Assembly: GCA_038144595.1 (NCBI GenBank)
Contig: JAYQOB010000005.1
Coordinates: 13,689-77,688 of the forward strand
From: Candidatus Poseidoniales archaeon
GTDB taxonomy: Archaea; Thermoplasmatota; Poseidoniia; Poseidoniales; Poseidoniaceae
DNA: 64,000 nucleotides
Direction of reading: 5' to 3'
A program made the position numbers and the translations under genes. Positions 1 to 64,000 of this stretch are shown piece by piece. Numbering within the stretch: position 1 is the first letter of the stretch; the number at the start of each line of letters is the position of its first letter. Below the pieces are notes generated by a model. That model saw only the letters and a program-made list of their open reading frames with translations. It was not told the DNA's origin and searched no databases.

Positions 1-3000
1 ATGCCAACCGGCCGCACGGCAACCACCGTCCTCGGCCAAGAATATGCGGGGAGTTGTGTGCAATTGGATGACAACTCAGTGTACTGCTTCTCAAGGCATA
101 TGGGCGATCTCGGCGCAAGCTCCGGCTATCCTGCTCACCAGACCTTTGGTACGATGGGGGCGGCCGTCAACATGTCCTCGCACGGCAGTTGGAATTCGAA
201 CACGTGTTTGGTTGACGATAACCAATCTCTGTGGTGTGCAGGCTACCGAAGCAGCAGCTATCCGTTGTACTACCTCTTGGCCGGCAATCAAGGGAACATG
301 AACCCTTGGAGCGCTAAATACGAGGAAATTGATTTGGGTGCTCCAGTGGCGGATGTTGAACTCTACGACCGGACCATTTGTGTCCTGTTTGTCAACGGAA
401 CCGTCTCCTGTGCAGGTACGGACAAGACCATCATGGGTATCGGTGAAAAAGAGATTTACTTCGGCGTCAATCAAGGTTGGACGGCCGATTTCGTGAATTT
501 CACGAAGATTTTGGACACGCCGGTGGGGTTGATCGTTGAGACAGCCGCTACGCCATCCCAGTACGGTATGAGCCAAACGCTCGATCTCTACGTCAACACC
601 ACCTACGGGCAAAAAGACATCTCCGACTCACCACCCATCAGTTGGGATGGCGATTATTCGGTCAATTACCCGTTCAAGTTGGACTATGTTCACGCCGTTG
701 AATTCGATTCGTGGACGGTTGAAATCGTGAACACGACGTCGTTTACCATCCCCGGTACGACGTATTGTACATGGTGTACGAACTTCACGTTCACGCCAGC
801 GCTGCCCCAAAACTGGCAGTTCAACCCCGCCACGGGTGATATCACTGGGTACGCCAGTCAGGAATTCGCTGCGACCACCTACACGCTCAACGCATCGGCG
901 GCGAACGGCTCGGACGAAGTCCAGATTGAGATTGCTGTAGTCAAGGACCTGACGGTCCCGATCATCGTGAAGTCCAACCCGTATTCACACATTGAAATCC
1001 TTGTGAACCAGAGCATGACGGAAATTGACTTCAACGACACCACCGGCAAAACCACGTCCTGGTCGATTTCCCCAAGCCCGCCCACCGGTGTCTACTTCGA
1101 AACGTTGAACGGGACGATGTGGGGCACCCCGGCCTTTGTTGAATTCTTCCCGAGAAATTACACCGTGACAGCCACCACGGCCGGCGGCATGAGCTCCACG
1201 ATGTCCTTCTCAATGCAGGTGATGTCAACGTTTACGCCCATCGATTCCGACAACGACGGTCTCCCCGATGACCGTGACCCCAACGACGACAACGACCCCG
1301 TCAACGATACCGGTGACCCATTCCCACTCGATCCCACAGAATGGGTCGACTCCGACGGTGACGGTACGGGCGACAACGCCGACACGGACGACGACAACGA
1401 TGGGGTCGACGACGCAAACGACCTGTGGCCCTACGACGGCACCGAATGGTCGGACAACGACGGTGACGGCACCGGCGACAACGCCGACACAGACGACGAC
1501 AACGACGGATTCGCAGACACCCTTGAGGAAACATGCGGTTCAAGCACGACGGACAACACTTCCCTTCCCTCCGATTACGATACGGACGGTGACGGTGATT
1601 GCGACGCTGTTGACCTTGATGACGACGATGATGGTTGGACGGACGTGAACGAGTCCATCTGCGGGTCCAATCCGTTGTGGAACCTCTCGGTCCCCGTTGA
1701 CTTTGACGGGGATCATATCTGTGACATCATGGACGACGACGATGATAACGACGGCGTTGACGACCTGGAGGATGCCTTCCCCAAGGACAACACGGAAACC
1801 AATGACAGCGACGGAGACGGCGTGGGTGATAATGCCGATCGTTTCCCGAACGACGGATCGGAGACCTCGGACCGTGATGGCGATGGTGTTGGCGACAACG
1901 CTGACGTGTTCCCTGACGACGGCAACGAAACGGTGGACTCTGATGGTGATGGTGTTGGCGACAACGGCGATGTCTTCCCCAACGATGGCAATGAAAGCAG
2001 CGATCGAGACGGTGATGGCCTGGGCGATAATGCCGATGTCTTCCCCGACGATGCGAACGAAACCGTCGATTCGGACGGCGACGGTGTGGGTGATAACGGA
2101 GATCTGTATCCGAACGACCCGAGTGAGTCAGCTGATCGTGACGGCGACGGCGTAGGCGACAACGCAGACCGCTTCCCCGATGACGCTACTGAAACCAACG
2201 ACACCGATGATGATGGTGTGGGTGATAACGGCGATTTCATGCCGCTCGACCCCTCCCAAACCGCTGACTCAGATGGGGACGGTTGTGGAGACAACGCCTC
2301 TGGAACAAACGGCGATGCTTTCCCCAACGACCCGACCGAATGCCCCGATAGCGATGGTGATGGCGTTGGTGACAACACTGACGTGTTCCCGAACGATGGT
2401 ACTGAATGGCAAGACACCGACGGCGACGGTAGCGGTGATAACGGCGATGCATTCCCGAACGACGCCAGCGAATCGCTTGACTCCGATGGCGATGGCGTGG
2501 GTGATAACACTGACCTCTTCCCGAACGATGGAAAAGAGACGATTGATACCGACGGTGATGGTTATGGCGACAATGGAGACTTCCTGCCGAACGATGCATC
2601 CCAATGGCTTGATTCCGATGGCGACGGTTGTGGCGACAACGCGGAGGGTACAAACGGCGACTTGTTCCCCAACGATGCTGTAGACTGCAAGGATGCAGAC
2701 GGCGACGGACGTGGCGACAATGCCGACATCGATGACGACAACGACGGCGTCCGAGATACGGTCGATGCGTTCCCGAACGATCCTTCTGAATCAAAGGACA
2801 CTGACGGTGATGGCATAGGCAACAATGTGGATGCCGATGACGACGGTGACGGTGTCGCTGACGAGCAAGACTTCGATAGCCTTGATGCGGATGTTTGGGA
2901 TGAACCAGGTCTCTCCATCAACTTCTTCGAGTTCTTTGGTATCTTGACCACCATCCTCGCACTCGTTGCGTTCCTCACCAGGGATGACGACGAAGAAGAC

Positions 3001-3009
3001 GGAAATTGA
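1..3009 (+). CDS. Large cell-surface protein (probably 5'-truncated): RCC1-like blades, two putative Ig (He_PIG-like) domains, long thrombospondin type-3 Ca-binding repeat tract, C-terminal TM anchor
   Basis: RCC1-like segments NTCLVDDNQSLWCAG and TICVLFVNGTVSCAG; Ig-like PALPQNWQFNPATGDITG and WSISPSPPTGVYFETLNGTMWGTP; many DxDGDGVGDNxDxFP repeats; hydrophobic C-terminal FFGILTTILALVAFLT; many N-x-S/T sequons. Confidence 0.85.
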   Translation: MPTGRTATTVLGQEYAGSCVQLDDNSVYCFSRHMGDLGASSGYPAHQTFGTMGAAVNMSSHGSWNSNTCLVDDNQSLWCAGYRSSSYPLYYLLAGNQGNMNPWSAKYEEIDLGAPVADVELYDRTICVLFVNGTVSCAGTDKTIMGIGEKEIYFGVNQGWTADFVNFTKILDTPVGLIVETAATPSQYGMSQTLDLYVNTTYGQKDISDSPPISWDGDYSVNYPFKLDYVHAVEFDSWTVEIVNTTSFTIPGTTYCTWCTNFTFTPALPQNWQFNPATGDITGYASQEFAATTYTLNASAANGSDEVQIEIAVVKDLTVPIIVKSNPYSHIEILVNQSMTEIDFNDTTGKTTSWSISPSPPTGVYFETLNGTMWGTPAFVEFFPRNYTVTATTAGGMSSTMSFSMQVMSTFTPIDSDNDGLPDDRDPNDDNDPVNDTGDPFPLDPTEWVDSDGDGTGDNADTDDDNDGVDDANDLWPYDGTEWSDNDGDGTGDNADTDDDNDGFADTLEETCGSSTTDNTSLPSDYDTDGDGDCDAVDLDDDDDGWTDVNESICGSNPLWNLSVPVDFDGDHICDIMDDDDDNDGVDDLEDAFPKDNTETNDSDGDGVGDNADRFPNDGSETSDRDGDGVGDNADVFPDDGNETVDSDGDGVGDNGDVFPNDGNESSDRDGDGLGDNADVFPDDANETVDSDGDGVGDNGDLYPNDPSESADRDGDGVGDNADRFPDDATETNDTDDDGVGDNGDFMPLDPSQTADSDGDGCGDNASGTNGDAFPNDPTECPDSDGDGVGDNTDVFPNDGTEWQDTDGDGSGDNGDAFPNDASESLDSDGDGVGDNTDLFPNDGKETIDTDGDGYGDNGDFLPNDASQWLDSDGDGCGDNAEGTNGDLFPNDAVDCKDADGDGRGDNADIDDDNDGVRDTVDAFPNDPSESKDTDGDGIGNNVDADDDGDGVADEQDFDSLDADVWDEPGLSINFFEFFGILTTILALVAFLTRDDDEEDGN
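1243..2895 (+). repeat. Coding tandem TSP3-like repeats (~23 aa / 69 bp period, D-x-D-G-D-G-V-G-D-N-x-D-x-F-P-x-D)
   Basis: Roughly 20 degenerate copies visible in the translation, with synonymous divergence at DNA level. Confidence 0.85.
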
Positions 3010-3184
3010 TGCCGCAGTCCATTCGTTGGATTTGGCAGGCCTTCGCCGTGCAAGTATGGCGGTTGGTTGTTCGGTTGCCTGTGATTTGAGGTACTCCCTG
3101 CGAGAAAAACTGTGTGATGTGATGGCTCACAGAGGAGGCCGCTCGAGAGGCAAACACGAGGCTTAGGCGACGGAAGTCGTTTCA

Positions 3185-3844
3185 TCAAGCGTTTCCGGCC
3201 TTTTCGACTTCAGCCCAGTCGCGCATGAAGCCTTCCAGCCCACGGTCGGTCAGCGGGTGGCTCATGAGTTGGCGGAAGGTTTTGGCCGGCATGGTGGCCG
3301 TGTGAGCGCCCAGTTGAATGCACTGAAGGACGTGCGTGGGATGGCGAACAGAGGCGGCCAACACCTTGGTGTCGAGGTCGTAGTTGGCCCACGTGTTCAT
3401 GATCTCAGCAATGAGTTCCATGCCGTCGTGGCCGGTGTCGTCGATACGTCCAATGAACGGGGAAACATAGGTGGCGCCGGCCTTGGCAGCCATGAGGGCT
3501 TGAGAGGCGGAGAAGATGAGCGTCACGTTGGTGTCGATGCCGTCCCCGGTCAGGATTTTCGTAGCTGCCAGGCCTTCAGGCGTGCAGGGTATCTTGATGA
3601 TGACGTTGTCAGGCAGGTCTGCCTTGAGGGCTCGCCCTTGTTCCACCATGCCTGCGGTGTCCATGGCCGTCACTTCAGCCGAGATGGGGCCGGAGCAGAT
3701 GCCGGCGATTTCTCGCACGACTTCCTTGAAATCACGACCGGATTTCTTGATGAGCGAGGGGTTGGTGGTCACACCGTCAAGAATGCCCCAGGCAGCGATT
3801 TCTCTGATTTCGTCAACGTCAGCAGTGTCAAGGAAGAATTCCAT
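3185..3844 (-). CDS. tal: Transaldolase (short TalC/Fsa family)
   Basis: [14 protein letters not shown], Schiff-base [22 protein letters not shown]; co-transcribed with transketolase. Confidence 0.93.
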
Positions 3845-3903
3845 GATGCTTGTTCAATGAAGAGGTTCTATGAACTCTCCCCTGCGTCCGGAAACGCCGA
3901 TTT

Positions 3904-4839
3904 TCACTTGCGCGCAATGGCACGCTTCGCTGCTTCTGCGATGTAGGGGGCGGAAATTTGCATGACCTCGAGCATCTCGTCAGCTTGTCCTGATTCACCA
4001 AACCGGTCTTGGACGCCCACGCGCTCCAACGGTGCGAGGGTGTTGGCCGTCAAGTGTTCAGCCACTGCTGCTCCAAGTCCGCCGATGACGTTGTGGTCTT
4101 CTGCGGTGACGATGGCGCCACAGTTGGCGACCAATCGGTCCACGAGTTCACCGTCGAGTGGCTTCAGCGTGTGCATGTCAACCACGGTGGCGTTGATGCC
4201 TTCAGCGGCCAGGGAAGCAGCGGCTTCAAGAGACTGAGACACCATGACGCCACAGGCAATGATGGCCACATCTGAACCCTCTTGGAGAACAATGCCCTTC
4301 CCGATTTCGATTTCATCTTCTCGTCCCTCGTAGAGCACGGGCGTCTTGTTTCGAGCCGTTCGCGTGTACGAGGGCGAGCCACTGTCCGCCAATTGCATGG
4401 TCAACACCCTGGTGGATACCACGTCGCTGGGGTGCATGACGATCACGTTCGGTAGGGTTCGGTAAATTGCCAAGTCTTCGATGGACTGCGCCGAGGAACC
4501 GTCCGTACCCGTGTGGGTTCCGCCGTGACTGCCGCAGACGTGAACGGCCAAATTGGGCCGGGCGACGCCGTTTCGCATCTGCTCGAAGGCCCGCTCGGTG
4601 AAGATGGCAAAGGTGCTGGCAAACGGAATGTAGCCTGAAGCAGCGAGGCCTGCACCGACGAGGAGCATGTTTTGCTCACCGATGCCGCACGAGACCGTGC
4701 GCTCGGGGTGAGCCTTGCGAAAGTGAAGTGATTTGGTGGACTTGCCCAAATCGGCCTCCAGGACGACGACCTTGGGGTTGCTGGCGAGTTCCAGCAAGGC
4801 TTCACCGTAGCCGTCACGCGTGGCTGCCATCTTGGTCAT
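3904..4839 (-). CDS. tktB: Transketolase, C-terminal subunit
   Basis: ATRDGYG, LEADLGKST, GIGEQNM, DGSSAQSIEDLA, AEDHNVIGGLG. Confidence 0.92.
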   Translation of the reverse strand: MTKMAATRDGYGEALLELASNPKVVVLEADLGKSTKSLHFRKAHPERTVSCGIGEQNMLLVGAGLAASGYIPFASTFAIFTERAFEQMRNGVARPNLAVHVCGSHGGTHTGTDGSSAQSIEDLAIYRTLPNVIVMHPSDVVSTRVLTMQLADSGSPSYTRTARNKTPVLYEGREDEIEIGKGIVLQEGSDVAIIACGVMVSQSLEAAASLAAEGINATVVDMHTLKPLDGELVDRLVANCGAIVTAEDHNVIGGLGAAVAEHLTANTLAPLERVGVQDRFGESGQADEMLEVMQISAPYIAEAAKRAIARK

Positions 4840-5660
4840 GCGACCACCTCGCCAAGTTCAGCCATGGCCTGAGCGTATTGCTCGTCGTTGGGGGCCGCTC
4901 CGTGGAAGGCTGGATTGTCGGCCATGAAGGAAACACCGTGGCCTTTCACCGTGTGTGCGATGAGGATGGAGGGCCCGTCGTTGGTGGATGAAAGGAAGTT
5001 CATGCCGTCAACGACTTCGTCCATGTTGTGGCCGTCAATTTCCTTCACGTTCCAGCCAAAGGCTTTCCACTTGGCAGGGATGTCAAACATGCGCATTTGT
5101 TCCTCACAGAAATCGTCGTTCTGGATTCGGTTTCGGTCAAGGATGACGTTGAGGTTGCCCAACTCGTGGTGAGCCGCTGCCATGGCTGCTTCCCAAACGC
5201 TGCCTTCCTGGATTTCGCCGTCCCCGAGCATCACGTAGACTTGGCGCTCGCTGTTGGCCAGGCGACCGGCGATGGCCGAGCCCATGCCAAAGGAAAGCCC
5301 CATGCCGAGCGATCCTGCTGAAAAGTCAACGCCAGGGCACCACTTCATGTCGACGTGGCCCTGACAAATCCCGCCCAGCACCCGGTACGATGCAAGGTCA
5401 TCGACGGTGATGAAGCCCATTTCAGCCAAGATGGCGTACATGCCAGGCGAGGCGTGGCCCTTCGACAGGATGAACCGGTCCCGGTCCTCCCAATCGGGTT
5501 CGTCGGGACGCACGCGAAGCGTGGTTTTGTACAGCCCCACCAGAAGGTCAATTTCAGAAAGCGAACCTCCGGGGTGGCCAGCTTGGGCCCGATGAACCAT
5601 GTTCACGATGTGGACTCGGCATTTCCTCGCAAGTTCTCGCAGGTCGTCTGTGTTGCTCAT
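4836..5660 (-). CDS. tktA: Transketolase, N-terminal TPP-binding subunit
   Basis: GHPGGSLS, DRFILSKGH, GSLGMG, GDGEIQEG...WEA TPP motif; 4-nt overlap with the C-subunit gene. Confidence 0.93.
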   Translation of the reverse strand: MSNTDDLRELARKCRVHIVNMVHRAQAGHPGGSLSEIDLLVGLYKTTLRVRPDEPDWEDRDRFILSKGHASPGMYAILAEMGFITVDDLASYRVLGGICQGHVDMKWCPGVDFSAGSLGMGLSFGMGSAIAGRLANSERQVYVMLGDGEIQEGSVWEAAMAAAHHELGNLNVILDRNRIQNDDFCEEQMRMFDIPAKWKAFGWNVKEIDGHNMDEVVDGMNFLSSTNDGPSILIAHTVKGHGVSFMADNPAFHGAAPNDEQYAQAMAELGEVVA

Positions 5661-5735
5661 GGTCTCACCAGCAGACGTCAGCCTGCGAGGATGGCCTTTG
5701 ATGGTTGTGCAAGCCTCGTTTCTCTAAATGGAGCG

Positions 5736-7785
5736 CTACTCTTGCTTTTTGGGTACGAGGGCATCGATGGTGTTTCGCACCGCTTCAGCCGTGATCATCA
5801 CGGTGTCGCCTGCGAGACTCCCGCCCTTTGGCAAGGCCCGAGAGGCGAGCCAGATGAACACGCCAACAAACCAAGCAAAGAAGGCCAGCGAGAGCATGTC
5901 GTTGAGGGTTGAGATGCCAAACAGGTCGGGGAGGTCGATTTTGGCGACGATGAGGACGGCAATGAAGACGCCCATAATGGACTCTCCAGCGATGAAACCC
6001 GCACCGATGAGCACGCCCCGACTTTCGACTTCTTTTGCAGCATCAAGGGCTTTCTGCGATGGCTCTGCTCGGAGCACGCCGTCCACTCGCAGGTGGGCGC
6101 TTCGAAGCATGATGTGCGAGATGATGCCGCCCACCATGATGGGGACGGAGAGGCCGAGCGGGAGGTAAATACCGATGGCAACGCTCATCACGGGCATTTG
6201 AAGCCGAATAAGGGCGACAGCGATGGCGGCACCAAGCACCACCATTTGGATGTTCAAATCACCACCAAATGCCCCCTGGACAATGGCCCCGATGAGTTCA
6301 GCCTGTGGCGCAAAGAGGGCTTTCGAACACGTGGGGTCGCTCGGGAGCGGGTTCATTTGACACGCTGTTTGTGAAATTCGGAAAGCGTCATGGAGCAACG
6401 ACAACACCGGCCCGATGACAACAGCACCGGTGAGCACACCGATGATTTCAGCCACTTGTTGCCGCTTGGGTGTCGCGCCCAAGCATGTGGCCGGTTTTGA
6501 GGTCCTGCATGACGTCGCCGGCGATGGCGGCGCTCGAGGCGACAATGGCGGCGATGAGGAGCGTGGCGAACATCAGGTCCTGCTTGGCCATCCCCAGCAT
6601 CAGATCGCCAATGATGTAGACGAGCCCGACCGTGAACAGAAGTGTGGCGATGGTCATGCCAGACACCGGTGAGTTGGAGGAACCAACCACACCAGCGATG
6701 TAGCCGGCCACGGCGGCAAAGAAGAAGGCCACAAAGGCAAGGAAGAGCGCACCTGCGATGGCGAGCACGAGGGATTCCATCGCCCACCAGTAAAAGAAGA
6801 AGGTCAAGACGACAAGGACGCCACAGACCTTGAAGACGCGGTTCATCGGAATGTCTTCTTCCGTGCGGAGGAGCACGCCTGCTTGTTCATCGTTCTTGAC
6901 AAAAGCCTTGGAAAGTCCCGTGATGATGGTTTTGCGCATGCTCCACAGGGTGTAGATACCGCCGACGACCATCGCACCAACACCAACGTACCTGACCTGT
7001 GTTGACCAAATCGTGTAGAATCCGTCAACGAGGGAGCCCTCCACGGGCCAGCCGTAAATCAGGCCGTACATGGGGACGAGCAGGCCGAAGCCCAACACCC
7101 CACCGAAGAAAATGAACGAAGCGATGCGAATGCCGACGATGTAGCCCACAGAAAGGAGCGCAACGGAGAGGTCCATCCCTGCATAGAGGCGAGTCGATAT
7201 GAACGAAACAGCGCCTTCAACCGTGTGATGGGTGACTTCGAAACCTTTCACCATCAAGCCGTACAGTCCACCGATGCCGAGGGCATAGAGAATGGCCAGC
7301 GCCCCATCTCCGCCTTCTTCACCAGCGACCAGAACTTCTCGGCAAGCCACGCCTTCCGGATAAGGAAGGGCCTCTTCGACGATGAACAAGCGACGCAAGG
7401 CAATGGTGAACATGGTGCCGAGCAGGCCTCCCAAGGTGGCAATGATGAGCGTCTCCATCCACTGAATGCTTGTCCAGATGCTCATCACCAACAGGGCAGG
7501 TACGGTGAAGATGACCCCTGCGGCGAGGGATTCGCCTGCGGAAGCCATCGTTTGGACGGCGTTGTTCTCAAGGATGGAGACATCTTTGAACATGGTGCGC
7601 AGAATGATCATCGACATCACCGCCGCCGGGATGCTGGCGGAGACCGTCATCCCCGCATAGAGGCCGAGGTAGGCGTTGGCAGCCGTCATCAAGACGCCGA
7701 GAACGATGCCAACGATGATGACTCGAGTGGTGAGTTCAAGGGGCGATTCATGAGCGGGAATGTAGGGTTCCTGTGTCCCGCTCAT
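5736..7785 (-). CDS. OPT-family oligopeptide transporter (frameshift at ~6478-6480)
   Basis: ANAYLGLYAGMTVSASIPAAV, ENNAVQT, YPEGVAC, GSSNSPVSG; DLKTGHMLG continues as ATPKRQQ in the next frame; one extra base in a G run. Confidence 0.9.
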
Positions 7786-7937
7786 GCCCGTTCCAATCCT
7801 TTCCAGTAGGTATAGCCTACGATGGTGGGTTGTGTTCGATGACCAAGTTTAGCGCATGGGGTTCTGCCCGCCAAAATAATAACCGTTCCTTTGCCCCGTT
7901 TGTCCAACTCAATACTCTATTGAGAGGGGATTTGACC

Positions 7938-10835
7938 ATGGATGAGCACTGGCACAACCTTTCAATCGCTGATGGTCTCGTTGCACAACAATCCTCCGAA
8001 CACGGCATTGACGTCGATGAAGTCCTTGCCCGCAGGGCTCGCTTTGGCGAAAACAAATTGAAGGAAGCCGAGAAAACACCTGCCTTCTTGCGCTTCCTCT
8101 CTCAGTACAACGATCCGCTCAATTACCTGTTGATGGGCGCAGCATTGATTGCCCTGCTCATTAATCCTGACCACCCAGGTGATGCCATCTTCATCTTCAT
8201 CGTCCTCACGTCAAATGCTTTCTTCGGTTTTTGGCAGGAAAACCAAGCAGAGCAAGCGATGGATTCCCTCAAACAAATGTCGATTTCAAACTGCGTGGTG
8301 ATTCGTGGTGATTTTGAGAGCGAGGTGCCGACGTCTGAGCTGGTCCCTGGTGATGTCGTCAGGTTGGAAGCCGGGCTCAATGTGCCTGCGGATGTACGGC
8401 TCATTTGGTCGCAACAATGCAAAATCGATGAATCTGCGCTGACGGGTGAATCCCTCACCATTCGGAAATCGACCGAGGCTTTGCCAGTTGAAACGCTCCT
8501 TGCCGATCGAAACAACATGGCCTTCATGGGGACCACGGTGTCTTCGGGCCGTGGCCTCGGGTTGGTCGTCGCCACGGGAATGAAAACAGAACTCGGAAAG
8601 ATTGCCAGCAACATTGCTGAGGCACAAACCCCGAAAACGCCGTTGGAGTTGAAGTTGGAGAGCCTTGGTAAATTCCTTGGATTCATTGCGCTCATCGTGG
8701 CTGTCTTGCTCGTTTCTCTCTACCTCTTGGTGTCGTACGGCAAACCGGGAGTCGACCTCAAGGAAGTCCTTGTTCAGCAGTTCATTATCGCCATCTCGAT
8801 TTTCGTCGCCATCGTACCTGAAGGCCTTCCCATCATTTTGGTCATCACGCTCTCCCTTGGAATGCGAAACATGGCGCGCCACAAGGCCATCATTCGTCGC
8901 ATGAAAGCGGTTGAAACCCTCGGTTCAACCACCGTGATTTGCTCGGACAAAACCGGAACGCTGACCAAGAATCAAATGACGGTCCGTCAAATCCAGACCT
9001 TGGAACGAACGTTTGAGGTGACCGGTGAAGGGTTTGAGCCCAACGGAGCCTTGGTGCGTAAGGGAGTTGAATTGAGCGATGAGGACCTCAAAAACCGCCA
9101 AGCCGACCTTGGCTTCAGGTTACTCGGTGCTTGTTTGACCCTCTGTCATAATTCAACCATCGTCAAAGCGGAGGGTCACTGGCAAGCCATTGGCGACCCA
9201 ACGGACTCGGCCTGTGCCGTGGCCGGTTGGAAGGTCAACGGCGACGTGAAGAAATTCTCCCACCGCCATCCACGGCTCAACGAGTTCTTTTTCGATTCCG
9301 TTCGCAAGCGCATGAGCGTCGTCCACGAGTACGAAGGAGAGCAGTGGGTGTTCGCCAAAGGCAGTGCCGGAGGGTTCCAAGACATTGCCACGATGAAAAT
9401 CGTTGATAACGAGTACGTCCCGTTGACCGACGACGACCGCCAGCAGATTTCAGCGATGAACGATGACATGGGTTCGCAAGCGATGCGTGTGATCGCCCTC
9501 CTCGCCCGAAAAGTCAACCAGGGAGAGGACATTGAGGACATCGAGTCGATGGAATCCGATTTGGTGTTCCTCGGGCTCATCGGTATCATGGACCCTCCGC
9601 GTCCAGAGGTCAAGGCCGCCATTGAGACCTGTCAGCGAGCCGGCATCAAGGTCAAAATGAGCACCGGTGACCAACAAATGACGGCCGCCGCCATCGGTGC
9701 AGAACTTGACATCGCTTCTGCCTCCGGGACAGGCCTTGACGGGAGAGAACTGGCTGCGTTGACCGACGAAGAACTCGTTGAAGTAACCGGCAATGTTGCT
9801 ATCTATTCTCGAGTCACGCCGGACCAAAAGATGAGGATCGTCTCTTCACTTCAGCAACAGGGTGAGATTGTTGCCATGACGGGCGACGGTGTCAACGACG
9901 CCCCAGCCCTTTCGGGTGCAAACATCGGTATCGCCATGGGCATTGCAGGTACGGACGTGGCCAAAGACGCTGCTGACATGGTCCTTCAAGACGACAACTT
10001 CGCTAACATCGTCCACGCCGTGGAAGAAGGCCGGAAAATCTACCAGAACATTCGGAACTTTGTCCGCTATCAAGTCTCGACCAACGTGGCAGCCGTTTCA
10101 TTGCTGGTGTTTGCGACGTTGTTCTTTGGCCCGCTGGCACTCCCACTTACCGCCACGCAAATTTTGGTGATCAACATCCTCATGGACGGTCCACCTGCTG
10201 TGGCATTGGGTGTGGAAAAGAAGCACGGGAACGTGATGGACCGGCCGCCGCGCCCGGTCGATGAAGGCCTACCGAACGGCCGCGACATATCGCTGATTTT
10301 CTACCTCGGCATCGTCATGGTCATCGGCTCGCTGCTGGTGTTCTGGCTTGCAGGTGGCGGACTCGCCGAAGCAGACCCTTGCACGCTACGAACCACAGAA
10401 ACAAGCACGACAGCGTTCGACATGGAGGCGTGCCTGGCCGGCGACCAGGCTGCCATTGACGACTGGCAAACCTACGCGGACGACCACTTCAAGCATGCAC
10501 AAACAATGACCTTTGCAGTGTTCATCGTCTATCAGTTGTTTAACGTGATGAATTGCCGTTCGAACGACGAGAGCGTCTTCGAACTGGGCCTGTTTTCCAA
10601 CCCTGCCATCAACTATGCATTGTTGATCTCTTCTGGCCTTTTGCTCTTCTTCGTGCAACTCGCTGAGATGACCATCCCCGTGATTGGCATTGAAGTGGGC
10701 TCCCTGCTACGCACCAATCCGCTCACCCAAAACGACTGGTTGGTGGTGGTCCTCATCGCCTCCAGTGTCTTCATCATCGAGGAGTTCCGCAAATTCATCG
10801 TCAAGTCGGGCATGTTTGCTATCCGTCAGCCTTGA
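7938..10835 (+). CDS. P2A-type cation-transporting ATPase (Ca2+/Mn2+, SPCA/PMR1-like)
   Basis: TGES, PEGL, DKTGT, GDGVNDAPAL; M6 QILVINILMDGPPA; start chosen at ATG 7938. Confidence 0.92.
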   Translation: MDEHWHNLSIADGLVAQQSSEHGIDVDEVLARRARFGENKLKEAEKTPAFLRFLSQYNDPLNYLLMGAALIALLINPDHPGDAIFIFIVLTSNAFFGFWQENQAEQAMDSLKQMSISNCVVIRGDFESEVPTSELVPGDVVRLEAGLNVPADVRLIWSQQCKIDESALTGESLTIRKSTEALPVETLLADRNNMAFMGTTVSSGRGLGLVVATGMKTELGKIASNIAEAQTPKTPLELKLESLGKFLGFIALIVAVLLVSLYLLVSYGKPGVDLKEVLVQQFIIAISIFVAIVPEGLPIILVITLSLGMRNMARHKAIIRRMKAVETLGSTTVICSDKTGTLTKNQMTVRQIQTLERTFEVTGEGFEPNGALVRKGVELSDEDLKNRQADLGFRLLGACLTLCHNSTIVKAEGHWQAIGDPTDSACAVAGWKVNGDVKKFSHRHPRLNEFFFDSVRKRMSVVHEYEGEQWVFAKGSAGGFQDIATMKIVDNEYVPLTDDDRQQISAMNDDMGSQAMRVIALLARKVNQGEDIEDIESMESDLVFLGLIGIMDPPRPEVKAAIETCQRAGIKVKMSTGDQQMTAAAIGAELDIASASGTGLDGRELAALTDEELVEVTGNVAIYSRVTPDQKMRIVSSLQQQGEIVAMTGDGVNDAPALSGANIGIAMGIAGTDVAKDAADMVLQDDNFANIVHAVEEGRKIYQNIRNFVRYQVSTNVAAVSLLVFATLFFGPLALPLTATQILVINILMDGPPAVALGVEKKHGNVMDRPPRPVDEGLPNGRDISLIFYLGIVMVIGSLLVFWLAGGGLAEADPCTLRTTETSTTAFDMEACLAGDQAAIDDWQTYADDHFKHAQTMTFAVFIVYQLFNVMNCRSNDESVFELGLFSNPAINYALLISSGLLLFFVQLAEMTIPVIGIEVGSLLRTNPLTQNDWLVVVLIASSVFIIEEFRKFIVKSGMFAIRQP

Positions 10836-10880
10836 CGGTGCGAAGCACATCTTCTTGAGGGGAACATCCGAGGGGCGACC

Positions 10881-12092
10881 ATGGAGGCCGTGATGAGCCC
10901 TGCGCCACTCGCAGGAGAACACCACGACTGGCCACATCGCCTGAACACATTGTTGGACCAGCGGTCATGGTCGCCTGCGCTCAGTCCCATCGCTGCGAAG
11001 CTCGCAACTAACCAAACCCTTAGTGTCGAGGACGGGCTTGTCCTCTATCGGCACCCAGACCTCAACGAAGTGGGCGCGATGGCCAACATCGTCCGCCAAG
11101 CGAGGTTCGACTCCAAGGCCTTCTTCAATTCCAACGTCCACATCAATCAAACCAACATTTGCGTTCTCGCTTGCCGATTCTGTGCCTTCCGGCGCGGCCC
11201 GAAGGCCAAGGACGCCTACGCCATGTCCGTCGATGATTATCTGGCGGATTTGGCCACGTACGCTCACGCCGTGGACGAAGTCCATTCGGTCGGTGGCCTC
11301 CATCCTGAATGGGGGGTTGAACACTACGAATCGCTCTTTCAACGCGTGGCTGCTGAACACCCCCATGTCGCCATCAAGGCGTTGACGGCTGTTGAAATCA
11401 AACACTTGGGCCAACGCTCTTCCATTTCAACCAAAGAAGTGCTCAAGCGCCTCAAGGGCGCCGGGTTAACGTCCCTTCCCGGCGGCGGAGCCGAAATCCT
11501 TGACGATGAGGTGCGTGCAGTGATTTGCAACGGCAAGGAAAGTTCAGAGGAATACCTCCAAATCCACCGCGAAGCCCATGAGGTGGGCCTACCGTCGAAC
11601 TGCACCATGTTGTTCGGTACCATTGAAACCCTTAAGCAGCGCTTGCAGCACATGATTTCGCTTCGTGAACTTAACGCAGAAACCCAAGGGTTCCAATGCT
11701 TCGTCCCGTACCCGTTCTTGCCCGATGATACCCGCTTGCCCGAGGCTCAACTTGCCAGTGGTTCTGAAGTGCTTCGAACCATTGCTGTATCTCGCTTGAT
11801 GCTCAACAACATCCCGCACATCAAAGCGTACCGGATGAACATTGGGGACCACGTTGCGGAATTGGCCTTGCAGTTTGGTGCTGACGACATTGACGGCACG
11901 GTCCAGAAAGAGTCCATCATGCACCTTGCAGGGTCAACGGCACCGTTGGACCACGACCGTGCCAAACTGGCTCGCTTGATTCATGATGCTGGATGTGAAC
12001 CGGTTCAACGCAACACCACCTACTCCGAATTCAAGGCTTACGTGCCACCGCCGGTACAACCACGCCGAAGCCTCCGGATGGCGTCCGATTGA
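10881..12092 (+). CDS. mqnE: Aminofutalosine synthase (CofH-like radical SAM)
   Basis: NICVLACRFCAF CxxxCxxC motif, SLPGGGAEI, IPHIKAY, FGADDIDGT; adjacent to mqnA/mqnD. MqnC is not fully excluded. Confidence 0.8.
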   Translation: MEAVMSPAPLAGEHHDWPHRLNTLLDQRSWSPALSPIAAKLATNQTLSVEDGLVLYRHPDLNEVGAMANIVRQARFDSKAFFNSNVHINQTNICVLACRFCAFRRGPKAKDAYAMSVDDYLADLATYAHAVDEVHSVGGLHPEWGVEHYESLFQRVAAEHPHVAIKALTAVEIKHLGQRSSISTKEVLKRLKGAGLTSLPGGGAEILDDEVRAVICNGKESSEEYLQIHREAHEVGLPSNCTMLFGTIETLKQRLQHMISLRELNAETQGFQCFVPYPFLPDDTRLPEAQLASGSEVLRTIAVSRLMLNNIPHIKAYRMNIGDHVAELALQFGADDIDGTVQKESIMHLAGSTAPLDHDRAKLARLIHDAGCEPVQRNTTYSEFKAYVPPPVQPRRSLRMASD

Positions 12093-12095
12093 GGA

Positions 12096-12914
12096 ATGGT
12101 CATGGCAGCAACATGGACCTCGACGCTCGGTCGTGTGGCGTTCATCAACTGCGATCCGCTCTATCATGCGTTACCGAATGAGTGGAACGTCTTGGCTGCC
12201 CCGCCATCATGGCTGACCGGCCATGTTCTCCGGCGAGATTGCATCTTGGCACCCATTCCAGCAGCAGATTATGCCAAACATCAGGACGAACTCGTCCTGC
12301 TTCCCGATATTGGCATAGGAAGCCAAGGTGAAGTTGGCAGCGTGCTGCTTTTCGGCGCCGTACCCATCGAAGCCATGAAAACCATTGCGCTGCCCACCGA
12401 TTCCGCGACATCGGTGGCGCTCCTCAAACACCTTTTGCTCAAGCGGGGCCACACCATGTCGTATGTTTCAACGGGCCCAGACTACGAGTCGATGATGGCC
12501 ATGGCCGACGGGGCGCTGCTCATCGGCGACCGAGCGCTCGAGGCGGCACGAGAATTCCCCGAGATGGTTCAACTTGACCTCGGCGAGGCGTGGATGGAAG
12601 ACGAGGGTTTGCCGATGATCTTTGGCGTGTTCGTCGCCCGAGCCGACACGCCGCCAGCGCTCGTTCGTCAGGCGCATGCTGTTCTTCTTGCTAACCTCGT
12701 TCAATTCGAAGACAACCCCAGCAAGCGGGAACATGTGATTGCGTGGTCCATGGAAAAATCAGGGTTGACGCATGATCGCCTCGACCGCTACTATGGTGAG
12801 GTGTTCAACCGTCTCAACCAGCACCATCTCGACGGTTTGTTCAGGTTTCTTTCCGAAGCATGTGGGATGGCTGAACCACCTCGGTTTGCGTGGTCCGCTC
12901 ATGGTGTTGTATGA
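12096..12914 (+). CDS. mqnA: Chorismate dehydratase (futalosine pathway)
   Basis: GRVAFINCDPL, GEVGSVLLF, SATSVALL, LLIGDRAL, DLGEAW...LPMIFGVF. Confidence 0.88.
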   Translation: MVMAATWTSTLGRVAFINCDPLYHALPNEWNVLAAPPSWLTGHVLRRDCILAPIPAADYAKHQDELVLLPDIGIGSQGEVGSVLLFGAVPIEAMKTIALPTDSATSVALLKHLLLKRGHTMSYVSTGPDYESMMAMADGALLIGDRALEAAREFPEMVQLDLGEAWMEDEGLPMIFGVFVARADTPPALVRQAHAVLLANLVQFEDNPSKREHVIAWSMEKSGLTHDRLDRYYGEVFNRLNQHHLDGLFRFLSEACGMAEPPRFAWSAHGVV

Positions 12915-12959
12915 AATTTCAAACGGATGGTTCTTGAAGGGCACACAGGTGGGAAAATC

Positions 12960-13838
12960 ATGGTTGAACTTCCATTGGACGAAGACGGCAACAAAATCGT
13001 GCGCATTGGCCACAGCCCGGACCCCGATGACGCCTTCATGTTTCATGCCATGACCACCAATGCGTTCCCGACGCCAGGCTACAACTTCGTGCACGAACTT
13101 CAGGACATTGAAACGCTGAATCACCGTGCGATGAACCAGGACCTCGAAGTTTCTGCCGTCTCCATTCACGCCTACCCCGACATTGCAGACCACTATGCGC
13201 TCATGAACTGCGGCGCTTCGATGGGCGAAGGCTACGGCCCCATGATCGTCTGCAAGGAAGGCATCTCAGAGGATGAAGCCCGAAGCAACGTCATCGCCGT
13301 TCCCGGTCTGAAAACCAGTGCCTACCTCGGGCTGAGACTTGCGTGGGGCGACTGTGAAGTCGCCGTGGTTCCGTTTGATGAAATCATACCTCGTATTCTT
13401 GATGGTACCTACCTCAGCGGCCTCATCATCCACGAAGGTCAACTCACCTACGTTGACCACGACCTGAATGTCCTCATCGACCTCGGCAAGTGGTGGAATG
13501 CTCGAACGAACAACTGGCCGATGCCACTGGGCGGAAACGTCGTCCGCCGAGACCTCGGGGAAGCGGTGATGCAGGACATCACCAAATACACCAAAATGAG
13601 CATCGAGTATGCGCTCGCTTCACCCGATGAAGCCCTCGAATTCGCCAAAGCATGGGGCCGTGGAATCGATGACGATACCAACCGTGAGTTCGTTGGCATG
13701 TACGTCAACGACCGAACCATCGATTACAAGGAGGAAGGTCGAGCATCCATCCGTCAGTTCATCTCCGAGGGACAATCTATTGGCCTCATTCGGAATGATT
13801 TCGATACCGACGCCATGCGTTTTATCGGAGAACCCTGA
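12960..13838 (+). CDS. mqnD: 1,4-dihydroxy-6-naphthoate synthase
   Basis: GHSPDPDDAFMF, DIETLN, GASMGEGYGP, IIHEGQLTY, PLGGN, MYVN. Confidence 0.92.
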   Translation: MVELPLDEDGNKIVRIGHSPDPDDAFMFHAMTTNAFPTPGYNFVHELQDIETLNHRAMNQDLEVSAVSIHAYPDIADHYALMNCGASMGEGYGPMIVCKEGISEDEARSNVIAVPGLKTSAYLGLRLAWGDCEVAVVPFDEIIPRILDGTYLSGLIIHEGQLTYVDHDLNVLIDLGKWWNARTNNWPMPLGGNVVRRDLGEAVMQDITKYTKMSIEYALASPDEALEFAKAWGRGIDDDTNREFVGMYVNDRTIDYKEEGRASIRQFISEGQSIGLIRNDFDTDAMRFIGEP

Positions 13839-13847
13839 GGGCTGTTC

Positions 13848-14336
13848 ATGAACGCCGAGGGTCGTATTCCGAAGGTCAGCCAGTACGGGTCTGTCGACCC
13901 TGCACCACCTTCGCAAACGACCGTGGTCGCTGAACTCACAGGACGTTTGTGCGACGAATCCCTGCCGATGTTTCAACGGATGAGGGCCGTCTTTTCCTTG
14001 AGGAACCAGCGGACCGATGCTGCTTGCCTTGCGTTGTGCCAAGGCTTCAGCAGTGAAAGCGCGCTCCTCCGTCATGAAATCGCCTATGTCCTCGGTCAGA
14101 TGCAAAACACCGTAGCGCTCCCTACCCTCATCGAGCGACTTGAGGATGCAAACGAACACGTCATGGTTCGTCATGAAGCCGCTGAGGCGATGGGTGCCAT
14201 TGGCGACAGGTCAGTGATTCCATCGCTTGAGAAATTCAGCCAAGACCCCCTCCCCGAGGTGGCTGAATCGTGCATTGTCGCCCTCGACCTCCTCGCATGG
14301 GTCGACGGCGCTGAATTCGACGAGACCGAATGCTGA
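13848..14336 (+). CDS. Half-size deoxyhypusine hydroxylase (DOHH)-like HEAT-repeat protein
   Basis: SVDPAPP, RMRAVFSLRN, SALLRHEIAYVLGQMQ, MVRHEAAEAMGAIG, EVAESCIVAL; corresponds to one DOHH domain with two HE motifs (H76/E77, H109/E110). Confidence 0.85.
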   Translation: MNAEGRIPKVSQYGSVDPAPPSQTTVVAELTGRLCDESLPMFQRMRAVFSLRNQRTDAACLALCQGFSSESALLRHEIAYVLGQMQNTVALPTLIERLEDANEHVMVRHEAAEAMGAIGDRSVIPSLEKFSQDPLPEVAESCIVALDLLAWVDGAEFDETEC

Positions 14337-14389
14337 GTTCCCTCAAGTTCAAAGACCAGACCGCCCACCCATCAACAGGAAGGACGACC

Positions 14390-14599
14390 ATGCCCCACGA
14401 TCACATCCAACTGGCCCAAGCTCCCAACGGCGAACTTGGACCTCGGTGCCATAATTGCGGCATGCGCTTGACGTTTGGAAACGCGATGGTGGTGGACAAG
14501 TTCTACATGTGCTGGGAGCACTATGTGGAAGCCACGGGGGCAGACACAGCCACGGAAATCTCGGGTGCCGATGAGCGCTTCTGGATGAAGCAAGAATGA
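14390..14599 (+). CDS. Small putative Zn-binding protein (69 aa)
   Basis: C-x2-C-x17-C-x2-H (CHNC...CWEH); purine-rich AGGAAGGA upstream of the ATG. Confidence 0.7.
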   Translation: MPHDHIQLAQAPNGELGPRCHNCGMRLTFGNAMVVDKFYMCWEHYVEATGADTATEISGADERFWMKQE

Positions 14600-14650
14600 A
14601 ACGGCGTTCTTCATGAACCCTCAACGCTTCGTGAGGGTTGAGGCGCATCC

Positions 14651-15850
14651 ATGGCAGCGGGCTGGGCGAGATTTGCGCATCGGTTTGGTCAGTATTACCA
14701 ACACGCACCGCTTTGGTCCCCACCTCGCATCAAAACCCGGGAATGGATGTTCATCCCCTTTGGTGGTGCACCGCCTCTCCGCCACAAATCGTTCTCATCG
14801 GTTTCGCAGGTGCAATCCTTCCTCTCACAGCGCGCCATGCATTCATGCTTCTATTCCACAGCGTATTGGCGCCGACCGTATGAGTTGAAGATGGCTGAGA
14901 AACTGTGGCAAGGCGCAGACTTGATTTTCGATTTGGATGGCGACCACCTGCCAGGTGTCACCGATCGTGATTTCCCCGGCATGTTGGCCGTGATTCAAGA
15001 CCAAGCATGGTCCCTTTGGAACGACTTTCTCGAGCCAGAATTCGGTTTCAAGGAGGACCACCTCCAAATCACCTTCTCCGGACACCGAGGATTTCACTTG
15101 CACTACAGGGACCCTGCGCTGTTCCACCTGGATTCGGAAGCCCGACGGGAACTGGTTTCGCACATCAGGGGCGAAGGTGTTGACGTTCAAGGAGGCCTGG
15201 CTCGCTATCATGACCAGCAGGCAAAGGGTTGGACGCAGCGCATTCGGGATGGGATGGACGCCATGATTGACACACTTCGTGAGATTCACCGTGGTGCAGA
15301 CGGCAGTGCTTCAGCGCTGCGACGGTTGGAATCGGAACTCCAAGCCATGCAAGATCGAGAAGGAACCACCTCGCAGCGTTCTGCTGCAGCCATCCGCCGC
15401 CTTGCAGAATTGATGGACCACGATCAACGAGTCGCTCGATTAAAGGACGGAAAGTTCGAAATTCTTGGGAACTACCAAGCGCTCTTTTTGAATCTCCTCA
15501 AGGCCGATGCTTCGGTTGTTCTGGGTTCTGCTGGGGAAACAGACGAAGTGGTCACCATTGACGTCCGACGACAAATACGATGGCCGACGTCGTTGCACGG
15601 CAAATCCGGAATGCGTGTCAGCGAATTCCCGCTCAGTCGACTGGACCCCGATGGACACAATCCGTACAACCCGCTCAACGAGGCTTTCGTTTTGGGTCTT
15701 GACCAAACCGCTGAGGTCGAATGGACCGTGGACGATGCTATCGCGCAGTTTGGTGATCGCCGATTGGAAAGTACCATCGGCGAGCGAATTCAAGTCCATG
15801 AATCGGGTGCTACCTTCCTTGTTCTCAAAGGATGGGCACAGTTGGTTTGA
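14651..15850 (+). CDS. priS: DNA primase catalytic (small) subunit
   Basis: REWMF, FYSTAYW, ADLIFDLDGD, FSGHRGFHLH, DEVVTIDVRRQIRWPTSLHGKSG. Confidence 0.93.
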   Translation: MAAGWARFAHRFGQYYQHAPLWSPPRIKTREWMFIPFGGAPPLRHKSFSSVSQVQSFLSQRAMHSCFYSTAYWRRPYELKMAEKLWQGADLIFDLDGDHLPGVTDRDFPGMLAVIQDQAWSLWNDFLEPEFGFKEDHLQITFSGHRGFHLHYRDPALFHLDSEARRELVSHIRGEGVDVQGGLARYHDQQAKGWTQRIRDGMDAMIDTLREIHRGADGSASALRRLESELQAMQDREGTTSQRSAAAIRRLAELMDHDQRVARLKDGKFEILGNYQALFLNLLKADASVVLGSAGETDEVVTIDVRRQIRWPTSLHGKSGMRVSEFPLSRLDPDGHNPYNPLNEAFVLGLDQTAEVEWTVDDAIAQFGDRRLESTIGERIQVHESGATFLVLKGWAQLV

Positions 15851-15946
15851 ATCGCAGTGCCGGCCCAAGAGAACCGTTCAATTTATTGGACGACGTGCGG
15901 TAAGGTTCAAGGGTGGTTTCCCATCCCTTGGGACGAGGTGAGTCCA

Positions 15947-16945
15947 GTGGGTCTGCGCAGAGGGAAGAAATCCAAGAAGTCGGATGCGTCCCTGCCCATG
16001 CCCGATTTGCCTCCACCCGCAGGTCTTCCTGCACCCCTTCCCCTGCCTGGTGCTGCTCCGCTTCCGCCGTTGCCTGGGGTCCCTTCACCCGGTGAGGCTA
16101 CCGTTCCCGCCCCGTTGCCTGTTCCTTTGCCCGCACCAGCGCCACAGCCTGCTACCCTCGCCACTCCAGTTCCTCTTCCTGCGCCCGTCAATGATCCTGA
16201 AACCACGCTGTCAGGCATTGCCAAAGACAGTGGATACAACGAATTGTGGGCCAAGCGTTCGGAAAAACCATTGCAACAGATTTACGGCCACATCGACCGA
16301 ATCAGCAACAAAGAAGCTGGTTCTCTCTTGGACCGATACGCTGACCGCTTCGGGCACTCCCTTGACCGTGAAATCATCGTCATGAGGAAGGCCGCCATGG
16401 AAGAAAAGGTGGCCGAAATTCGCGATGCACCCACCGTTGAACTCATCGATGATGAACCGGCCGAACCTGTCAGCGAGTTACAACAAGTCGAAGATGAACT
16501 TCGAGCATTGAAGCCGCTGTACCAAGAGGCCAAGGCATTGGGTGACAAAGAAACCCTCGCCGAACTCACCCCAACCCTCCAAGCGCTCATGGCTCGGAGA
16601 AAAGCGTTGAAGGGTGGAAGCGCCCCTTCCGCATCAACACAAGTCGCTGAGACAGCAGAGGACGATGATGGTCTGTTTGCCCAATTTGTCACAATCGTTG
16701 ACGCCTTGCTGGGTGACCACCTTCCCGAATCCATCGTCAATGACTTCATCGCCAGCGCAGATTTCGCCATCTATCAGGAAGTTGCACAATCGCCGAACAC
16801 GGCCGACGAAGACACACGCGCCGCATACTATCGGATGGTGGACGATCAACTTGGCAACATGTCTCCCGAATCCATTTCTGCATTTGTTGAGTCGGATGAC
16901 TTTGCAATCTACCAAACAATCGGCGAACGCTACAAGGATGAGTGA
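15947..16945 (+). CDS. Hypothetical protein with basic N-terminus, Pro-rich tract and helical/coiled C-terminal part
   Basis: Long ORF; GTG start after SD-like GAGGTGA; PLPxP repeats. Confidence 0.7.
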   Translation: MGLRRGKKSKKSDASLPMPDLPPPAGLPAPLPLPGAAPLPPLPGVPSPGEATVPAPLPVPLPAPAPQPATLATPVPLPAPVNDPETTLSGIAKDSGYNELWAKRSEKPLQQIYGHIDRISNKEAGSLLDRYADRFGHSLDREIIVMRKAAMEEKVAEIRDAPTVELIDDEPAEPVSELQQVEDELRALKPLYQEAKALGDKETLAELTPTLQALMARRKALKGGSAPSASTQVAETAEDDDGLFAQFVTIVDALLGDHLPESIVNDFIASADFAIYQEVAQSPNTADEDTRAAYYRMVDDQLGNMSPESISAFVESDDFAIYQTIGERYKDE

Positions 16946-16950
16946 ACAAG

Positions 16951-17788
16951 ATGGGACTATTGGACAAAGCAGCAGCCTCTGGAGGCGATGAACCCAAGCC
17001 GAAGGCAAAAGCCGTGCCAAAAGCCAAGGCAGTTGCAAAAGGCCGTGGCCAAACCAGCGAAAGCAGCAAAACCAGCGAAGGTCAAGAAGGAGCGCGCACC
17101 ACGTGCTCGCCCCATGGAACTCTCTGATGACTACGAGCTCGCTTCGAAAATGAATCGAAGAATTTCTTCGCTTGTCAATTTCTTCATCAACTTCGGTGTG
17201 TTGTTCGCTGCCCTGTTTATCGCTACATCGGACACGGGCATCGTGACGACCATCCTTTTCGCCGCCAGCGGAGGCATCATCATCATCAACGCCATTTTCA
17301 TCCCGATGAAATTCAGTCGAAACCTCGGCCAATTCGTTTCCCGCACCAAATTTGTCCGTGGCGACGGTTCCAATCCGCTGTTCTTGCACGGGATTCTCGT
17401 GAACACCTCTGGCCTTCTTGCACTCATCGGTTTGATTTTGGTTGGCACACAATTCCAAAATCTCTCAGAATCTGACAACACCGGCGCGATCATTTCATTT
17501 TCCCTCGGTACAATCTTCATGATTCTTTGGTTCGTTGACCGCTATCTCCGTAGCGGAAGTGCCATGGGTCAAGGGCTGTACGACTTAGCGTTCAGGGCTT
17601 ACCTGGTGAAGTACGTGCCCACCGAGGAAGAAAAGGCCTCGGGCATTTGGGCTCGGTTGGAGAACATGGGTAACTTTGGCGATCAGTTGGTCAAGCGCCA
17701 GGAAGAACGCAAGGCCAAGAAAGAATCGAAAAAGGCCGATGACGAGGGAGCAGACGCCGAATCTGATACAACATCTCAAGAAGACTGA
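16951..17788 (+). CDS. Membrane protein (RDD-like, ~4 TM) with Lys/Ala/Pro-rich N-terminus; frameshift at ~17037-17040
   Basis: MGLLDKAAA...KAKAVAK continues as AVAKPAKAAK in the next frame (extra A in AAAA); RRISSLVNF and QGLYDLAF resemble RDD motifs. Confidence 0.7.
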
Positions 17789-17810
17789 GCTCGGCATGTG
17801 AGTCGTGTAC

Positions 17811-18821
17811 ATGTTGAATTGGGCTCGCCAGCGAAACCATGTTTTGCCATTCACCGTTGGTGTTGTTGGTTTTCTCACAACATTGATTGCAATCCCTTGG
17901 TTTGGTTGGCTCACCGGCATCATAACCGGGTGCTTTGCTCTGTTCTTTGTTTACCTTGAACTGGTCACGCAGTGGTCATTTCGCGCTCCAACGACGCGGA
18001 AACCCGCGCTTGACGTGGGTGGTTGGGAGCGCCTCACCATCACCGCCAAAGGCTACGGCATCGCCACGTACATTCACAAAGGTAGCTCCGGCGCTCCATT
18101 GGCATGGATATGCCACGGGTGGACGGCAGGAGCGGTACGCATGGTTCACCGTGCCTCGACCTTCGTCGAGCGAGGCTGGCACGTGGTCATGGTCGATCTA
18201 CCAAGCCACGGCGCCTCGGATTCTCTCCCGAAGTGGAGCGCAGAACAGGCCACTTCACTCTTGATTGATTCAATGAATGCACTTCATGGAGAACGACCCG
18301 AGATGTTTACGAACAACGTGTGTTATTTCGGTCATAGCATTGGGGCGTTCATTGGTTTGCGGGTCAGCAAGCGCCGGGATGAACTCAATGAAGAAGCCCA
18401 CCCCTCGTTTTGGATTTTTGAATCGCCGATGACCGGATACACAGAAATCCATGATGAAACGTGCAATATCCTAAGGATTCCAAGAGCACTCAGGCCGTGG
18501 GTTTTGGCGAAAACGCTTCGTCATTTTAACGCCATCAACGGGCCAACCCGTCTCGTTTCGAGATTGTCCGATGCTGACGTTCCTGCATGGGGCCTACCAA
18601 AAGAACCCACATTGATGGTCCAGGCGAACCCTGACGAGCGATTGGGTCCCGTTCACCATCAGCGACTGATGGAGGCGATGGCATCGGGAGAACAACCAGG
18701 CCTCTTGGCGACTCACCTTCTCGATGACTTGCGCCACTCTGGGTCGCACGAATCACTGTCAAGAAAGGCCGTGGTGGATGACTGGATTGACCAGCGCTTC
18801 GGTCACTCTTCCTCTGTTTGA
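17811..18821 (+). CDS. Membrane-anchored alpha/beta hydrolase
   Basis: Two N-terminal TM helices, CHGW oxyanion region, DLPSHGAS, GHSIG nucleophile elbow, C-terminal His. Confidence 0.85.
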   Translation: MLNWARQRNHVLPFTVGVVGFLTTLIAIPWFGWLTGIITGCFALFFVYLELVTQWSFRAPTTRKPALDVGGWERLTITAKGYGIATYIHKGSSGAPLAWICHGWTAGAVRMVHRASTFVERGWHVVMVDLPSHGASDSLPKWSAEQATSLLIDSMNALHGERPEMFTNNVCYFGHSIGAFIGLRVSKRRDELNEEAHPSFWIFESPMTGYTEIHDETCNILRIPRALRPWVLAKTLRHFNAINGPTRLVSRLSDADVPAWGLPKEPTLMVQANPDERLGPVHHQRLMEAMASGEQPGLLATHLLDDLRHSGSHESLSRKAVVDDWIDQRFGHSSSV

Positions 18822-19891
18822 GCCGCTTGTTCACGTGCCAGTTCACGCATGTCCTCGACCTCATCCAATTCGTCGACGATTTCCTTTCCGAGGAGCGTTT
18901 CCATCACATCTTCCATCGTGAGAATGCCAGATGTTCCGCCGAATTCATCACGAACGAGCGCAAACTGTTGTTTGTTGGTCAAAAAGACATCCAAAGCCTG
19001 CTCGATGGTTGAATCTTGTTCAAGTTTCAGGATTGGCTTCATGATGTCTTTGAGTTGAAGACTCCATTCGTCCCTGCTCGCGGCCATGAGAATCTCCGAC
19101 CGAATGGCCAGGCCACGAACATTGTCGATGGTTTCGTCATACACGGGTATCCGGGAGAAGCGAAGAATGGTGTTGTCGTCCAGGATCTCTTTGATGGTCT
19201 GATGCATTTCAAATGCCGAAACAACTGTTCGAGGTGTCATTTCTTCGTGGACCATGACTTCTCGAAGGCTGAGGAGGTTGTGGATGATGGTCTCTTCTGC
19301 CTCTTCAAGCGCTCCTTCAATTTCACCCAAATCGGCCATGGCAGCCACGTCGTCCCGCGTTACCATGGCGTTCTTCGAGGAGGGCAAGATGGACTTGAGC
19401 ATTTGAATGGGTCCAATCAGGAAGAACAAAGCCTTGGTGAACCACGTTAGGAGGTAGGCCGTTGGGGTTGAGAGTCGTTTCCAATAGGCTGCACCCAAGG
19501 TTTTGGGGATGATTTCGGACAAGAAGAGAACCGCCAATGTCAAAATGGCTGAAGCTGCGGTTAAGACTTCGACACCCCATATCTGTTGCACCTGGGACCC
19601 GACGCCGGCTGCCCCCATCGTGTGGGCAATGGTGTTGAGCGTGAGGATGGCAGTGAGCGGGCGGACAGAGTCATCGTCCTTGAGATGCGCCCACATCTCA
19701 GCAGTTCGCTTTCCTTCGTTCTTCAGGATGTTGACGTAGGTTTGAGGCGTTGAGAGGACCACGGCCTCAAGGATCGAGCACAAGAAGGATACGCCAAGAG
19801 CGAGCGTGACATAGAAGATGAGGAGACCCATGTCTCCCTCGCCTGTGGCGGAGACAGCGACACCAGCGGCCGCAAAAAGTTCGTTTGTCAT
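18803..19891 (-). CDS. CNNM/CorB (DUF21 + CBS pair) Mg/Co transport-related protein
   Basis: SFLCSILEAVVLS, AILTLNTIAHTMGAAG, SEIIPKT, MTPR, FSRIPVY, DEFGGTSGILTMED. Confidence 0.92.
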   Translation of the reverse strand: MTNELFAAAGVAVSATGEGDMGLLIFYVTLALGVSFLCSILEAVVLSTPQTYVNILKNEGKRTAEMWAHLKDDDSVRPLTAILTLNTIAHTMGAAGVGSQVQQIWGVEVLTAASAILTLAVLFLSEIIPKTLGAAYWKRLSTPTAYLLTWFTKALFFLIGPIQMLKSILPSSKNAMVTRDDVAAMADLGEIEGALEEAEETIIHNLLSLREVMVHEEMTPRTVVSAFEMHQTIKEILDDNTILRFSRIPVYDETIDNVRGLAIRSEILMAASRDEWSLQLKDIMKPILKLEQDSTIEQALDVFLTNKQQFALVRDEFGGTSGILTMEDVMETLLGKEIVDELDEVEDMRELAREQAAQTEEE

Positions 19892-20048
19892 GTTGGTTCG
19901 AAGACCCCTACCCTTGCGGGTGTAGTCTACGGGACGAGAGGAGGGTTCTTCAAAATGACGCATCCCCTTCGGCTCGTTTGCACGATACGCTCAATGCATG
20001 GGTGAACCTCAAGAAGCAACGGCATCTGGCCAAGATGAGAGGGGGGTT

Positions 20049-22298
20049 ATGTCGGGCGAACACGTCTTGATTTGTGTGGCTTGGCCCTACGCCAACGGGC
20101 CGCTTCATCTCGGCCATGTCGCAGGATGTTATCTTCCACCCGACATCCAGTACAGGTTCGAGCGTGCCATGGGCAACCATGTGCTCATGGTTTCTGGCTC
20201 AGATGAACACGGCACGCCCATCACGGTGACAGCAGAAACACAAGGCATCACGCCACAAGCCGTCGTTGACCAATACCACGAAATGAACCTTAAGGCCCTG
20301 CACGATCTTGGTTGCAGTTGGTCCAACCACCTTGATTCCCGCGGCCCCGAATACGGCGGTGCGTTGTTCAACCGAACCAGTGATCCTGAACACAAGCGCA
20401 TGGTCCAGGAAAATTTCCGAGCGTTGGAAGCCGGCGGCTTCTTTGAGCGCAAGACAACTGAGCAATATTTCGAACTCAACGATGATGGAACGGGGCGATT
20501 TCTTCCCGACCGCTACGTTGAGGGCACCTGCCCAGCATGCAGTGCAGAGGGCGCTCGCGGCGATCAATGCGATGCTTGCGGTGCGACCTACGAGGCGGTT
20601 GAACTCCAGAATCCTGTATCGAAGATGAACCCGTCCGCCACGATCGAAATTCGAGAGACAGACCACCTGTTTTACCGACTTGACCTGTTCCAGGAAGCCC
20701 TGGAACAACATGCCTCCCTTCAGCAATCATCCTGGAAATCCAATGTCAAGGCGATGACCAAACAATGGCTTGACATGGGGCTGCGACCACGTGCCGTCAC
20801 CCGTGATTTGGAATGGGGTATTCCGGTGCCGTTGGAAGGCGATACCTGGGCGGGCAAGTGCATCTACGTTTGGTTTGAAGCGGTTCAAGGGTATTCGACC
20901 TGTGCGCGCATCTGGTCAAAGAAACACGCATCCTCCCTCCCTGATGGCGATGAGACATGGAGGCGATGGTGGTGCATCGATGAAGACGGCACCGCACCTC
21001 GCCATCTGTATTTCCTCGGCAAGGACAACATTCCGTTCCACACGGTCATCTGGCCTGCCCTTCTTCTGGGATTGAACCACGTCCACAAAGGTGGAACGGC
21101 CAGCCAGCCGATTTCTCTCCCGGGCCCTGGTGAATTTGCACTGGAGACGAACGTCCCTGCCATGGAGTACCTCATGCTCGCAGGTGGTCAATTTTCGAAG
21201 TCCCGAAAGCACGCAGTTTGGCTCCCTTCCTTCCTTGAACGCTACGACCCAGATACCTTGCGGTACTACCTCAGCATCAACATGCCAGAAAACCACGACA
21301 CGGATTTCAACTGGCCTGATTTTGTTGAACGCGTGAACAGCGAACTGATTGCGGCGTACGGCAACTTCGTTCACCGAGTGATGACACTCGGCGCTCGCTT
21401 GCCCCACGAATCAGGAGCATCGCCGTTCGCCGACCATGATGGCCATCCGTCCACACACGCCCATCGCACTCATTTGGAGGAAGCACTTGATGAAATCACG
21501 GCGTCCCTCCAGCGACATCGGTACAAAGAAGCTCTTCGAGGCATCATGACCGTTGCGCAATACGGAAACCAAGTTCTTCAAAACGCCGCTCCTTGGAAGC
21601 ATCTCAAGGAACCTCAAGACGGTGCCGAGGAGAGCCTGTCTGCCTTGGCGTTCTGTTGGAGAATTGCACGCTTCTTGGCCATCACGACCCAACCCTTCCT
21701 GCCGACCAGCGCCCAACGGTTGTGGTCTACATTGGGCTACAACGACGATGTTTCCGCTCTGGCATGGAAGGAGGCCGTGAACTGGGAGGCGCCGTTGGAA
21801 TGGTCGGATGAAACGGCCCAGCCGTTGTTCCAACGTTTGGACTTGGAAGAGATTCTCGCTACCGAACAAAACCTCGTGGAAGTGGGCCCTGAATCGGACA
21901 CCGTTCACGGTGTGAAAGGCGGCAAAAAGAAAGGAGGAAAGAAAATGAAAGAAGAAGTTGAAGGCATCACGTACCTCGAATTTGAGGCGTTCATGAAGGT
22001 CAACCTGCGCGTGGGGAAAATCACGAGCGTCGAAGACCACCCCAATGCCGACAAATTGTACGTTGTTCGTCTTGACGATGGGTCCCATGACGGGCGTACG
22101 ATTTGTGCCGGATTGAAGGCATACTATCAGCCTGAGGAAATGGAAGGTAAACTGGTGGTGTTCGTTGAAAACCTCAAACCGCGACCGTTGAGGGGCGTCA
22201 CCTCCGAAGGCATGATGCTTGCCGCAGACGATGGCAGCGATCACGTTCGTCTGGTGACCATTGACGGTGAGATCGTCCCGGGAAGCCAAGTTCGCTGA
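20049..22298 (+). CDS. metG: Methionyl-tRNA synthetase with C-terminal OB-fold tRNA-binding domain
   Basis: WPYANGPLHLGH, GSDEHG, CPAC...CDAC knuckle, GKDNIPFH, FSKS, NLKPRPLRGVTSEGM. Confidence 0.96.
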   Translation: MSGEHVLICVAWPYANGPLHLGHVAGCYLPPDIQYRFERAMGNHVLMVSGSDEHGTPITVTAETQGITPQAVVDQYHEMNLKALHDLGCSWSNHLDSRGPEYGGALFNRTSDPEHKRMVQENFRALEAGGFFERKTTEQYFELNDDGTGRFLPDRYVEGTCPACSAEGARGDQCDACGATYEAVELQNPVSKMNPSATIEIRETDHLFYRLDLFQEALEQHASLQQSSWKSNVKAMTKQWLDMGLRPRAVTRDLEWGIPVPLEGDTWAGKCIYVWFEAVQGYSTCARIWSKKHASSLPDGDETWRRWWCIDEDGTAPRHLYFLGKDNIPFHTVIWPALLLGLNHVHKGGTASQPISLPGPGEFALETNVPAMEYLMLAGGQFSKSRKHAVWLPSFLERYDPDTLRYYLSINMPENHDTDFNWPDFVERVNSELIAAYGNFVHRVMTLGARLPHESGASPFADHDGHPSTHAHRTHLEEALDEITASLQRHRYKEALRGIMTVAQYGNQVLQNAAPWKHLKEPQDGAEESLSALAFCWRIARFLAITTQPFLPTSAQRLWSTLGYNDDVSALAWKEAVNWEAPLEWSDETAQPLFQRLDLEEILATEQNLVEVGPESDTVHGVKGGKKKGGKKMKEEVEGITYLEFEAFMKVNLRVGKITSVEDHPNADKLYVVRLDDGSHDGRTICAGLKAYYQPEEMEGKLVVFVENLKPRPLRGVTSEGMMLAADDGSDHVRLVTIDGEIVPGSQVR

Positions 22299-22928
22299 TC
22301 ATTGACTCATACGCGCTCTGACCGCTTCCATGACCGCTCTTGACTCGATTCGAGTCTGTTCACTGACCGTCGTTGATTTCGCCCTCAATTCTGCTGCCAT
22401 CTCCTCTGGCAGGCTGTCCAAATTGATGTCGACGTTGAACAGTGCACCCTTCGCAGCTGCACTGGCCAACAGGCCTGCCACTCCGACATCCGTGACGGCA
22501 TTTGCATTTCCGCTTCGGGCCAGCGCTGGTAATTTCGTAAGCAAATCCAACGCAAGAGAGGCGGTCTCAAACGGAACTTCAGCCGCTGTGTAGGTGGCGG
22601 CCCGAATATGTGTGCGGCGAACGCCCTTTTCTTCCTCGGTCGATTTTGGCATGGAAAATCCTGCCATCACGCGGTCGAAGGCTTCGCTGTCTTCAGTTGC
22701 AAGTTGATTGGCGCGTTCCATCATCGGGATGGCCAACGATTGGATTTCTTCGGCGATGGCCCATCCCTCGGCCCACTTCTCTTTCCCAAGCGTGAGGTCG
22801 CACACCATGATGGAAAGTGCCGCAGCTTGACCGAGGGCGACGGCTGCAGCCGTCCCTCCCCCAGGTGTAGGCGATGAAGAGGCTAAAGCGGCCTGAAACT
22901 CCCTCAGACTCATCGATGCCCAATTCAC
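22299..22928 (-). CDS. Formiminotetrahydrofolate cyclodeaminase / cyclohydrolase
   Basis: LASSSPTPGGGTAAA, DSEAFDRVM, GNANAVTD, GALFNVDINL; overlaps the formiminotransferase gene. Confidence 0.88.
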   Translation of the reverse strand: MNWASMSLREFQAALASSSPTPGGGTAAAVALGQAAALSIMVCDLTLGKEKWAEGWAIAEEIQSLAIPMMERANQLATEDSEAFDRVMAGFSMPKSTEEEKGVRRTHIRAATYTAAEVPFETASLALDLLTKLPALARSGNANAVTDVGVAGLLASAAAKGALFNVDINLDSLPEEMAAELRAKSTTVSEQTRIESRAVMEAVRARMSQ

Positions 22929-23970
22929 GATTCCACCTCCTGTTCAAGTGCCCATTCAATGATGTGAACGTTTGGATCAAAGTGGTGATGCTGGTTCAAT
23001 CCAAGGCCTTCAACAGCAGCAGAAACCAGATCGTGGTCCGAGGTCGAGGTCGGGGAAAAGAACCGGCCAGCCTCCAACATGGCTTGGAGGGGGACGAGCC
23101 CGACAATCTCGCTACCGCACAAGCTTGTGTCATGGTCCTTCGCTAAACTCTCGCACGTCATGAACGCAAGGTGAAGGGGGCATTTGCCCACGTCCAGGAG
23201 GTTCATGGACACCTGGGAGATGCCCAACTCGTCCACGGGCACGCCCATGCCTTGGACGCGTTCCAACATGCCGTGCGATCGAACTTTTCCGCCACCCTCG
23301 GATTTCAGTAAGCGTCCGCTGCTGCGGACGATGGAACCGATTTTCTTTGCTACGGTAGCGCCTTGTTCATCCACGTTCACGTTGTACGCAACAAGAATGG
23401 AACGTGCACCGACGGTGATGCCGCCGGAGCGAGCAACCGACTCGGTCCATGCCATGGCTCCTGCATCTGGTAGTTTGGTAGCGTCGGCGTGCAATTCATC
23501 GGTTCCGTTGAGCCTTGCCTGCAACCCTTCGTACTCACCACGCCGCAGGTGGGACAGCATCGTTCGCCCTTCGCTGGATGCTGCTGCTCCATAGAGGAAC
23601 AACGGTATGTCAGCCCGTTATGAGAGCCGTTCAACCACCGTTCGTGCCAATCCTGCGCATTCTTCCATCGTGATGTCTGTAGCGGTACAAAGGGGCAAAC
23701 ATCAACGACGCCTAACCTCGGATGTTCCCCCTGATGGTGGCGCATGTCAAGCAGCGAAACACTCGCTTCGATGAGGGCGATGGCGCCTTCGACAACGGCC
23801 TTGGGTGCGCCGGCGAAGGTGATGACCGTGCGATGGTAGTCCGCATCAGGTTCAACACTCAACACGGTACAACCCGGCGTCTGCCTCACCACCTCAACGA
23901 TGGAATTGATTTTCTCAAGGTCCCTCCCTTCTGAGATGTTCGGGACACACTCAACCAGCGGTGAAGTCAT
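22925..23970 (-). CDS. ftcd: Glutamate formiminotransferase; frameshift at ~23678 and in-frame TAA at 23618-23620 (pseudogene or sequence error)
   Basis: VECVPNISEGR, DADYHRTV, HPRLGVVDVCPFVPL, then DITMEEC in a shifted frame; GARSILVAYNVN, QVSMNL, SEIVGLVP. Confidence 0.85.
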
Positions 23971-24014
23971 GGCGTTGGGCCTGAACCTCGGGTCTTTGAA
24001 CCTTGGTGCCTCAC

Positions 24015-25235
24015 TCACGAGTAAAGGGCTTCAGGGGAACTGGTGTTCCTTCCCTGCGAGCGTTTGTTGTCCAAGCGACTCACAGCATCCAGCATGTCTT
24101 GCTGCGTCACTGCAGAGCGTCCGTCGCGGATGGCAATCATGCCCGCTTCGACACAGGTGGCTTTGAGTTCAGCCCCTGAATATCCGGTGGTACGTTCTAC
24201 AATTCGCCCAACGGCGACTTTCTTGGTGTTCATGGAAGCCAAGTGCACCTTGAGGATGGCCTTCCGGGATGCCTCATCGGGAATTGGAATCTCAATCACG
24301 CGATCAAACCGTCCTGGTCTCAACAGCGCATCGTCCAGGATGTCGGGGCGATTCGTCGCCGCGATAATTTTGACATCATGAAGTGCATCGAAACCGTCCA
24401 ATTCAGCCAACAGTTGCATGAGGGTTCGCTGAACTTCTCGGTCGCCAGAGGTTGAACCGTCCAACCGCTTTGCACCAATGGCATCGATTTCGTCAAGGAA
24501 AATCACGCTTGGCGCCTTTTCTTTTGCAAGCGAGAACAGTTCGCGCACCATCCGGCCACCTTCGCCGATGTACTTCTGTGCGAGTTCACTCCCCACCATT
24601 CGAATGAAGGTCGCGTTGGTGTGGTTGGCAACGGCCTTGGCCAGCAGGGTTTTCCCACAGCCAGGGGGACCGACAAGAAGCACGCCTTTGGGCGGTACGA
24701 TGCCGACCTTTTCGAACAACTCGGGCTTCACGAGCGGAAGTTCGATGGCTTCCCGTACGGATTCCACTTGTTCATCCAAACCAGCTACGTCTTCGTAATT
24801 GATGGTTGGCTTTTCCACCATCTCGGCCCCGCTGACCATCGGATCCCATGCTTCATGGAGAAGTTCGACCACCGAAAGACTGTCTTGATTGAGGGCAACC
24901 CTCGTCCCCGGTTTGAGCTTCTCAGGATCCAATCGCTGGTTGAGAGAAACCTGGAACACGGTTCCGTTCGATGAGCGGACAATGGCGCGCTCATGATCGA
25001 GCACGTCTTGGAGGTGGCCGACGATCAGGGGCGGCATCTTGAGAAGATTGACATTCTCGTCCAACCGCTCAATACGCTTCCTCAAGGTGCGCATTTCCGC
25101 TTCCAGAGTGGTGCGTTCATTGATGAGTTGTTGGGTCTCATCTCGAAGGGCAGCATAATCTTCCTCGAGTTTTCGGAGATCGTCATCAGCGGTGCTGGGG
25201 AGGTGCCCATCGTTCCTGTCAACATCTGTACCCAT
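24015..25235 (-). CDS. pan: Proteasome-activating nucleotidase
   Basis: N-terminal coiled coil, PPLIVG, GPPGCGKT, FLDEID, GDREVQRTLMQLL, RPGRFDR, C-terminal HbYX (LYS). Confidence 0.95.
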   Translation of the reverse strand: MGTDVDRNDGHLPSTADDDLRKLEEDYAALRDETQQLINERTTLEAEMRTLRKRIERLDENVNLLKMPPLIVGHLQDVLDHERAIVRSSNGTVFQVSLNQRLDPEKLKPGTRVALNQDSLSVVELLHEAWDPMVSGAEMVEKPTINYEDVAGLDEQVESVREAIELPLVKPELFEKVGIVPPKGVLLVGPPGCGKTLLAKAVANHTNATFIRMVGSELAQKYIGEGGRMVRELFSLAKEKAPSVIFLDEIDAIGAKRLDGSTSGDREVQRTLMQLLAELDGFDALHDVKIIAATNRPDILDDALLRPGRFDRVIEIPIPDEASRKAILKVHLASMNTKKVAVGRIVERTTGYSGAELKATCVEAGMIAIRDGRSAVTQQDMLDAVSRLDNKRSQGRNTSSPEALYS

Positions 25236-25341
25236 GACACTCAGCATGACTATCGGCCGACGCTTCTTAAGAAATTGGATGGATTTCATCTACAAATGCA
25301 TGTCAAAGGGTTCAAAGAGCGTGACCATAGAGTTACATCTG

Positions 25342-25824
25342 ATGGGCGAATGCGAACTTTGTGGCGCCGTGAAGGTCGGTGTGAAACGCGTACGCACCGG
25401 GAAAACTGAGGTCGCGGCATGCAGCCGATGCATTGAGAAAATGAATCTCGCACCAAAATCCGAAGCCCCTGGTATCCAACGGGCTCGCTCCTTTGCCTCC
25501 TCGCCCTCGCCTCGCAAAAAGCGAAACGACATTATGAGTCGGTCGAGCAAGGAGTTGGCGGATGATTTTCACAAGCGGATTGCCCAAGCACGTAATTCAC
25601 GCAATTGGACCCAACAACAACTTGCAAAGAAGATGGCTGAAACCGTGAACATCATCAAGTCCGCCGAATCTGGCAAGCGACCAACCGACAGCGTGATTCG
25701 TAAATTTGAGCAGGTTCTTTCGATCGACTTGATGGTGGAGCGGACGGCCAACGAATCCAGACACATCAATGCAGGACCATCTCGCGGCATGACGTTTGGC
25801 GACTACTTCAACGACCTCCGGTGA
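25342..25824 (+). CDS. mbf1: Multiprotein bridging factor aMBF1
   Basis: N-terminal CELCG...CSRC Zn ribbon, HTH (WTQQQLAKKM...ESGKRP), C-terminal TFGD. Confidence 0.88.
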   Translation: MGECELCGAVKVGVKRVRTGKTEVAACSRCIEKMNLAPKSEAPGIQRARSFASSPSPRKKRNDIMSRSSKELADDFHKRIAQARNSRNWTQQQLAKKMAETVNIIKSAESGKRPTDSVIRKFEQVLSIDLMVERTANESRHINAGPSRGMTFGDYFNDLR

Positions 25825-25828
25825 TGAT

Positions 25829-26385
25829 GTGCGGCCTGTTGCTGTTCATGCATTGTGGCTTGCCCAAGACGACCCGAAAAAGAACACCGCCGTCCTTGCA
25901 TCGAAGCGAGGAAACCTCACACTCCACAAATCCATTCGGTCGCTCCCGAAACGGGGGTGATTCTTGAACCGCTCTGTGGAAAGGTGTTTGGTCCCGAAGA
26001 TCATGAACTGCTGCTTGAACGAGGCGGGGCACTGGTCGGGCTTGATTGCAGTTGGGCGCACATTGAATCGTCCGTACAATCGGTGATGGACAGGACCCGC
26101 CTTCAACCACGGATGCTTCCGCTGTTGCTGGCTGCCAACCCCGTTAATTGGGGAAAACCCGGTCGGTTAACAACGGCCGAAGCCCTTGCGACTGTGCTAT
26201 ACTTGGTTGGACGAAAGGAACAATCGAGAGAGGTGTTGGGGGCTTTTCGGTGGGGTGAACGGTTCTTTGAGCTCAACCAAGAACCCCTCGAGGCGTATGC
26301 AAGAGCACGTTCCAGTGCAGAGTTGGTGAACTTGCAGTTCGAATTCTTTGACATCGAACGCCCGGAACAGGAGGGAGTGGAATGA
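25829..26385 (+). CDS. tsr3: 16S rRNA aminocarboxypropyltransferase; frameshift in the G run 25953-25957
   Basis: The N-terminus ...QDDPKKNTA lies in a different frame from DCSWA and LPLLLAANPVNWGKPGRLTTAEALA; adding one G joins them. Confidence 0.88.
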
Positions 26386-27171
26386 AGAATGTCCGCACGG
26401 TTCCAGTTCACCATCACACGTCGGAGCGACTATCGATCATGGACGAATCCATTGCCGTTGAATCGCTTCTTCGCATCTCCGTCAACGGTTCATCGTTGAC
26501 CAATCTCCTCGGTTCGCCAGAACAAGCAAGGGAGTTGGTGCTTGGACACCTCATGACCCAATACGGGCTACGCCCCCACAATATCAAGTCCATCGCAGTG
26601 ACCCATCGTAAGGGGTCTGTCGACGCCGAGGTCAAAACCGACAATGAACATGATTTGACGCAGCGACCGGGTGTCGTCACCAGTTCGTGCGGAGCGTGTG
26701 ACCTCTCAAACCTGAATGAATTGGTCAAGGACACGCCAGTGGTGACCAACCCCTCTTATGTTTTTGAAATTGAAGCACTGATGGAAACCCTTCACACCAT
26801 GCGCGACCAGCAAACAGGATTCCAACTGACGGGGTGGGATGCACGCAGCCGGCTTGTACGCTGAACACGGAACAAGCCTCGTTGTCATGGAGGACATCGG
26901 TCGCCACAACGCCGTCGACAAAGCGTACGGTGCTTGGTATGAACAATCCCTTGCTCGGCCGAATGTTCTCTTGCTCTCCGGTCGGTGCGGCTGGGACATC
27001 GTCGCAAAAGCAGCGGCGATGGATACGCCCATCGTTGTCAGTTTCGGCGCCGCGTCAAGTTTGGCCATTGAAACTGCGAGGGCGTCCAACATGACCCTCA
27101 TCACCTTCGTGAAGGGAGAGAAAGCCATCATCATTGGACCTGTTGAGGGCCGATTTCATCGCAAGCATTGA
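26382..27171 (+). CDS. fdhD: Formate dehydrogenase accessory sulfurtransferase; frameshift at ~26833
   Basis: SSCGAC; FQLTG|GMHAAGL across the shift; EDIGRHNAVDK, SGRCG, AASSLA. Confidence 0.9.
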
Positions 27172-27208
27172 GAAGTGCAGGGTCGCAGGACCGTTCGGGG
27201 ATGAGTGG

Positions 27209-29500
27209 ATGCGTCAGCCAGCACAAGCCAGGACGCCGACGGATACACATTCGCTGAAACTCAAGCAGCCGAAAACCAAGGCTGCCGGCATCCCTGCGGT
27301 GGTTTCATCATCGGCCCACGGATTGAAAAAAATGGGCGTGGTGAAGACCGTCAAAACCCTCTCAATGGTGAATCAAAAGGAGGGGTTTGACTGCCCGGGG
27401 TGTGCCTGGCCCGACCCTGAACATCGCACGTCGTTCGAGTTTTGCGAAAACGGTGCAAAGGCTGTGGCTGATGAGGCCATGAAAGCCAAGGTGACACCGG
27501 CGTTCTTTGCGAAACATAGCGTCCAAGAACTCGCCAACATGAGCGATTACCAATTGAACATGCAGGGCCGAATCTCCTCTCCCGTTCTTCTCCACGAGGG
27601 GTCATCGCACTACGAGGCCATTGCGTGGGATGATGCATTTACCATGATTGCAGATGCCCTGAAAGCCACATCGTCCCCCGACCGTGCTGTGTTCTACACC
27701 TCCGGGCGTACCAGCAACGAGGCGGCCTTTCTCTACCAGGCATTCGTACGAGCCTATGGAACAAACAACCTTCCGGACTGTTCAAACATGTGCCATGAAT
27801 CAAGTGGGAAGGGCCTCGGGCAGACCATTGGCATCGGGAAGGGAACGGTTACGCTTGATGACTTCAACCACGCTGATGTGATCATGGTCATCGGTCAAAA
27901 TCCGGGCACCAATCACCCGCGTATGCTCACGGCGTTGCGCGATGCCAAACATCGTGGTTCAACCATCATCCATGTCAACCCCCTGGCAGAAGCAGGGCTG
28001 ACCCGATTCAAACATCCCCAGGATTACATGAAAGGGGACATGAAAACCACCACCCTTGCTGATCTTCATCTTCAGGTGAGAGTCGGTGGCGACGCTGCAT
28101 TGATGAAAGGACTCATCAAGTGCCAACTCGAACACGATGCTGTTGATCATGCGTTTATCGCATCCAAAACAGAAGGGTTCGAGTCCATGGTTGAAGCCGC
28201 AGAGCAGACCTCATGGGAACGAATTGTAGCCGATTCCGGCATCTCTGAAGAACAGATCAGAACAGCAGGGCGACTCCTTGCAATGTCGAGTGCCACCATC
28301 GCCTGCTGGGCCATGGGGCTCACCCAACACCGAAACGGCGTTGCAGTCATTCAAGAAGTCGTGAATCTTCTGCTGATGAACGGTCATGTTGGCCGGAAAG
28401 GGGCGGGGTTCTGCCCTGTCCGAGGGCATTCCAACGTCCAGGGTGACCGTACCGTCGGCATATGGGAGGCGCCAACTGAGTCATTTTTAGCTCGATTGGA
28501 ACGGGGGCTCGGCTTTTCCGTCCCCCAACATCACGGTTATGATGTCGTACACGCCATCCAGGCGATGATTGACAACAAGGTCGATGTGTTCTTTTGCATG
28601 GGAGGGAATTTCCTCTCCGCTACCCCCGACACGGATCTGACGGCCAAGGCACTGCGGAACGTTGGATTAACGGTTCAGGTATCGACCAAATTAAACAGAT
28701 CGCACCTCGTTACAGGAAAAAATGCACTCATTCTCCCATGTCTGGGCCGTACAGAACGAGACATCCAAGCCTCCGGCGAACAATTTGTGACCGTTGAAAA
28801 TTCAATGGGCGTCGTTCACCGTTCGACCGGTGGATTGCAACCCGCCTCGCCCGACTTGAGAAGCGAGGCCGCCATCGTTGCATCAATGGCCGAGAAAACA
28901 CTCGGCACAACTCACTTGGAATGGAACAACATGGTGGAGGATTACGACCGCATCCGTGATTTGATGGAAGCATCCCTCAACGGGTTTGACCGATACAACG
29001 AACGCGTTCGACAACCCAATGGGTTCACGTTACCCAATCCACCTCGAGATGAACAGGCGTTTGATACACCAACCAGCAAGGCCGTGTTCACCACGCACAG
29101 CCTGCCAGACGTCCAGTTGACTGATGGTCAATACGTGCTGATGACGCTCAGAAGCCACGATCAGTACAACACCACCATTTACGGACTCCACGACCGGTAC
29201 CGCGGCGTCCATGGCAGACGACGTATCCTTTTCATGAATGCCAACGACATGGTGGAGCGCGGATGGAAGTCTCGCCAGCGCGTGAACATTACAAGCCATT
29301 TTAATGGAGAAACGAGGCATGCTGATGATTGGATGCTGGTTCCATACGATATCCCCTCGGGCAACCTTGCCGCGTATTTCCCAGAGGCCAACTGTCTCGT
29401 GCCGCTTCATTCCACCGCCGATGTATCGAATACACCGACCTCCAAATGGATCGTTTGCACACTGTCTGCTCCCGCTGCCACCTCTTCGGAGGAGGAGTGA
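27209..29500 (+). CDS. FdhF/YdeP-family molybdopterin oxidoreductase
   Basis: GFDCPGCAWP, EFCENGAK, YTSGRTSNE, NNLPDCSNMCHES, RGHSNVQGDRT, RSHDQYNTTIYG. Confidence 0.92.
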   Translation: MRQPAQARTPTDTHSLKLKQPKTKAAGIPAVVSSSAHGLKKMGVVKTVKTLSMVNQKEGFDCPGCAWPDPEHRTSFEFCENGAKAVADEAMKAKVTPAFFAKHSVQELANMSDYQLNMQGRISSPVLLHEGSSHYEAIAWDDAFTMIADALKATSSPDRAVFYTSGRTSNEAAFLYQAFVRAYGTNNLPDCSNMCHESSGKGLGQTIGIGKGTVTLDDFNHADVIMVIGQNPGTNHPRMLTALRDAKHRGSTIIHVNPLAEAGLTRFKHPQDYMKGDMKTTTLADLHLQVRVGGDAALMKGLIKCQLEHDAVDHAFIASKTEGFESMVEAAEQTSWERIVADSGISEEQIRTAGRLLAMSSATIACWAMGLTQHRNGVAVIQEVVNLLLMNGHVGRKGAGFCPVRGHSNVQGDRTVGIWEAPTESFLARLERGLGFSVPQHHGYDVVHAIQAMIDNKVDVFFCMGGNFLSATPDTDLTAKALRNVGLTVQVSTKLNRSHLVTGKNALILPCLGRTERDIQASGEQFVTVENSMGVVHRSTGGLQPASPDLRSEAAIVASMAEKTLGTTHLEWNNMVEDYDRIRDLMEASLNGFDRYNERVRQPNGFTLPNPPRDEQAFDTPTSKAVFTTHSLPDVQLTDGQYVLMTLRSHDQYNTTIYGLHDRYRGVHGRRRILFMNANDMVERGWKSRQRVNITSHFNGETRHADDWMLVPYDIPSGNLAAYFPEANCLVPLHSTADVSNTPTSKWIVCTLSAPAATSSEEE

Positions 29501-30756
29501 TGGCCTCTCGATCCTACGGCCAGTTGATGCGCGAGAATCGTGATTTCCGTCAGTTATGGATCGCCGCCGTCATTTCCATGTTGGGGGAATGGTTCAACAC
29601 CATCGCCCTCTTCTTTTTGATCTTGGAATACACCGGCAGTGAGTTCCTTCTCGGAATGCTCTTTACGGTGCGAATGGCTGGTTTTGCGATCCTTCAACCG
29701 TTTATCGGATTGCTCGCAGACCGATACAACAGAAAGACCCTGATGGTGGTGTCCAACCTTTTACAAGCAGGGTTTGCGTTGTGTTTTCTCCTGGTCAATG
29801 ACTCGAGTGATATCGTTTGGATGATCGGGCTATCGGGCCTGATGATGGTGCTCCATGGCGTCTACATGACGGCTGAACGCGCCGCACTCCCCAACGTTGT
29901 TTCGGAGGAAGATCTCGCCACAGCGAACGCCTTGGATGCAGCATCGTGGTCGACGGCGTTGTGCATTGGTGCGATGTTGGGGGGCGTGGTGGTGTCCATT
30001 TGGGGGACAGATGCCGCTTTTATCGTCGACTCGTTGACGTTTCTGGTCGGCACGTTGTTCTTGGTCAACCTCACCATCCCACAAACGATTGATGCATCTG
30101 TAAAGGGACCTTGGTTGTCCACTGGAATTCAGAACATCAAGTTCGGTTGGAACCGAATCCGTAGTCAGCCTGCCTTGTTTCGAATCGTCTTTGCGAAAGC
30201 CTCCTGGAACGTGGCCGGTGGAGGACTTGCCGGTGTCTACCTCGTGCTCATGGGGGCCGACGTGGATGGATTTGGGGCAGCGTTTGGTTTTGGCTTGTTC
30301 TTCTTTGCACGTGGTGTTGGTACAGGGCTCGGCCCCATCTTGGCACGTGCCTTCTTGAAGGACGAAGAAGCATGGCCATCGCTGGTGGGTTACCTCATCA
30401 TCGTCTCTGGTTTGGTCTATTTCTTGGTCGGCATCAGCGTCTCCCATGCCCTTTGGATCACGGTCCTCTTGGTGATTCTCGCCCACAGCGCGAGCGGTGC
30501 CAATTGGGTGTTGTCCACCGTGATGATGCAACAATGGGTGGAGGACGAGGTACGGGGGAGGGTGTTTTCTGCCGACATGTTGATCCTCTCCGTTGCGTTC
30601 TCGACGTCAACAACGGTGGCTGGCTATTTGATGGAAAACACCGACCTTGGAATTCAAAACGGCATCATGGTGTTCGCTGGCGTGATGGTTCTCTCCGGCA
30701 TGGCCTTCTCCATGTGGCGGCCTGAGGCGCCTTCGCTCACACATCAAGCAGCCTGA
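29500..30756 (+). CDS. MFS transporter
   Basis: About 12 TM; GLLADRYNRK motif A; VRGRVF. Confidence 0.9.
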   Translation: MASRSYGQLMRENRDFRQLWIAAVISMLGEWFNTIALFFLILEYTGSEFLLGMLFTVRMAGFAILQPFIGLLADRYNRKTLMVVSNLLQAGFALCFLLVNDSSDIVWMIGLSGLMMVLHGVYMTAERAALPNVVSEEDLATANALDAASWSTALCIGAMLGGVVVSIWGTDAAFIVDSLTFLVGTLFLVNLTIPQTIDASVKGPWLSTGIQNIKFGWNRIRSQPALFRIVFAKASWNVAGGGLAGVYLVLMGADVDGFGAAFGFGLFFFARGVGTGLGPILARAFLKDEEAWPSLVGYLIIVSGLVYFLVGISVSHALWITVLLVILAHSASGANWVLSTVMMQQWVEDEVRGRVFSADMLILSVAFSTSTTVAGYLMENTDLGIQNGIMVFAGVMVLSGMAFSMWRPEAPSLTHQAA

Positions 30757-32633
30757 AGACAGCGTTCGTGGGTGCAAACAGGTGGCGTGAAGTACCGCCG
30801 GTCGGCTGGTTCGAACACGTCGAGTTGCAGAGTTGATGACGCGCCTTCCTCAACGAAGACCACCGATGAAGTGCTGGCTGGCAAGTAGTCCTCGCCCGTT
30901 GATTGGAGACTCAAGCGCAACACATGACCTGCAGGCACTTCGGCATCCATCGCAAAGAATTCCATTTTCGCACTGATGGATTCAACGACGGGCGTCCACG
31001 TCTGAATGTCATCGCCACCTGCATGGTAGCGCAAGTCCATGATGGCATGGCCGAGGTGGATGCAGTTGCTTTGGTTATCACAGTCTTCGAGCAATGCATA
31101 CAGTTGGCCACCCAAGGTGGCCGTGGTCACCTCAACATGGACGCGTGGCATGCCTGCGATGTGCATGTCTTCAGCCAGTGGCTCGGTTTCCCAAACGGGG
31201 CCTGAAGATGCATCGGGTAGCACCGTGGTGGTCCCGGCAATGTTGGTCATGTCCGCGCCCAATTCAAACAACAGTTCGTTCACGTCAGCCGGCGGGTAGC
31301 GTTCCTCAATGCGCCATGAACCCTGGTTGGACTGAATTTCAATCCACTGTCCGGGTTGGTCGCCGATGCCCTTGAGATAGTAGTCGAACCATTCCAACAT
31401 GTCTTGCATCCAATCGAATCGTATCATTTCTGGAAAGGCCTCGCCCCCCCTTCCGCCCAAGTCCGAACGGTCGTCTAGTTGCACGGGGCGGTCAGGATAG
31501 TCGTGATCCCATTGGCCAAACAAGCCTCTTGCCTCAATGCCAGCATCGATCAGACGATTGATGGTTGGCACGGCCATGTGGGGGTCGACGTTCCAATCGT
31601 GCATGCCTTGGATGAGGTAGACGCTTCCCTTGTAGTTCTCAAGGACACGGTCGAGGAAATATCGCTCTGCCCAGTAATCTCCGGCGATTTCAGAACCAAA
31701 CATGTAGGCGCTGACACCGGTTCCAGGACCAATGATGTAATCAGGGCAGAGGTTTTGATAATCCTCCTCATCACCATCGATGCCGTAGGACCCGTACACA
31801 CCGTTGTGCATGATGGGGGCACGAGCTTCCGAGGAGCCGTTTTTCCACATGAGTTCTTTCACACCAATCAGGCCAGAGATGGGGACGATGGTCTTCAGAT
31901 AGTCGTGTTCTGCACCAAACATGGCCGCTTGCCAGGGTGTGCTTCCGTCGTATGATTTTCCAATGAGGGCGACAGCGCCGTTGGACCAAGGTTGTTCTGC
32001 CAGCCATCGAACAGCAGCATCGTTGCCGAGTTGCTCCGCGTTCCCCATGAGGTCCATGCAGTGGTTGCTTCGCCCTGTGCCTGAAACGGAAATTTGAGCG
32101 AAAGCATACCCGTGCGGGAGAATTTGGTCAATGAACATCTGCCCTAGCCAACTTCCTGGCACTTCAATGGAGGGTGTTTCCACGCTGGCCTCTTGGAAGT
32201 AGGGGCCGCTTTCGGCGATGACTGGCACTTTCATCCCATCGGGAACGTCGGGCAACCATACAGCCAGGCTGATGAGGCCGTTCGGCGCTGCCCCACCTTC
32301 TTCGATCGGCAGGGTGTACTCGACAAAATGATGAGTGGAGTTCCATTCGTTTTCAGTCGGTAGCAAGGCGTAAGGACCAACTTCCAGCGCCACGCCATAG
32401 TCTCCATCGGTTTCGTAGGGCAGCGTGTAGCGTTCCCAAACCGGTACGCGCACTCCACTTGCCTGGTCGTCATCGGCCACCATGTTCACCAAAGCTTCAC
32501 CAAACACGGCTGACAGGAAGAGGAAAATCATCGAAATGGACAAGGTCCCGCCGAGAATCAAATTGAATTCTTTGGTTGCCGAGGAATTGGTGGGTTCCAT
32601 CAAATCCGCGACGAACGGTTCTTCTTCGGCCAT
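30744..32633 (-). CDS. CocE/NonD (S15, Xaa-Pro dipeptidyl-peptidase-like) membrane-anchored hydrolase
   Basis: N-terminal TM, WSNGAVALIGKSYDG nucleophile motif, QGMHDWNV, GQWDH, PepX_C-like C-terminal domain. Confidence 0.85.
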   Translation of the reverse strand: MAEEEPFVADLMEPTNSSATKEFNLILGGTLSISMIFLFLSAVFGEALVNMVADDDQASGVRVPVWERYTLPYETDGDYGVALEVGPYALLPTENEWNSTHHFVEYTLPIEEGGAAPNGLISLAVWLPDVPDGMKVPVIAESGPYFQEASVETPSIEVPGSWLGQMFIDQILPHGYAFAQISVSGTGRSNHCMDLMGNAEQLGNDAAVRWLAEQPWSNGAVALIGKSYDGSTPWQAAMFGAEHDYLKTIVPISGLIGVKELMWKNGSSEARAPIMHNGVYGSYGIDGDEEDYQNLCPDYIIGPGTGVSAYMFGSEIAGDYWAERYFLDRVLENYKGSVYLIQGMHDWNVDPHMAVPTINRLIDAGIEARGLFGQWDHDYPDRPVQLDDRSDLGGRGGEAFPEMIRFDWMQDMLEWFDYYLKGIGDQPGQWIEIQSNQGSWRIEERYPPADVNELLFELGADMTNIAGTTTVLPDASSGPVWETEPLAEDMHIAGMPRVHVEVTTATLGGQLYALLEDCDNQSNCIHLGHAIMDLRYHAGGDDIQTWTPVVESISAKMEFFAMDAEVPAGHVLRLSLQSTGEDYLPASTSSVVFVEEGASSTLQLDVFEPADRRYFTPPVCTHERCLQAA

Positions 32634-32739
32634 CGTCCTTCGCTTCGGGGTCATGGTCGCCGTTCTTGAACATACGCCCGGCTCGCTTCCGTGTAGATTT
32701 GAGAACAACCCTCAAAGACATCCGCTCCGAGGTCAAGTC

Positions 32740-34773
32740 ATGGATGGCGATGTTTTGGCGATGCAGGCCTCCGTGGTTGAGGGCATCCCCGCCGAATTGC
32801 CGCCTCACCCGGGTATTGATGTGTCCGTAGATCACGCGCCCAACCGACGACAAATTTTGTCCCCGGATGAAAAGGTCCTCGCACTTGAAAACGCACTTCG
32901 CTACATTCCTTCGGCGTTGCATTCAACGTTGGCGCCGGAATTCATGGAAGAACTCGAGGCCTACGGTCGAATATTGATGCGCCGGTACCGCCCCGACTCG
33001 TATCCGATCAAGGCCTATCCCATCGAGGCGTACCCCACTCAATCAACGCAAGCAGCTGCCATCATGCTCATGATTCACAACAACCTTGACCCTGCCGTTG
33101 CGCAGTTTCCGCACGAACTCATCACCTACGGGGGCAACGGAGCAGTGTTCCAAAATTGGGCACAGTACCGGCTTGTCATGAAGTACCTCTGCGAGATGTC
33201 GAATGACCAAACCCTCGTCATGTATTCAGGCCATCCTCTCGGCTTGTTCCCGTCCCACCCCGATGCCCCGAGAGTGGTGGTGACCAACGGCATGGTCATT
33301 CCAAACCACTCAAGCCAGGAAGATTACGAGCGAATGAATGCACTGGGCGTCACTCAGTACGGCCAGATGACGGCCGGCTCCTACATGTACATTGGACCGC
33401 AGGGAATCGTTCACGGGACCACCATCACCTTGCTCAACGCCGCCCGCCTGCATTTGGGTCTCAGCGATGAATCAGACCTTGCCGGTGTGACCTTCATCAC
33501 CAGCGGGCTTGGAGGTATGTCAGGTGCTCAAGCCAAAGCTGCAACCATCGCTGGTGCAGCATGCATCATCGCCGAAACCAACGCACATGCCGCCCACAAA
33601 CGGCACGAACAGGGCTGGCTGACGGAGGTCACGGACTCCATTGACGAAGCCATCGACCGAATGGTTGAGGCGGCCCACAACGGTGAGGCGATTTCCATCG
33701 GGCTCGTCGGAAACATCGTAGAACTGTGGGAACGATGCGTTGAGCGAGATATCAAGGTCGATCTCGGTAGCGACCAAACCAGCCTGCACAATCCCTACCA
33801 GGGCGGCTACTTCCCTGCTGGTCGAACGTACGATGAGAGTGCGGCTATGATGTCAGAGTACCCAGACCGTTTCCGCTCGGAAGTTCAAGCGACACTCCGA
33901 CGTCATGCGGATGCCATCAACACCATGGCGGAACGCGGCATGTATTTCTGGGACTACGGCAATGCCTTCCTCCTCGAAGCATCTCGAGTTGGGGCTGACG
34001 TCGTTCGTGAAGACGGGTCATTCAGGTACCCTTCCTACGTTGAAGATATCATGGGTCCACTGTGTTTTGATTACGGATTCGGCCCTTATCGATGGGTCTG
34101 CACGAGCGGCGAGTCATCCGACCTCGCCCGAACCGACGCCATCGCTGCAGAGGTGTTGCGGCACATGCGGGACAGTGCACCCGATGACGTCAAGCAACAG
34201 ATCAACGATAACTTGCGATGGATAGAACAAGCAGGCCAAAATGAACTGATCGTTGGCAGTCAAGCACGAATTCTCTACGCCGATGATGTCGGCCGACGAG
34301 AGATCGCTTTGGCCATGAATCGGGCCGTAGCCTCCGGTGAACTTCGTGGTCCGGTTGTTCTTGGGCGCGACCATCACGATGTATCCGGAACCGATAGCCC
34401 TTACAGAGAGACGGCCAACATTCGTGACGGTTCGATGTTCACGGCCGACATGGCGGTTCAGAACGCCATTGGTGATGCCTTTCGTGGTGCGACATGGGTT
34501 AGCCTCCACAACGGAGGTGGCGTGGGTTGGGGCGAGGTGATGAACGGAGGCTTCGGCATGTTGCTGGATGGTACCGAGGATGCGGAACGCCGCCTTCAAT
34601 CCATGCTCCATTGGGACGTCAACAACGGCGTTGCACGCAGGGCATGGGCGAGGAACCCGGGTGCGCGGGCCGCGATTCAGCGGGCCATGGAGGCAGAGGA
34701 TGATTTGACCGTGACGCTCCCCCATCTCGTGGATTCGAACGTTTTGAAACAATTTGGAGGCGGTGAACATTGA
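32740..34773 (+). CDS. hutU: Urocanate hydratase (long type)
   Basis: NNLDPAVAQFPHELITYGG, GQMTAGSYMYIGPQGIVHGT, GLGGMSGAQ, GRDHHDVSGTDSP. Confidence 0.95.
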   Translation: MDGDVLAMQASVVEGIPAELPPHPGIDVSVDHAPNRRQILSPDEKVLALENALRYIPSALHSTLAPEFMEELEAYGRILMRRYRPDSYPIKAYPIEAYPTQSTQAAAIMLMIHNNLDPAVAQFPHELITYGGNGAVFQNWAQYRLVMKYLCEMSNDQTLVMYSGHPLGLFPSHPDAPRVVVTNGMVIPNHSSQEDYERMNALGVTQYGQMTAGSYMYIGPQGIVHGTTITLLNAARLHLGLSDESDLAGVTFITSGLGGMSGAQAKAATIAGAACIIAETNAHAAHKRHEQGWLTEVTDSIDEAIDRMVEAAHNGEAISIGLVGNIVELWERCVERDIKVDLGSDQTSLHNPYQGGYFPAGRTYDESAAMMSEYPDRFRSEVQATLRRHADAINTMAERGMYFWDYGNAFLLEASRVGADVVREDGSFRYPSYVEDIMGPLCFDYGFGPYRWVCTSGESSDLARTDAIAAEVLRHMRDSAPDDVKQQINDNLRWIEQAGQNELIVGSQARILYADDVGRREIALAMNRAVASGELRGPVVLGRDHHDVSGTDSPYRETANIRDGSMFTADMAVQNAIGDAFRGATWVSLHNGGGVGWGEVMNGGFGMLLDGTEDAERRLQSMLHWDVNNGVARRAWARNPGARAAIQRAMEAEDDLTVTLPHLVDSNVLKQFGGGEH

Positions 34774-36323
34774 TGGACACGCCCGTGGTCCATGCAGATG
34801 GACGTACACTCACTCCCCAAGAAGTGGCCATGGTGGCGAACCAGAAGGCCAAAGTGGCCGTGTCTGAGGACGCTTGGCCTGGCATTCACGCTGCCCGTCG
34901 TGTGGTTGAGCGTATCGTGGCGGAAGGCGAAACCGTATACGGGATCAACACGGGCTTTGGTGCCTTGGTGCATGAACGGATTTCGGTTGATGACCTCGCC
35001 CAACTCCAAGTGAACCTCATCCGCTCACATGCCACAGCCATCGGCGACCTCATGAGCGTAGAAGCCGTTCGAGCAATGATGCTGATTCGCCTCAACTCAC
35101 TTTGCAAAGGCCATTCCGGCATCCACCCCGATTGCATTCGCCAACTCGTCGTGTACCTCAATCAAGGCATTCACCCTGCGGTCCCTCGGATTGGGAGCCT
35201 TGGAGCAAGCGGCGATCTTGCGCCACTGTCCCATCTTGCAATGGCGCTCATTGGAGAGGGATTTGTTCTGGTCGACGGCGAGAAACGTCCGACTGGCGAG
35301 GTCCTGTTTGAACAGGGCTTGGTCCCTGTTGAACTCACGGCAAAGGACGGATTGTCGCTCATCAACGGGACCAGTCAGATGACGGCCTATGCGACGCTCG
35401 CTTATACGCAACTCACGCATCTCCTCGTAATGGCAGATGCTGTCCTTGCGATGTCCATGGATGCGCGTTCATGCAGCCTGACACCTTCTCGGCCCGAGGT
35501 CCATGAAGTCCGCCCTCACCCGGGCCAAGCCTTGGTTGCAGAGCGATTGAGAACGCTGCTCTCAGGTTCAGCGATCCTTGCGGGTCATGCAGGTTGTGAC
35601 CGTGTCCAAGACCCCTACTCGTTCCGTTGTGCACCGCAAGTCCACGGCGCTGTCTACGAGTCTTATTTGCGCCTTGGCGACATGATCACGAAAGAAATGA
35701 ACAGTGCAACAGACAACCCCTTGATTTTCCCCGAGCCAAGCAACCCCGGGCCACACGAGGTCGTTTCGCAAGGTAACTTCCACGGTGAAATTGTGGCCTT
35801 GACCTGTGATGCCATGAGCTTGGCTCTGTTTGAACTCGGTTCCATCTCAGAGCGAAGGATGGACCAGATGTTGGATCCAGCGAGGAGCGACCTCCCTGCC
35901 TTCCTCGCTCGAGATTCCGGTCTTGAATCCGGTTTGATGATCGTTCAGTATGTTGCAGGTGCTGCCTTGGCTGAACTCCACGGTCAAGCCACACCTCGTG
36001 CCGCCTTTTCCACCTCAACGTCTGCCGGACAGGAAGACCATGTGAGCATGGGGGCCACCGCCGCATGGAACCTGTACCAAGGTGTTCGCCGGCTTGCTGA
36101 AATCATTGCGTGCGAAGCGCTCATTGGGGCTGAGGCCTTGGAGCACGCAACATTGCCCTCCTCTGACCATGTACAAGGCTTGCACAGCCTCCTTCGGAGC
36201 GTAGCGCCTGCCTTGACGGGTGATCGTTCGACGTCCGACGAATTGATCGACATTGCATCGTGCGTCGTGGATGGCGGATGGTTGGCTCGAATGGAAGCTG
36301 AACACGGACGATTACCGAGATGA
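34773..36323 (+). CDS. hutH: Histidine ammonia-lyase
   Basis: YGINTGFG, GSLGASGDLAPL (MIO ASG), LINGT, QDPYSFRC, GNFHG, QEDHVSMG. Confidence 0.95.
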   Translation: MDTPVVHADGRTLTPQEVAMVANQKAKVAVSEDAWPGIHAARRVVERIVAEGETVYGINTGFGALVHERISVDDLAQLQVNLIRSHATAIGDLMSVEAVRAMMLIRLNSLCKGHSGIHPDCIRQLVVYLNQGIHPAVPRIGSLGASGDLAPLSHLAMALIGEGFVLVDGEKRPTGEVLFEQGLVPVELTAKDGLSLINGTSQMTAYATLAYTQLTHLLVMADAVLAMSMDARSCSLTPSRPEVHEVRPHPGQALVAERLRTLLSGSAILAGHAGCDRVQDPYSFRCAPQVHGAVYESYLRLGDMITKEMNSATDNPLIFPEPSNPGPHEVVSQGNFHGEIVALTCDAMSLALFELGSISERRMDQMLDPARSDLPAFLARDSGLESGLMIVQYVAGAALAELHGQATPRAAFSTSTSAGQEDHVSMGATAAWNLYQGVRRLAEIIACEALIGAEALEHATLPSSDHVQGLHSLLRSVAPALTGDRSTSDELIDIASCVVDGGWLARMEAEHGRLPR

Positions 36324-37178
36324 TATCATCGCTTCGAGTTCGCTGATGTGGTCTTCAACGTCCATCAACGACATCATTCTGTAATTGAACATCTCTCGTT
36401 CGGTCACGCTCATTTTTTCCCGATGGTGTTCCATCAACCTCAATCCATCGATGGCGAGAACGATGGTGGATTCAACGGATGCATAGAGGGCATGGACTTG
36501 ATTCATGTCGCTCATGGCGAGGGCAGGTTCCAACGTTGCAAGGTCAAACCCCATCCGTTTCCATTGCAGCATCCGCTTGGAGAGAAGAGATTTGGTAAAT
36601 CCCTCTGAGGGAAGGTGGACGAGATGGGTTACCATCTGTCCATCCTCCATCGACTGAGCATCACCGGGTCCGGCGGATGATTCAGCCAGGGCTTCAACCG
36701 ACTGTTCGTCAACCCGGCCAACCTCCTCATGCAAGTGGTTCTCAAGAGCAGGTGCAAGGCTAGCAATCCTTTTCCACACTTGTGTTTCCACGCTCAGGGA
36801 ATCAACCGGCAACACGACCTCGATGTTGTGTTCAACCGCCGTCCTGTCCAATCGTTGGAGCCACGCAAGCACCTCTTGTGCCCCAGACCTTGCCACCAAC
36901 CATTCCACGCCCTCAACGACCAGCAGGGCCGGGCTGTGGCCGATGTTGGCGTTGATATGGTGCTCTACCGTCGATACGTCGGGTCCAACCGCGCGGGCGT
37001 CTTGATGTTCGGAAACCCACCACAACTCGGCCGTGTTTGATGCGACGTACCGAAGTAACTGCCGCATCGGAAGGCGACTGTAGATGGAAACATTGCCATC
37101 GCACGATTCAATCCGACCGGACAGTGCCGCGTATGTGTCGCCTGCTGATGCCGAATCAAGTGTGCGCAAACCTCCCAT
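36312..37178 (-). CDS. DUF835-like protein with helical C-terminal extension
   Basis: LWWVS...LLVVEGVEWL...EVLAWLQRL...VLPVD pattern typical of DUF835. Confidence 0.6.
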   Translation of the reverse strand: MGGLRTLDSASAGDTYAALSGRIESCDGNVSIYSRLPMRQLLRYVASNTAELWWVSEHQDARAVGPDVSTVEHHINANIGHSPALLVVEGVEWLVARSGAQEVLAWLQRLDRTAVEHNIEVVLPVDSLSVETQVWKRIASLAPALENHLHEEVGRVDEQSVEALAESSAGPGDAQSMEDGQMVTHLVHLPSEGFTKSLLSKRMLQWKRMGFDLATLEPALAMSDMNQVHALYASVESTIVLAIDGLRLMEHHREKMSVTEREMFNYRMMSLMDVEDHISELEAMISSR

Positions 37179-37294
37179 CGACTCCCTCCTGTGGGTTGGA
37201 TGCAGCCACGACGCTCTAAGGAATTACGCCTTTCGCACGAAGGCGGCCATCAATGATTATAACGCCGTTCATCGTGGTGATAATAGGTGGAAGA

Positions 37295-39142
37295 ATGAGC
37301 GAGGATGAAGTTGATTCCGTGGCGATGGCCGAATGTGGAGCCTGCCGAGCCGTCATTCCAATTGATTCTGAATCATGCCCGGAGTGTGATACGAAGTTTT
37401 CTGGCATCTCTGAGGATGCACTCGGCGAGTGCGGCGGTTGCCAGGCCCTCGTACCTCTCGACTCAACACGCTGTCCCGAGTGTGGCGTGCTGTTCGTTGC
37501 CGATGATGTGGTTGATATTCTTCGACAATGGGTCGCAGACACGGGCATCGACATCCGAAAATTGTTTGATCGATTTGATGAGAACAGCGACGGCACCATC
37601 GATTCTTCAGAATTGAAACAGGGACTTCTTAGCCTAAATCTCGCAGACCTTCCGCCCTCACAAGTCGATCGCCTGGTCGCTGAAATCGATGCGGATGGAA
37701 ACGGCCTCATCGATTTGGATGAATTTGATGCCATCTTGAGCGGCGACGAAGTCGAACCATCAAGTGAACCCTCAAGCGAACCCGAGGAACACGATGATGA
37801 AACATCTCCACAAGGAGACGAAGAGATCGATGATGAAGTCGTTGTTGAAATTGACACAGACGAGGGCCAAACCAACGAAGAAGAGGACGTTGATGTTGAA
37901 GCTGAAAACGAAGTCATCTCCTCCGAAATTGATGACGAAGAATTTGACCTTGAGGAGGATGTGGACGCGGACGAAGACAACGATCTTGATGCAGCATATG
38001 TTGACGATTCATCTGACGAAGAAGAGGGCGAAGAGGTGGACGATGAACCATCGGAAGAGTCCGAAGGCGAGGAATCAGCAAAGCATCCACTGGCTGCGTT
38101 GGCAGCCATGATGGACGAGCATGACATATCGGCTCAACGAATGTTCAACGAGCTCGATGTTGATGGGAACGGAGCGATCTCCCTGGTTGAATTGCGGACT
38201 GCGCTGACTGAAAAATACGGAGATGTTCTCGATATCGATGACGTCGACGCCATCATGGAGGCCGTTGATGATGATGAAGACGGCTTGATCGACATCACCG
38301 AATTCTATGACTCGATGGAATCCTTGGACGACCATGAGGAAGCTGTCATCGCTCACGAAGCCGAGAAAGAGTTCCCAACCGTATGGCAAAAGCGGATGAT
38401 GTCGAAATCTTGGAACGATGCCGTTTGGCCTATCCTTCACGTTGGCTTTGGTATCCTGATTGCACTGGTGCTAGTCAATGCCCTCTTCGGTCCGGTTGAC
38501 GGCAGTGGAGGCAACGTCGCCTACATCCCCAACGATTCGGGGTTGATTCCAGAAGGTGGCTTGTCGGAAGGTGACATCTACAAGTGCGACGAAAAATACC
38601 AGGAGGGTGGATGCCCGAATTCATTGACGATCATGGGTGGCCCAGATTCGAATCTATCAATGCCGAAGGGTTTCTACTTGGATGGCATCATGTTGCTGAT
38701 GCTATCGACGCTTGGCCTCATCGGTTCGTTGTTCCTTCACCTTGTGAAAGCCCCAGAATGGCGTGCACGTGTAAAGGCGATGAAGGAATTTGAAGATGAC
38801 AAAGCCGATGCATCGCAGGAGTCAGAGGATGAGGTCGATGTCGATGCGGTCGATGTCGATGCGGAGGAGGTCGATGAGACCGAATCCGACGAGGAAGCGT
38901 CTGAAGGCCCAGAAGATGAAGACGAGGAAGACGATGAATCGGAAGACGATGACGACGACGTTGAGGATGGCGAAGATGAAGACGCCATCGATATCGGCTC
39001 ACACATCGGCCTGGTCTTTGATGATGAGGAAGTGTTTGGCGTTATCGTTGAATTCGATGATGAGGAAGAGACCGTGACCATCGAGGAAGACGGGACAGGC
39101 GACCTTGTGACCGGCTATCAAGACGACATGTTCATTGAGTGA
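37295..39142 (+). CDS. Membrane protein with double Zn ribbon, four EF-hands, acidic linkers, two TM and a small C-terminal beta domain
   Basis: 4 x CxxC at the N-terminus; EF loops DENSDGTIDSSE, DADGNGLIDLDE, DVDGNGAISLVE, DDDEDGLIDITE; two hydrophobic helices. Confidence 0.85.
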   Translation: MSEDEVDSVAMAECGACRAVIPIDSESCPECDTKFSGISEDALGECGGCQALVPLDSTRCPECGVLFVADDVVDILRQWVADTGIDIRKLFDRFDENSDGTIDSSELKQGLLSLNLADLPPSQVDRLVAEIDADGNGLIDLDEFDAILSGDEVEPSSEPSSEPEEHDDETSPQGDEEIDDEVVVEIDTDEGQTNEEEDVDVEAENEVISSEIDDEEFDLEEDVDADEDNDLDAAYVDDSSDEEEGEEVDDEPSEESEGEESAKHPLAALAAMMDEHDISAQRMFNELDVDGNGAISLVELRTALTEKYGDVLDIDDVDAIMEAVDDDEDGLIDITEFYDSMESLDDHEEAVIAHEAEKEFPTVWQKRMMSKSWNDAVWPILHVGFGILIALVLVNALFGPVDGSGGNVAYIPNDSGLIPEGGLSEGDIYKCDEKYQEGGCPNSLTIMGGPDSNLSMPKGFYLDGIMLLMLSTLGLIGSLFLHLVKAPEWRARVKAMKEFEDDKADASQESEDEVDVDAVDVDAEEVDETESDEEASEGPEDEDEEDDESEDDDDDVEDGEDEDAIDIGSHIGLVFDDEEVFGVIVEFDDEEETVTIEEDGTGDLVTGYQDDMFIE

Positions 39143-39521
39143 GCACATGGTCAAGTCAGACCCGCTTGAACGGCTTAACGGCCTGGCTGCATGCCCCGTT
39201 TGCGGTTGCTTTGACCGAAAAGGAATGTACCGTTGCTCTGAGTGTGGAACGTTTCACGCTGGGGCTATCATGGAGGAGCGGGAGCCACCCAATCCTGCTG
39301 AACAACAGGCCATTCAAGAGGCTACGGCACCACCTCTCGATCCTTCGGTGTATTCACTTGGACCCAACGCGTCCATCCCGGAGGAATCCTTTGACGAAAC
39401 TGAAGATGTGCGGCGATGGGACGGTGGTTCCACGGATTTTACCTTCGACGATGATGACGATCCGCCAGTTGCGAAGTTGGAATTGCCCCCGGCTGAAAAC
39501 GTAGCCTCAGATGAAGATTAA
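39135..39521 (+). CDS. Small Zn-finger protein with acidic tail
   Basis: CPVC-x9-CSEC followed by H; overlaps the stop of the EF-hand gene. Confidence 0.75.
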   Translation: MSEHMVKSDPLERLNGLAACPVCGCFDRKGMYRCSECGTFHAGAIMEEREPPNPAEQQAIQEATAPPLDPSVYSLGPNASIPEESFDETEDVRRWDGGSTDFTFDDDDDPPVAKLELPPAENVASDED

Positions 39522-39585
39522 TTATTCTTTGTTCAGATTATAATTAATTAAAAATCCGAAGGCAAAATGCCTCGTTAAAATTCAT

Positions 39586-39662
39586 TGGTGGGCTCGGAGA
39601 GAATCGAACTCTCGATCTTTGCCATGTCAAGGCAACGTCATAAACCCCTAGACCACGAGCCC
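39586..39662 (-). tRNA. tRNA-Val(GAC), CCA encoded, no intron
   Basis: Reverse complement GGGCTCG...TTGCC-TTGACAT-GGCAA...GTTCGATTC...CGAGCCC-A-CCA; acceptor stem pairs. Confidence 0.95.
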
Positions 39663-39723
39663 TAGGTAAGTTGACCCACCTGACATTTCTATTAAATCAA
39701 TTCGGTGAGTCAGTGTGTTGAGC

Positions 39724-39876
39724 TTATGCGATAATCTTGGAAATTTTACCGGTGCAGCCCGATTGGGAACAGAACCCAGCCATTCGCGTTCGACCGTTGG
39801 ACATGACAATCTTCTTGCCATCTTTGATCGGGCCGTATTGTTTGCATTTCATGCAGTAGCCTTGAACGTCGGTCAT
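39724..39876 (-). CDS. 50-aa basic Zn-ribbon protein (DUF5679-like)
   Basis: MTDVQGYCMKCK...MSNGRTRMAGFCSQSGCTGKISKII; YCxKC...NGR...GxC pattern. Confidence 0.75.
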   Translation of the reverse strand: MTDVQGYCMKCKQYGPIKDGKKIVMSNGRTRMAGFCSQSGCTGKISKIIA

Positions 39877-40084
39877 GTTGCTCAACCCTTGGCATTCGGT
39901 GGAGATATTGAACGCTTCCGTTGACAACTTCACAAAAAGGACAATTATCGGGCAAAAAGGAGGGGTTCGGAGGGTGAAAATTGAAGAAAATGAAGAATCT
40001 CCTGTTCTGTTCGCAAGAAAAACGCTGCACTGCGCTTGATTTTTACTCATAGGCGCGTGTAAATTCATGATGCTCTTCTGGCCC

Positions 40085-40112
40085 ATGTCGCATAACTCAC
40101 ATTATGCGACGC
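40085..40112. other. Candidate dif (Xer recombination) site, 11-6-11 inverted repeat
   Basis: ATGTCGCATAA-CTCACA-TTATGCGACGC; inner 9 bp of the arms are perfectly inverted; intergenic, in an AT-rich patch. Confidence 0.6.
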
Positions 40113-40137
40113 AATGACGCCCGAAATGTTCGTGATT

Positions 40138-40461
40138 TCAACCAAAGTTGAGTTGTTGAAGTTCCTCATCTGGAATTTCGAAGATGCCAACCAGCGGAGG
40201 CCCCAACAAAAGCCCCTCAATGCCGCCGTCTTCGACATCCAGGCTGTTCTGGATCTCCTGTGAAATTCGCTTCCAATCTTGGGAGGATTGGTACGCCGAT
40301 TGAACGAGCATCATTTCCGATGACTCAGCTGCTGTCCCCATCCATGCACCGATACATCCAGGTTGACGCCGTTTGTATTCCTGGCGTGCGCGCAACATCC
40401 GACGAAGGCGTGCATCCACGCCCTTCCTTCCGGAGCAAACAATGGTTTCAACCCAAGCCAT
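40138..40461 (-). CDS. ABM/dimeric alpha-beta barrel family protein
   Basis: RRQPGCIGAW...MMLVQSAYQSSQDW pattern, 107 aa. Confidence 0.55.
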   Translation of the reverse strand: MAWVETIVCSGRKGVDARLRRMLRARQEYKRRQPGCIGAWMGTAAESSEMMLVQSAYQSSQDWKRISQEIQNSLDVEDGGIEGLLLGPPLVGIFEIPDEELQQLNFG

Positions 40462-40531
40462 GAATATCACTTTTAACGTATCTCTATCTCAATTATTATC
40501 TTATGCAAATTCTTAAATATTTATTCAAAAT

Positions 40532-41788
40532 TCAATGGGCAGTGAACGTCCCGCCCAGAACGGTGCCGGAGAATGGCGAACCGGACGGGCGGAGGCACAT
40601 CGCTTCCCAATGTGGGCCGTCGACGATGTTGAAATTGGCAACGGCACCTTCAGCAATGACTCCGTGCGCAAGCCCACTTGGATGCGGTGTTGTTTTCGCA
40701 GCAGATACCGTGACGGCCTCAATCGCTTTGAGCGGGTGCATGTTGCAACGTTGCACCATTAACGAACACATGAAGGGGAGGCTGAGTGTTTGGCAGTTTG
40801 GATTAAAATCGGTCGCCAGCGTAAACGGGAGATTCTGTTCGACCATCCATTGCATGTTCGGCCACGAATCGCCCATCGCGTAGGGCGTGCCCGGCAAGAA
40901 ACCGGTGTTGACCTCAGCCTGCTTCATTGCCAACCGCACGTCATTGGGTGTATGGTATGCATGGTCCGCCGTGTCAACCCCCAGTGAACACGCCAACTCC
41001 CCGCCACCGCCGTCCACGAATTCATCAACGTGCATGCGTAGGTTCAACCCTGATGATTTTGATGCTTTCAGAAGATCTTCGCTTTCCTCAATTCCAAACC
41101 AGCCCGGTTCGCAAAACACATCAGCCGAACGTGCAATCCCTTGTTCAACGACGGCGGGGAGCTGTTCGCTGAGCAAGGATTCAACATACTGCTCATGCGT
41201 GGATTCGGATGGCACATCATGAGCCCCCATCCAGGTCGGATCAATGCTCGGCGTGTGTTCGACCATGTTGAGCCGTGCCATCACCTCGAGCAGTTTCAAT
41301 TCGGATTCGGTTGAAAGTCCGTAGCCACTTTTCGCTTCCATGTGCGTAGTACCCGTCCGCAGAGCGCTTCGTAATCTGGCATAGCCCGATGAGAACAAGT
41401 CCTCTTCGGATGCCAAACGCGTATGCTGAACCGTTGACCTGATGCCGCCGCCCATGGATGCAATCTCACTGTACGTTTTGCCCTCCTGTCGCCATGCGAC
41501 TTCCTGGGATCGATCTCCGGACCATAACAAGTGCGTATGTCCATCGACGAGGCCGGGGACGACAGCCTGTCCGTTGAGGTCGTGGACACGGTTACCTTCG
41601 TGGGATGAATGTGCGCGATGGCCATGAAGGTCGAACTCGTCAATGATTTCCGCTGAAGACTCGATTGATGTTATGACATTATCTTCTACAATAATTGCCA
41701 TTCCAAAAGGAAGTGTTTGTTCTTCATCGCTTGAGCGGTTGGTGTCAAAGTGCACCATCCGGCCTGCATTGAGATAGATGGTCCGCAC
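40532..41788 (-). CDS. hutI: Imidazolonepropionase
   Basis: PGLVDGHTH, GGGIRSTV, EAKSGYGL, DVFCE, MHVDE, LATDFNP; GTG start inferred. Confidence 0.92.
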   Translation of the reverse strand: MRTIYLNAGRMVHFDTNRSSDEEQTLPFGMAIIVEDNVITSIESSAEIIDEFDLHGHRAHSSHEGNRVHDLNGQAVVPGLVDGHTHLLWSGDRSQEVAWRQEGKTYSEIASMGGGIRSTVQHTRLASEEDLFSSGYARLRSALRTGTTHMEAKSGYGLSTESELKLLEVMARLNMVEHTPSIDPTWMGAHDVPSESTHEQYVESLLSEQLPAVVEQGIARSADVFCEPGWFGIEESEDLLKASKSSGLNLRMHVDEFVDGGGGELACSLGVDTADHAYHTPNDVRLAMKQAEVNTGFLPGTPYAMGDSWPNMQWMVEQNLPFTLATDFNPNCQTLSLPFMCSLMVQRCNMHPLKAIEAVTVSAAKTTPHPSGLAHGVIAEGAVANFNIVDGPHWEAMCLRPSGSPFSGTVLGGTFTAH

Positions 41789-41839
41789 ATGCGATTTGAA
41801 GGGAAGAGGGTTGAAGAACAATCGGTTGGTGGACGAATC

Positions 41840-42847
41840 ATGGCAGGATGGACCCTTGGTATTGAAACAACGGCACACACCCTCTCGTTTGGCCTCGTCG
41901 ATCAACAGGGCATTCCTCATCCTGCTGCAAGCGATACACTCCGGCCTGATCAAGGTGGCATTCACCCACGAGAAGCCGCTGACCATCACAAGGACGTGGC
42001 TGCCATGTTGTTCCAGCGCGTTCTTGAGCAACACAACCTCACGACGGATGACATCAGCGCCGTTGCCTATTCCCAGGGGCCCGGGCTTGGTCCGTGTCTC
42101 CGGGTTGGTGCGGCCATTGCACGAGGGTTAGCAACGCGAATGGACGTGCCATTGATCGGCGTGAACCACTGCGTTGCTCACATCGAAATTGGACGCCAGC
42201 AATGTGGATGTGAAGACCCTGTCCTGCTCTATGTTTCCGGAGGGAACACCCAAGTGATTGCCCGACTTAACGGCCGATATCGAGTGCTTGGTGAAACGTT
42301 GGACATTGGCATTGGCAACATGCTCGACAAATTTGCTCGAAATCAGGGGATTCCGTTTCCCGGAGGGCCAAAAATTGAACAACTTGCCAACCAATACCTT
42401 GAGCGAGAACCAAATCCGGACATGGAGGGGCTGCAACTGCCCTATGCTGTTCGTGGCATGGATTTGGCCTTCTCCGGGTTGCTCACGGCAGCTCAACGAC
42501 TGGTCGACAACGGCGCGCCCTTGGACGCCGTTTGTTGGTCGCTGCAAGAACATGCATTTGCTTCCTGTGTTGAGGTTGCAGAGCGGGCGATGGCTCACAC
42601 CGGCAAGTCTGAATTGCTCCTCGGCGGCGGTGTTGCATGTAACCAACGTATTCGAACGATGTGCGAAGAAATGGCGAGTGACCGAGAGGGTTCCTCGCAC
42701 GCCCCACCACGCATGTACTGCATTGACAACGGGACGATGATCGCCCTGCTCGGATTCCTTGAACTCCAGAAGCGAACAACCTCGCTGGAACAAAGCGCCA
42801 TCGACCAATACCTGCGAACCGACCAAACGCCAATCGTCTGGTCCTAA
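41840..42847 (+). CDS. kae1: KEOPS t6A synthase Kae1 (stand-alone)
   Basis: LGIETTAHT, GGIHPREAADHH, GPGLGPCL, NHCVAHIEIG, VSGGNT, IDNGTMIA. Confidence 0.95.
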   Translation: MAGWTLGIETTAHTLSFGLVDQQGIPHPAASDTLRPDQGGIHPREAADHHKDVAAMLFQRVLEQHNLTTDDISAVAYSQGPGLGPCLRVGAAIARGLATRMDVPLIGVNHCVAHIEIGRQQCGCEDPVLLYVSGGNTQVIARLNGRYRVLGETLDIGIGNMLDKFARNQGIPFPGGPKIEQLANQYLEREPNPDMEGLQLPYAVRGMDLAFSGLLTAAQRLVDNGAPLDAVCWSLQEHAFASCVEVAERAMAHTGKSELLLGGGVACNQRIRTMCEEMASDREGSSHAPPRMYCIDNGTMIALLGFLELQKRTTSLEQSAIDQYLRTDQTPIVWS

Positions 42848-42875
42848 CCGGTTTTAGGGCATACGGTTTTAACAG

Positions 42876-43760
42876 GTGGTCGTCCGCCTTTCTTTGGGGG
42901 TCTTACCAATCAACGGACGTCGAGGTGGCAGGAAAGAGGAATTCAACCCCTTCGCCAAAGATGCCTCTCAGCAACACCGTCGCCGTCGCGATGAGCGTGA
43001 ACGGCAACACCCTCGACGACCAACGGCTCCCGCCGAACAACCCGCAGCCCCCAAGAAAGACATCAAAGCAGATCTCGAACGCAAGCAGCGAGAGGCCATA
43101 GAGAAGTTGGAGCAAAAAGGAGACGTTTCAGCGCCAGAAGTGGCGCCTGCGCCCGTTCCCGTGGCTCGAGAGTCACAACGAAAATCAGAAGAAAAACCGA
43201 TTGTTCTCTCGCATGAAGATCGGTTGGCCGAACTGCGGAGAAAGTCCGAGGCGACCAAGCAAAATGCGTCACGGATTGAGGCAGCACCCGAGCTAAAGGC
43301 CGCTGAGCCAGATACGGTGGTGGCAGAGGCAGCCGTGGCCGCTCAACCCTCAACCATGGAAATGCCCACTCAAGCCTCCGAGGCGCCCCAAACCGCTCCC
43401 GTCAAGCGGGCGAAGAATGTCTTCGCTCGCATTGAGACGACAGTCGCACCGAAACAAGACCGTCGCCGTGGCCGCCGTAGGATGGACAAAAAAGGAGGCG
43501 GCCGCCAAAAGCAAGAAAAGAAACTCAACCGTCAAAAGTACCTTGAGTACAAGTATGCGGCCAAAGACATTCTTGATAATCCCAATGTTCCAGAAGAACA
43601 CCGCTCAAACGTCCTCGGGCAAGTTTGGGCAAAAGGTGAGCGGCAAGGCATCGATGAGTGCCTTGAGTACATTGAATTGAAAGAAGAAGAATTGATTCTC
43701 CCAGCCGAGGTCGGCGAGCAATTGCGAGACCTTGTCAAGAGAATGACCACAAAGAGATGA
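42876..43760 (+). CDS. Hypothetical protein, low-complexity charged N-terminal part and compact helical C-terminal domain
   Basis: 294-aa ORF filling the gap between kae1 and slyD; start uncertain. Confidence 0.7.
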   Translation: MVVRLSLGVLPINGRRGGRKEEFNPFAKDASQQHRRRRDERERQHPRRPTAPAEQPAAPKKDIKADLERKQREAIEKLEQKGDVSAPEVAPAPVPVARESQRKSEEKPIVLSHEDRLAELRRKSEATKQNASRIEAAPELKAAEPDTVVAEAAVAAQPSTMEMPTQASEAPQTAPVKRAKNVFARIETTVAPKQDRRRGRRRMDKKGGGRQKQEKKLNRQKYLEYKYAAKDILDNPNVPEEHRSNVLGQVWAKGERQGIDECLEYIELKEEELILPAEVGEQLRDLVKRMTTKR

Positions 43761-43764
43761 TACC

Positions 43765-44274
43765 ATGACTGAACTGAAAATTGCAAACAACGTTGTCGCA
43801 CAAGTGCATTATACTGGAACACTGCCGGAGAGTGGTGAAGTCTTTGACTCAAGCGAAGGTCGAGATCCGTTGACTTTTTTGGTCGGCCATCGACAAATGA
43901 TTCCAGGATTTGAAGAAGAAATGATGGGGGCTGCAGTGGGTGAGCGCAGGGAGTTCACCTTGGAAGCTGAGCGCGCCTACGGTGATCGAGATGATGAAGC
44001 AGTGCTCCAAATCCCACGAGACAATTTCGCTCAACTGGAAGAAAGCACGGGCGAATCCTTGGAGGTTGGCATGCAATTGGTGGCACAAATGCCACATGGT
44101 CCAGCCCCGTTCCTGATTGTAGAACTGAGTGAAGAAACCGTCACGGCCGATTTCAATCATGCACTCGCAGGGAAGGCCTTGACCTTCTCCGTCGAAGTGG
44201 TCGATCTCCGTGAAGCGACGGAAGAAGAGGTCAGCCACGGCCACGCCCACGGTCCTGGCGGACACCACCATTGA
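43765..44274 (+). CDS. slyD: FKBP-type peptidyl-prolyl isomerase, SlyD-like
   Basis: VHYTGTL, FDSS, MIPGFE, AYG, DFNHALAGK, His-rich tail. Confidence 0.92.
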   Translation: MTELKIANNVVAQVHYTGTLPESGEVFDSSEGRDPLTFLVGHRQMIPGFEEEMMGAAVGERREFTLEAERAYGDRDDEAVLQIPRDNFAQLEESTGESLEVGMQLVAQMPHGPAPFLIVELSEETVTADFNHALAGKALTFSVEVVDLREATEEEVSHGHAHGPGGHHH

Positions 44275-44316
44275 TTCAAGGCGAGTCTTGATGAAGTGCC
44301 TCGCTGTGAGGAGGCC

Positions 44317-45901
44317 ATGGGCAAGGAACGAAAGTCAGATTGGCGCACCCTGTCCGGCCTGCCTTTGCCCATGACAAGTCAGCCAACTGATGCGTCGACG
44401 ACCTTGTCACAGCCCGGTGAGCCTCCGTACACGCGTGGCATTCACCCCACCATGTACCGCTCACGCCTGTGGACAATGCGACAATACGCTGGATTCTCCA
44501 GTGCTGAAGCAACCAATGAGCGTTTCAAACTCCTCCTCGAACGAGGCCAAATGGGCTTGTCTGTAGCGTTTGATTTGCCCACTCAACTCGGGCTCGATGC
44601 TGACGATGAATTGGCGTACGGCGAAGTCGGGAAAGTTGGCGTCTCCATCTGCTCTATTGAGGACATGAAGGTACTTTTTGACGGCATACCGTTGGCCAAC
44701 GTTAGCACGTCAATGACCATCAACGCACCCGCAATGGTTCTTCTCGCCATGTACATCGTGGCAGCCGAAGAACAAGGAGCCAGCATGAGCGACCTCAAAG
44801 GGACCATACAAAATGACATTCTGAAGGAGTACATCGCTCGAGGGACGTATGTGTTTCCACCGAAGGAGAGCATGCGTTTGATCACCGATATCTTCGAATA
44901 TTGTTCCACCAATGTTCCATCGTGGAACACCATCTCCATTTCTGGCTATCACATTCGTGAAGCCGGTTCAACGGCCGTCCAAGAATTGGCGTTTACCCTT
45001 GCCAACGCGCTTGGCCTACGTTGAAGCAGCAGTCTCCAAGGGGCTGGATATCGATGCTTTCGCACCACGTTTGTCGTTCTTTTTCAACTGCCACAATGAT
45101 TTCTTCGAAGAAATCGCGAAGTTCCGAGCGGCACGAACCCTTTGGCACGATCTCATCGACGAACGATATGCTCCATCAAACCCGAAATCGACCATGCTCC
45201 GCTTTCACACACAAGTTGCGGGCGTGAGTTTGACCGCCCAACAACCACTGAACAACGTATCACGCGTCACAATACAAGCACTTGCAGCCGTGTTAGGAGG
45301 GACACAAAGTCTTCACACGAACTCCTATGACGAAGCGCTCGGGCTGCCTACCGAAGCTTCGGCCACGGTGGCACTGAGAACCCAGCAAATCATTGCGGAG
45401 GAGTCGGGTGTTGCCGACACGGTTGACCCGATGGCCGGTTCGTGGCACGTTGAGCGTCTGACGAGAACCGTGTATGAAGAAGCAAAAACGTTGATTCATG
45501 AAATTGAGGCAAAAGGCGGCGCGCTCGCTGCCATTGAGGAGGGTTGGCAACAACAGGAAATCCACTTGTCTGCCTACCAATACCTGAACGAAATTGAACA
45601 AAACACAAGGAACATCGTTGGTGTCAACCACGGTGTCATGGAAGAATTGGAAGGGATCCCCGTGATGAAGACCGACCCGACCCTTGGTGAACGTCAAACC
45701 CAACGTCTTGCTGAGTTGCGGAGTACTCGAAATGGAGAGCTTGTAACAAATGCACTCGAGGCGGTTCGCACGGCAGCAAGTGGTGAAGCCAACCTTTTCC
45801 CTGCCGTTATTGAAGCTGTCCGGTGTCGTGCCACATTGGGCGAAATCATGAACGTGTTCAAGGATGAATTTGGCACCTACATGGCGCCAAGTGGATTTTG
45901 A
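44317..45901 (+). CDS. mcmA1: Methylmalonyl-CoA mutase, substrate-binding (large) subunit; frameshift at ~45012
   Basis: [47 protein letters not shown]; ANAL|AYVE across the shift; [14 protein letters not shown]; no B12 domain. Confidence 0.92.
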
Positions 45902-45910
45902 GGTGTTGAG

Positions 45911-46351
45911 ATGAAGTTCGGACCCATCCATTTGGACCACATCGGGATAGCAACCGATTCACTCGATGACAACAGTTCGTTTTGGACACTCATTGGACTG
46001 GTTCAAGGCGAGCATGATGAAACGGTGGTCGACCAGGGCGTCACAACACGTTTTTTCTCGACAACATCACCGTCTGTATCGGCACCAACGCCCAAAATTG
46101 AGTTGCTGGAACCGACCGGTGAGGACACACCCATCGGCCGTTTCCTTGCAAAGCGCGGGCCAGGCGTCCAACAGGTTTGTTTTGCTGTTGGTGATTTGGA
46201 AGGGCTCTTGCGTTATCTCGCAGACCATGGCGTTCGTCTGATTGACACCGAGCCTCGGCGTGGTGCTGGCGGCCACATGATCGCCTTTGTCCACCCTGCT
46301 TCAACCGGTGGAGTTCTCGTTGAATTGAGCCAAAGGCACCACGGGGATTGA
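45911..46351 (+). CDS. mce: Methylmalonyl-CoA epimerase
   Basis: LDHIGIA, QGVTT, IELLEP, FLAKRGPG, AFVHP...GGVLVEL; directly follows the mutase. Confidence 0.9.
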   Translation: MKFGPIHLDHIGIATDSLDDNSSFWTLIGLVQGEHDETVVDQGVTTRFFSTTSPSVSAPTPKIELLEPTGEDTPIGRFLAKRGPGVQQVCFAVGDLEGLLRYLADHGVRLIDTEPRRGAGGHMIAFVHPASTGGVLVELSQRHHGD

Positions 46352-46387
46352 TGCGAACACCTATAATCGTCCTCGTGCAATTCCTTC

Positions 46388-46696
46388 GTGATGAGAACCT
46401 GCGTTGACCAATTGCTCGCCCTTCCCCACATTGACGCACCGAGCCTCAAGGGCGAGGTCCACTACTTGGCTGGACGTCTTGAACAACTTCGAATGCAGCG
46501 TACCATCTCAAACGAAGCGTATTTGGATGCCGGTGCGATTCAGGGTGCCATTGAACTCGTCGCCAACATGATTGACATGGGCGTGCCGCAAACCGAAATT
46601 CAGGAACATTTGCGCTCGACGCTCCGCCGTGCTGACAGAATTGAAACCAAACATCCAGGTTTGAACTGGGCAGTGGAATCCGGTCGTGCGAGTTGA
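46388..46696 (+). CDS. Hypothetical protein
   Basis: Helical 102-aa ORF filling the gap in a co-directional run. Confidence 0.65.
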   Translation: MMRTCVDQLLALPHIDAPSLKGEVHYLAGRLEQLRMQRTISNEAYLDAGAIQGAIELVANMIDMGVPQTEIQEHLRSTLRRADRIETKHPGLNWAVESGRAS

Positions 46697-46703
46697 AGCC
46701 TCC

Positions 46704-47525
46704 ATGCCACCTACCCTGCTCTCTGTTGAGGGCGCCACCAAGCGGTTCGGTGACGTGATTGCGTTGCACGAAATTGACCTGCGTATCAACGAAGGGGACA
46801 TCATCGGGCTGGTTGGTTCAAACGGTGCCGGCAAAACAACGCTGCTCCGCCTCCTTTCTGGCGTGTACAGGCCCACGAGCGGCCGTGTGATGCTCAATGA
46901 TGGAGCCGATGTTGAGCAAGCACGGCAACGGTTGGGTGTCGTGCCGGAAAACACCGGACTCTATGCCAGGTTGACCGCTTGGGAGAACATCCGATACCAT
47001 GCGCGAATGCACGGTGTACAAGATGATGAGGCATGGCAGCGAACCCTCTACTTTGCTCACCATCTTGAGATGACAGAAGCGTTGGGTCGTCACACCAAAG
47101 GTTTCTCTCGTGGAATGCGACAAAAAACGGCCCTCTTGCGAGCCCTTGTCCATGCTCCCTCTGTGTTGCTGTTGGATGAACCAACGGCTGGATTGGACGT
47201 CACCAGTGCAAGAACCGTGAGAGAACTGGTCCGCCAGCTGGGTGAAGAAGGTGGAACCGTCATTTATTCCACTCACCAGCTCGCCGACGCGCAGCGAGTG
47301 TGCAATCGTATCGTCATCATTCACAACGGCGAGGTCAGGGCCGACGGCACCCCCGAGGCCTTGCTTGAACAAACAGGAACCCAGCATTTGGAGGAAGCCT
47401 ATGTCTCCTTGACGGGTGATGCTGCGCGTTCGCGAAACGAAGACGACAAACCACTCTCCAAATGGTCATCGTGGTGGCGGGCGTTGTTCACGCCAAAGAC
47501 TCCTGGAGGTGGCGAAGATGAGTAG
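46704..47525 (+). CDS. ABC exporter ATP-binding subunit (NatA-like)
   Basis: GSNGAGKT, FSRGMRQK, LLLDEPT, STH. Confidence 0.9.
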   Translation: MPPTLLSVEGATKRFGDVIALHEIDLRINEGDIIGLVGSNGAGKTTLLRLLSGVYRPTSGRVMLNDGADVEQARQRLGVVPENTGLYARLTAWENIRYHARMHGVQDDEAWQRTLYFAHHLEMTEALGRHTKGFSRGMRQKTALLRALVHAPSVLLLDEPTAGLDVTSARTVRELVRQLGEEGGTVIYSTHQLADAQRVCNRIVIIHNGEVRADGTPEALLEQTGTQHLEEAYVSLTGDAARSRNEDDKPLSKWSSWWRALFTPKTPGGGEDE

Positions 47526-48735
47526 CACCACGCAAAGGGTTCGCACCATCGCCAAAAAAGAACTCGTGGAATTTATCCGTGACTGGAGGACGATCGTCGC
47601 CATTCTTGTGATCCCGCTGCTCATGTTCCCCGTCCTCTTCATCCTCTTTCCGTTGCTCCTCGCATCAGAGGCTGCGGAACTTGACGCCATGACTGTGGAC
47701 GTGGTGGTACAAGGAGAGGGTGTCCCGGAGGATTTGGTCGGCTTGCTCGAACAGTCAAGCATCACACCCTCCTACGAACCGCTGCCGGCAATTGAGAACC
47801 TCTCAACGCCCATGGACGACCAAGAACGTTTGAGAAACGGCTCGGTTGATGCCATTCTTCGGTTACGAACCAACGGGACCGTTCTCGAATACGCCGTTCT
47901 CTATCTATCCACATCTGAGCAAAGCCTTGAGGCGAGGAGTCGGACCTTTGACGCCCTCAGCACCTGGGAACAGAACGAGACAGAGCGACGAATTGTGGCG
48001 GCTGGATTGGACGCCAACGAAACCCTTGACCCACTCCGTTGGAGCGGGGATGTCGCCCAAAGTGACGCCGCAACACAAGGCGAACAAGCCGGTATGGCCC
48101 TCTCCTTGTTCATACCCTTGGTTCTGGCTGTTTGGACCTTCTCGTCCGCCATCCAGCCATCCATTGACATGACGGCGGGAGAGCGTGAACGCGGTACGCT
48201 TGAGGCGCTTCTGGGTCTTCCTTGTTCTCGGATGGAGTTGCTGATGGGCAAATGGTTGGCGGTCGCCACCATCACGGGGGCAGGGGTTCTACTCCAAATC
48301 GCAGGGTTACTGTTTGCCATCGGCTACCTCGCCTCCTCTGACCTGATCTCGACACCGAGCATCTCCCTGACGGCCCTGATGTTCCTCTGTTTGGCTGTCC
48401 TGCTCTTTGCCGTCATGGTGGTTGCGTTCGAACTGGCGTTAGCGATGCGGTCGCACAGCGTCAAAGAAGCCGGTTCCATTCTGGGTCCTGCAGTCCTCAT
48501 CATCCTCTTCCCGGCCCTGTTTACACAGGTCATCAACCTTGATGGCATTGAATCGTTCTGGTTTGCGATACCGGTCGTGAACGTGTTGTTGGCGCTCCGT
48601 GAATTGCTCATGAACCGCGTCGTTTACGGCCACGTCGCTGTTTGGCTTGTTTCTTCGACGATGTACGCTTTGGGTGCGGCCTATTACGCTGCTCGCCAGT
48701 TTAAGCGAGAAGATATTGTCTCGAGTCTCTCTTAA
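47518..48735 (+). CDS. ABC-2 exporter permease (NatB-like)
   Basis: KKELVEFIRDWRT, AGERERGTLEALL, GKWLAV, multiple TM. Confidence 0.88.
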   Translation: MSSTTQRVRTIAKKELVEFIRDWRTIVAILVIPLLMFPVLFILFPLLLASEAAELDAMTVDVVVQGEGVPEDLVGLLEQSSITPSYEPLPAIENLSTPMDDQERLRNGSVDAILRLRTNGTVLEYAVLYLSTSEQSLEARSRTFDALSTWEQNETERRIVAAGLDANETLDPLRWSGDVAQSDAATQGEQAGMALSLFIPLVLAVWTFSSAIQPSIDMTAGERERGTLEALLGLPCSRMELLMGKWLAVATITGAGVLLQIAGLLFAIGYLASSDLISTPSISLTALMFLCLAVLLFAVMVVAFELALAMRSHSVKEAGSILGPAVLIILFPALFTQVINLDGIESFWFAIPVVNVLLALRELLMNRVVYGHVAVWLVSSTMYALGAAYYAARQFKREDIVSSLS

Positions 48736-50231
48736 GCGCCGAATGCAATGAGGGACTCCCGAACGATGTCAACAATCAAGTCGATTTCCTTTGATGTGAT
48801 GTTGAAGTGCGGTGTGAATCGGAGCGCGTTGACACCGCCGTGGATCACGCCAAGGCCGCGTCGGCGACACCACGGTTCAACCGCTTCCATGCCGACGACA
48901 GGGAACTGCGTTGGCTCCAATTCAGCACTGCACAGCAAACCTGTGCCCTGTACCTTCGTGATCACATGGGGGAATTCTTCCTGCAGTTTCGTGAACTTTT
49001 CAACAAACTCGACGCCACGTTCGCGAATGTTTGTTCGCAGTTCGGGCGTGATACCGTCGAGCACAGCCACGGCGGTCTCAAGTGCACGAGGATTGGTGGT
49101 CATGGTGTTGCCATAAATTCCAGTGACGTACATGTCGGAGGCACGCTTGTTCATGCCAAGCACTGAAAGTGGGTATTGGCCGGCGTTCATGGCTTTTGAC
49201 CATGTCTCGAGGTCGGGCGCCTCACAGTCGGCAAACCCTTCGTAGTCGACCACGGACAGGGTGCCTTGGCCACGGATACCTGCCTGAATGGAATCGACCA
49301 GGAGCATGCTGTCGTGCTCGAGCGTGAGGCGTCGGGCGGCGTCGTAGAATTCCCTTGACACACATTGCCCGGGGTTGCCTTCACCTTGAACGGGTTCAAT
49401 GGCCATCAGTTCAATGAAGACGTTGTTGGCTGCTGCATCGTTGAACGCTTGTTCCAGGGCATCAACATCATTCGCAGGAACGAGGACAAGGTTGTCACGA
49501 TTTTGGAAGGTGGCCAGGTGCTTGTCGTACTTTCCTTTGCATGAATGCGACATCTGGGCTGGACGGTCCGTCCGGCCGTGGAATCCTTGCTCAACCGCCA
49601 TCATTTTGATCGTCTTCCCTTCGTGTTTCCCACCAGGTTGTGTCATGAGGTTGGCATTGACATCAGCGATTCTGAGGCTGACCGTGACCGATTCAGATCC
49701 GCTGTTCATGCAAATGAATTTTTCAAACGGACACCATCCGCGGGTGTGCCCCAATTCCTTTCGAAGGCGCTCGTCAAGACGCTTTTGAGAAAATGAAGCG
49801 GTCATGACGTTGGCCATGACCCAGTTGTCCGACATGGACTCAATGACCTGGTCGGGGCCGTGACCTGCTCCAAGCATGCCATAGCCGCCATTGTCGTGGA
49901 CAACAGCCCCGTGAGAGGTGACGATCCATGGACCTCGTGCGGCGAGGGCGACGTAGGGGTTGACCGTGGCTGGATTGTAGAAATTCACGAAGCCATCTTG
50001 GAGTTCGGTGATCAATGTTCGCTCGTCCGAACCAGCATAGAGGTTTGGATAATCGGCGAGCATAGCCTGGTGCCTCACATAGGCTTCTTCGATCGCCCGG
50101 CCAAGAGTCTCATCGGATTCAGTGAATGAAAGGATTTCTCGATCGGCAAGCCCTGGCGTATCAATCTCGCCCACAAGTGAGCGAATCTCATGGAGCAACG
50201 CCAACGGCCGAGGAACGGCACTTGTCTGCAT
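48732..50231 (-). CDS. lat: Class III aminotransferase, L-lysine 6-aminotransferase of the Flavobacterium lutescens type
   Basis: QDGFVNFY, ALAARGPW, GGYGMLG, GHTRGWCPF, FHGRTDRPA, DSIQAG, WSKAMN (PLP Lys), YGNTMTTNPRAL; matches the recalled Lat sequence. Confidence 0.75.
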   Translation of the reverse strand: MQTSAVPRPLALLHEIRSLVGEIDTPGLADREILSFTESDETLGRAIEEAYVRHQAMLADYPNLYAGSDERTLITELQDGFVNFYNPATVNPYVALAARGPWIVTSHGAVVHDNGGYGMLGAGHGPDQVIESMSDNWVMANVMTASFSQKRLDERLRKELGHTRGWCPFEKFICMNSGSESVTVSLRIADVNANLMTQPGGKHEGKTIKMMAVEQGFHGRTDRPAQMSHSCKGKYDKHLATFQNRDNLVLVPANDVDALEQAFNDAAANNVFIELMAIEPVQGEGNPGQCVSREFYDAARRLTLEHDSMLLVDSIQAGIRGQGTLSVVDYEGFADCEAPDLETWSKAMNAGQYPLSVLGMNKRASDMYVTGIYGNTMTTNPRALETAVAVLDGITPELRTNIRERGVEFVEKFTKLQEEFPHVITKVQGTGLLCSAELEPTQFPVVGMEAVEPWCRRRGLGVIHGGVNALRFTPHFNITSKEIDLIVDIVRESLIAFGA

Positions 50232-50319
50232 GATTGATTATCTCCCAAGGTATCCTTTGAACATTGGCCTGTCGGGGCGATTGCGTGGTCCGTTTCGCCT
50301 TTCGTTTTAGGTAGGAAAG

Positions 50320-50346
50320 AATACCATGGTATTACCATGCTATTAC
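50320..50346 (+). promoter_or_regulatory. Putative RHH operator: palindrome plus 11-bp tandem repeats
   Basis: AATACCATGGTATT perfect palindrome at 50320-50333; TACCATGGTAT/TACCATGCTAT/TAC in tandem; ends 26 nt upstream of the RHH start. Confidence 0.55.
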
Positions 50347-50372
50347 AAATAGGTGGGGATGAAGGACACACC

Positions 50373-50546
50373 ATGCCGAAGGTGTCCTTGGACATGCCAC
50401 AAGAACTGGTGAATGATTTGAAAATCCACGTGGGGGATGAAAAGAAATTTGTCAGTCTCGCCGACGCGATCCGCACCGCATGCAGGAAACTGCTTGACCA
50501 GTTGGATTCCATTGACCTGATGCACGGCAGGAGGGATCTCCAATGA
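50373..50546 (+). CDS. Ribbon-helix-helix (CopG/MetJ-like) regulator
   Basis: MPKVSLDMP beta ribbon...FVSLADAIRTACRKLL; 4-nt overlap with folE. Confidence 0.8.
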   Translation: MPKVSLDMPQELVNDLKIHVGDEKKFVSLADAIRTACRKLLDQLDSIDLMHGRRDLQ

Positions 50547-51118
50547 CCACAAAGGAAGAAGCACACGAAGCCGTACGAACCTTGCTGGCTTACCTCGAAG
50601 GAGATGAAGCCGTTTCACGAGAAGGTCTGCTCGATACACCCAAGCGAGTCATTGAATCGTGGGATGAAATCTTTGCGGGTTACAAGATGGACGCAAGCGA
50701 GCTGCTCCAGGCAACCTTCAATGCAGAAGGCTACGATGGTATTGTGCTCCTTCGCAACATCGAATTTACATCAACATGTGAACATCACTTGCAACCGTTT
50801 CGTGGCCGAGCACACGTCGGCTACATCCCGGTTGACCGCATTGTGGGCATCAGCAAACTGGCAAGGATTCTGGAATTGCACGCTCGACGCTTGCAAAACC
50901 AAGAGCGGATCACGAAGGGTATCGCAGATGACCTCGTTCGAGAACTTCAACCACTCGGCGCCGCCGTCATCATCGAAGCCGCCCACGGATGCATGCAGTG
51001 CCGAGGCGTCGCAAAGCAGCAAGCCATCATGACCACGTCGGCGATGCGCGGTGTGTTCTTTGACCGCCCTGAGGCCCGTGCAGAACTTATGCAACTCATC
51101 CTACAACCAAACCTGTGA
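50543..51118 (+). CDS. folE: GTP cyclohydrolase I (type IA)
   Basis: REGLLDTPKRV, STCEHHLQPF, GISKLAR, LQNQERIT, HGCMQCRG. Confidence 0.94.
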   Translation: MTTKEEAHEAVRTLLAYLEGDEAVSREGLLDTPKRVIESWDEIFAGYKMDASELLQATFNAEGYDGIVLLRNIEFTSTCEHHLQPFRGRAHVGYIPVDRIVGISKLARILELHARRLQNQERITKGIADDLVRELQPLGAAVIIEAAHGCMQCRGVAKQQAIMTTSAMRGVFFDRPEARAELMQLILQPNL

Positions 51119-51193
51119 GGCTGACAAATGTTGGATGAATCGTGTAGACGATCGGGGGATGGGAACGTGGATGACCCAGCAGACCTCGGTACG

Positions 51194-51787
51194 ATGTACA
51201 ACATCGTTGAGATCTTTCACTCGGTTCAAGGCGAGGGGTTTAGAAGTGGCATACCGCATGTGTTTATCCGGTTTGGACGTTGCAACCTACGCTGCGAGTG
51301 GTGCGATACCGACTTCGATACCTACCAGGAAATGTCGGTCATCGACATTCTCGGTGAAGTCCTCAAGTTTGAATGCAAGAACATCATATTTACCGGAGGG
51401 GAGCCCATGCTCAATGATTTGTGGCCCCTTGCTCGACCCCTGAAGCGACGTGGTTACCACCTTTCTGTCGAGTCCAACGGGACCGTTGAGGTGCCAGAAG
51501 GGTTGTTGGACTGGATCTGCATCTCTCCAAAAGACCAGATGTACCCAAAGGTGGCCATCAAACAACGCACCGGTGATGAACTCAAATGCGTCTATGTGGG
51601 CCAACCGCTGTCCATCTACGACGAATTAAAAACAGGCTTTGAACATCTCTTTCTCCAGCCTTGTTATGATGAAAACGAAAGTGTAGAGAAAAACGGGCGT
51701 TCATTTGCTATCACTGAGGGTGTTGTCAAAGAGAATCCCGAATGGAGGCTTTCACTTCAAACGCACAAATGGATGGGAATCCTATGA
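51194..51787 (+). CDS. queE: 7-carboxy-7-deazaguanine synthase
   Basis: EIFHSVQGEG, CNLRCEWCDT, TGGEP, ESNG, ISPK, LSLQTHK. Confidence 0.93.
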   Translation: MYNIVEIFHSVQGEGFRSGIPHVFIRFGRCNLRCEWCDTDFDTYQEMSVIDILGEVLKFECKNIIFTGGEPMLNDLWPLARPLKRRGYHLSVESNGTVEVPEGLLDWICISPKDQMYPKVAIKQRTGDELKCVYVGQPLSIYDELKTGFEHLFLQPCYDENESVEKNGRSFAITEGVVKENPEWRLSLQTHKWMGIL

Positions 51788-52960
51788 CTAAATCAACCAG
51801 GAACATCGCGGTCATGGCCCTCAGTGGCGGCATGGACTCGACCTCCCTGTTGCTTCATCTCCTGGGCAAAGGGTACGAAGTCACGGCCATTTCGTTCAAT
51901 TACGGACAAAAGCATGTGCTTGAACTCGAGCGCGCATCATTGTTGATCGCCTACCTCGGTGAGCACGACATCACAGTTCGCCACCACATTGCAGACTTGA
52001 CGATCCGCTACGGCGCTGTTCGATAGCCACCTCTTACAGACCGGTGATGAAGTCCCGCGAGGCCACTATGAAGAGGACAACATGAAGGCCACCGTTGTGC
52101 CCAACAGAAACGCTCTGTTCTCCTCACTCCTGTACGGGACAGCACTCTCCATTGCGAATGCCAAGGAGTCGCCATTTGAAGTAGTCTTGGGAGTCCACAG
52201 CGGTGACCATGCCATCTATCCAGATTGCAGGCCCGAATTTTACCGTGCTCTTGAACATGCTTTTGCCATTGGAAATTGGGAGAGCGAACGAGTCACGTTC
52301 ACGCTCCCCTACCTCCACGCTGACAAAACCGGTATCCTCAGAGACGCCGAACAGTCCATCGAATCCCTCGGATTGGATTTTGACGAAGTCTTTCGTCGTA
52401 CATTAACGTCCTACCAGCCCGATGCTGAAGGGCGTTCAGACGGAGCAACCGGTTCGGATGTTGAGCGCATTCTGGCCTTCCACGACATCGGAAGAGAGGA
52501 CCCTGTCGAGTACATGAAGCCGTGGCAGGATGTCCTTGAGGATGCGTTGGAAATTGAACGCATCCATCGCGACGAGGAATACAAAGAACGGCTCACTGAA
52601 CTCCAGTATTACGTGACTCGACAGGCAGGAACGGAACGAGCCTTCACAGGAGAATATTGGAATGAAAAGCGAGCAGGCGACTATCGTTGCATTTGTTGCT
52701 CGACGCTCTTGTTCACATCGACCATGAAATTTGACTCCGGATGCGGATGGCCGTCCTTCCACACGGAGCATACTGAAGCCAACATCCTTCGCATTGAGGA
52801 CCATTCACACGGCATGCATCGAATCGAAGTTCGCTGCAGTTCGTGCGACGCTCACCTCGGGCACGTGTTCAACGACGGACCCGCAGCGTACGGTGGTGAA
52901 CGCTATTGCATCAATTCAGCCTCCTTGGTGTTCGAGGAACAGGACGGTGGACAAGCATGA
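51784..52960 (+). CDS. queC: 7-cyano-7-deazaguanine synthase fused to methionine-R-sulfoxide reductase MsrB; frameshift at ~52003
   Basis: SGGMDS, YGQKH, VPNRN, YPDCRPEF; then in frame GTERAFTG, CICC, KFDSGCGWPSF, CSSC, HLGHVF, RYCINS. Confidence 0.9.
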
Positions 52961-53415
52961 CGACAACGATTCGAAGGTACGTAGAAACGGATACTGGGCA
53001 CAGGGTGCCAAACCACAAATCAAAATGCAAGCACCTTCATGGCCATCGATATCGTTTTGAAGCGGAAATTGAGGGAGATGTCGTGGACGTTTCGGGTGTG
53101 TCAGAGGAAGGCATGCTCATGGATTTCTCTGACGTGAGCAGCATCCTTATGCAACACGTTCACGATGTCATTGACCATGCCTTTGTCGTGTACGAAGGAG
53201 ATATGGACGCCATCGCAGCCTGTCAGCACATGGGTGATTCACACCGAACGGTGGTGGTTCCGTTCATCCCCACGGCTGAAAACCTTGCAAAATGGGCATT
53301 CGATGCCGTCGCCCCCCACATCACCTCGGCGTACGGTAATCGTCTACGGTTGGTCGCCATGCACTGCAGGGAGACCCCGAAATCAATCGCTACGTGGCGA
53401 CCGGTTCTATCGTAA
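52957..53415 (+). CDS. queD: 6-carboxytetrahydropterin synthase
   Basis: GHRV, CKHLHGHRY, GMLMDF, DH, PTAENLA, ETP. Confidence 0.92.
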   Translation: MTTTIRRYVETDTGHRVPNHKSKCKHLHGHRYRFEAEIEGDVVDVSGVSEEGMLMDFSDVSSILMQHVHDVIDHAFVVYEGDMDAIAACQHMGDSHRTVVVPFIPTAENLAKWAFDAVAPHITSAYGNRLRLVAMHCRETPKSIATWRPVLS

Positions 53416-54231
53416 TTTACGGCGGTGTTCCTTTCGCCACGATTCGTCGCCGGACGCGAATTCCATCGCACTGGTCGCCTCCACCAGGGCACCGATCAGT
53501 CGAGTTGACTCTTCGGTGCTTGGAGACCCTTTCAGCAACGTTCGTTTGAGGGTTTGCTCAACGGAGGAACGGCGGGCTTCAGATGTTCCAGTCGCAGCAG
53601 AAAACTGCTCGATGGCTCTGATCAACATTTCACGCACTTTCGGTTCGAGAGCTGGCTGGAGCGGGACAATGTCGGGCAATCCGGGGTCAAGGCCTTGCCG
53701 CTCAAGGACTCGAGACCGATGAACTTCGTAGAGGACAGCGTTCACGGCGTGACTGAGGTTGGCGATCGGGTATCCCTCCCATGTGGGCAGCGTCACAAAG
53801 AAATCACATTGCTCAAGGTCTGAAGTGGACAGTCCTTTGCCCTCTTCGCCGAAGACAACAGCGACGCGGCCACCGGCCTGGGACAATCGCTCAACCATGT
53901 CCCAAGGAAACAGAAAATGGCGAAAAAGGGTTTTTTCCCCAACTTCACGCTTTCCGGAGGTCCCAACCACAGCCGAACAATCCGACGTAGCATCGCGGAT
54001 GGATTCATGGATGCTCAGTTCATCGAGGAGCCGGGCTGCATGCTTCGCTCGTGCACGGGTCTCACCTTCCGTGGGTGAGCAACGAGGTGTCACCAAACGC
54101 AGATCGTCGAAGCCGTAATTCAACATGCTGCGGCAAATCGCACCGAGATTTCCGGGGTGTGTGACACCAACCAGAACAACGGTCAGTCCAAACGGTCCCT
54201 TAGGAAGCGGAATGTCTTGACGTTCTCCCAT
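53407..54231 (-). CDS. trmJ: SPOUT tRNA (C/U32) 2'-O-methyltransferase, TrmJ family
   Basis: PGNLGAICRSMLNYG, VFGEEGKGL, YPIANLSHAV. Confidence 0.85.
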   Translation of the reverse strand: MGERQDIPLPKGPFGLTVVLVGVTHPGNLGAICRSMLNYGFDDLRLVTPRCSPTEGETRARAKHAARLLDELSIHESIRDATSDCSAVVGTSGKREVGEKTLFRHFLFPWDMVERLSQAGGRVAVVFGEEGKGLSTSDLEQCDFFVTLPTWEGYPIANLSHAVNAVLYEVHRSRVLERQGLDPGLPDIVPLQPALEPKVREMLIRAIEQFSAATGTSEARRSSVEQTLKRTLLKGSPSTEESTRLIGALVEATSAMEFASGDESWRKEHRRKLR

Positions 54232-54234
54232 GGT

Positions 54235-54453
54235 TTACTCACCCTGCTCGTTCAAAAACGACGAAATCCACCGAGGATCGCACGTCTGGTAGAGAAAGAA
54301 GAGAAAACCGCCGTGTTCACGGTCCGGCATCACCAGCGATCGTTTTCGAAGGTTGTGTTGCTGGCGAAGATGCAGAATCAACAGTTCGAGGTCTTCCTGA
54401 TTATCACCATGGACGCTGACCGGTTGACGGTCCCAGTCAACCCAAATCGGCAC
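54235..54453 (-). CDS. Small hypothetical protein (~72 aa)
   Basis: GTG start (MPIWVDWD...) just after the rps17e stop; ends 3 nt before trmJ. Confidence 0.6.
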   Translation of the reverse strand: MPIWVDWDRQPVSVHGDNQEDLELLILHLRQQHNLRKRSLVMPDREHGGFLFFLYQTCDPRWISSFLNEQGE

Positions 54454-54463
54454 GCGAACACCA

Positions 54464-54655
54464 TCAATCGGTGCGGCGCTGTCGGTAGCGGGTGACGTAG
54501 CCTGCAATCCAGTTGCGGAGCTTCTTCGAAGAGACGTCGGTGAGTTCGGACACCATGTGCTTGTTGTGGTCGAAATCATCGGTGAACTTCTCACCGTGTT
54601 CCTCACAGAGGCGGATGGCTCGGATTTTGATAAAACTTGGACGAATATTTCCCAT
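54464..54655 (-). CDS. rps17e: 30S ribosomal protein S17e
   Basis: [32 protein letters not shown]. Confidence 0.95.
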
Positions 54656-54660
54656 GCATT

Positions 54661-54936
54661 TCACTCCTTCATCAATTTCACTTCAACGGGGAAGTCGGGT
54701 TCATCGTGGCGGATGCACAACAGACGAACCTTGCGTGGCGGGTTCTCAATGCCTCGCTTCCAAATGTGCTCGTTGACCTCGGGGTCAATGTAGAGTTCCT
54801 CATCCTCTCGCACCTTCAGGTGGCGGATGACTTGCTCACGAATGATTTGCATGGCGCGAGGTGCGCGCTTGTAGCGGGTGATGTTCCATGCGTTGCGCAG
54901 GGGAACGATGAGTTCTGATTCGTTGGGACGTGCCAT
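54661..54936 (-). CDS. rpl31e: 50S ribosomal protein L31e
   Basis: [32 protein letters not shown]. Confidence 0.95.
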
Positions 54937-54946
54937 TCATCTCACC

Positions 54947-55102
54947 TCATCGTTGCAACTTGCTGCGTCGCCATTGGTGTCGCTTGGGGTGCGATACCGT
55001 GTTTCGGTCGGTCTTGAGCATGACCCACACGGGGACACGCCGGTTCTGCTTTCCTGCCTTCAAGAGGCGAATTTTCTTTGCTGCTGGCTTATTTTTTGAC
55101 AT
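54947..55102 (-). CDS. rpl39e: 50S ribosomal protein L39e
   Basis: [23 protein letters not shown]...[12 protein letters not shown]. Confidence 0.95.
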
Positions 55103-55115
55103 TTCGAGCACCTTC

Positions 55116-55484
55116 TCAGATTCTCCTAACGGACGCATTGCTGCGGCTCTTGGACAGTTGGGTGAGGATCTGCTTCAATGCAGCATCGCTCATGGGGCTT
55201 TCAAATCCACCTTGTTCGGCCATAGCGGCCAAGTCGGCCTTGATGGAAGCCGCTCGCTTGGGTTCGACGAGGGCAATCCGAGCAAGGCGAGATCGAGCGT
55301 CTGGCGTCAGATGGCGACGTAGAACAGCGTCAACGTTCGCGGCCTGAACAGCTTCTTGTTGTGCCTGCTCTTCGGCTTCGAGTTGTTGGGTGGCTTGTGC
55401 TTGAAGTTGGTCTTGAAGTTGCTTCATTCGGCGTGCACGAAGGGTGGCCAACTCGTCATCGTGGTTGGCCGTCATGGTGGTCAC
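55116..55484 (-). CDS. PDCD5/TFAR19-like DNA-binding protein
   Basis: [31 protein letters not shown]; usual position downstream of rps19e. Confidence 0.88.
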
Positions 55485-55501
55485 GCTCTCACTTCCCGTG
55501 G

Positions 55502-55993
55502 TCAGTACTTGGCCAAGCCGGGGTACTGTGCTTCGGCTTCTTCACGAACGGAAAGAGCCACGTTGTCAACGAGTTTTTGGCCCGCAGCCGTGATTCGACG
55601 ACCAGCGTAGAGTTGCACTTTGCCGTCAACGCCCTCAACCTCTTTGGTGGGGACTTTTTCGACCAGTCCGGCATCTTCGAGTTGTTGAAGGGCCGTGCGG
55701 ATGATGTGTCGGGAGGCCACACCGGGGGTGTTGGGCATGGCGCCGTTGTCCTTCTTACCACCGAACGCCTGGGCGAGATGGGTCACGCCGACAGGGCCGT
55801 TTCGGGCCACTTTGCGGAGGATGGCGGCGGTGCGGAGGTACCACCAGTTGTCTTGGGTTGGCGGTCGCTCTCGGTCGACAGCCGTCTTGACGTATTGCCC
55901 CCAGTCGGGCATTGAAATGGCCGATTGGTCAGCCATGGCTTCGGCAAGGGCCGGGTTGAAGAGGTCGGCGGGGATGTCATAGACGGTCGTCAT
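55502..55993 (-). CDS. rps19e: 30S ribosomal protein S19e
   Basis: TVYDIPA, VKT...ERPP, WWYLRTAAILRK, IIRTALQQLE, GRRIT. Confidence 0.95.
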   Translation of the reverse strand: MTTVYDIPADLFNPALAEAMADQSAISMPDWGQYVKTAVDRERPPTQDNWWYLRTAAILRKVARNGPVGVTHLAQAFGGKKDNGAMPNTPGVASRHIIRTALQQLEDAGLVEKVPTKEVEGVDGKVQLYAGRRITAAGQKLVDNVALSVREEAEAQYPGLAKY

Positions 55994-56133
55994 CGTGATA
56001 CACCAAGCAACTTGCCGACCGTCCGCCCCTATATGAAAACAGCGGGTCAAGCCCTCGTTCAGACCAACCCGATTTGGACTGCGCAAGCCACCGGATACAA
56101 GCCTTCTAAAACAGCCGTTTGTTGGCAGATACG

Positions 56134-56990
56134 ATGAAGAAAGCGTTGGCCCAAAACCCCAACCTGTTGAGGACGCTCATCGGTTTGTCCCTGACGCTTA
56201 TTTTCATGCTGTCGTACGCGGTGTATGGGGCTACCGTTTCGCCGTCGGTCTACATTTACCAAACCGAACCAACCGTTGACCAGTACAATGCTGCGGAAGC
56301 GGATGAGGACGTCATGAGGGATCCTACGACGACGACTCCAACACCACGACCTGGGCGTGGCAAGTCATCGCCAACGATGCCAACCTCACTTGGGTGAACA
56401 TCACAGCCACAGAACTTGCGCCGGGCGCTGTCTTGCGGGTGACCAACGTGGCCATGCTCTACAGCCACGAGCTCCTCGGCAACACCTATGACCTCCAAAA
56501 TCCACTCGAGGAGGAATTTTCGTGTGCAGACTTGTGTGACTATGCATCGTCGCATGAACGTACGACCGAGGACGGCGGCACCATTGAATTTCATGCCCTG
56601 ACATCCGTTGACCCTGCCCGACGGTCCAACGGGTCAATTTTTGCTGAAGACCTCGCCGAAGCAGAAGAAAAGGCACGAAATGCCATTGCCTACACCCACT
56701 CTCCATCGATCATTCGAATCGAAATTGTTGAAGATGGAAACCGTACAACGGAACCCAGCATCTCGGCCGAAACTGTCAACGAAGCGTTCGGGAGTGTTGA
56801 GGTCTTTTCCGTTGACGCAGGTACCGAATTCCTTTGGGCGCTCGCCGCCGTCGTGGGATGTTTCTCCATGGTCCTCATCCCTTCCTTCACCGTGTACTTT
56901 GCTGCACGCGCCAAAGAAAAGCGCGACGAGGCCAAACTTGAACTGGCCAAGGCACAAGTCGAAGCCACCTTTGAGACGGATGAAGCCTGA
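56134..56990 (+). CDS. Hypothetical membrane protein (N- and C-terminal TM); frameshift at ~56320
   Basis: ORFs 56119-56397 and 56394-56990 join via SYDDDSNTTTWAWQV in the downstream frame. Confidence 0.7.
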
Positions 56991-57038
56991 CGAAAGCACG
57001 ACATTGGCACTAAATAGATAGACCAACATACCCCAATT

Positions 57039-60000
57039 ATGGGGACGATGAAATCCGCTGCGGCTGCACTGGTGCTGTTGTTCGTCTTGAGTTCCATGTC
57101 CGTGGCAGGACCGCACCTTCTTCCCGAACAAACGGTGTATGAGAGCCCAACCAACCCAACGGGTGTGGATCTTCGAGTTGTGTCCGTCAGCGTGGAATAC
57201 ACCAACAGCGCAGACGAAGGGAAGTACAAGATGTTCTCATCTAATCATCCCATCCTCGGGTTCAACCGCCCAGCAGAGTTGTTTGTCATCGATGCCATGG
57301 TGAACACTTCGGCAACCCTGACGGTCACGGTCGAAAACATTGGAACGGCCTCATCAGGGACCATTGATGTGAACGTGCTCCTCCTCCATGACGACTACGA
57401 CTACTTCGAATTCGCTAATTCGACCGTCCAAATGGCGGCCCTTGCGGGAGGAAGCAGCAACTCGGTCAACGTACAGGTTGTTCCGGGCTATGCGGGAAAT
57501 CACACCCTTGGAGTCCAGGCAACGCCTACGATTTCCGACGACAACCCGAGCAACAACGCACGGCAACAACCGTTCACCGTTGGCCATACCTACTTCAACT
57601 GCGATTCGTCGACTGCGTGGTCGTTTGGAAGTGGATGGATGTTGTCAACCGACACCTCGATTTCGCAAGGACGAAGTTGCCACGCCGGCAACGGACAATC
57701 ATCGAATTACAACAACAACGTGGTCGCTGCGTTGACCACACCGGTGATGGACATGTCCGATGCGCTCACCAATCCGACCAGGACCAACGGCGTCTCGTTT
57801 TTCTACACGGGTTCGACGGCTGCCAACGACAAACTGACCATCCACGGCAAAAACGCCTTCGGCGCATGGGCTGAAGTGGGTTCGATCACAGGGACGATTG
57901 ACAACGTCTTCACGGACGGTGCAAACTGGCAGACATTCAGTGTCTCGAACAAAGGTCACAACTCACCGCTGATTCCCGTTGCCGATGAGTTGTTCCATGC
58001 CAACTCTCAGTTCAAATTCGAATTTACATCCGATGCAACAGGAACGGACATCGGCTTCTACATTGATGACACCGTTTTTGTCTACGAACAAAAGGTGCGC
58101 CCCGAGGAGTTTAACGTCTCTGCCCAGGGCATCTCAACCAACGGAGCCATACCGGGTGAATGGGGCAACATTTCTCTGAACATTATCAACACGGGAAACA
58201 TCTCTGAAACGTTCATTCCACGCTTGGAGGGCCTGCCCGAAGGTTGGAATGCGTACTACACGAGACCGTCCGGCACGAGTTTTGACCCGAATGGAGGGTT
58301 GCTTTCTCGACCGGGTGACCCAGCAGGGTTCAGCATCATGATTCAACCCGACCTCAATGCCAGCCTCGGATTCCAGCAAATGACGGTCAACATCACTTCG
58401 GTACAATACCCAAGCGTGTATGCGGTCCTCCCTGTACAATTCTTGGTCAAAGCGGACCGAATTCCCGTGATCATTCCACCGTCCGTCAGACCAAGCTGTC
58501 CACCCGGATACACGTGCACGTTTGAGGTTGGCTTGACGAACGAAGGTGGCGCCACGGATGTCTTTGACGTGACACTGGACACGACAACCATCCCGAATGA
58601 TTGGAGCGTTGGTCTTGCCTGGAGTCAAGACAGTTCGGTGTTGCTCCGACCCAATGAGACGGTGCAAGCGTTGTTCACCCTGACGACCCCAACCGACGCT
58701 GCGCCAGATACCGTCGTGGAATTTGATCTCAGTCTGACCTCCCAGAACGATACATCGAGAAGCGATGTCAAGTCCATTCCGGTGTCAGCGTCCATGGTCA
58801 GCATCGCCGATGTCGCCCTTAACATGGCCAGTGAAGAAGACATTCATTACGTCAATGCGGGAGATCAAGTGGTCCTCAAATACACCATTTGGAACAATGC
58901 GACACGACAGGACATCTTCTCCATGCGGGTGAATGTTGAGCAACTCGGAGGCTGGACCGTTCATCAACCAACACGTCCAGATGCCGTATTGAACCCGGGA
59001 GCGACCACCACCTTTGAGATCACCATCGATGTGCCTACCGACGCCCGGGCAGATGAAGCAGGACCGATGATCACGCCTGTTCTTGAATCCAAGCGCAGTT
59101 TCATGGAAATTGAAGGCGATTCGTACGGGGGCTTACGGGTCCGAGCTGTTCATGACCTCAACCTCGAACTGGTCGATGCGCCTACGAAACTGAAACCAGG
59201 CGTCTCCAACGAACTGCACTGGCGTATTACCAACGATGGAAACGGACCAGCCATGGCCGTCATCAAACCCGTTGATGTCAGTGAAGCATGGGATTGGTGG
59301 ATACAGGAAGATGGAATCAACATCACCGGACCGGTGCGTCTCGATGGAACACCGCAAGCACCCAACGAGAGAAACATCAGCATGTGGTTGATGATCCCGC
59401 TTGACACGCCGGCCGGCGGGTTGAACACATTCACGGTTGAACTCACGCATCAAAACGGTGAATTGGACTTGACCCCAGAGAACAATGCCGCAGAGGTGAT
59501 TATGTCAACTGAGGCGGTTCGGATTCCATCATTGCAACTCATGGACCAGAGCACTGCTGCGATGGCAGGCACCACCATCTTCGCAAAGGCCATCATCCAG
59601 AACGATGGCAACGCACCTGAATCACGGTTGACATCCGTTGGCCGGGTTTCATCAACGCCACCTGTTCCTGGCCTTGTAGTGTTTTACAGCGTGGACGGGG
59701 CCGACCTACCGGTTGATACATCATCGCCGCTACTTATCGGTGCAGGTGATTCACAAGTTCTTCAGCTGGAGGTGCTCATCCCAGAGGGCGCATCGTTGAA
59801 CACTCGGTTTGTCCTTGAATTCGAAATCCTTGGTGTCGTGGACGATGAGGGCTTACCCGTTCAAATGAAAACACAAGCCCTTGTCATGCTCAACCAACAA
59901 CGAAGCCTTGCTTCAGAAGCTGGACTGATGCTCCAAGGAGAGGTGGCGCACGGAACGGCTGCCCCCGTCCAAGTCAACGTGACGTCCACGTCGACCATGA

Positions 60001-60593
60001 ACGAACAAATCATCGTCAATATGGAAGGGGAAATCGGGTGGCAGGTCACGTGCAACAAAATCTTGGTGAATCAAACGGGTGTAACGGTGATGCTACCTCC
60101 CGGCCATATCACGCCGCAATTATCGACGCAACGGTGTGAGATCTTGCGACTCAATGGCCCACAACAAGGGGAACTCACCGTCACCGTTTCCAGCGTCGAC
60201 GGCTTCTTGCTTGACACGCACACGCTCACCATGACGTTCGATTCAGCACCAGAAGCCGACACCATGAGTGGCGCCCTCGTGGCCGCAGGTGGTGGTGGGT
60301 TGCTCATCATGTTGGGATTGACGGTGCTTCTGATGCGAAGACGATCCATTGGACCGATCGAGTATGAGGAAGAACTCCAGCAAGCCACACAGCCGGCGGG
60401 ACCACCGGTATCAACCACCTCTTCCGGGAAGGAGGTCCCCGGAATCGAACAAGAAACCACGCCTGTCGAACCCCTCAGCCCCAACCAGGAAGTCGTGGCT
60501 GGACCGCCGATTCCGGAGGGCGGCATCCCCGCAGGATGGACCCAAGAGCAATGGCAGTATTACGGCCAGCAATACCTTGATGGGACCTTGTGA
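57039..60593 (+). CDS. Large secreted, membrane-anchored protein with CARDB/NEW3-like Ig folds and a Pro-rich cytoplasmic tail
   Basis: Signal peptide; VTVENIG, IINTGNISE...GLPEGW, LTNEGGATDVF repeats; TM followed by RRR; terminal GGIPAGWTQEQWQYYGQQYL. Confidence 0.85.
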   Translation: MGTMKSAAAALVLLFVLSSMSVAGPHLLPEQTVYESPTNPTGVDLRVVSVSVEYTNSADEGKYKMFSSNHPILGFNRPAELFVIDAMVNTSATLTVTVENIGTASSGTIDVNVLLLHDDYDYFEFANSTVQMAALAGGSSNSVNVQVVPGYAGNHTLGVQATPTISDDNPSNNARQQPFTVGHTYFNCDSSTAWSFGSGWMLSTDTSISQGRSCHAGNGQSSNYNNNVVAALTTPVMDMSDALTNPTRTNGVSFFYTGSTAANDKLTIHGKNAFGAWAEVGSITGTIDNVFTDGANWQTFSVSNKGHNSPLIPVADELFHANSQFKFEFTSDATGTDIGFYIDDTVFVYEQKVRPEEFNVSAQGISTNGAIPGEWGNISLNIINTGNISETFIPRLEGLPEGWNAYYTRPSGTSFDPNGGLLSRPGDPAGFSIMIQPDLNASLGFQQMTVNITSVQYPSVYAVLPVQFLVKADRIPVIIPPSVRPSCPPGYTCTFEVGLTNEGGATDVFDVTLDTTTIPNDWSVGLAWSQDSSVLLRPNETVQALFTLTTPTDAAPDTVVEFDLSLTSQNDTSRSDVKSIPVSASMVSIADVALNMASEEDIHYVNAGDQVVLKYTIWNNATRQDIFSMRVNVEQLGGWTVHQPTRPDAVLNPGATTTFEITIDVPTDARADEAGPMITPVLESKRSFMEIEGDSYGGLRVRAVHDLNLELVDAPTKLKPGVSNELHWRITNDGNGPAMAVIKPVDVSEAWDWWIQEDGINITGPVRLDGTPQAPNERNISMWLMIPLDTPAGGLNTFTVELTHQNGELDLTPENNAAEVIMSTEAVRIPSLQLMDQSTAAMAGTTIFAKAIIQNDGNAPESRLTSVGRVSSTPPVPGLVVFYSVDGADLPVDTSSPLLIGAGDSQVLQLEVLIPEGASLNTRFVLEFEILGVVDDEGLPVQMKTQALVMLNQQRSLASEAGLMLQGEVAHGTAAPVQVNVTSTSTMNEQIIVNMEGEIGWQVTCNKILVNQTGVTVMLPPGHITPQLSTQRCEILRLNGPQQGELTVTVSSVDGFLLDTHTLTMTFDSAPEADTMSGALVAAGGGGLLIMLGLTVLLMRRRSIGPIEYEEELQQATQPAGPPVSTTSSGKEVPGIEQETTPVEPLSPNQEVVAGPPIPEGGIPAGWTQEQWQYYGQQYLDGTL

Positions 60594-60605
60594 GAAGCCG
60601 ACGGT

Positions 60606-60779
60606 ATGGCCACCTACCCGCCTGCATGGTATGAGCTCTGGGTGGTCGTTGCTGCATGCGGTGTCGGGACATGGTACCTGCGACACTTTTCGACACGCGT
60701 TCAAACAACCCGGACCATCGCTCTTCTCGGAACGGCAGCCATGCTGACGCTTCTTGTGTGGACATGGATTGAATTTTGA
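60606..60779 (+). CDS. 57-aa two-TM microprotein (absent from the ORF track)
   Basis: MATYPPAWYELWVVVAACGVGTWYLRHFSTRVQTTRTIALLGTAAMLTLLVWTWIEF; fills the gap with 12 and 9 nt spacers. Confidence 0.7.
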   Translation: MATYPPAWYELWVVVAACGVGTWYLRHFSTRVQTTRTIALLGTAAMLTLLVWTWIEF

Positions 60780-60788
60780 GGTGGCTTC

Positions 60789-61295
60789 ATGGAATCGTTG
60801 GCAGGGCTTCAGAACCATCCACTCGCCAGCCAATACCCGTGCAGAACACCGGTGTGGTGGGCAAGGGTGGGCGATGTCCACAAAGACCCAAGCCTCAGAG
60901 GCGTGAGCGGCCGAATGATCGTCCTGCGGATTCCAAAACAATTTGGGCGAATTGAAGGCTGGTTTGCAAAGGTCCTCCGGGCACCAAAAGAGATACGACG
61001 ACCATTGGACCAGATGAACAGCTTGCTTTGGGAACTCTGCGACGGATCCCGGACATTTGGCGAGATTTGTCAAGTGATGGACGAGGTGTTCCACGAAAGC
61101 ATTGCACCTGTCATCCAGCGAACAGCCGCAGCCATTGGACTGTTCCAATCCAGGAATTTGGCGCTGATGCTCGATGAACCCCTCAACGGACGTTGGACGG
61201 TGGGGCCCGGGAAAACGCCCGACCATCAGTCGCTCACGCCTTCACCGCAGGAACACGGTTACGATGCTGAACCACTCGATGGCGAAGCATCCTGA
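60789..61295 (+). CDS. Stand-alone PqqD/RRE-like winged-helix protein
   Basis: LDQMNSLLWELCDGSRTFGEIC motif typical of the PqqD family. Confidence 0.7.
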   Translation: MESLAGLQNHPLASQYPCRTPVWWARVGDVHKDPSLRGVSGRMIVLRIPKQFGRIEGWFAKVLRAPKEIRRPLDQMNSLLWELCDGSRTFGEICQVMDEVFHESIAPVIQRTAAAIGLFQSRNLALMLDEPLNGRWTVGPGKTPDHQSLTPSPQEHGYDAEPLDGEAS

Positions 61296-62062
61296 TCGGG
61301 GGACGGTTGCTCGTCATATGGAGCCCAAACAAGTCGGAACCCCAAGCCATCACTGACCTTGTCGTGGGCTGCGAATGAACGCGAACGGCTGCGCGTTGAA
61401 TCGCTTTCCGTGAACCATGCACCGCCCCGGACAACATACTGAGAAGAACCGTCGCTGGCGTGTGGTCGCTGGGTCCTGCCACCTTCGTACGTTTTTGCCC
61501 AGTGGTCGCTGCACCATTCGTTGACGAGCCCGTTCATGTCGTACAAACCCCATGGATTTGGTTTTTTCAGGCCAACTTCACGAGTTGAGCCACCAGAATT
61601 ACCAGCATGCCAACCGTGCTCATCGAGTTCAACGTCTTTATCGCCAAACCACCAGCGACCGGAGGTTCCAGCACGAGCAGCGTATTCCCACTCGGCTTCG
61701 GAAGGTAGACGCCATTCGCCCATCAATCCAAGGTGCAATTGACCTTTTGTACGCTCATTTAAGCGGTGGATGAACTGCATGACATCATCGTGACTCACTT
61801 GCTCGACAGGCCGGAGGCCTGCGCTCCATCCGTCTTGAAATTTTGAGGGGTTCGAATCCATCACATCCAACCATTGTGCCTGCGTCACCGGTCGCTCTGC
61901 AAGAAAAAATGGTTCGTTGATCGAGACTTCAGACGCCGGTCGTTCATTGGGATGGCTCCGGGGAGTTTCGTCCCCCATCGTGAACACCCCCGGTTCAACA
62001 AGACGGTAAACAGAACCGTACTGGTCCGTGAACGACGGGTTCGGCGCGTCGGATGAATTCAT
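61259..62062 (-). CDS. FGE-sulfatase (SUMF1-like) domain protein
   Basis: FTMG, PVTQAQW, PVEQVS, RLPSEAEWEYAARAG, PNPWGLYDM, VRGGAW, GFRL; catalytic FGE Cys pair not evident. Confidence 0.88.
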   Translation of the reverse strand: MNSSDAPNPSFTDQYGSVYRLVEPGVFTMGDETPRSHPNERPASEVSINEPFFLAERPVTQAQWLDVMDSNPSKFQDGWSAGLRPVEQVSHDDVMQFIHRLNERTKGQLHLGLMGEWRLPSEAEWEYAARAGTSGRWWFGDKDVELDEHGWHAGNSGGSTREVGLKKPNPWGLYDMNGLVNEWCSDHWAKTYEGGRTQRPHASDGSSQYVVRGGAWFTESDSTRSRSRSFAAHDKVSDGLGFRLVWAPYDEQPSPDQDASPSSGSAS

Positions 62063-62063
62063 G

Positions 62064-62612
62064 TCACGCACGCAACTTTTCTGCAGCGGTCATCACTGCT
62101 TCAACGAGCGTTTCCAATCGCCCAGAAATTGCTTCATCTTGCAGATGACCTTCGTCATTGAACGCCTCTTTGACATGACCAACAGCCAATTGTTCGGGAA
62201 CCGGCCAGCCATGGAGCCACCTCAGGGCAATCCGCATGTGATTGAGCGTGTTGGCATTGGTGACCCCGCCAAGTGTTGACATCAATCCGAAGACCTTGCC
62301 GCCTACATGTTTGTCGTACATCCAATCAAGCGTATTTTTCATCACGCCCGACATGGTCCCGTGGTATTCGGGCGATGAGAGGAAAAAGGCATCACAGGTT
62401 TCCAACAATGATTGGAAGGCCTTGACGTTTGGATGACTCCAACATCCGTCCTCACCGACCAGCGGAAGAGGTTGCTCTGCAAGATCCCAAAACACGACCT
62501 CTGCTCCGCGCTCACTCGCCATGCTAAGCGCCTGATTGACCAACATTCCAGATTTAGAGGTCGCCCGGTACTCTCCAGCGAGTCCTAAAATTTTCAAGGG
62601 TTGTTCTGACAT
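62064..62612 (-). CDS. NAD(P)H-dependent FMN reductase
   Basis: GEYRATSKS, SPEYHGTMSGVMKNTLDW. Confidence 0.88.
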   Translation of the reverse strand: MSEQPLKILGLAGEYRATSKSGMLVNQALSMASERGAEVVFWDLAEQPLPLVGEDGCWSHPNVKAFQSLLETCDAFFLSSPEYHGTMSGVMKNTLDWMYDKHVGGKVFGLMSTLGGVTNANTLNHMRIALRWLHGWPVPEQLAVGHVKEAFNDEGHLQDEAISGRLETLVEAVMTAAEKLRA

Positions 62613-62720
62613 GCTTTCGGGACAAGGCCGCATGTCTTGAATGTAAGGTTGCCTTGTATGGTCATGGAAAAGCAAGACTTATGCGTGGTTTAACGGTGGT
62701 TTTTGGTGCGGTGATGCGTG

Positions 62721-64000
62721 ATGGATGCGAACAAGGATTCCGAAAGCGTGCCGAGCGATGAGAGCGACGCACTGGATGAAGTGGCGTTGGCCTCCGTAAA
62801 CCAGGCACTCGAAGCCGTAGAAAACGAAGAGGTGGTGGAGGAAGTTGACCAAGAGGAAGAATCGATCTCAACCACCCCGCAACGTCATTCCTGAGCTCGA
62901 GGATGTTGAAGACCCTGAAGAAATGGTCCAGGTCTTGCTCACCGTGGGTGAAGAACGCAGCCGACGAGGGGATGTCAAAGGGGCACTTGCTGCGTTCAAC
63001 AAAGCCATTGCCCTCGATCCATCGTGCGATATGGCATGGTTCAACAGAGGCGTTCTCCTCGAGGCTCAACAAGACGCCCGTGGGGCGCGACAGTCGTTCC
63101 AAATTTGCTTGGATTTGAACGATCAACACGCACCAGCAACAGCGAATCTTTCCATTTTGCTTGAGCGCATTGGAGATTTGGAAGGCGCTTACGAAATGGC
63201 AGGAAAGGCGTTGTCGTTCTTCCCCGGACACCCGGCGTTGGTGGCCCTTCAAGAGCGATGCAAGGACAGTGAGATCGCTGTTTCCATTGAAGCCATGCAA
63301 CCCTCGGTCGAAGTGACCCAAGCGGTGGACATGGCCGTTGTGGAAGAAATCGCCGAAGAGGCTGGGATCGAGAATCCCGAAGATTTGCTCAACGAGGCCG
63401 TTCATCACGACCACGATGAAGATGCTACGCTCACGGTTGAAGAACTTCAGAGCGCCGCGGAAGTGGTGGTCGCCCAGCAAGATGTGCTCCGAGAGGTCGA
63501 GCGGGCGGAACCGCAACCTGAACCTGCCCCTGAACCTCAGGAGCCAGAGATCGACCTTGATGCCTTGGTTGAATCTGCAACGAACAGCATCAAAGAAGGC
63601 CAACCCAAACAGGCCCTTGAACTGCTGAACCCGCATTTGAAAACCATCGCAGCCCAACACGCCGGTGCTTGGCGAATCGCTGGTGGAGCCATGGCACGAC
63701 TCGACCTTGACAACCACGCCATCGCAGCGATGACCCATGCGCAAAACCTCGAGCCGAGCCATGCACCAGGATGGTTCAACCTTGGTTCGGTTCAGCAACG
63801 TTCAGACCTGATTCAGGAGGCTTTGTCCAGCTACAAACGAGCCATCGAAGCGGACCCCGCCTACGAGAAGGCAGCGGAAAAGATGGCTGACTTGGCCCAA
63901 GAACACGGACGAATTGAAACCTACATGGGCGCAGCACGTTCGCTCATCAAGATGAATCCACACCACCATATTCGTGAAGCATACATTGCCATGCTCCTCC
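62721..64000 (+). CDS. TPR-repeat protein with acidic N-terminus, 3'-truncated; frameshift at ~62877
   Basis: Not in the ORF track; MDANKDSES...; after the shift ALAAFNKAIALDPSCDMAWFNRGVLL and GWFNLGSV...ALSSYKRAIEADP TPR consensus; open to the window end. Confidence 0.85.

What the first reader, a model, noticed from the sequence alone, without database searches (positions are those of the whole stretch)
13848..14336. Stand-alone half-size deoxyhypusine hydroxylase: candidate homodimeric archaeal hypusination enzyme
Seen: a 162-aa protein with SVDPAPP, R-x-RAVFSLRN, SALLRHEIAYVLGQMQ, MVRHEAAEAMGAIG and EVAESC; the two His-Glu motifs (H76-E77, H109-E110) are exactly 33 residues apart. mqnD stops 9 nt upstream, so there is no room for a lost N-terminal half. 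Established: eukaryotic DOHH is a pseudo-two-fold HEAT protein whose halves each carry two HE motifs 33 residues apart (H56/H89, H207/H240 in human) and together build a diiron site; SVDPAPP is its inter-domain linker signature. Some archaea (e.g. Sulfolobus) hypusinate aIF5A, but to my knowledge no archaeal DOHH orthologue has been assigned. Inference: this is a single-domain DOHH that homodimerises to form the diiron centre. It could be a pre-duplication form of the eukaryotic enzyme and could complete hypusination of aIF5A in an aerobic marine archaeon.
Basis: partly seen in the sequence, partly recalled or inferred. Interest (0 to 1): 0.9.

Follow-up and report, generated by a model that had tools for sequence, protein, structure and literature searches.

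The report
Half-size archaeal deoxyhypusine hydroxylase homologue
A marine archaeon carries a half-length version of the iron enzyme that eukaryotes use to finish the hypusine modification of translation factor 5A, an enzyme that the papers I read say has not been found in archaea.

Summary
It is a specific DOHH homologue, not a generic HEAT protein. Human DOHH (4d4z) matches at E 3.7e-67, with both of its halves aligning to this one domain. All catalytic and substrate-side residues named in the literature are invariant in 50 archaeal relatives. The organism is a Poseidonia (Marine Group II) archaeon. Its genome has one copy of the gene, plus deoxyhypusine synthase and an aIF5A with the KPGKHG lysine.

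The half-size family occurs in 109 of 401 sampled Thermoplasmatota genomes. It was found in none of the 168 genomes from families without cytochrome oxidase. A homodimer with 2 Fe is predicted confidently (ipSAE 0.92, controls 0.00), though the model may be recalling the solved human fold.

In trees the archaeal proteins lie between the eukaryotic N-half and C-half clans and are nested in neither. They are more similar to each half than the halves are to each other. This fits a pre-fusion form but does not prove it.

Papers from 2016, 2018 and 2021 state that no archaeal DOHH orthologue has been found. JGI's automatic annotation already calls these proteins deoxyhypusine monooxygenase. There is no biochemical evidence.

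The parts
13848..14336 (+). Gene for the 162-aa single-domain (four HEAT repeats) DOHH homologue, stop codon included
   Evidence: ORF. Human DOHH matches at E 3.7e-67 on both halves. AF2 monomer has pLDDT 91 and 8 helices. Foldseek best hit is 4d4z, TMq 0.86-0.87, rmsd 1.6-1.7 A, 46-47% identity.
13890..13910 (+). N-terminal arm motif SVDPAPP (residues 15-21). In eukaryotes the same motif lies in the linker between the two halves.
   Evidence: D17 and P18 are invariant, and A19 and P20 at least 90% conserved, in 50 archaeal sequences. Present in the human linker and in the consensus of 26 eukaryotic C halves. Residues 8-21 touch the partner chain in the predicted homodimer.
14073..14078 (+). 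First His-Glu motif, H76-E77
   Evidence: Aligns with the first HE of both human halves. Chain index minus a 5-residue offset gives H56/E57 and H207/E208; the offset is my inference. Invariant in 50 of 50 sequences. Role of the human residues taken from PMC9117371.
14094..14099 (+). G83-Q84, seven residues after H76. Equivalent to human G214, and to the glycine seven residues after H56.
   Evidence: Invariant in 50 of 50. PMC9117371 lists G214 and a glycine printed there as G65 among the residues that bind the deoxyhypusine side chain.
14172..14177 (+). Second His-Glu motif, H109-E110, within invariant MVRHE
   Evidence: Aligns with human H89/E90 and H240/E241. M106 through E110 are invariant. 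H109 and M106 contact the partner chain in the dimer model.
12927..13838 (+). mqnD-like gene directly upstream, probably in the same operon
   Evidence: Pfam VitK2_biosynth 2e-63. Directly upstream in 80 of 80 Poseidoniaceae loci and in both Thalassarchaeaceae-type loci read. Fused in frame to the DOHH domain in one genome (L051). RNA-library contigs bridge the junction (weak evidence).
13837..13841 (+). GAGGG, 6 nt before the ATG. Possible ribosome-binding site that overlaps the mqnD stop codon.
   Evidence: Read directly. Its function is inferred only.
14390..14599 (+). Small conserved downstream ORF (69 aa from the M at 14390; the longest frame starts at 14330 and overlaps the DOHH stop). 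Function unknown.
   Evidence: No Pfam match. Found in 79 of 80 Poseidoniaceae loci. Kept in 5 of 5 genomes that lack the DOHH gene, so it probably does not depend on the DOHH gene.
14651..15850 (+). Archaeal DNA primase small subunit. It marks the conserved downstream boundary of the locus.
   Evidence: Pfam DNA_primase_S 1.4e-17. Present in 78 of 80 loci.

Best explanation
The gene encodes a single-domain homologue of deoxyhypusine hydroxylase, with four HEAT repeats. Two identical chains most likely pack around a two-fold axis, as the N and C halves of the eukaryotic enzyme pack around a pseudo-two-fold axis.

Each chain would supply two histidines and one glutamate (H76, H109, E110), so the dimer builds the 4-His/2-Glu diiron centre. 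E77 and G83 of each chain would line the pocket for the deoxyhypusine side chain. The N-terminal arm (residues 8-21, with SVDPAPP) would clasp the partner chain. That role would explain why a 'linker' motif is conserved in a protein that has nothing to link.

The dimer would use O2 to convert deoxyhypusine, made on the KPGKHG lysine of aIF5A by the genome's deoxyhypusine synthase, into hypusine.

Shown here: specific homology, conservation of residues, single copy, presence of DHS and aIF5A, and restriction to lineages with cytochrome oxidase. Inferred: dimerisation, iron binding, the substrate and the reaction.
For: - Homology. PDB phmmer gives human DOHH at E 3.7e-67, with both halves aligning to the one domain. 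Foldseek on the pLDDT-91 model gives 4d4z at TMq 0.86-0.87, against 0.68 or less for every other HEAT protein. Named eukaryotic DOHHs are 42-56% identical.
- Residues. H76, E77, G83, Q84, M106-E110, E113 and G116 are invariant in 50 archaeal sequences that are only 39-95% identical to the window protein. PMC9117371 (passages read) names the matching human residues as iron ligands (H56, H89, E90, H207, H240, E241) and as deoxyhypusine binders (E57, E90, E208, E241, G214).
- Stand-alone half. The spacer after mqnD is 9 nt. The own genome has one copy. Of the 109 positive genomes in the 401-genome scan, 106 have one match and 3 have two, and each match covers the query once. Plausible starts give proteins of 154-176 aa in 50 loci.
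- Dimer. ipSAE is 0.92/0.94/0.92 and the best of 3 controls is 0.00. The mark was reached by 20 of 30 solved homo-pairs and by 1 of 23 proteins solved as single chains. Partner pLDDT is at least 93 and the runs share at least 73% of contacts. The interface includes 8-21, 71-73, 83-86, 104-106 and 109.
- Pathway. DHS (PF01916, 299.9 bits) lies at G000:C8:62673-63584. aIF5A (TIGR00037, 98.7 bits, above the cut-off) lies at C7:65272-65655 and contains SKSKPGKHGSAK.
- Oxygen. The family was found in 0 of 168 genomes from the 18 listed families that have no COX1 match. Every family with the gene also has COX1. Related genomes are not independent observations.
- Weak support for transcription. Metatranscriptome-library contigs from 2 studies cover parts of the ORF at 90-99% identity.
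Against: - There is no biochemical evidence for iron, oligomeric state or activity.
- The complex predictor may score high from memory of the intramolecular packing in 4D4Z. It returned no coordinates, so I could not check that the four His and two Glu converge.
- Early amino-acid analyses cited in PMC5178350 found mostly deoxyhypusine in Euryarchaeota, including Thermoplasmatales. No data exist for the uncultured lineages that carry this gene.
- The gene is missing from several oxidase-bearing families: f3 0/10, f21 0/9, f22 0/5. It is cleanly absent between mqnD and priS in 5 of 5 examined genomes of one Poseidoniaceae genus. It is therefore dispensable.
- The conserved pairing with mqnD, and one in-frame fusion to it, could point to a different substrate.
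- The family is not reported in, and was not searched by me in, Sulfolobales, so it does not explain hypusine in Crenarchaea.
Confidence: 0.68

Rival explanations
1. The protein is a homodimeric diiron oxygenase of DOHH ancestry that acts on a different substrate. In Poseidoniales this might be a step linked to menaquinone (futalosine-pathway) metabolism, or a free polyamine-like amine.
For: mqnD is directly upstream in 80 of 80 Poseidoniaceae loci and in both loci of the sister family, where the mqnD-DOHH pair stays together even though mqnA and mqnC lie on the other strand. One genome has mqnD and the DOHH domain in a single 463-aa open frame (L051). RNA-library contigs bridge the junction. 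Like quinone-based respiration, the gene is confined to oxidase-bearing lineages.
Against: Outside Poseidoniales the neighbours are unrelated. In 3 loci of family f28 they are Peptidase_M28 upstream, with PurH downstream in two of them. Other loci have PIN or Hsp20 neighbours, or ORFs with no Pfam match. No mqn gene turned up in any of the 18 non-Poseidoniales loci searched by blastp. The residues assigned in human DOHH to binding the deoxyhypusine chain (E77, G83) are invariant. About 47% identity to an enzyme said to have a single substrate argues for the same substrate. From my own knowledge, not from a call, the futalosine route has no known O2-dependent hydroxylation. The fusion is seen in 1 of 50 loci and comes from a metagenome bin.
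Confidence: 0.12
2. The protein is a catalytically inert HEAT-repeat scaffold or PBS-lyase-like protein that merely resembles DOHH.
For: Pfam matches only the generic families HEAT_2, HEAT_PBS, HEAT and HEAT_EZ. NCBI names the relatives 'HEAT repeat domain-containing protein'.
Against: NCBIfam lyase models (NblB, CpcE, CpeY) score 20-23 bits against cut-offs of 300-600. DOHH beats all other solved HEAT proteins by 38 orders of magnitude in E-value and by 0.18 in TM-score. Both HE motifs and the flanking residues are invariant across a family that has diverged to 39% identity. That pattern indicates selection on an active site, not on a repeat scaffold.
Confidence: 0.04
3. This is an evolutionary rival to the 'pre-duplication form' idea. 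The archaeal family descends from one half (the C half, with its linker) of an already fused DOHH. That half was transferred from a stem or early eukaryote into Thermoplasmatota and then truncated. It may still work as a homodimeric DOHH.
For: The archaeal proteins share the SVDPAPP segment with C halves only. They score slightly higher against C than against N (124 vs 106 bits; 46.5% vs 44.4% identity over 134 shared columns). One archaeal subgroup is sister to the C clan (99/89; 92). All organisms named for half-size relatives are archaea; most are labelled Poseidoniales or Thermoplasmatota, one carries a Halobacteriales label and one a mis-binned bacterial label, and all the genomes I scanned belong to one phylum, which is not the phylum usually placed next to eukaryotes.
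Against: The 26 C halves form one clan that excludes all archaeal rows (100/95), and so do the 26 N halves (100/99). No crown-eukaryote donor is therefore possible. Archaeal sequences are closer to N halves (44.4%) than C halves are to N halves (38.8%). That is not expected if they branched off the C lineage after the halves had diverged. The family spans at least ten families of the phylum and has diverged to about 40% identity.
Confidence: 0.25

Closest known systems
Eukaryotic deoxyhypusine hydroxylase (human DOHH, PDB 4D4Z/4D50; yeast Lia1; Drosophila nero)
   Same: The HEAT-hairpin fold is the same (TMq 0.86-0.87). Sequence identity is 42-56%. Each half has two His-Glu motifs 33 residues apart, the GQ seven residues after the first His, the MVRHE box and the SVDPAPP segment. 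The presumed substrates, DHS and an IF5A with a GKHG lysine, are encoded in the same genome.
   Different: It is half the length: four HEAT repeats and 162 aa, against eight repeats and about 300 aa. A full diiron site needs two chains. SVDPAPP is a free N-terminal arm and not an inter-domain linker. The host is an archaeon. The gene sits behind mqnD. In trees it lies outside both the N-half and the C-half clans.
PBS-lyase HEAT-like proteins (CpcE/CpcF, NblB, CpeY) and E. coli YibA-type HEAT proteins
   Same: Short HEAT_PBS repeats (Pfam PF03130 at 3.9e-15), and a prokaryotic host.
   Different: Scores are far below the family cut-offs. PDB hits 5n3u (CpcE) at 8e-06 and 1oyz (YibA) at 0.03 compare with 3.7e-67 for DOHH. 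From my own knowledge, not tested here, the lyases have no conserved HE pairs at a 33-residue spacing.
Designed alphaRep proteins and the archaeal HEAT protein MTH187 (1te4)
   Same: The four-to-six-repeat HEAT_2 architecture. These are the next-best sequence and fold hits.
   Different: These are consensus-designed binders or proteins of unknown function with no metal site. Identity is 26-31% and TMq 0.52-0.68.

Membership tests
Deoxyhypusine hydroxylase (DOHH/Lia1, EC 1.14.99.29) | Sequence similarity specific to DOHH and clearly above generic HEAT proteins | tested here: met
   Human DOHH scores E 3.7e-67; the next hit is a designed HEAT protein at 2.8e-29. The top longer homologues are named eukaryotic DOHHs at 42-56% identity.
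Deoxyhypusine hydroxylase (DOHH/Lia1, EC 1.14.99.29) | His-Glu motifs that anchor the diiron centre: in human H56-E57, H89-E90, H207-E208 and H240-E241, two per half and 33 residues apart | tested here: met
   H76-E77 and H109-E110 align with both human pairs and are invariant in 50 of 50 sequences. Human residue roles come from PMC9117371. One chain carries only two of the four motifs.
Deoxyhypusine hydroxylase (DOHH/Lia1, EC 1.14.99.29) | Eight HEAT repeats in one chain, arranged as a pseudo-symmetric dyad | tested here: not met
   The protein has 162 aa, eight helices and so four repeats. The upstream gene ends 9 nt before the start codon. The genome holds a single copy. A dyad could arise only through homodimerisation.
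Deoxyhypusine hydroxylase (DOHH/Lia1, EC 1.14.99.29) | Two halves that assemble so that 4 His and 2 Glu face one diiron site | tested here: inconclusive
   The homodimer with 2 Fe scored ipSAE 0.92, with the best control at 0.00. H109 and M106 lie at the two-fold contact. No coordinates were returned, and the score may reflect memory of 4D4Z.
Deoxyhypusine hydroxylase (DOHH/Lia1, EC 1.14.99.29) | Residues that bind the deoxyhypusine side chain (human E57, E90, E208, E241, G214 and the matching N-half glycine) | tested here: met
   E77, E110 and G83 are invariant. Positions were mapped through the alignment, and the residue list is.
Deoxyhypusine hydroxylase (DOHH/Lia1, EC 1.14.99.29) | The substrate pathway is present: deoxyhypusine synthase and an IF5A with the target lysine | tested here: met
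   DHS scores 299.9 bits. aIF5A scores 98.7 bits, above its cut-off, and contains KPGKHG.
Deoxyhypusine hydroxylase (DOHH/Lia1, EC 1.14.99.29) | Binds two Fe and hydroxylates deoxyhypusine-IF5A with O2 | not testable with these tools
   This needs recombinant protein. The only indirect support is that the gene is restricted to lineages with COX1.
Phycobilin lyase / NblB HEAT_PBS proteins | Score above the NCBIfam equivalog cut-offs | tested here: not met
   NblB scores 23.4 bits (cut-off 300), CpcE 23.0 (330) and CpeY 20.4 (600).

The most novel reading that the evidence does not exclude
The Thermoplasmatota half-size proteins preserve the ancestral homodimeric state of DOHH, and the eukaryotic enzyme arose from such a gene by duplication or fusion. 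At face value the best trees go further. The C half groups with one archaeal subgroup and the N half attaches elsewhere on the archaeal backbone. The two halves of eukaryotic DOHH could therefore descend from two already diverged archaeal-type half-genes that were fused, and not from a tandem duplication inside the eukaryotic stem. In either case full hypusination would have an archaeal origin linked to oxygen, and some of the ocean's most abundant archaea would carry hypusinated aIF5A.
Probability: 0.35. Interest if true: 0.9.

Novelty: new variant of a known kind. Interest (0 to 1): 0.8.

Why it matters
[quoted passage not shown] The papers I read say plainly that archaea have the first enzyme (DHS) but no orthologue of the second (DOHH).

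A clear half-size DOHH homologue, widespread in Marine Group II and other oxidase-bearing Thermoplasmatota, makes three questions directly testable:

1. Do some archaea hydroxylate deoxyhypusine with a DOHH-type enzyme?
2. Can a diiron site be built across a true homodimer of four-HEAT-repeat chains? That would be a minimal, symmetric model of an enzyme whose peroxo intermediate is unusually stable.
3. Where did the internally duplicated eukaryotic enzyme come from?

The family does not explain hypusine in Sulfolobus and other Crenarchaea.

Tried and rejected
- Search for a lost or second half. The own genome gave one match only at E up to 10. No upstream room exists. I rejected a split gene or a heterodimer of paralogues.
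- Long open frames around relatives (463, 373, 317, 574, 666, 296 and 320 aa). Six are GC-rich read-through with no recognisable upstream domain and an internal start near the domain. Only L051 is a real in-frame MqnD-DOHH continuation.
- PF01287 (eIF-5a C-terminal domain) found no aIF5A, and its control rang in only 3 control genomes. TIGR00037 then found it.
- Neighbour analysis outside Poseidoniales. Eleven of 19 neighbouring ORFs had no Pfam match, and no recurrent partner emerged except Peptidase_M28 and PurH in one family.
- The search of protein representatives. The top 150 are dominated by two-domain eukaryotic proteins and long multi-repeat proteins. This gave sequences for the tree but no view of distribution.
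- Taxa beyond the phylum. The search for related loci confirmed 397 loci but showed only the best 80, all Poseidoniaceae-like. I could not obtain handles for Asgard, Thermoproteota or other phyla, so presence there is untested.
- Rooting with generic HEAT outgroups: considered and not run. The repeats are too divergent and too prone to long-branch artefacts.
- The AU test of archaeal monophyly was indecisive (p 0.385).
- Parts of the stretch without cover in the RNA-library contigs tell nothing. The runs are contigs, cannot show level or strand, and DNA carry-over is possible.
- Literature searches. 'DOHH + Asgard' returned 0 papers and 'hypusine + Thermoplasmat' returned 0. The ten MGII papers listed contain the word deoxyhypusine zero times. 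'DOHH + homodimer + prokaryot' returned 9 papers, none about a half-size enzyme judging by title and abstract. Supplements are closed and I did not ask for them. KO tables in MGII genome papers may already list this gene as K06072; that KO number is recalled, not from a call.
Full report
**The observation.** One search lists an ATG-started ORF at 13848..14336 (+) of 162 aa. H76-E77 and H109-E110 are 33 residues apart. One search shows the stop of the upstream gene at 13836-13838 and the start at 13848, a 9-nt spacer with GAGGG six bases before the ATG. The upstream gene (12927..13838) and the one before it (12096..12914) are both Pfam VitK2_biosynth (MqnA/MqnD type). The gene before those is a radical-SAM protein with a CofH/MqnC C-terminal region. 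An archaeal primase small subunit lies downstream.

**What the protein is.** Pfam sees only generic HEAT families. NCBIfam's phycobilin-lyase and NblB models score 20-23 bits against cut-offs of 300-600. A sequence search of all PDB chains puts human deoxyhypusine hydroxylase (4d4z) first at E 3.7e-67. It matches in two stretches. Query 32-153 aligns with the N half (106 bits). Query 4-155 aligns with the inter-domain linker plus the C half (124 bits), and there the human SVDPAPP lines up with the query's. The next hit is a designed HEAT protein at 2.8e-29.

An AlphaFold2 model built on 50 relatives has pLDDT 91 and eight helices, which makes four HEAT hairpins. Foldseek's best PDB match is again 4d4z, at TMq 0.86-0.87, rmsd 1.6-1.7 A and 46-47% identity. 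Every other HEAT protein is at TMq 0.68 or below.

In the alignment H76/E77 fall on the first His-Glu of each human half and H109/E110 on the second. Subtracting a 5-residue offset from the chain index, which is my inference, gives H56/E57, H207/E208, H89/E90 and H240/E241. A review by the group that cloned DOHH (PMC9117371, passages read) names H56, H89, E90, H207, H240 and E241 as anchors of the diiron centre. It names E57, E90, E208, E241, G214 and an N-half glycine as binders of the deoxyhypusine side chain. G83 of the query sits seven residues after H76, as G214 sits seven after H207.

**A family, not an accident.** The near-length protein search found 2487 relatives. The top ones are 158-177-aa proteins (plus a few shorter fragments) from marine metagenomes. 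NCBI names them 'HEAT repeat domain-containing protein' of Poseidoniales, Poseidonia or Thermoplasmatota, and JGI names them 'deoxyhypusine monooxygenase'. The longer-length search returned named eukaryotic DOHHs of about 300 aa at 42-56% identity.

A motif scan of one genome for each of 185,579 prokaryotic species confirmed 397 loci. The 80 shown are all Poseidonia, Poseidoniaceae or Poseidoniales bins, or older names for them. One bin is labelled Verrucomicrobiales, but it has the same archaeal neighbours at 75-89% identity and is evidently mis-binned. The organism is therefore a Poseidonia (Marine Group II a) archaeon.

In a sample of 401 genomes of its phylum, 109 have a match at E of 1e-10 or better. 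By family the counts are f1 52/58, f2 22/36, f28 18/19, f9 7/9, f25 3/3, f27 2/6 and f17 1/1, plus three further families with one genome each. Other families gave none, including f5 0/48, f15 0/53, f18 0/24, f4 0/14 and f3 0/10. Each match covers the query once.

I fetched 50 loci and read their frames. With plausible starts the proteins are 154-176 aa, and each has 10-25 residues before a (S/T)VDPAP motif. Six long stop-to-stop frames are GC-rich read-through. One (L051, genome G092) is a real in-frame continuation from MqnD into the DOHH domain.

Across 50 sequences that are 39-95% identical to the window protein, the invariant positions are D17, P18, M41, R44, F49, L51, R52, S71, L73, H76, E77, A79, G83, Q84, L94, M106, V107, R108, H109, E110, E113, G116, L127 and S141. 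These are the iron ligands, the side-chain-binding residues and the arm motif. A second near-length search, from a divergent member, again found only names of archaea among the half-size proteins: Thermoplasmatota, 'Euryarchaeota', 'Methanobacteriota' and one 'Halobacteriales' label on a contig that my phylum scan also holds.

**Can it make a whole enzyme?** The own genome (2.0 Mb, 73% complete) holds one copy. All but three of the positive genomes also show one match. A heterodimer of paralogues is thus unlikely, and a homodimer is the only route to eight repeats.

The complex predictor, given two copies with the 50-row alignment and two Fe, returned ipSAE 0.92, 0.94 and 0.92, and 0.00 for each of three controls. 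Partner pLDDT was at least 93 and contact agreement between runs at least 73%. In the tool's calibration the mark was reached by 20 of 30 solved homo-pairs and by 1 of 23 proteins solved as single chains.

The interface is symmetric. It includes residues 8-21 (the SVDPAPP arm, touching 144-148 and 117 of the partner), 40-53, 71-73, 83-86, 104-106, 109, 113, 116-117 and 136-151, with M106-M106 and M106-H109 contacts across the axis. That is what a copy of the eukaryotic pseudo-dyad would look like. It also gives the arm a job, clasping the partner, which would explain why a 'linker' motif is conserved where nothing is linked.

There are caveats. The tool warns that likeness to a solved structure can produce a pass from memory. 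Here the likeness is to the intramolecular packing of 4D4Z. No coordinates are returned, so I could not verify that the six ligands converge.

**Is the pathway there?** The own genome encodes a deoxyhypusine synthase (PF01916, 299.9 bits, C8:62673-63584). It also encodes an aIF5A (TIGR00037, 98.7 bits, above the cut-off, C7:65272-65655) whose loop reads SKSKPGKHGSAK. From my own knowledge, that is the archaeal form of the eukaryotic GKHG hypusination site.

DOHH needs O2, so I compared the family's distribution with cytochrome oxidase subunit I (PF00115) in a 401-genome sample of the same phylum that carries the same handles. The 18 listed families with no COX1 match (168 genomes) have no half-DOHH. 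Every family with the gene has COX1: f1 57/58, f2 33/36, f9 8/9, f17 1/1, f25 3/3, f27 6/6 and f28 17/19. Related genomes are not independent, so this is a consistency check and not a statistical test.

Several oxidase-bearing families lack the gene: f3 0/10, f21 0/9 and f22 0/5. In five Poseidoniaceae genomes of genus g2 without a match, the locus reads mqnD, small ORF, priS, with the DOHH gene cleanly missing. The gene is therefore dispensable. The review PMC8153317 notes the same for yeast LIA1.

Contigs from metatranscriptome libraries of two studies cover parts of the ORF and bridge the mqnD-DOHH junction at 90-99% identity. This is a weak hint of co-transcription, because such libraries can hold DNA.

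**The mqnD link.** mqnD lies directly upstream in 80 of 80 Poseidoniaceae loci and in the two loci of the sister family. There the mqnD-DOHH pair stays together even though mqnA and mqnC are on the other strand. Together with the one fusion, this is the main argument for a different, quinone-related substrate.

Outside Poseidoniales the neighbours differ. In family f28 they are Peptidase_M28 and PurH. Elsewhere they are PIN, Hsp20 or ORFs with no Pfam match. blastp found no mqn gene in any of the 18 non-Poseidoniales loci. I give this rival 0.12.

**Evolution.** I cut 95 eukaryotic full-length proteins into N and C halves with an HMM of the archaeal family and added 27 archaeal sequences.

- FastTree on 217 rows: N halves form one clan (98), C halves one clan (97), and the archaeal rows lie between them.
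- IQ-TREE (LG+C20+F+G4, PMSF) on 79 rows, made up of 26 eukaryotes chosen for short branches or known names plus all 27 archaeal rows. The other 69 eukaryotes were dropped for run time. N scores 100/99 and C 100/95. The archaeal rows formed one clan in 0 of 200 bootstrap trees. The marine subgroup (Poseidoniales plus f28) sits next to the N stem, and the remaining Thermoplasmatota are sister to C at 99/89.
- An AU test does not reject the tree with all archaeal rows together, which is the same as N and C being sisters (delta lnL 6.8, p 0.385).
- A quick tree on only the 134 columns shared by all three groups gives the same picture: N 99, C 93, and C with the second archaeal subgroup at 92.

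Over those 134 columns the marine archaeal group is 44.4% identical to N halves and 46.5% to C halves. N and C halves are only 38.8% identical to each other, or 39.2% within the same protein. The consensus sequences are mosaic. The marine group shares GAIGD and VAES/TC with N halves, and the SVDPAPP arm with C halves.

The archaeal family is therefore not a recent transfer from any crown eukaryote, and it looks intermediate between the two halves. That fits a pre-fusion, homodimeric ancestor-like state. The trees are unrooted, however, and the family is so far seen in one phylum only, which is not the one usually placed next to eukaryotes. I could not search Asgard or other phyla. An ancient transfer of a C half from a stem eukaryote remains possible, and I give it 0.25.

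**What is in print.** Three papers state that no DOHH orthologue has been found in archaea: PMC5178350 (2016), PMC6105217 (2018) and PMC8153317 (2021 review). I read passages from each. A 2026 review of proline translation mentions only that some archaea rely on deoxyhypusine (PMC12856214, passages). PMC5178350 cites early work that found hypusine in Crenarchaea and mostly deoxyhypusine in Euryarchaeota, including Thermoplasmatales.

Searches for DOHH with Asgard, and for hypusine with Thermoplasmat*, returned no paper. The ten MGII genome papers listed contain the word deoxyhypusine zero times. The search for DOHH, homodimer and prokaryot* returned nine papers, none on a half-size enzyme by title or abstract.

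The Park et al. 2006 cloning paper is not held, so I could not see what it says about prokaryotic relatives. Supplements are closed. The label 'deoxyhypusine monooxygenase' in JGI's automatic annotation shows that pipelines already pick the family up.

**Verdict.** This is a real, conserved, single-domain archaeal homologue of DOHH with the complete set of per-half catalytic residues. It most likely works as a homodimeric diiron deoxyhypusine hydroxylase on aIF5A (confidence 0.68). It is a new variant of a known enzyme. I score its interest at 0.8, because it contradicts a repeated statement in the field and makes both archaeal hypusination and the origin of the duplicated eukaryotic enzyme testable.

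Noticed in passing
window 14330-14599 (+), probable start at 14390: A small conserved ORF overlaps the DOHH stop codon. It contains CHNCG and CWEH (a CxxC plus C..H pattern, possibly a zinc-binding module) and has no Pfam match. It is present in 79 of 80 Poseidoniaceae loci. It is retained between mqnD and priS in 5 of 5 genomes that lack the DOHH gene.
   Followed up: partly
L051 (G092:C2, about 117100-123600), frame of 463 aa: MqnD and the half-DOHH form one uninterrupted open frame in this genome of the sister family. This is either a natural fusion or a lost stop codon in a metagenome bin.
   Followed up: partly
L135-L139 (genomes G201, G145, G132, G157, G237; genus g2): The half-DOHH gene is cleanly missing between mqnD and the small ORF, leaving a gap of about 100-300 nt. 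This looks like loss of the gene in one lineage within Poseidoniaceae.
   Followed up: yes
own genome G000:C8:153690-154596 (L003/L004): A second deoxyhypusine-synthase-like gene is split over two reading frames (67 and 50 bits to PF01916). This may be a frameshift, an assembly error or a pseudogene. The ORF just upstream may be an AdoMet-decarboxylase-like protein; that is my impression from its sequence and was not tested.
   Followed up: no
L086 (NZEQ01000006.1, labelled Verrucomicrobiales bacterium): This contig carries the full Poseidonia gene order mqnC-mqnA-mqnD-DOHH-small ORF-priS at 75-89% protein identity to the window. It is almost certainly an archaeal contig binned into a bacterial MAG.
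   Followed up: yes
window 10881-13838 (+): A futalosine-pathway cluster: a radical-SAM MqnC/MqnE-like gene followed by two VitK2_biosynth genes (MqnA-like and MqnD-like). They are separated by only 3 and 12 nt and lead straight into the DOHH gene.
   Followed up: partly
window 15857-16942 (+): A 362-aa ORF downstream of priS has a proline-, alanine- and leucine-rich low-complexity N-terminal part and no significant Pfam match. It is conserved at 34-75% identity in three related loci (L051, L054, L086).
   Followed up: no
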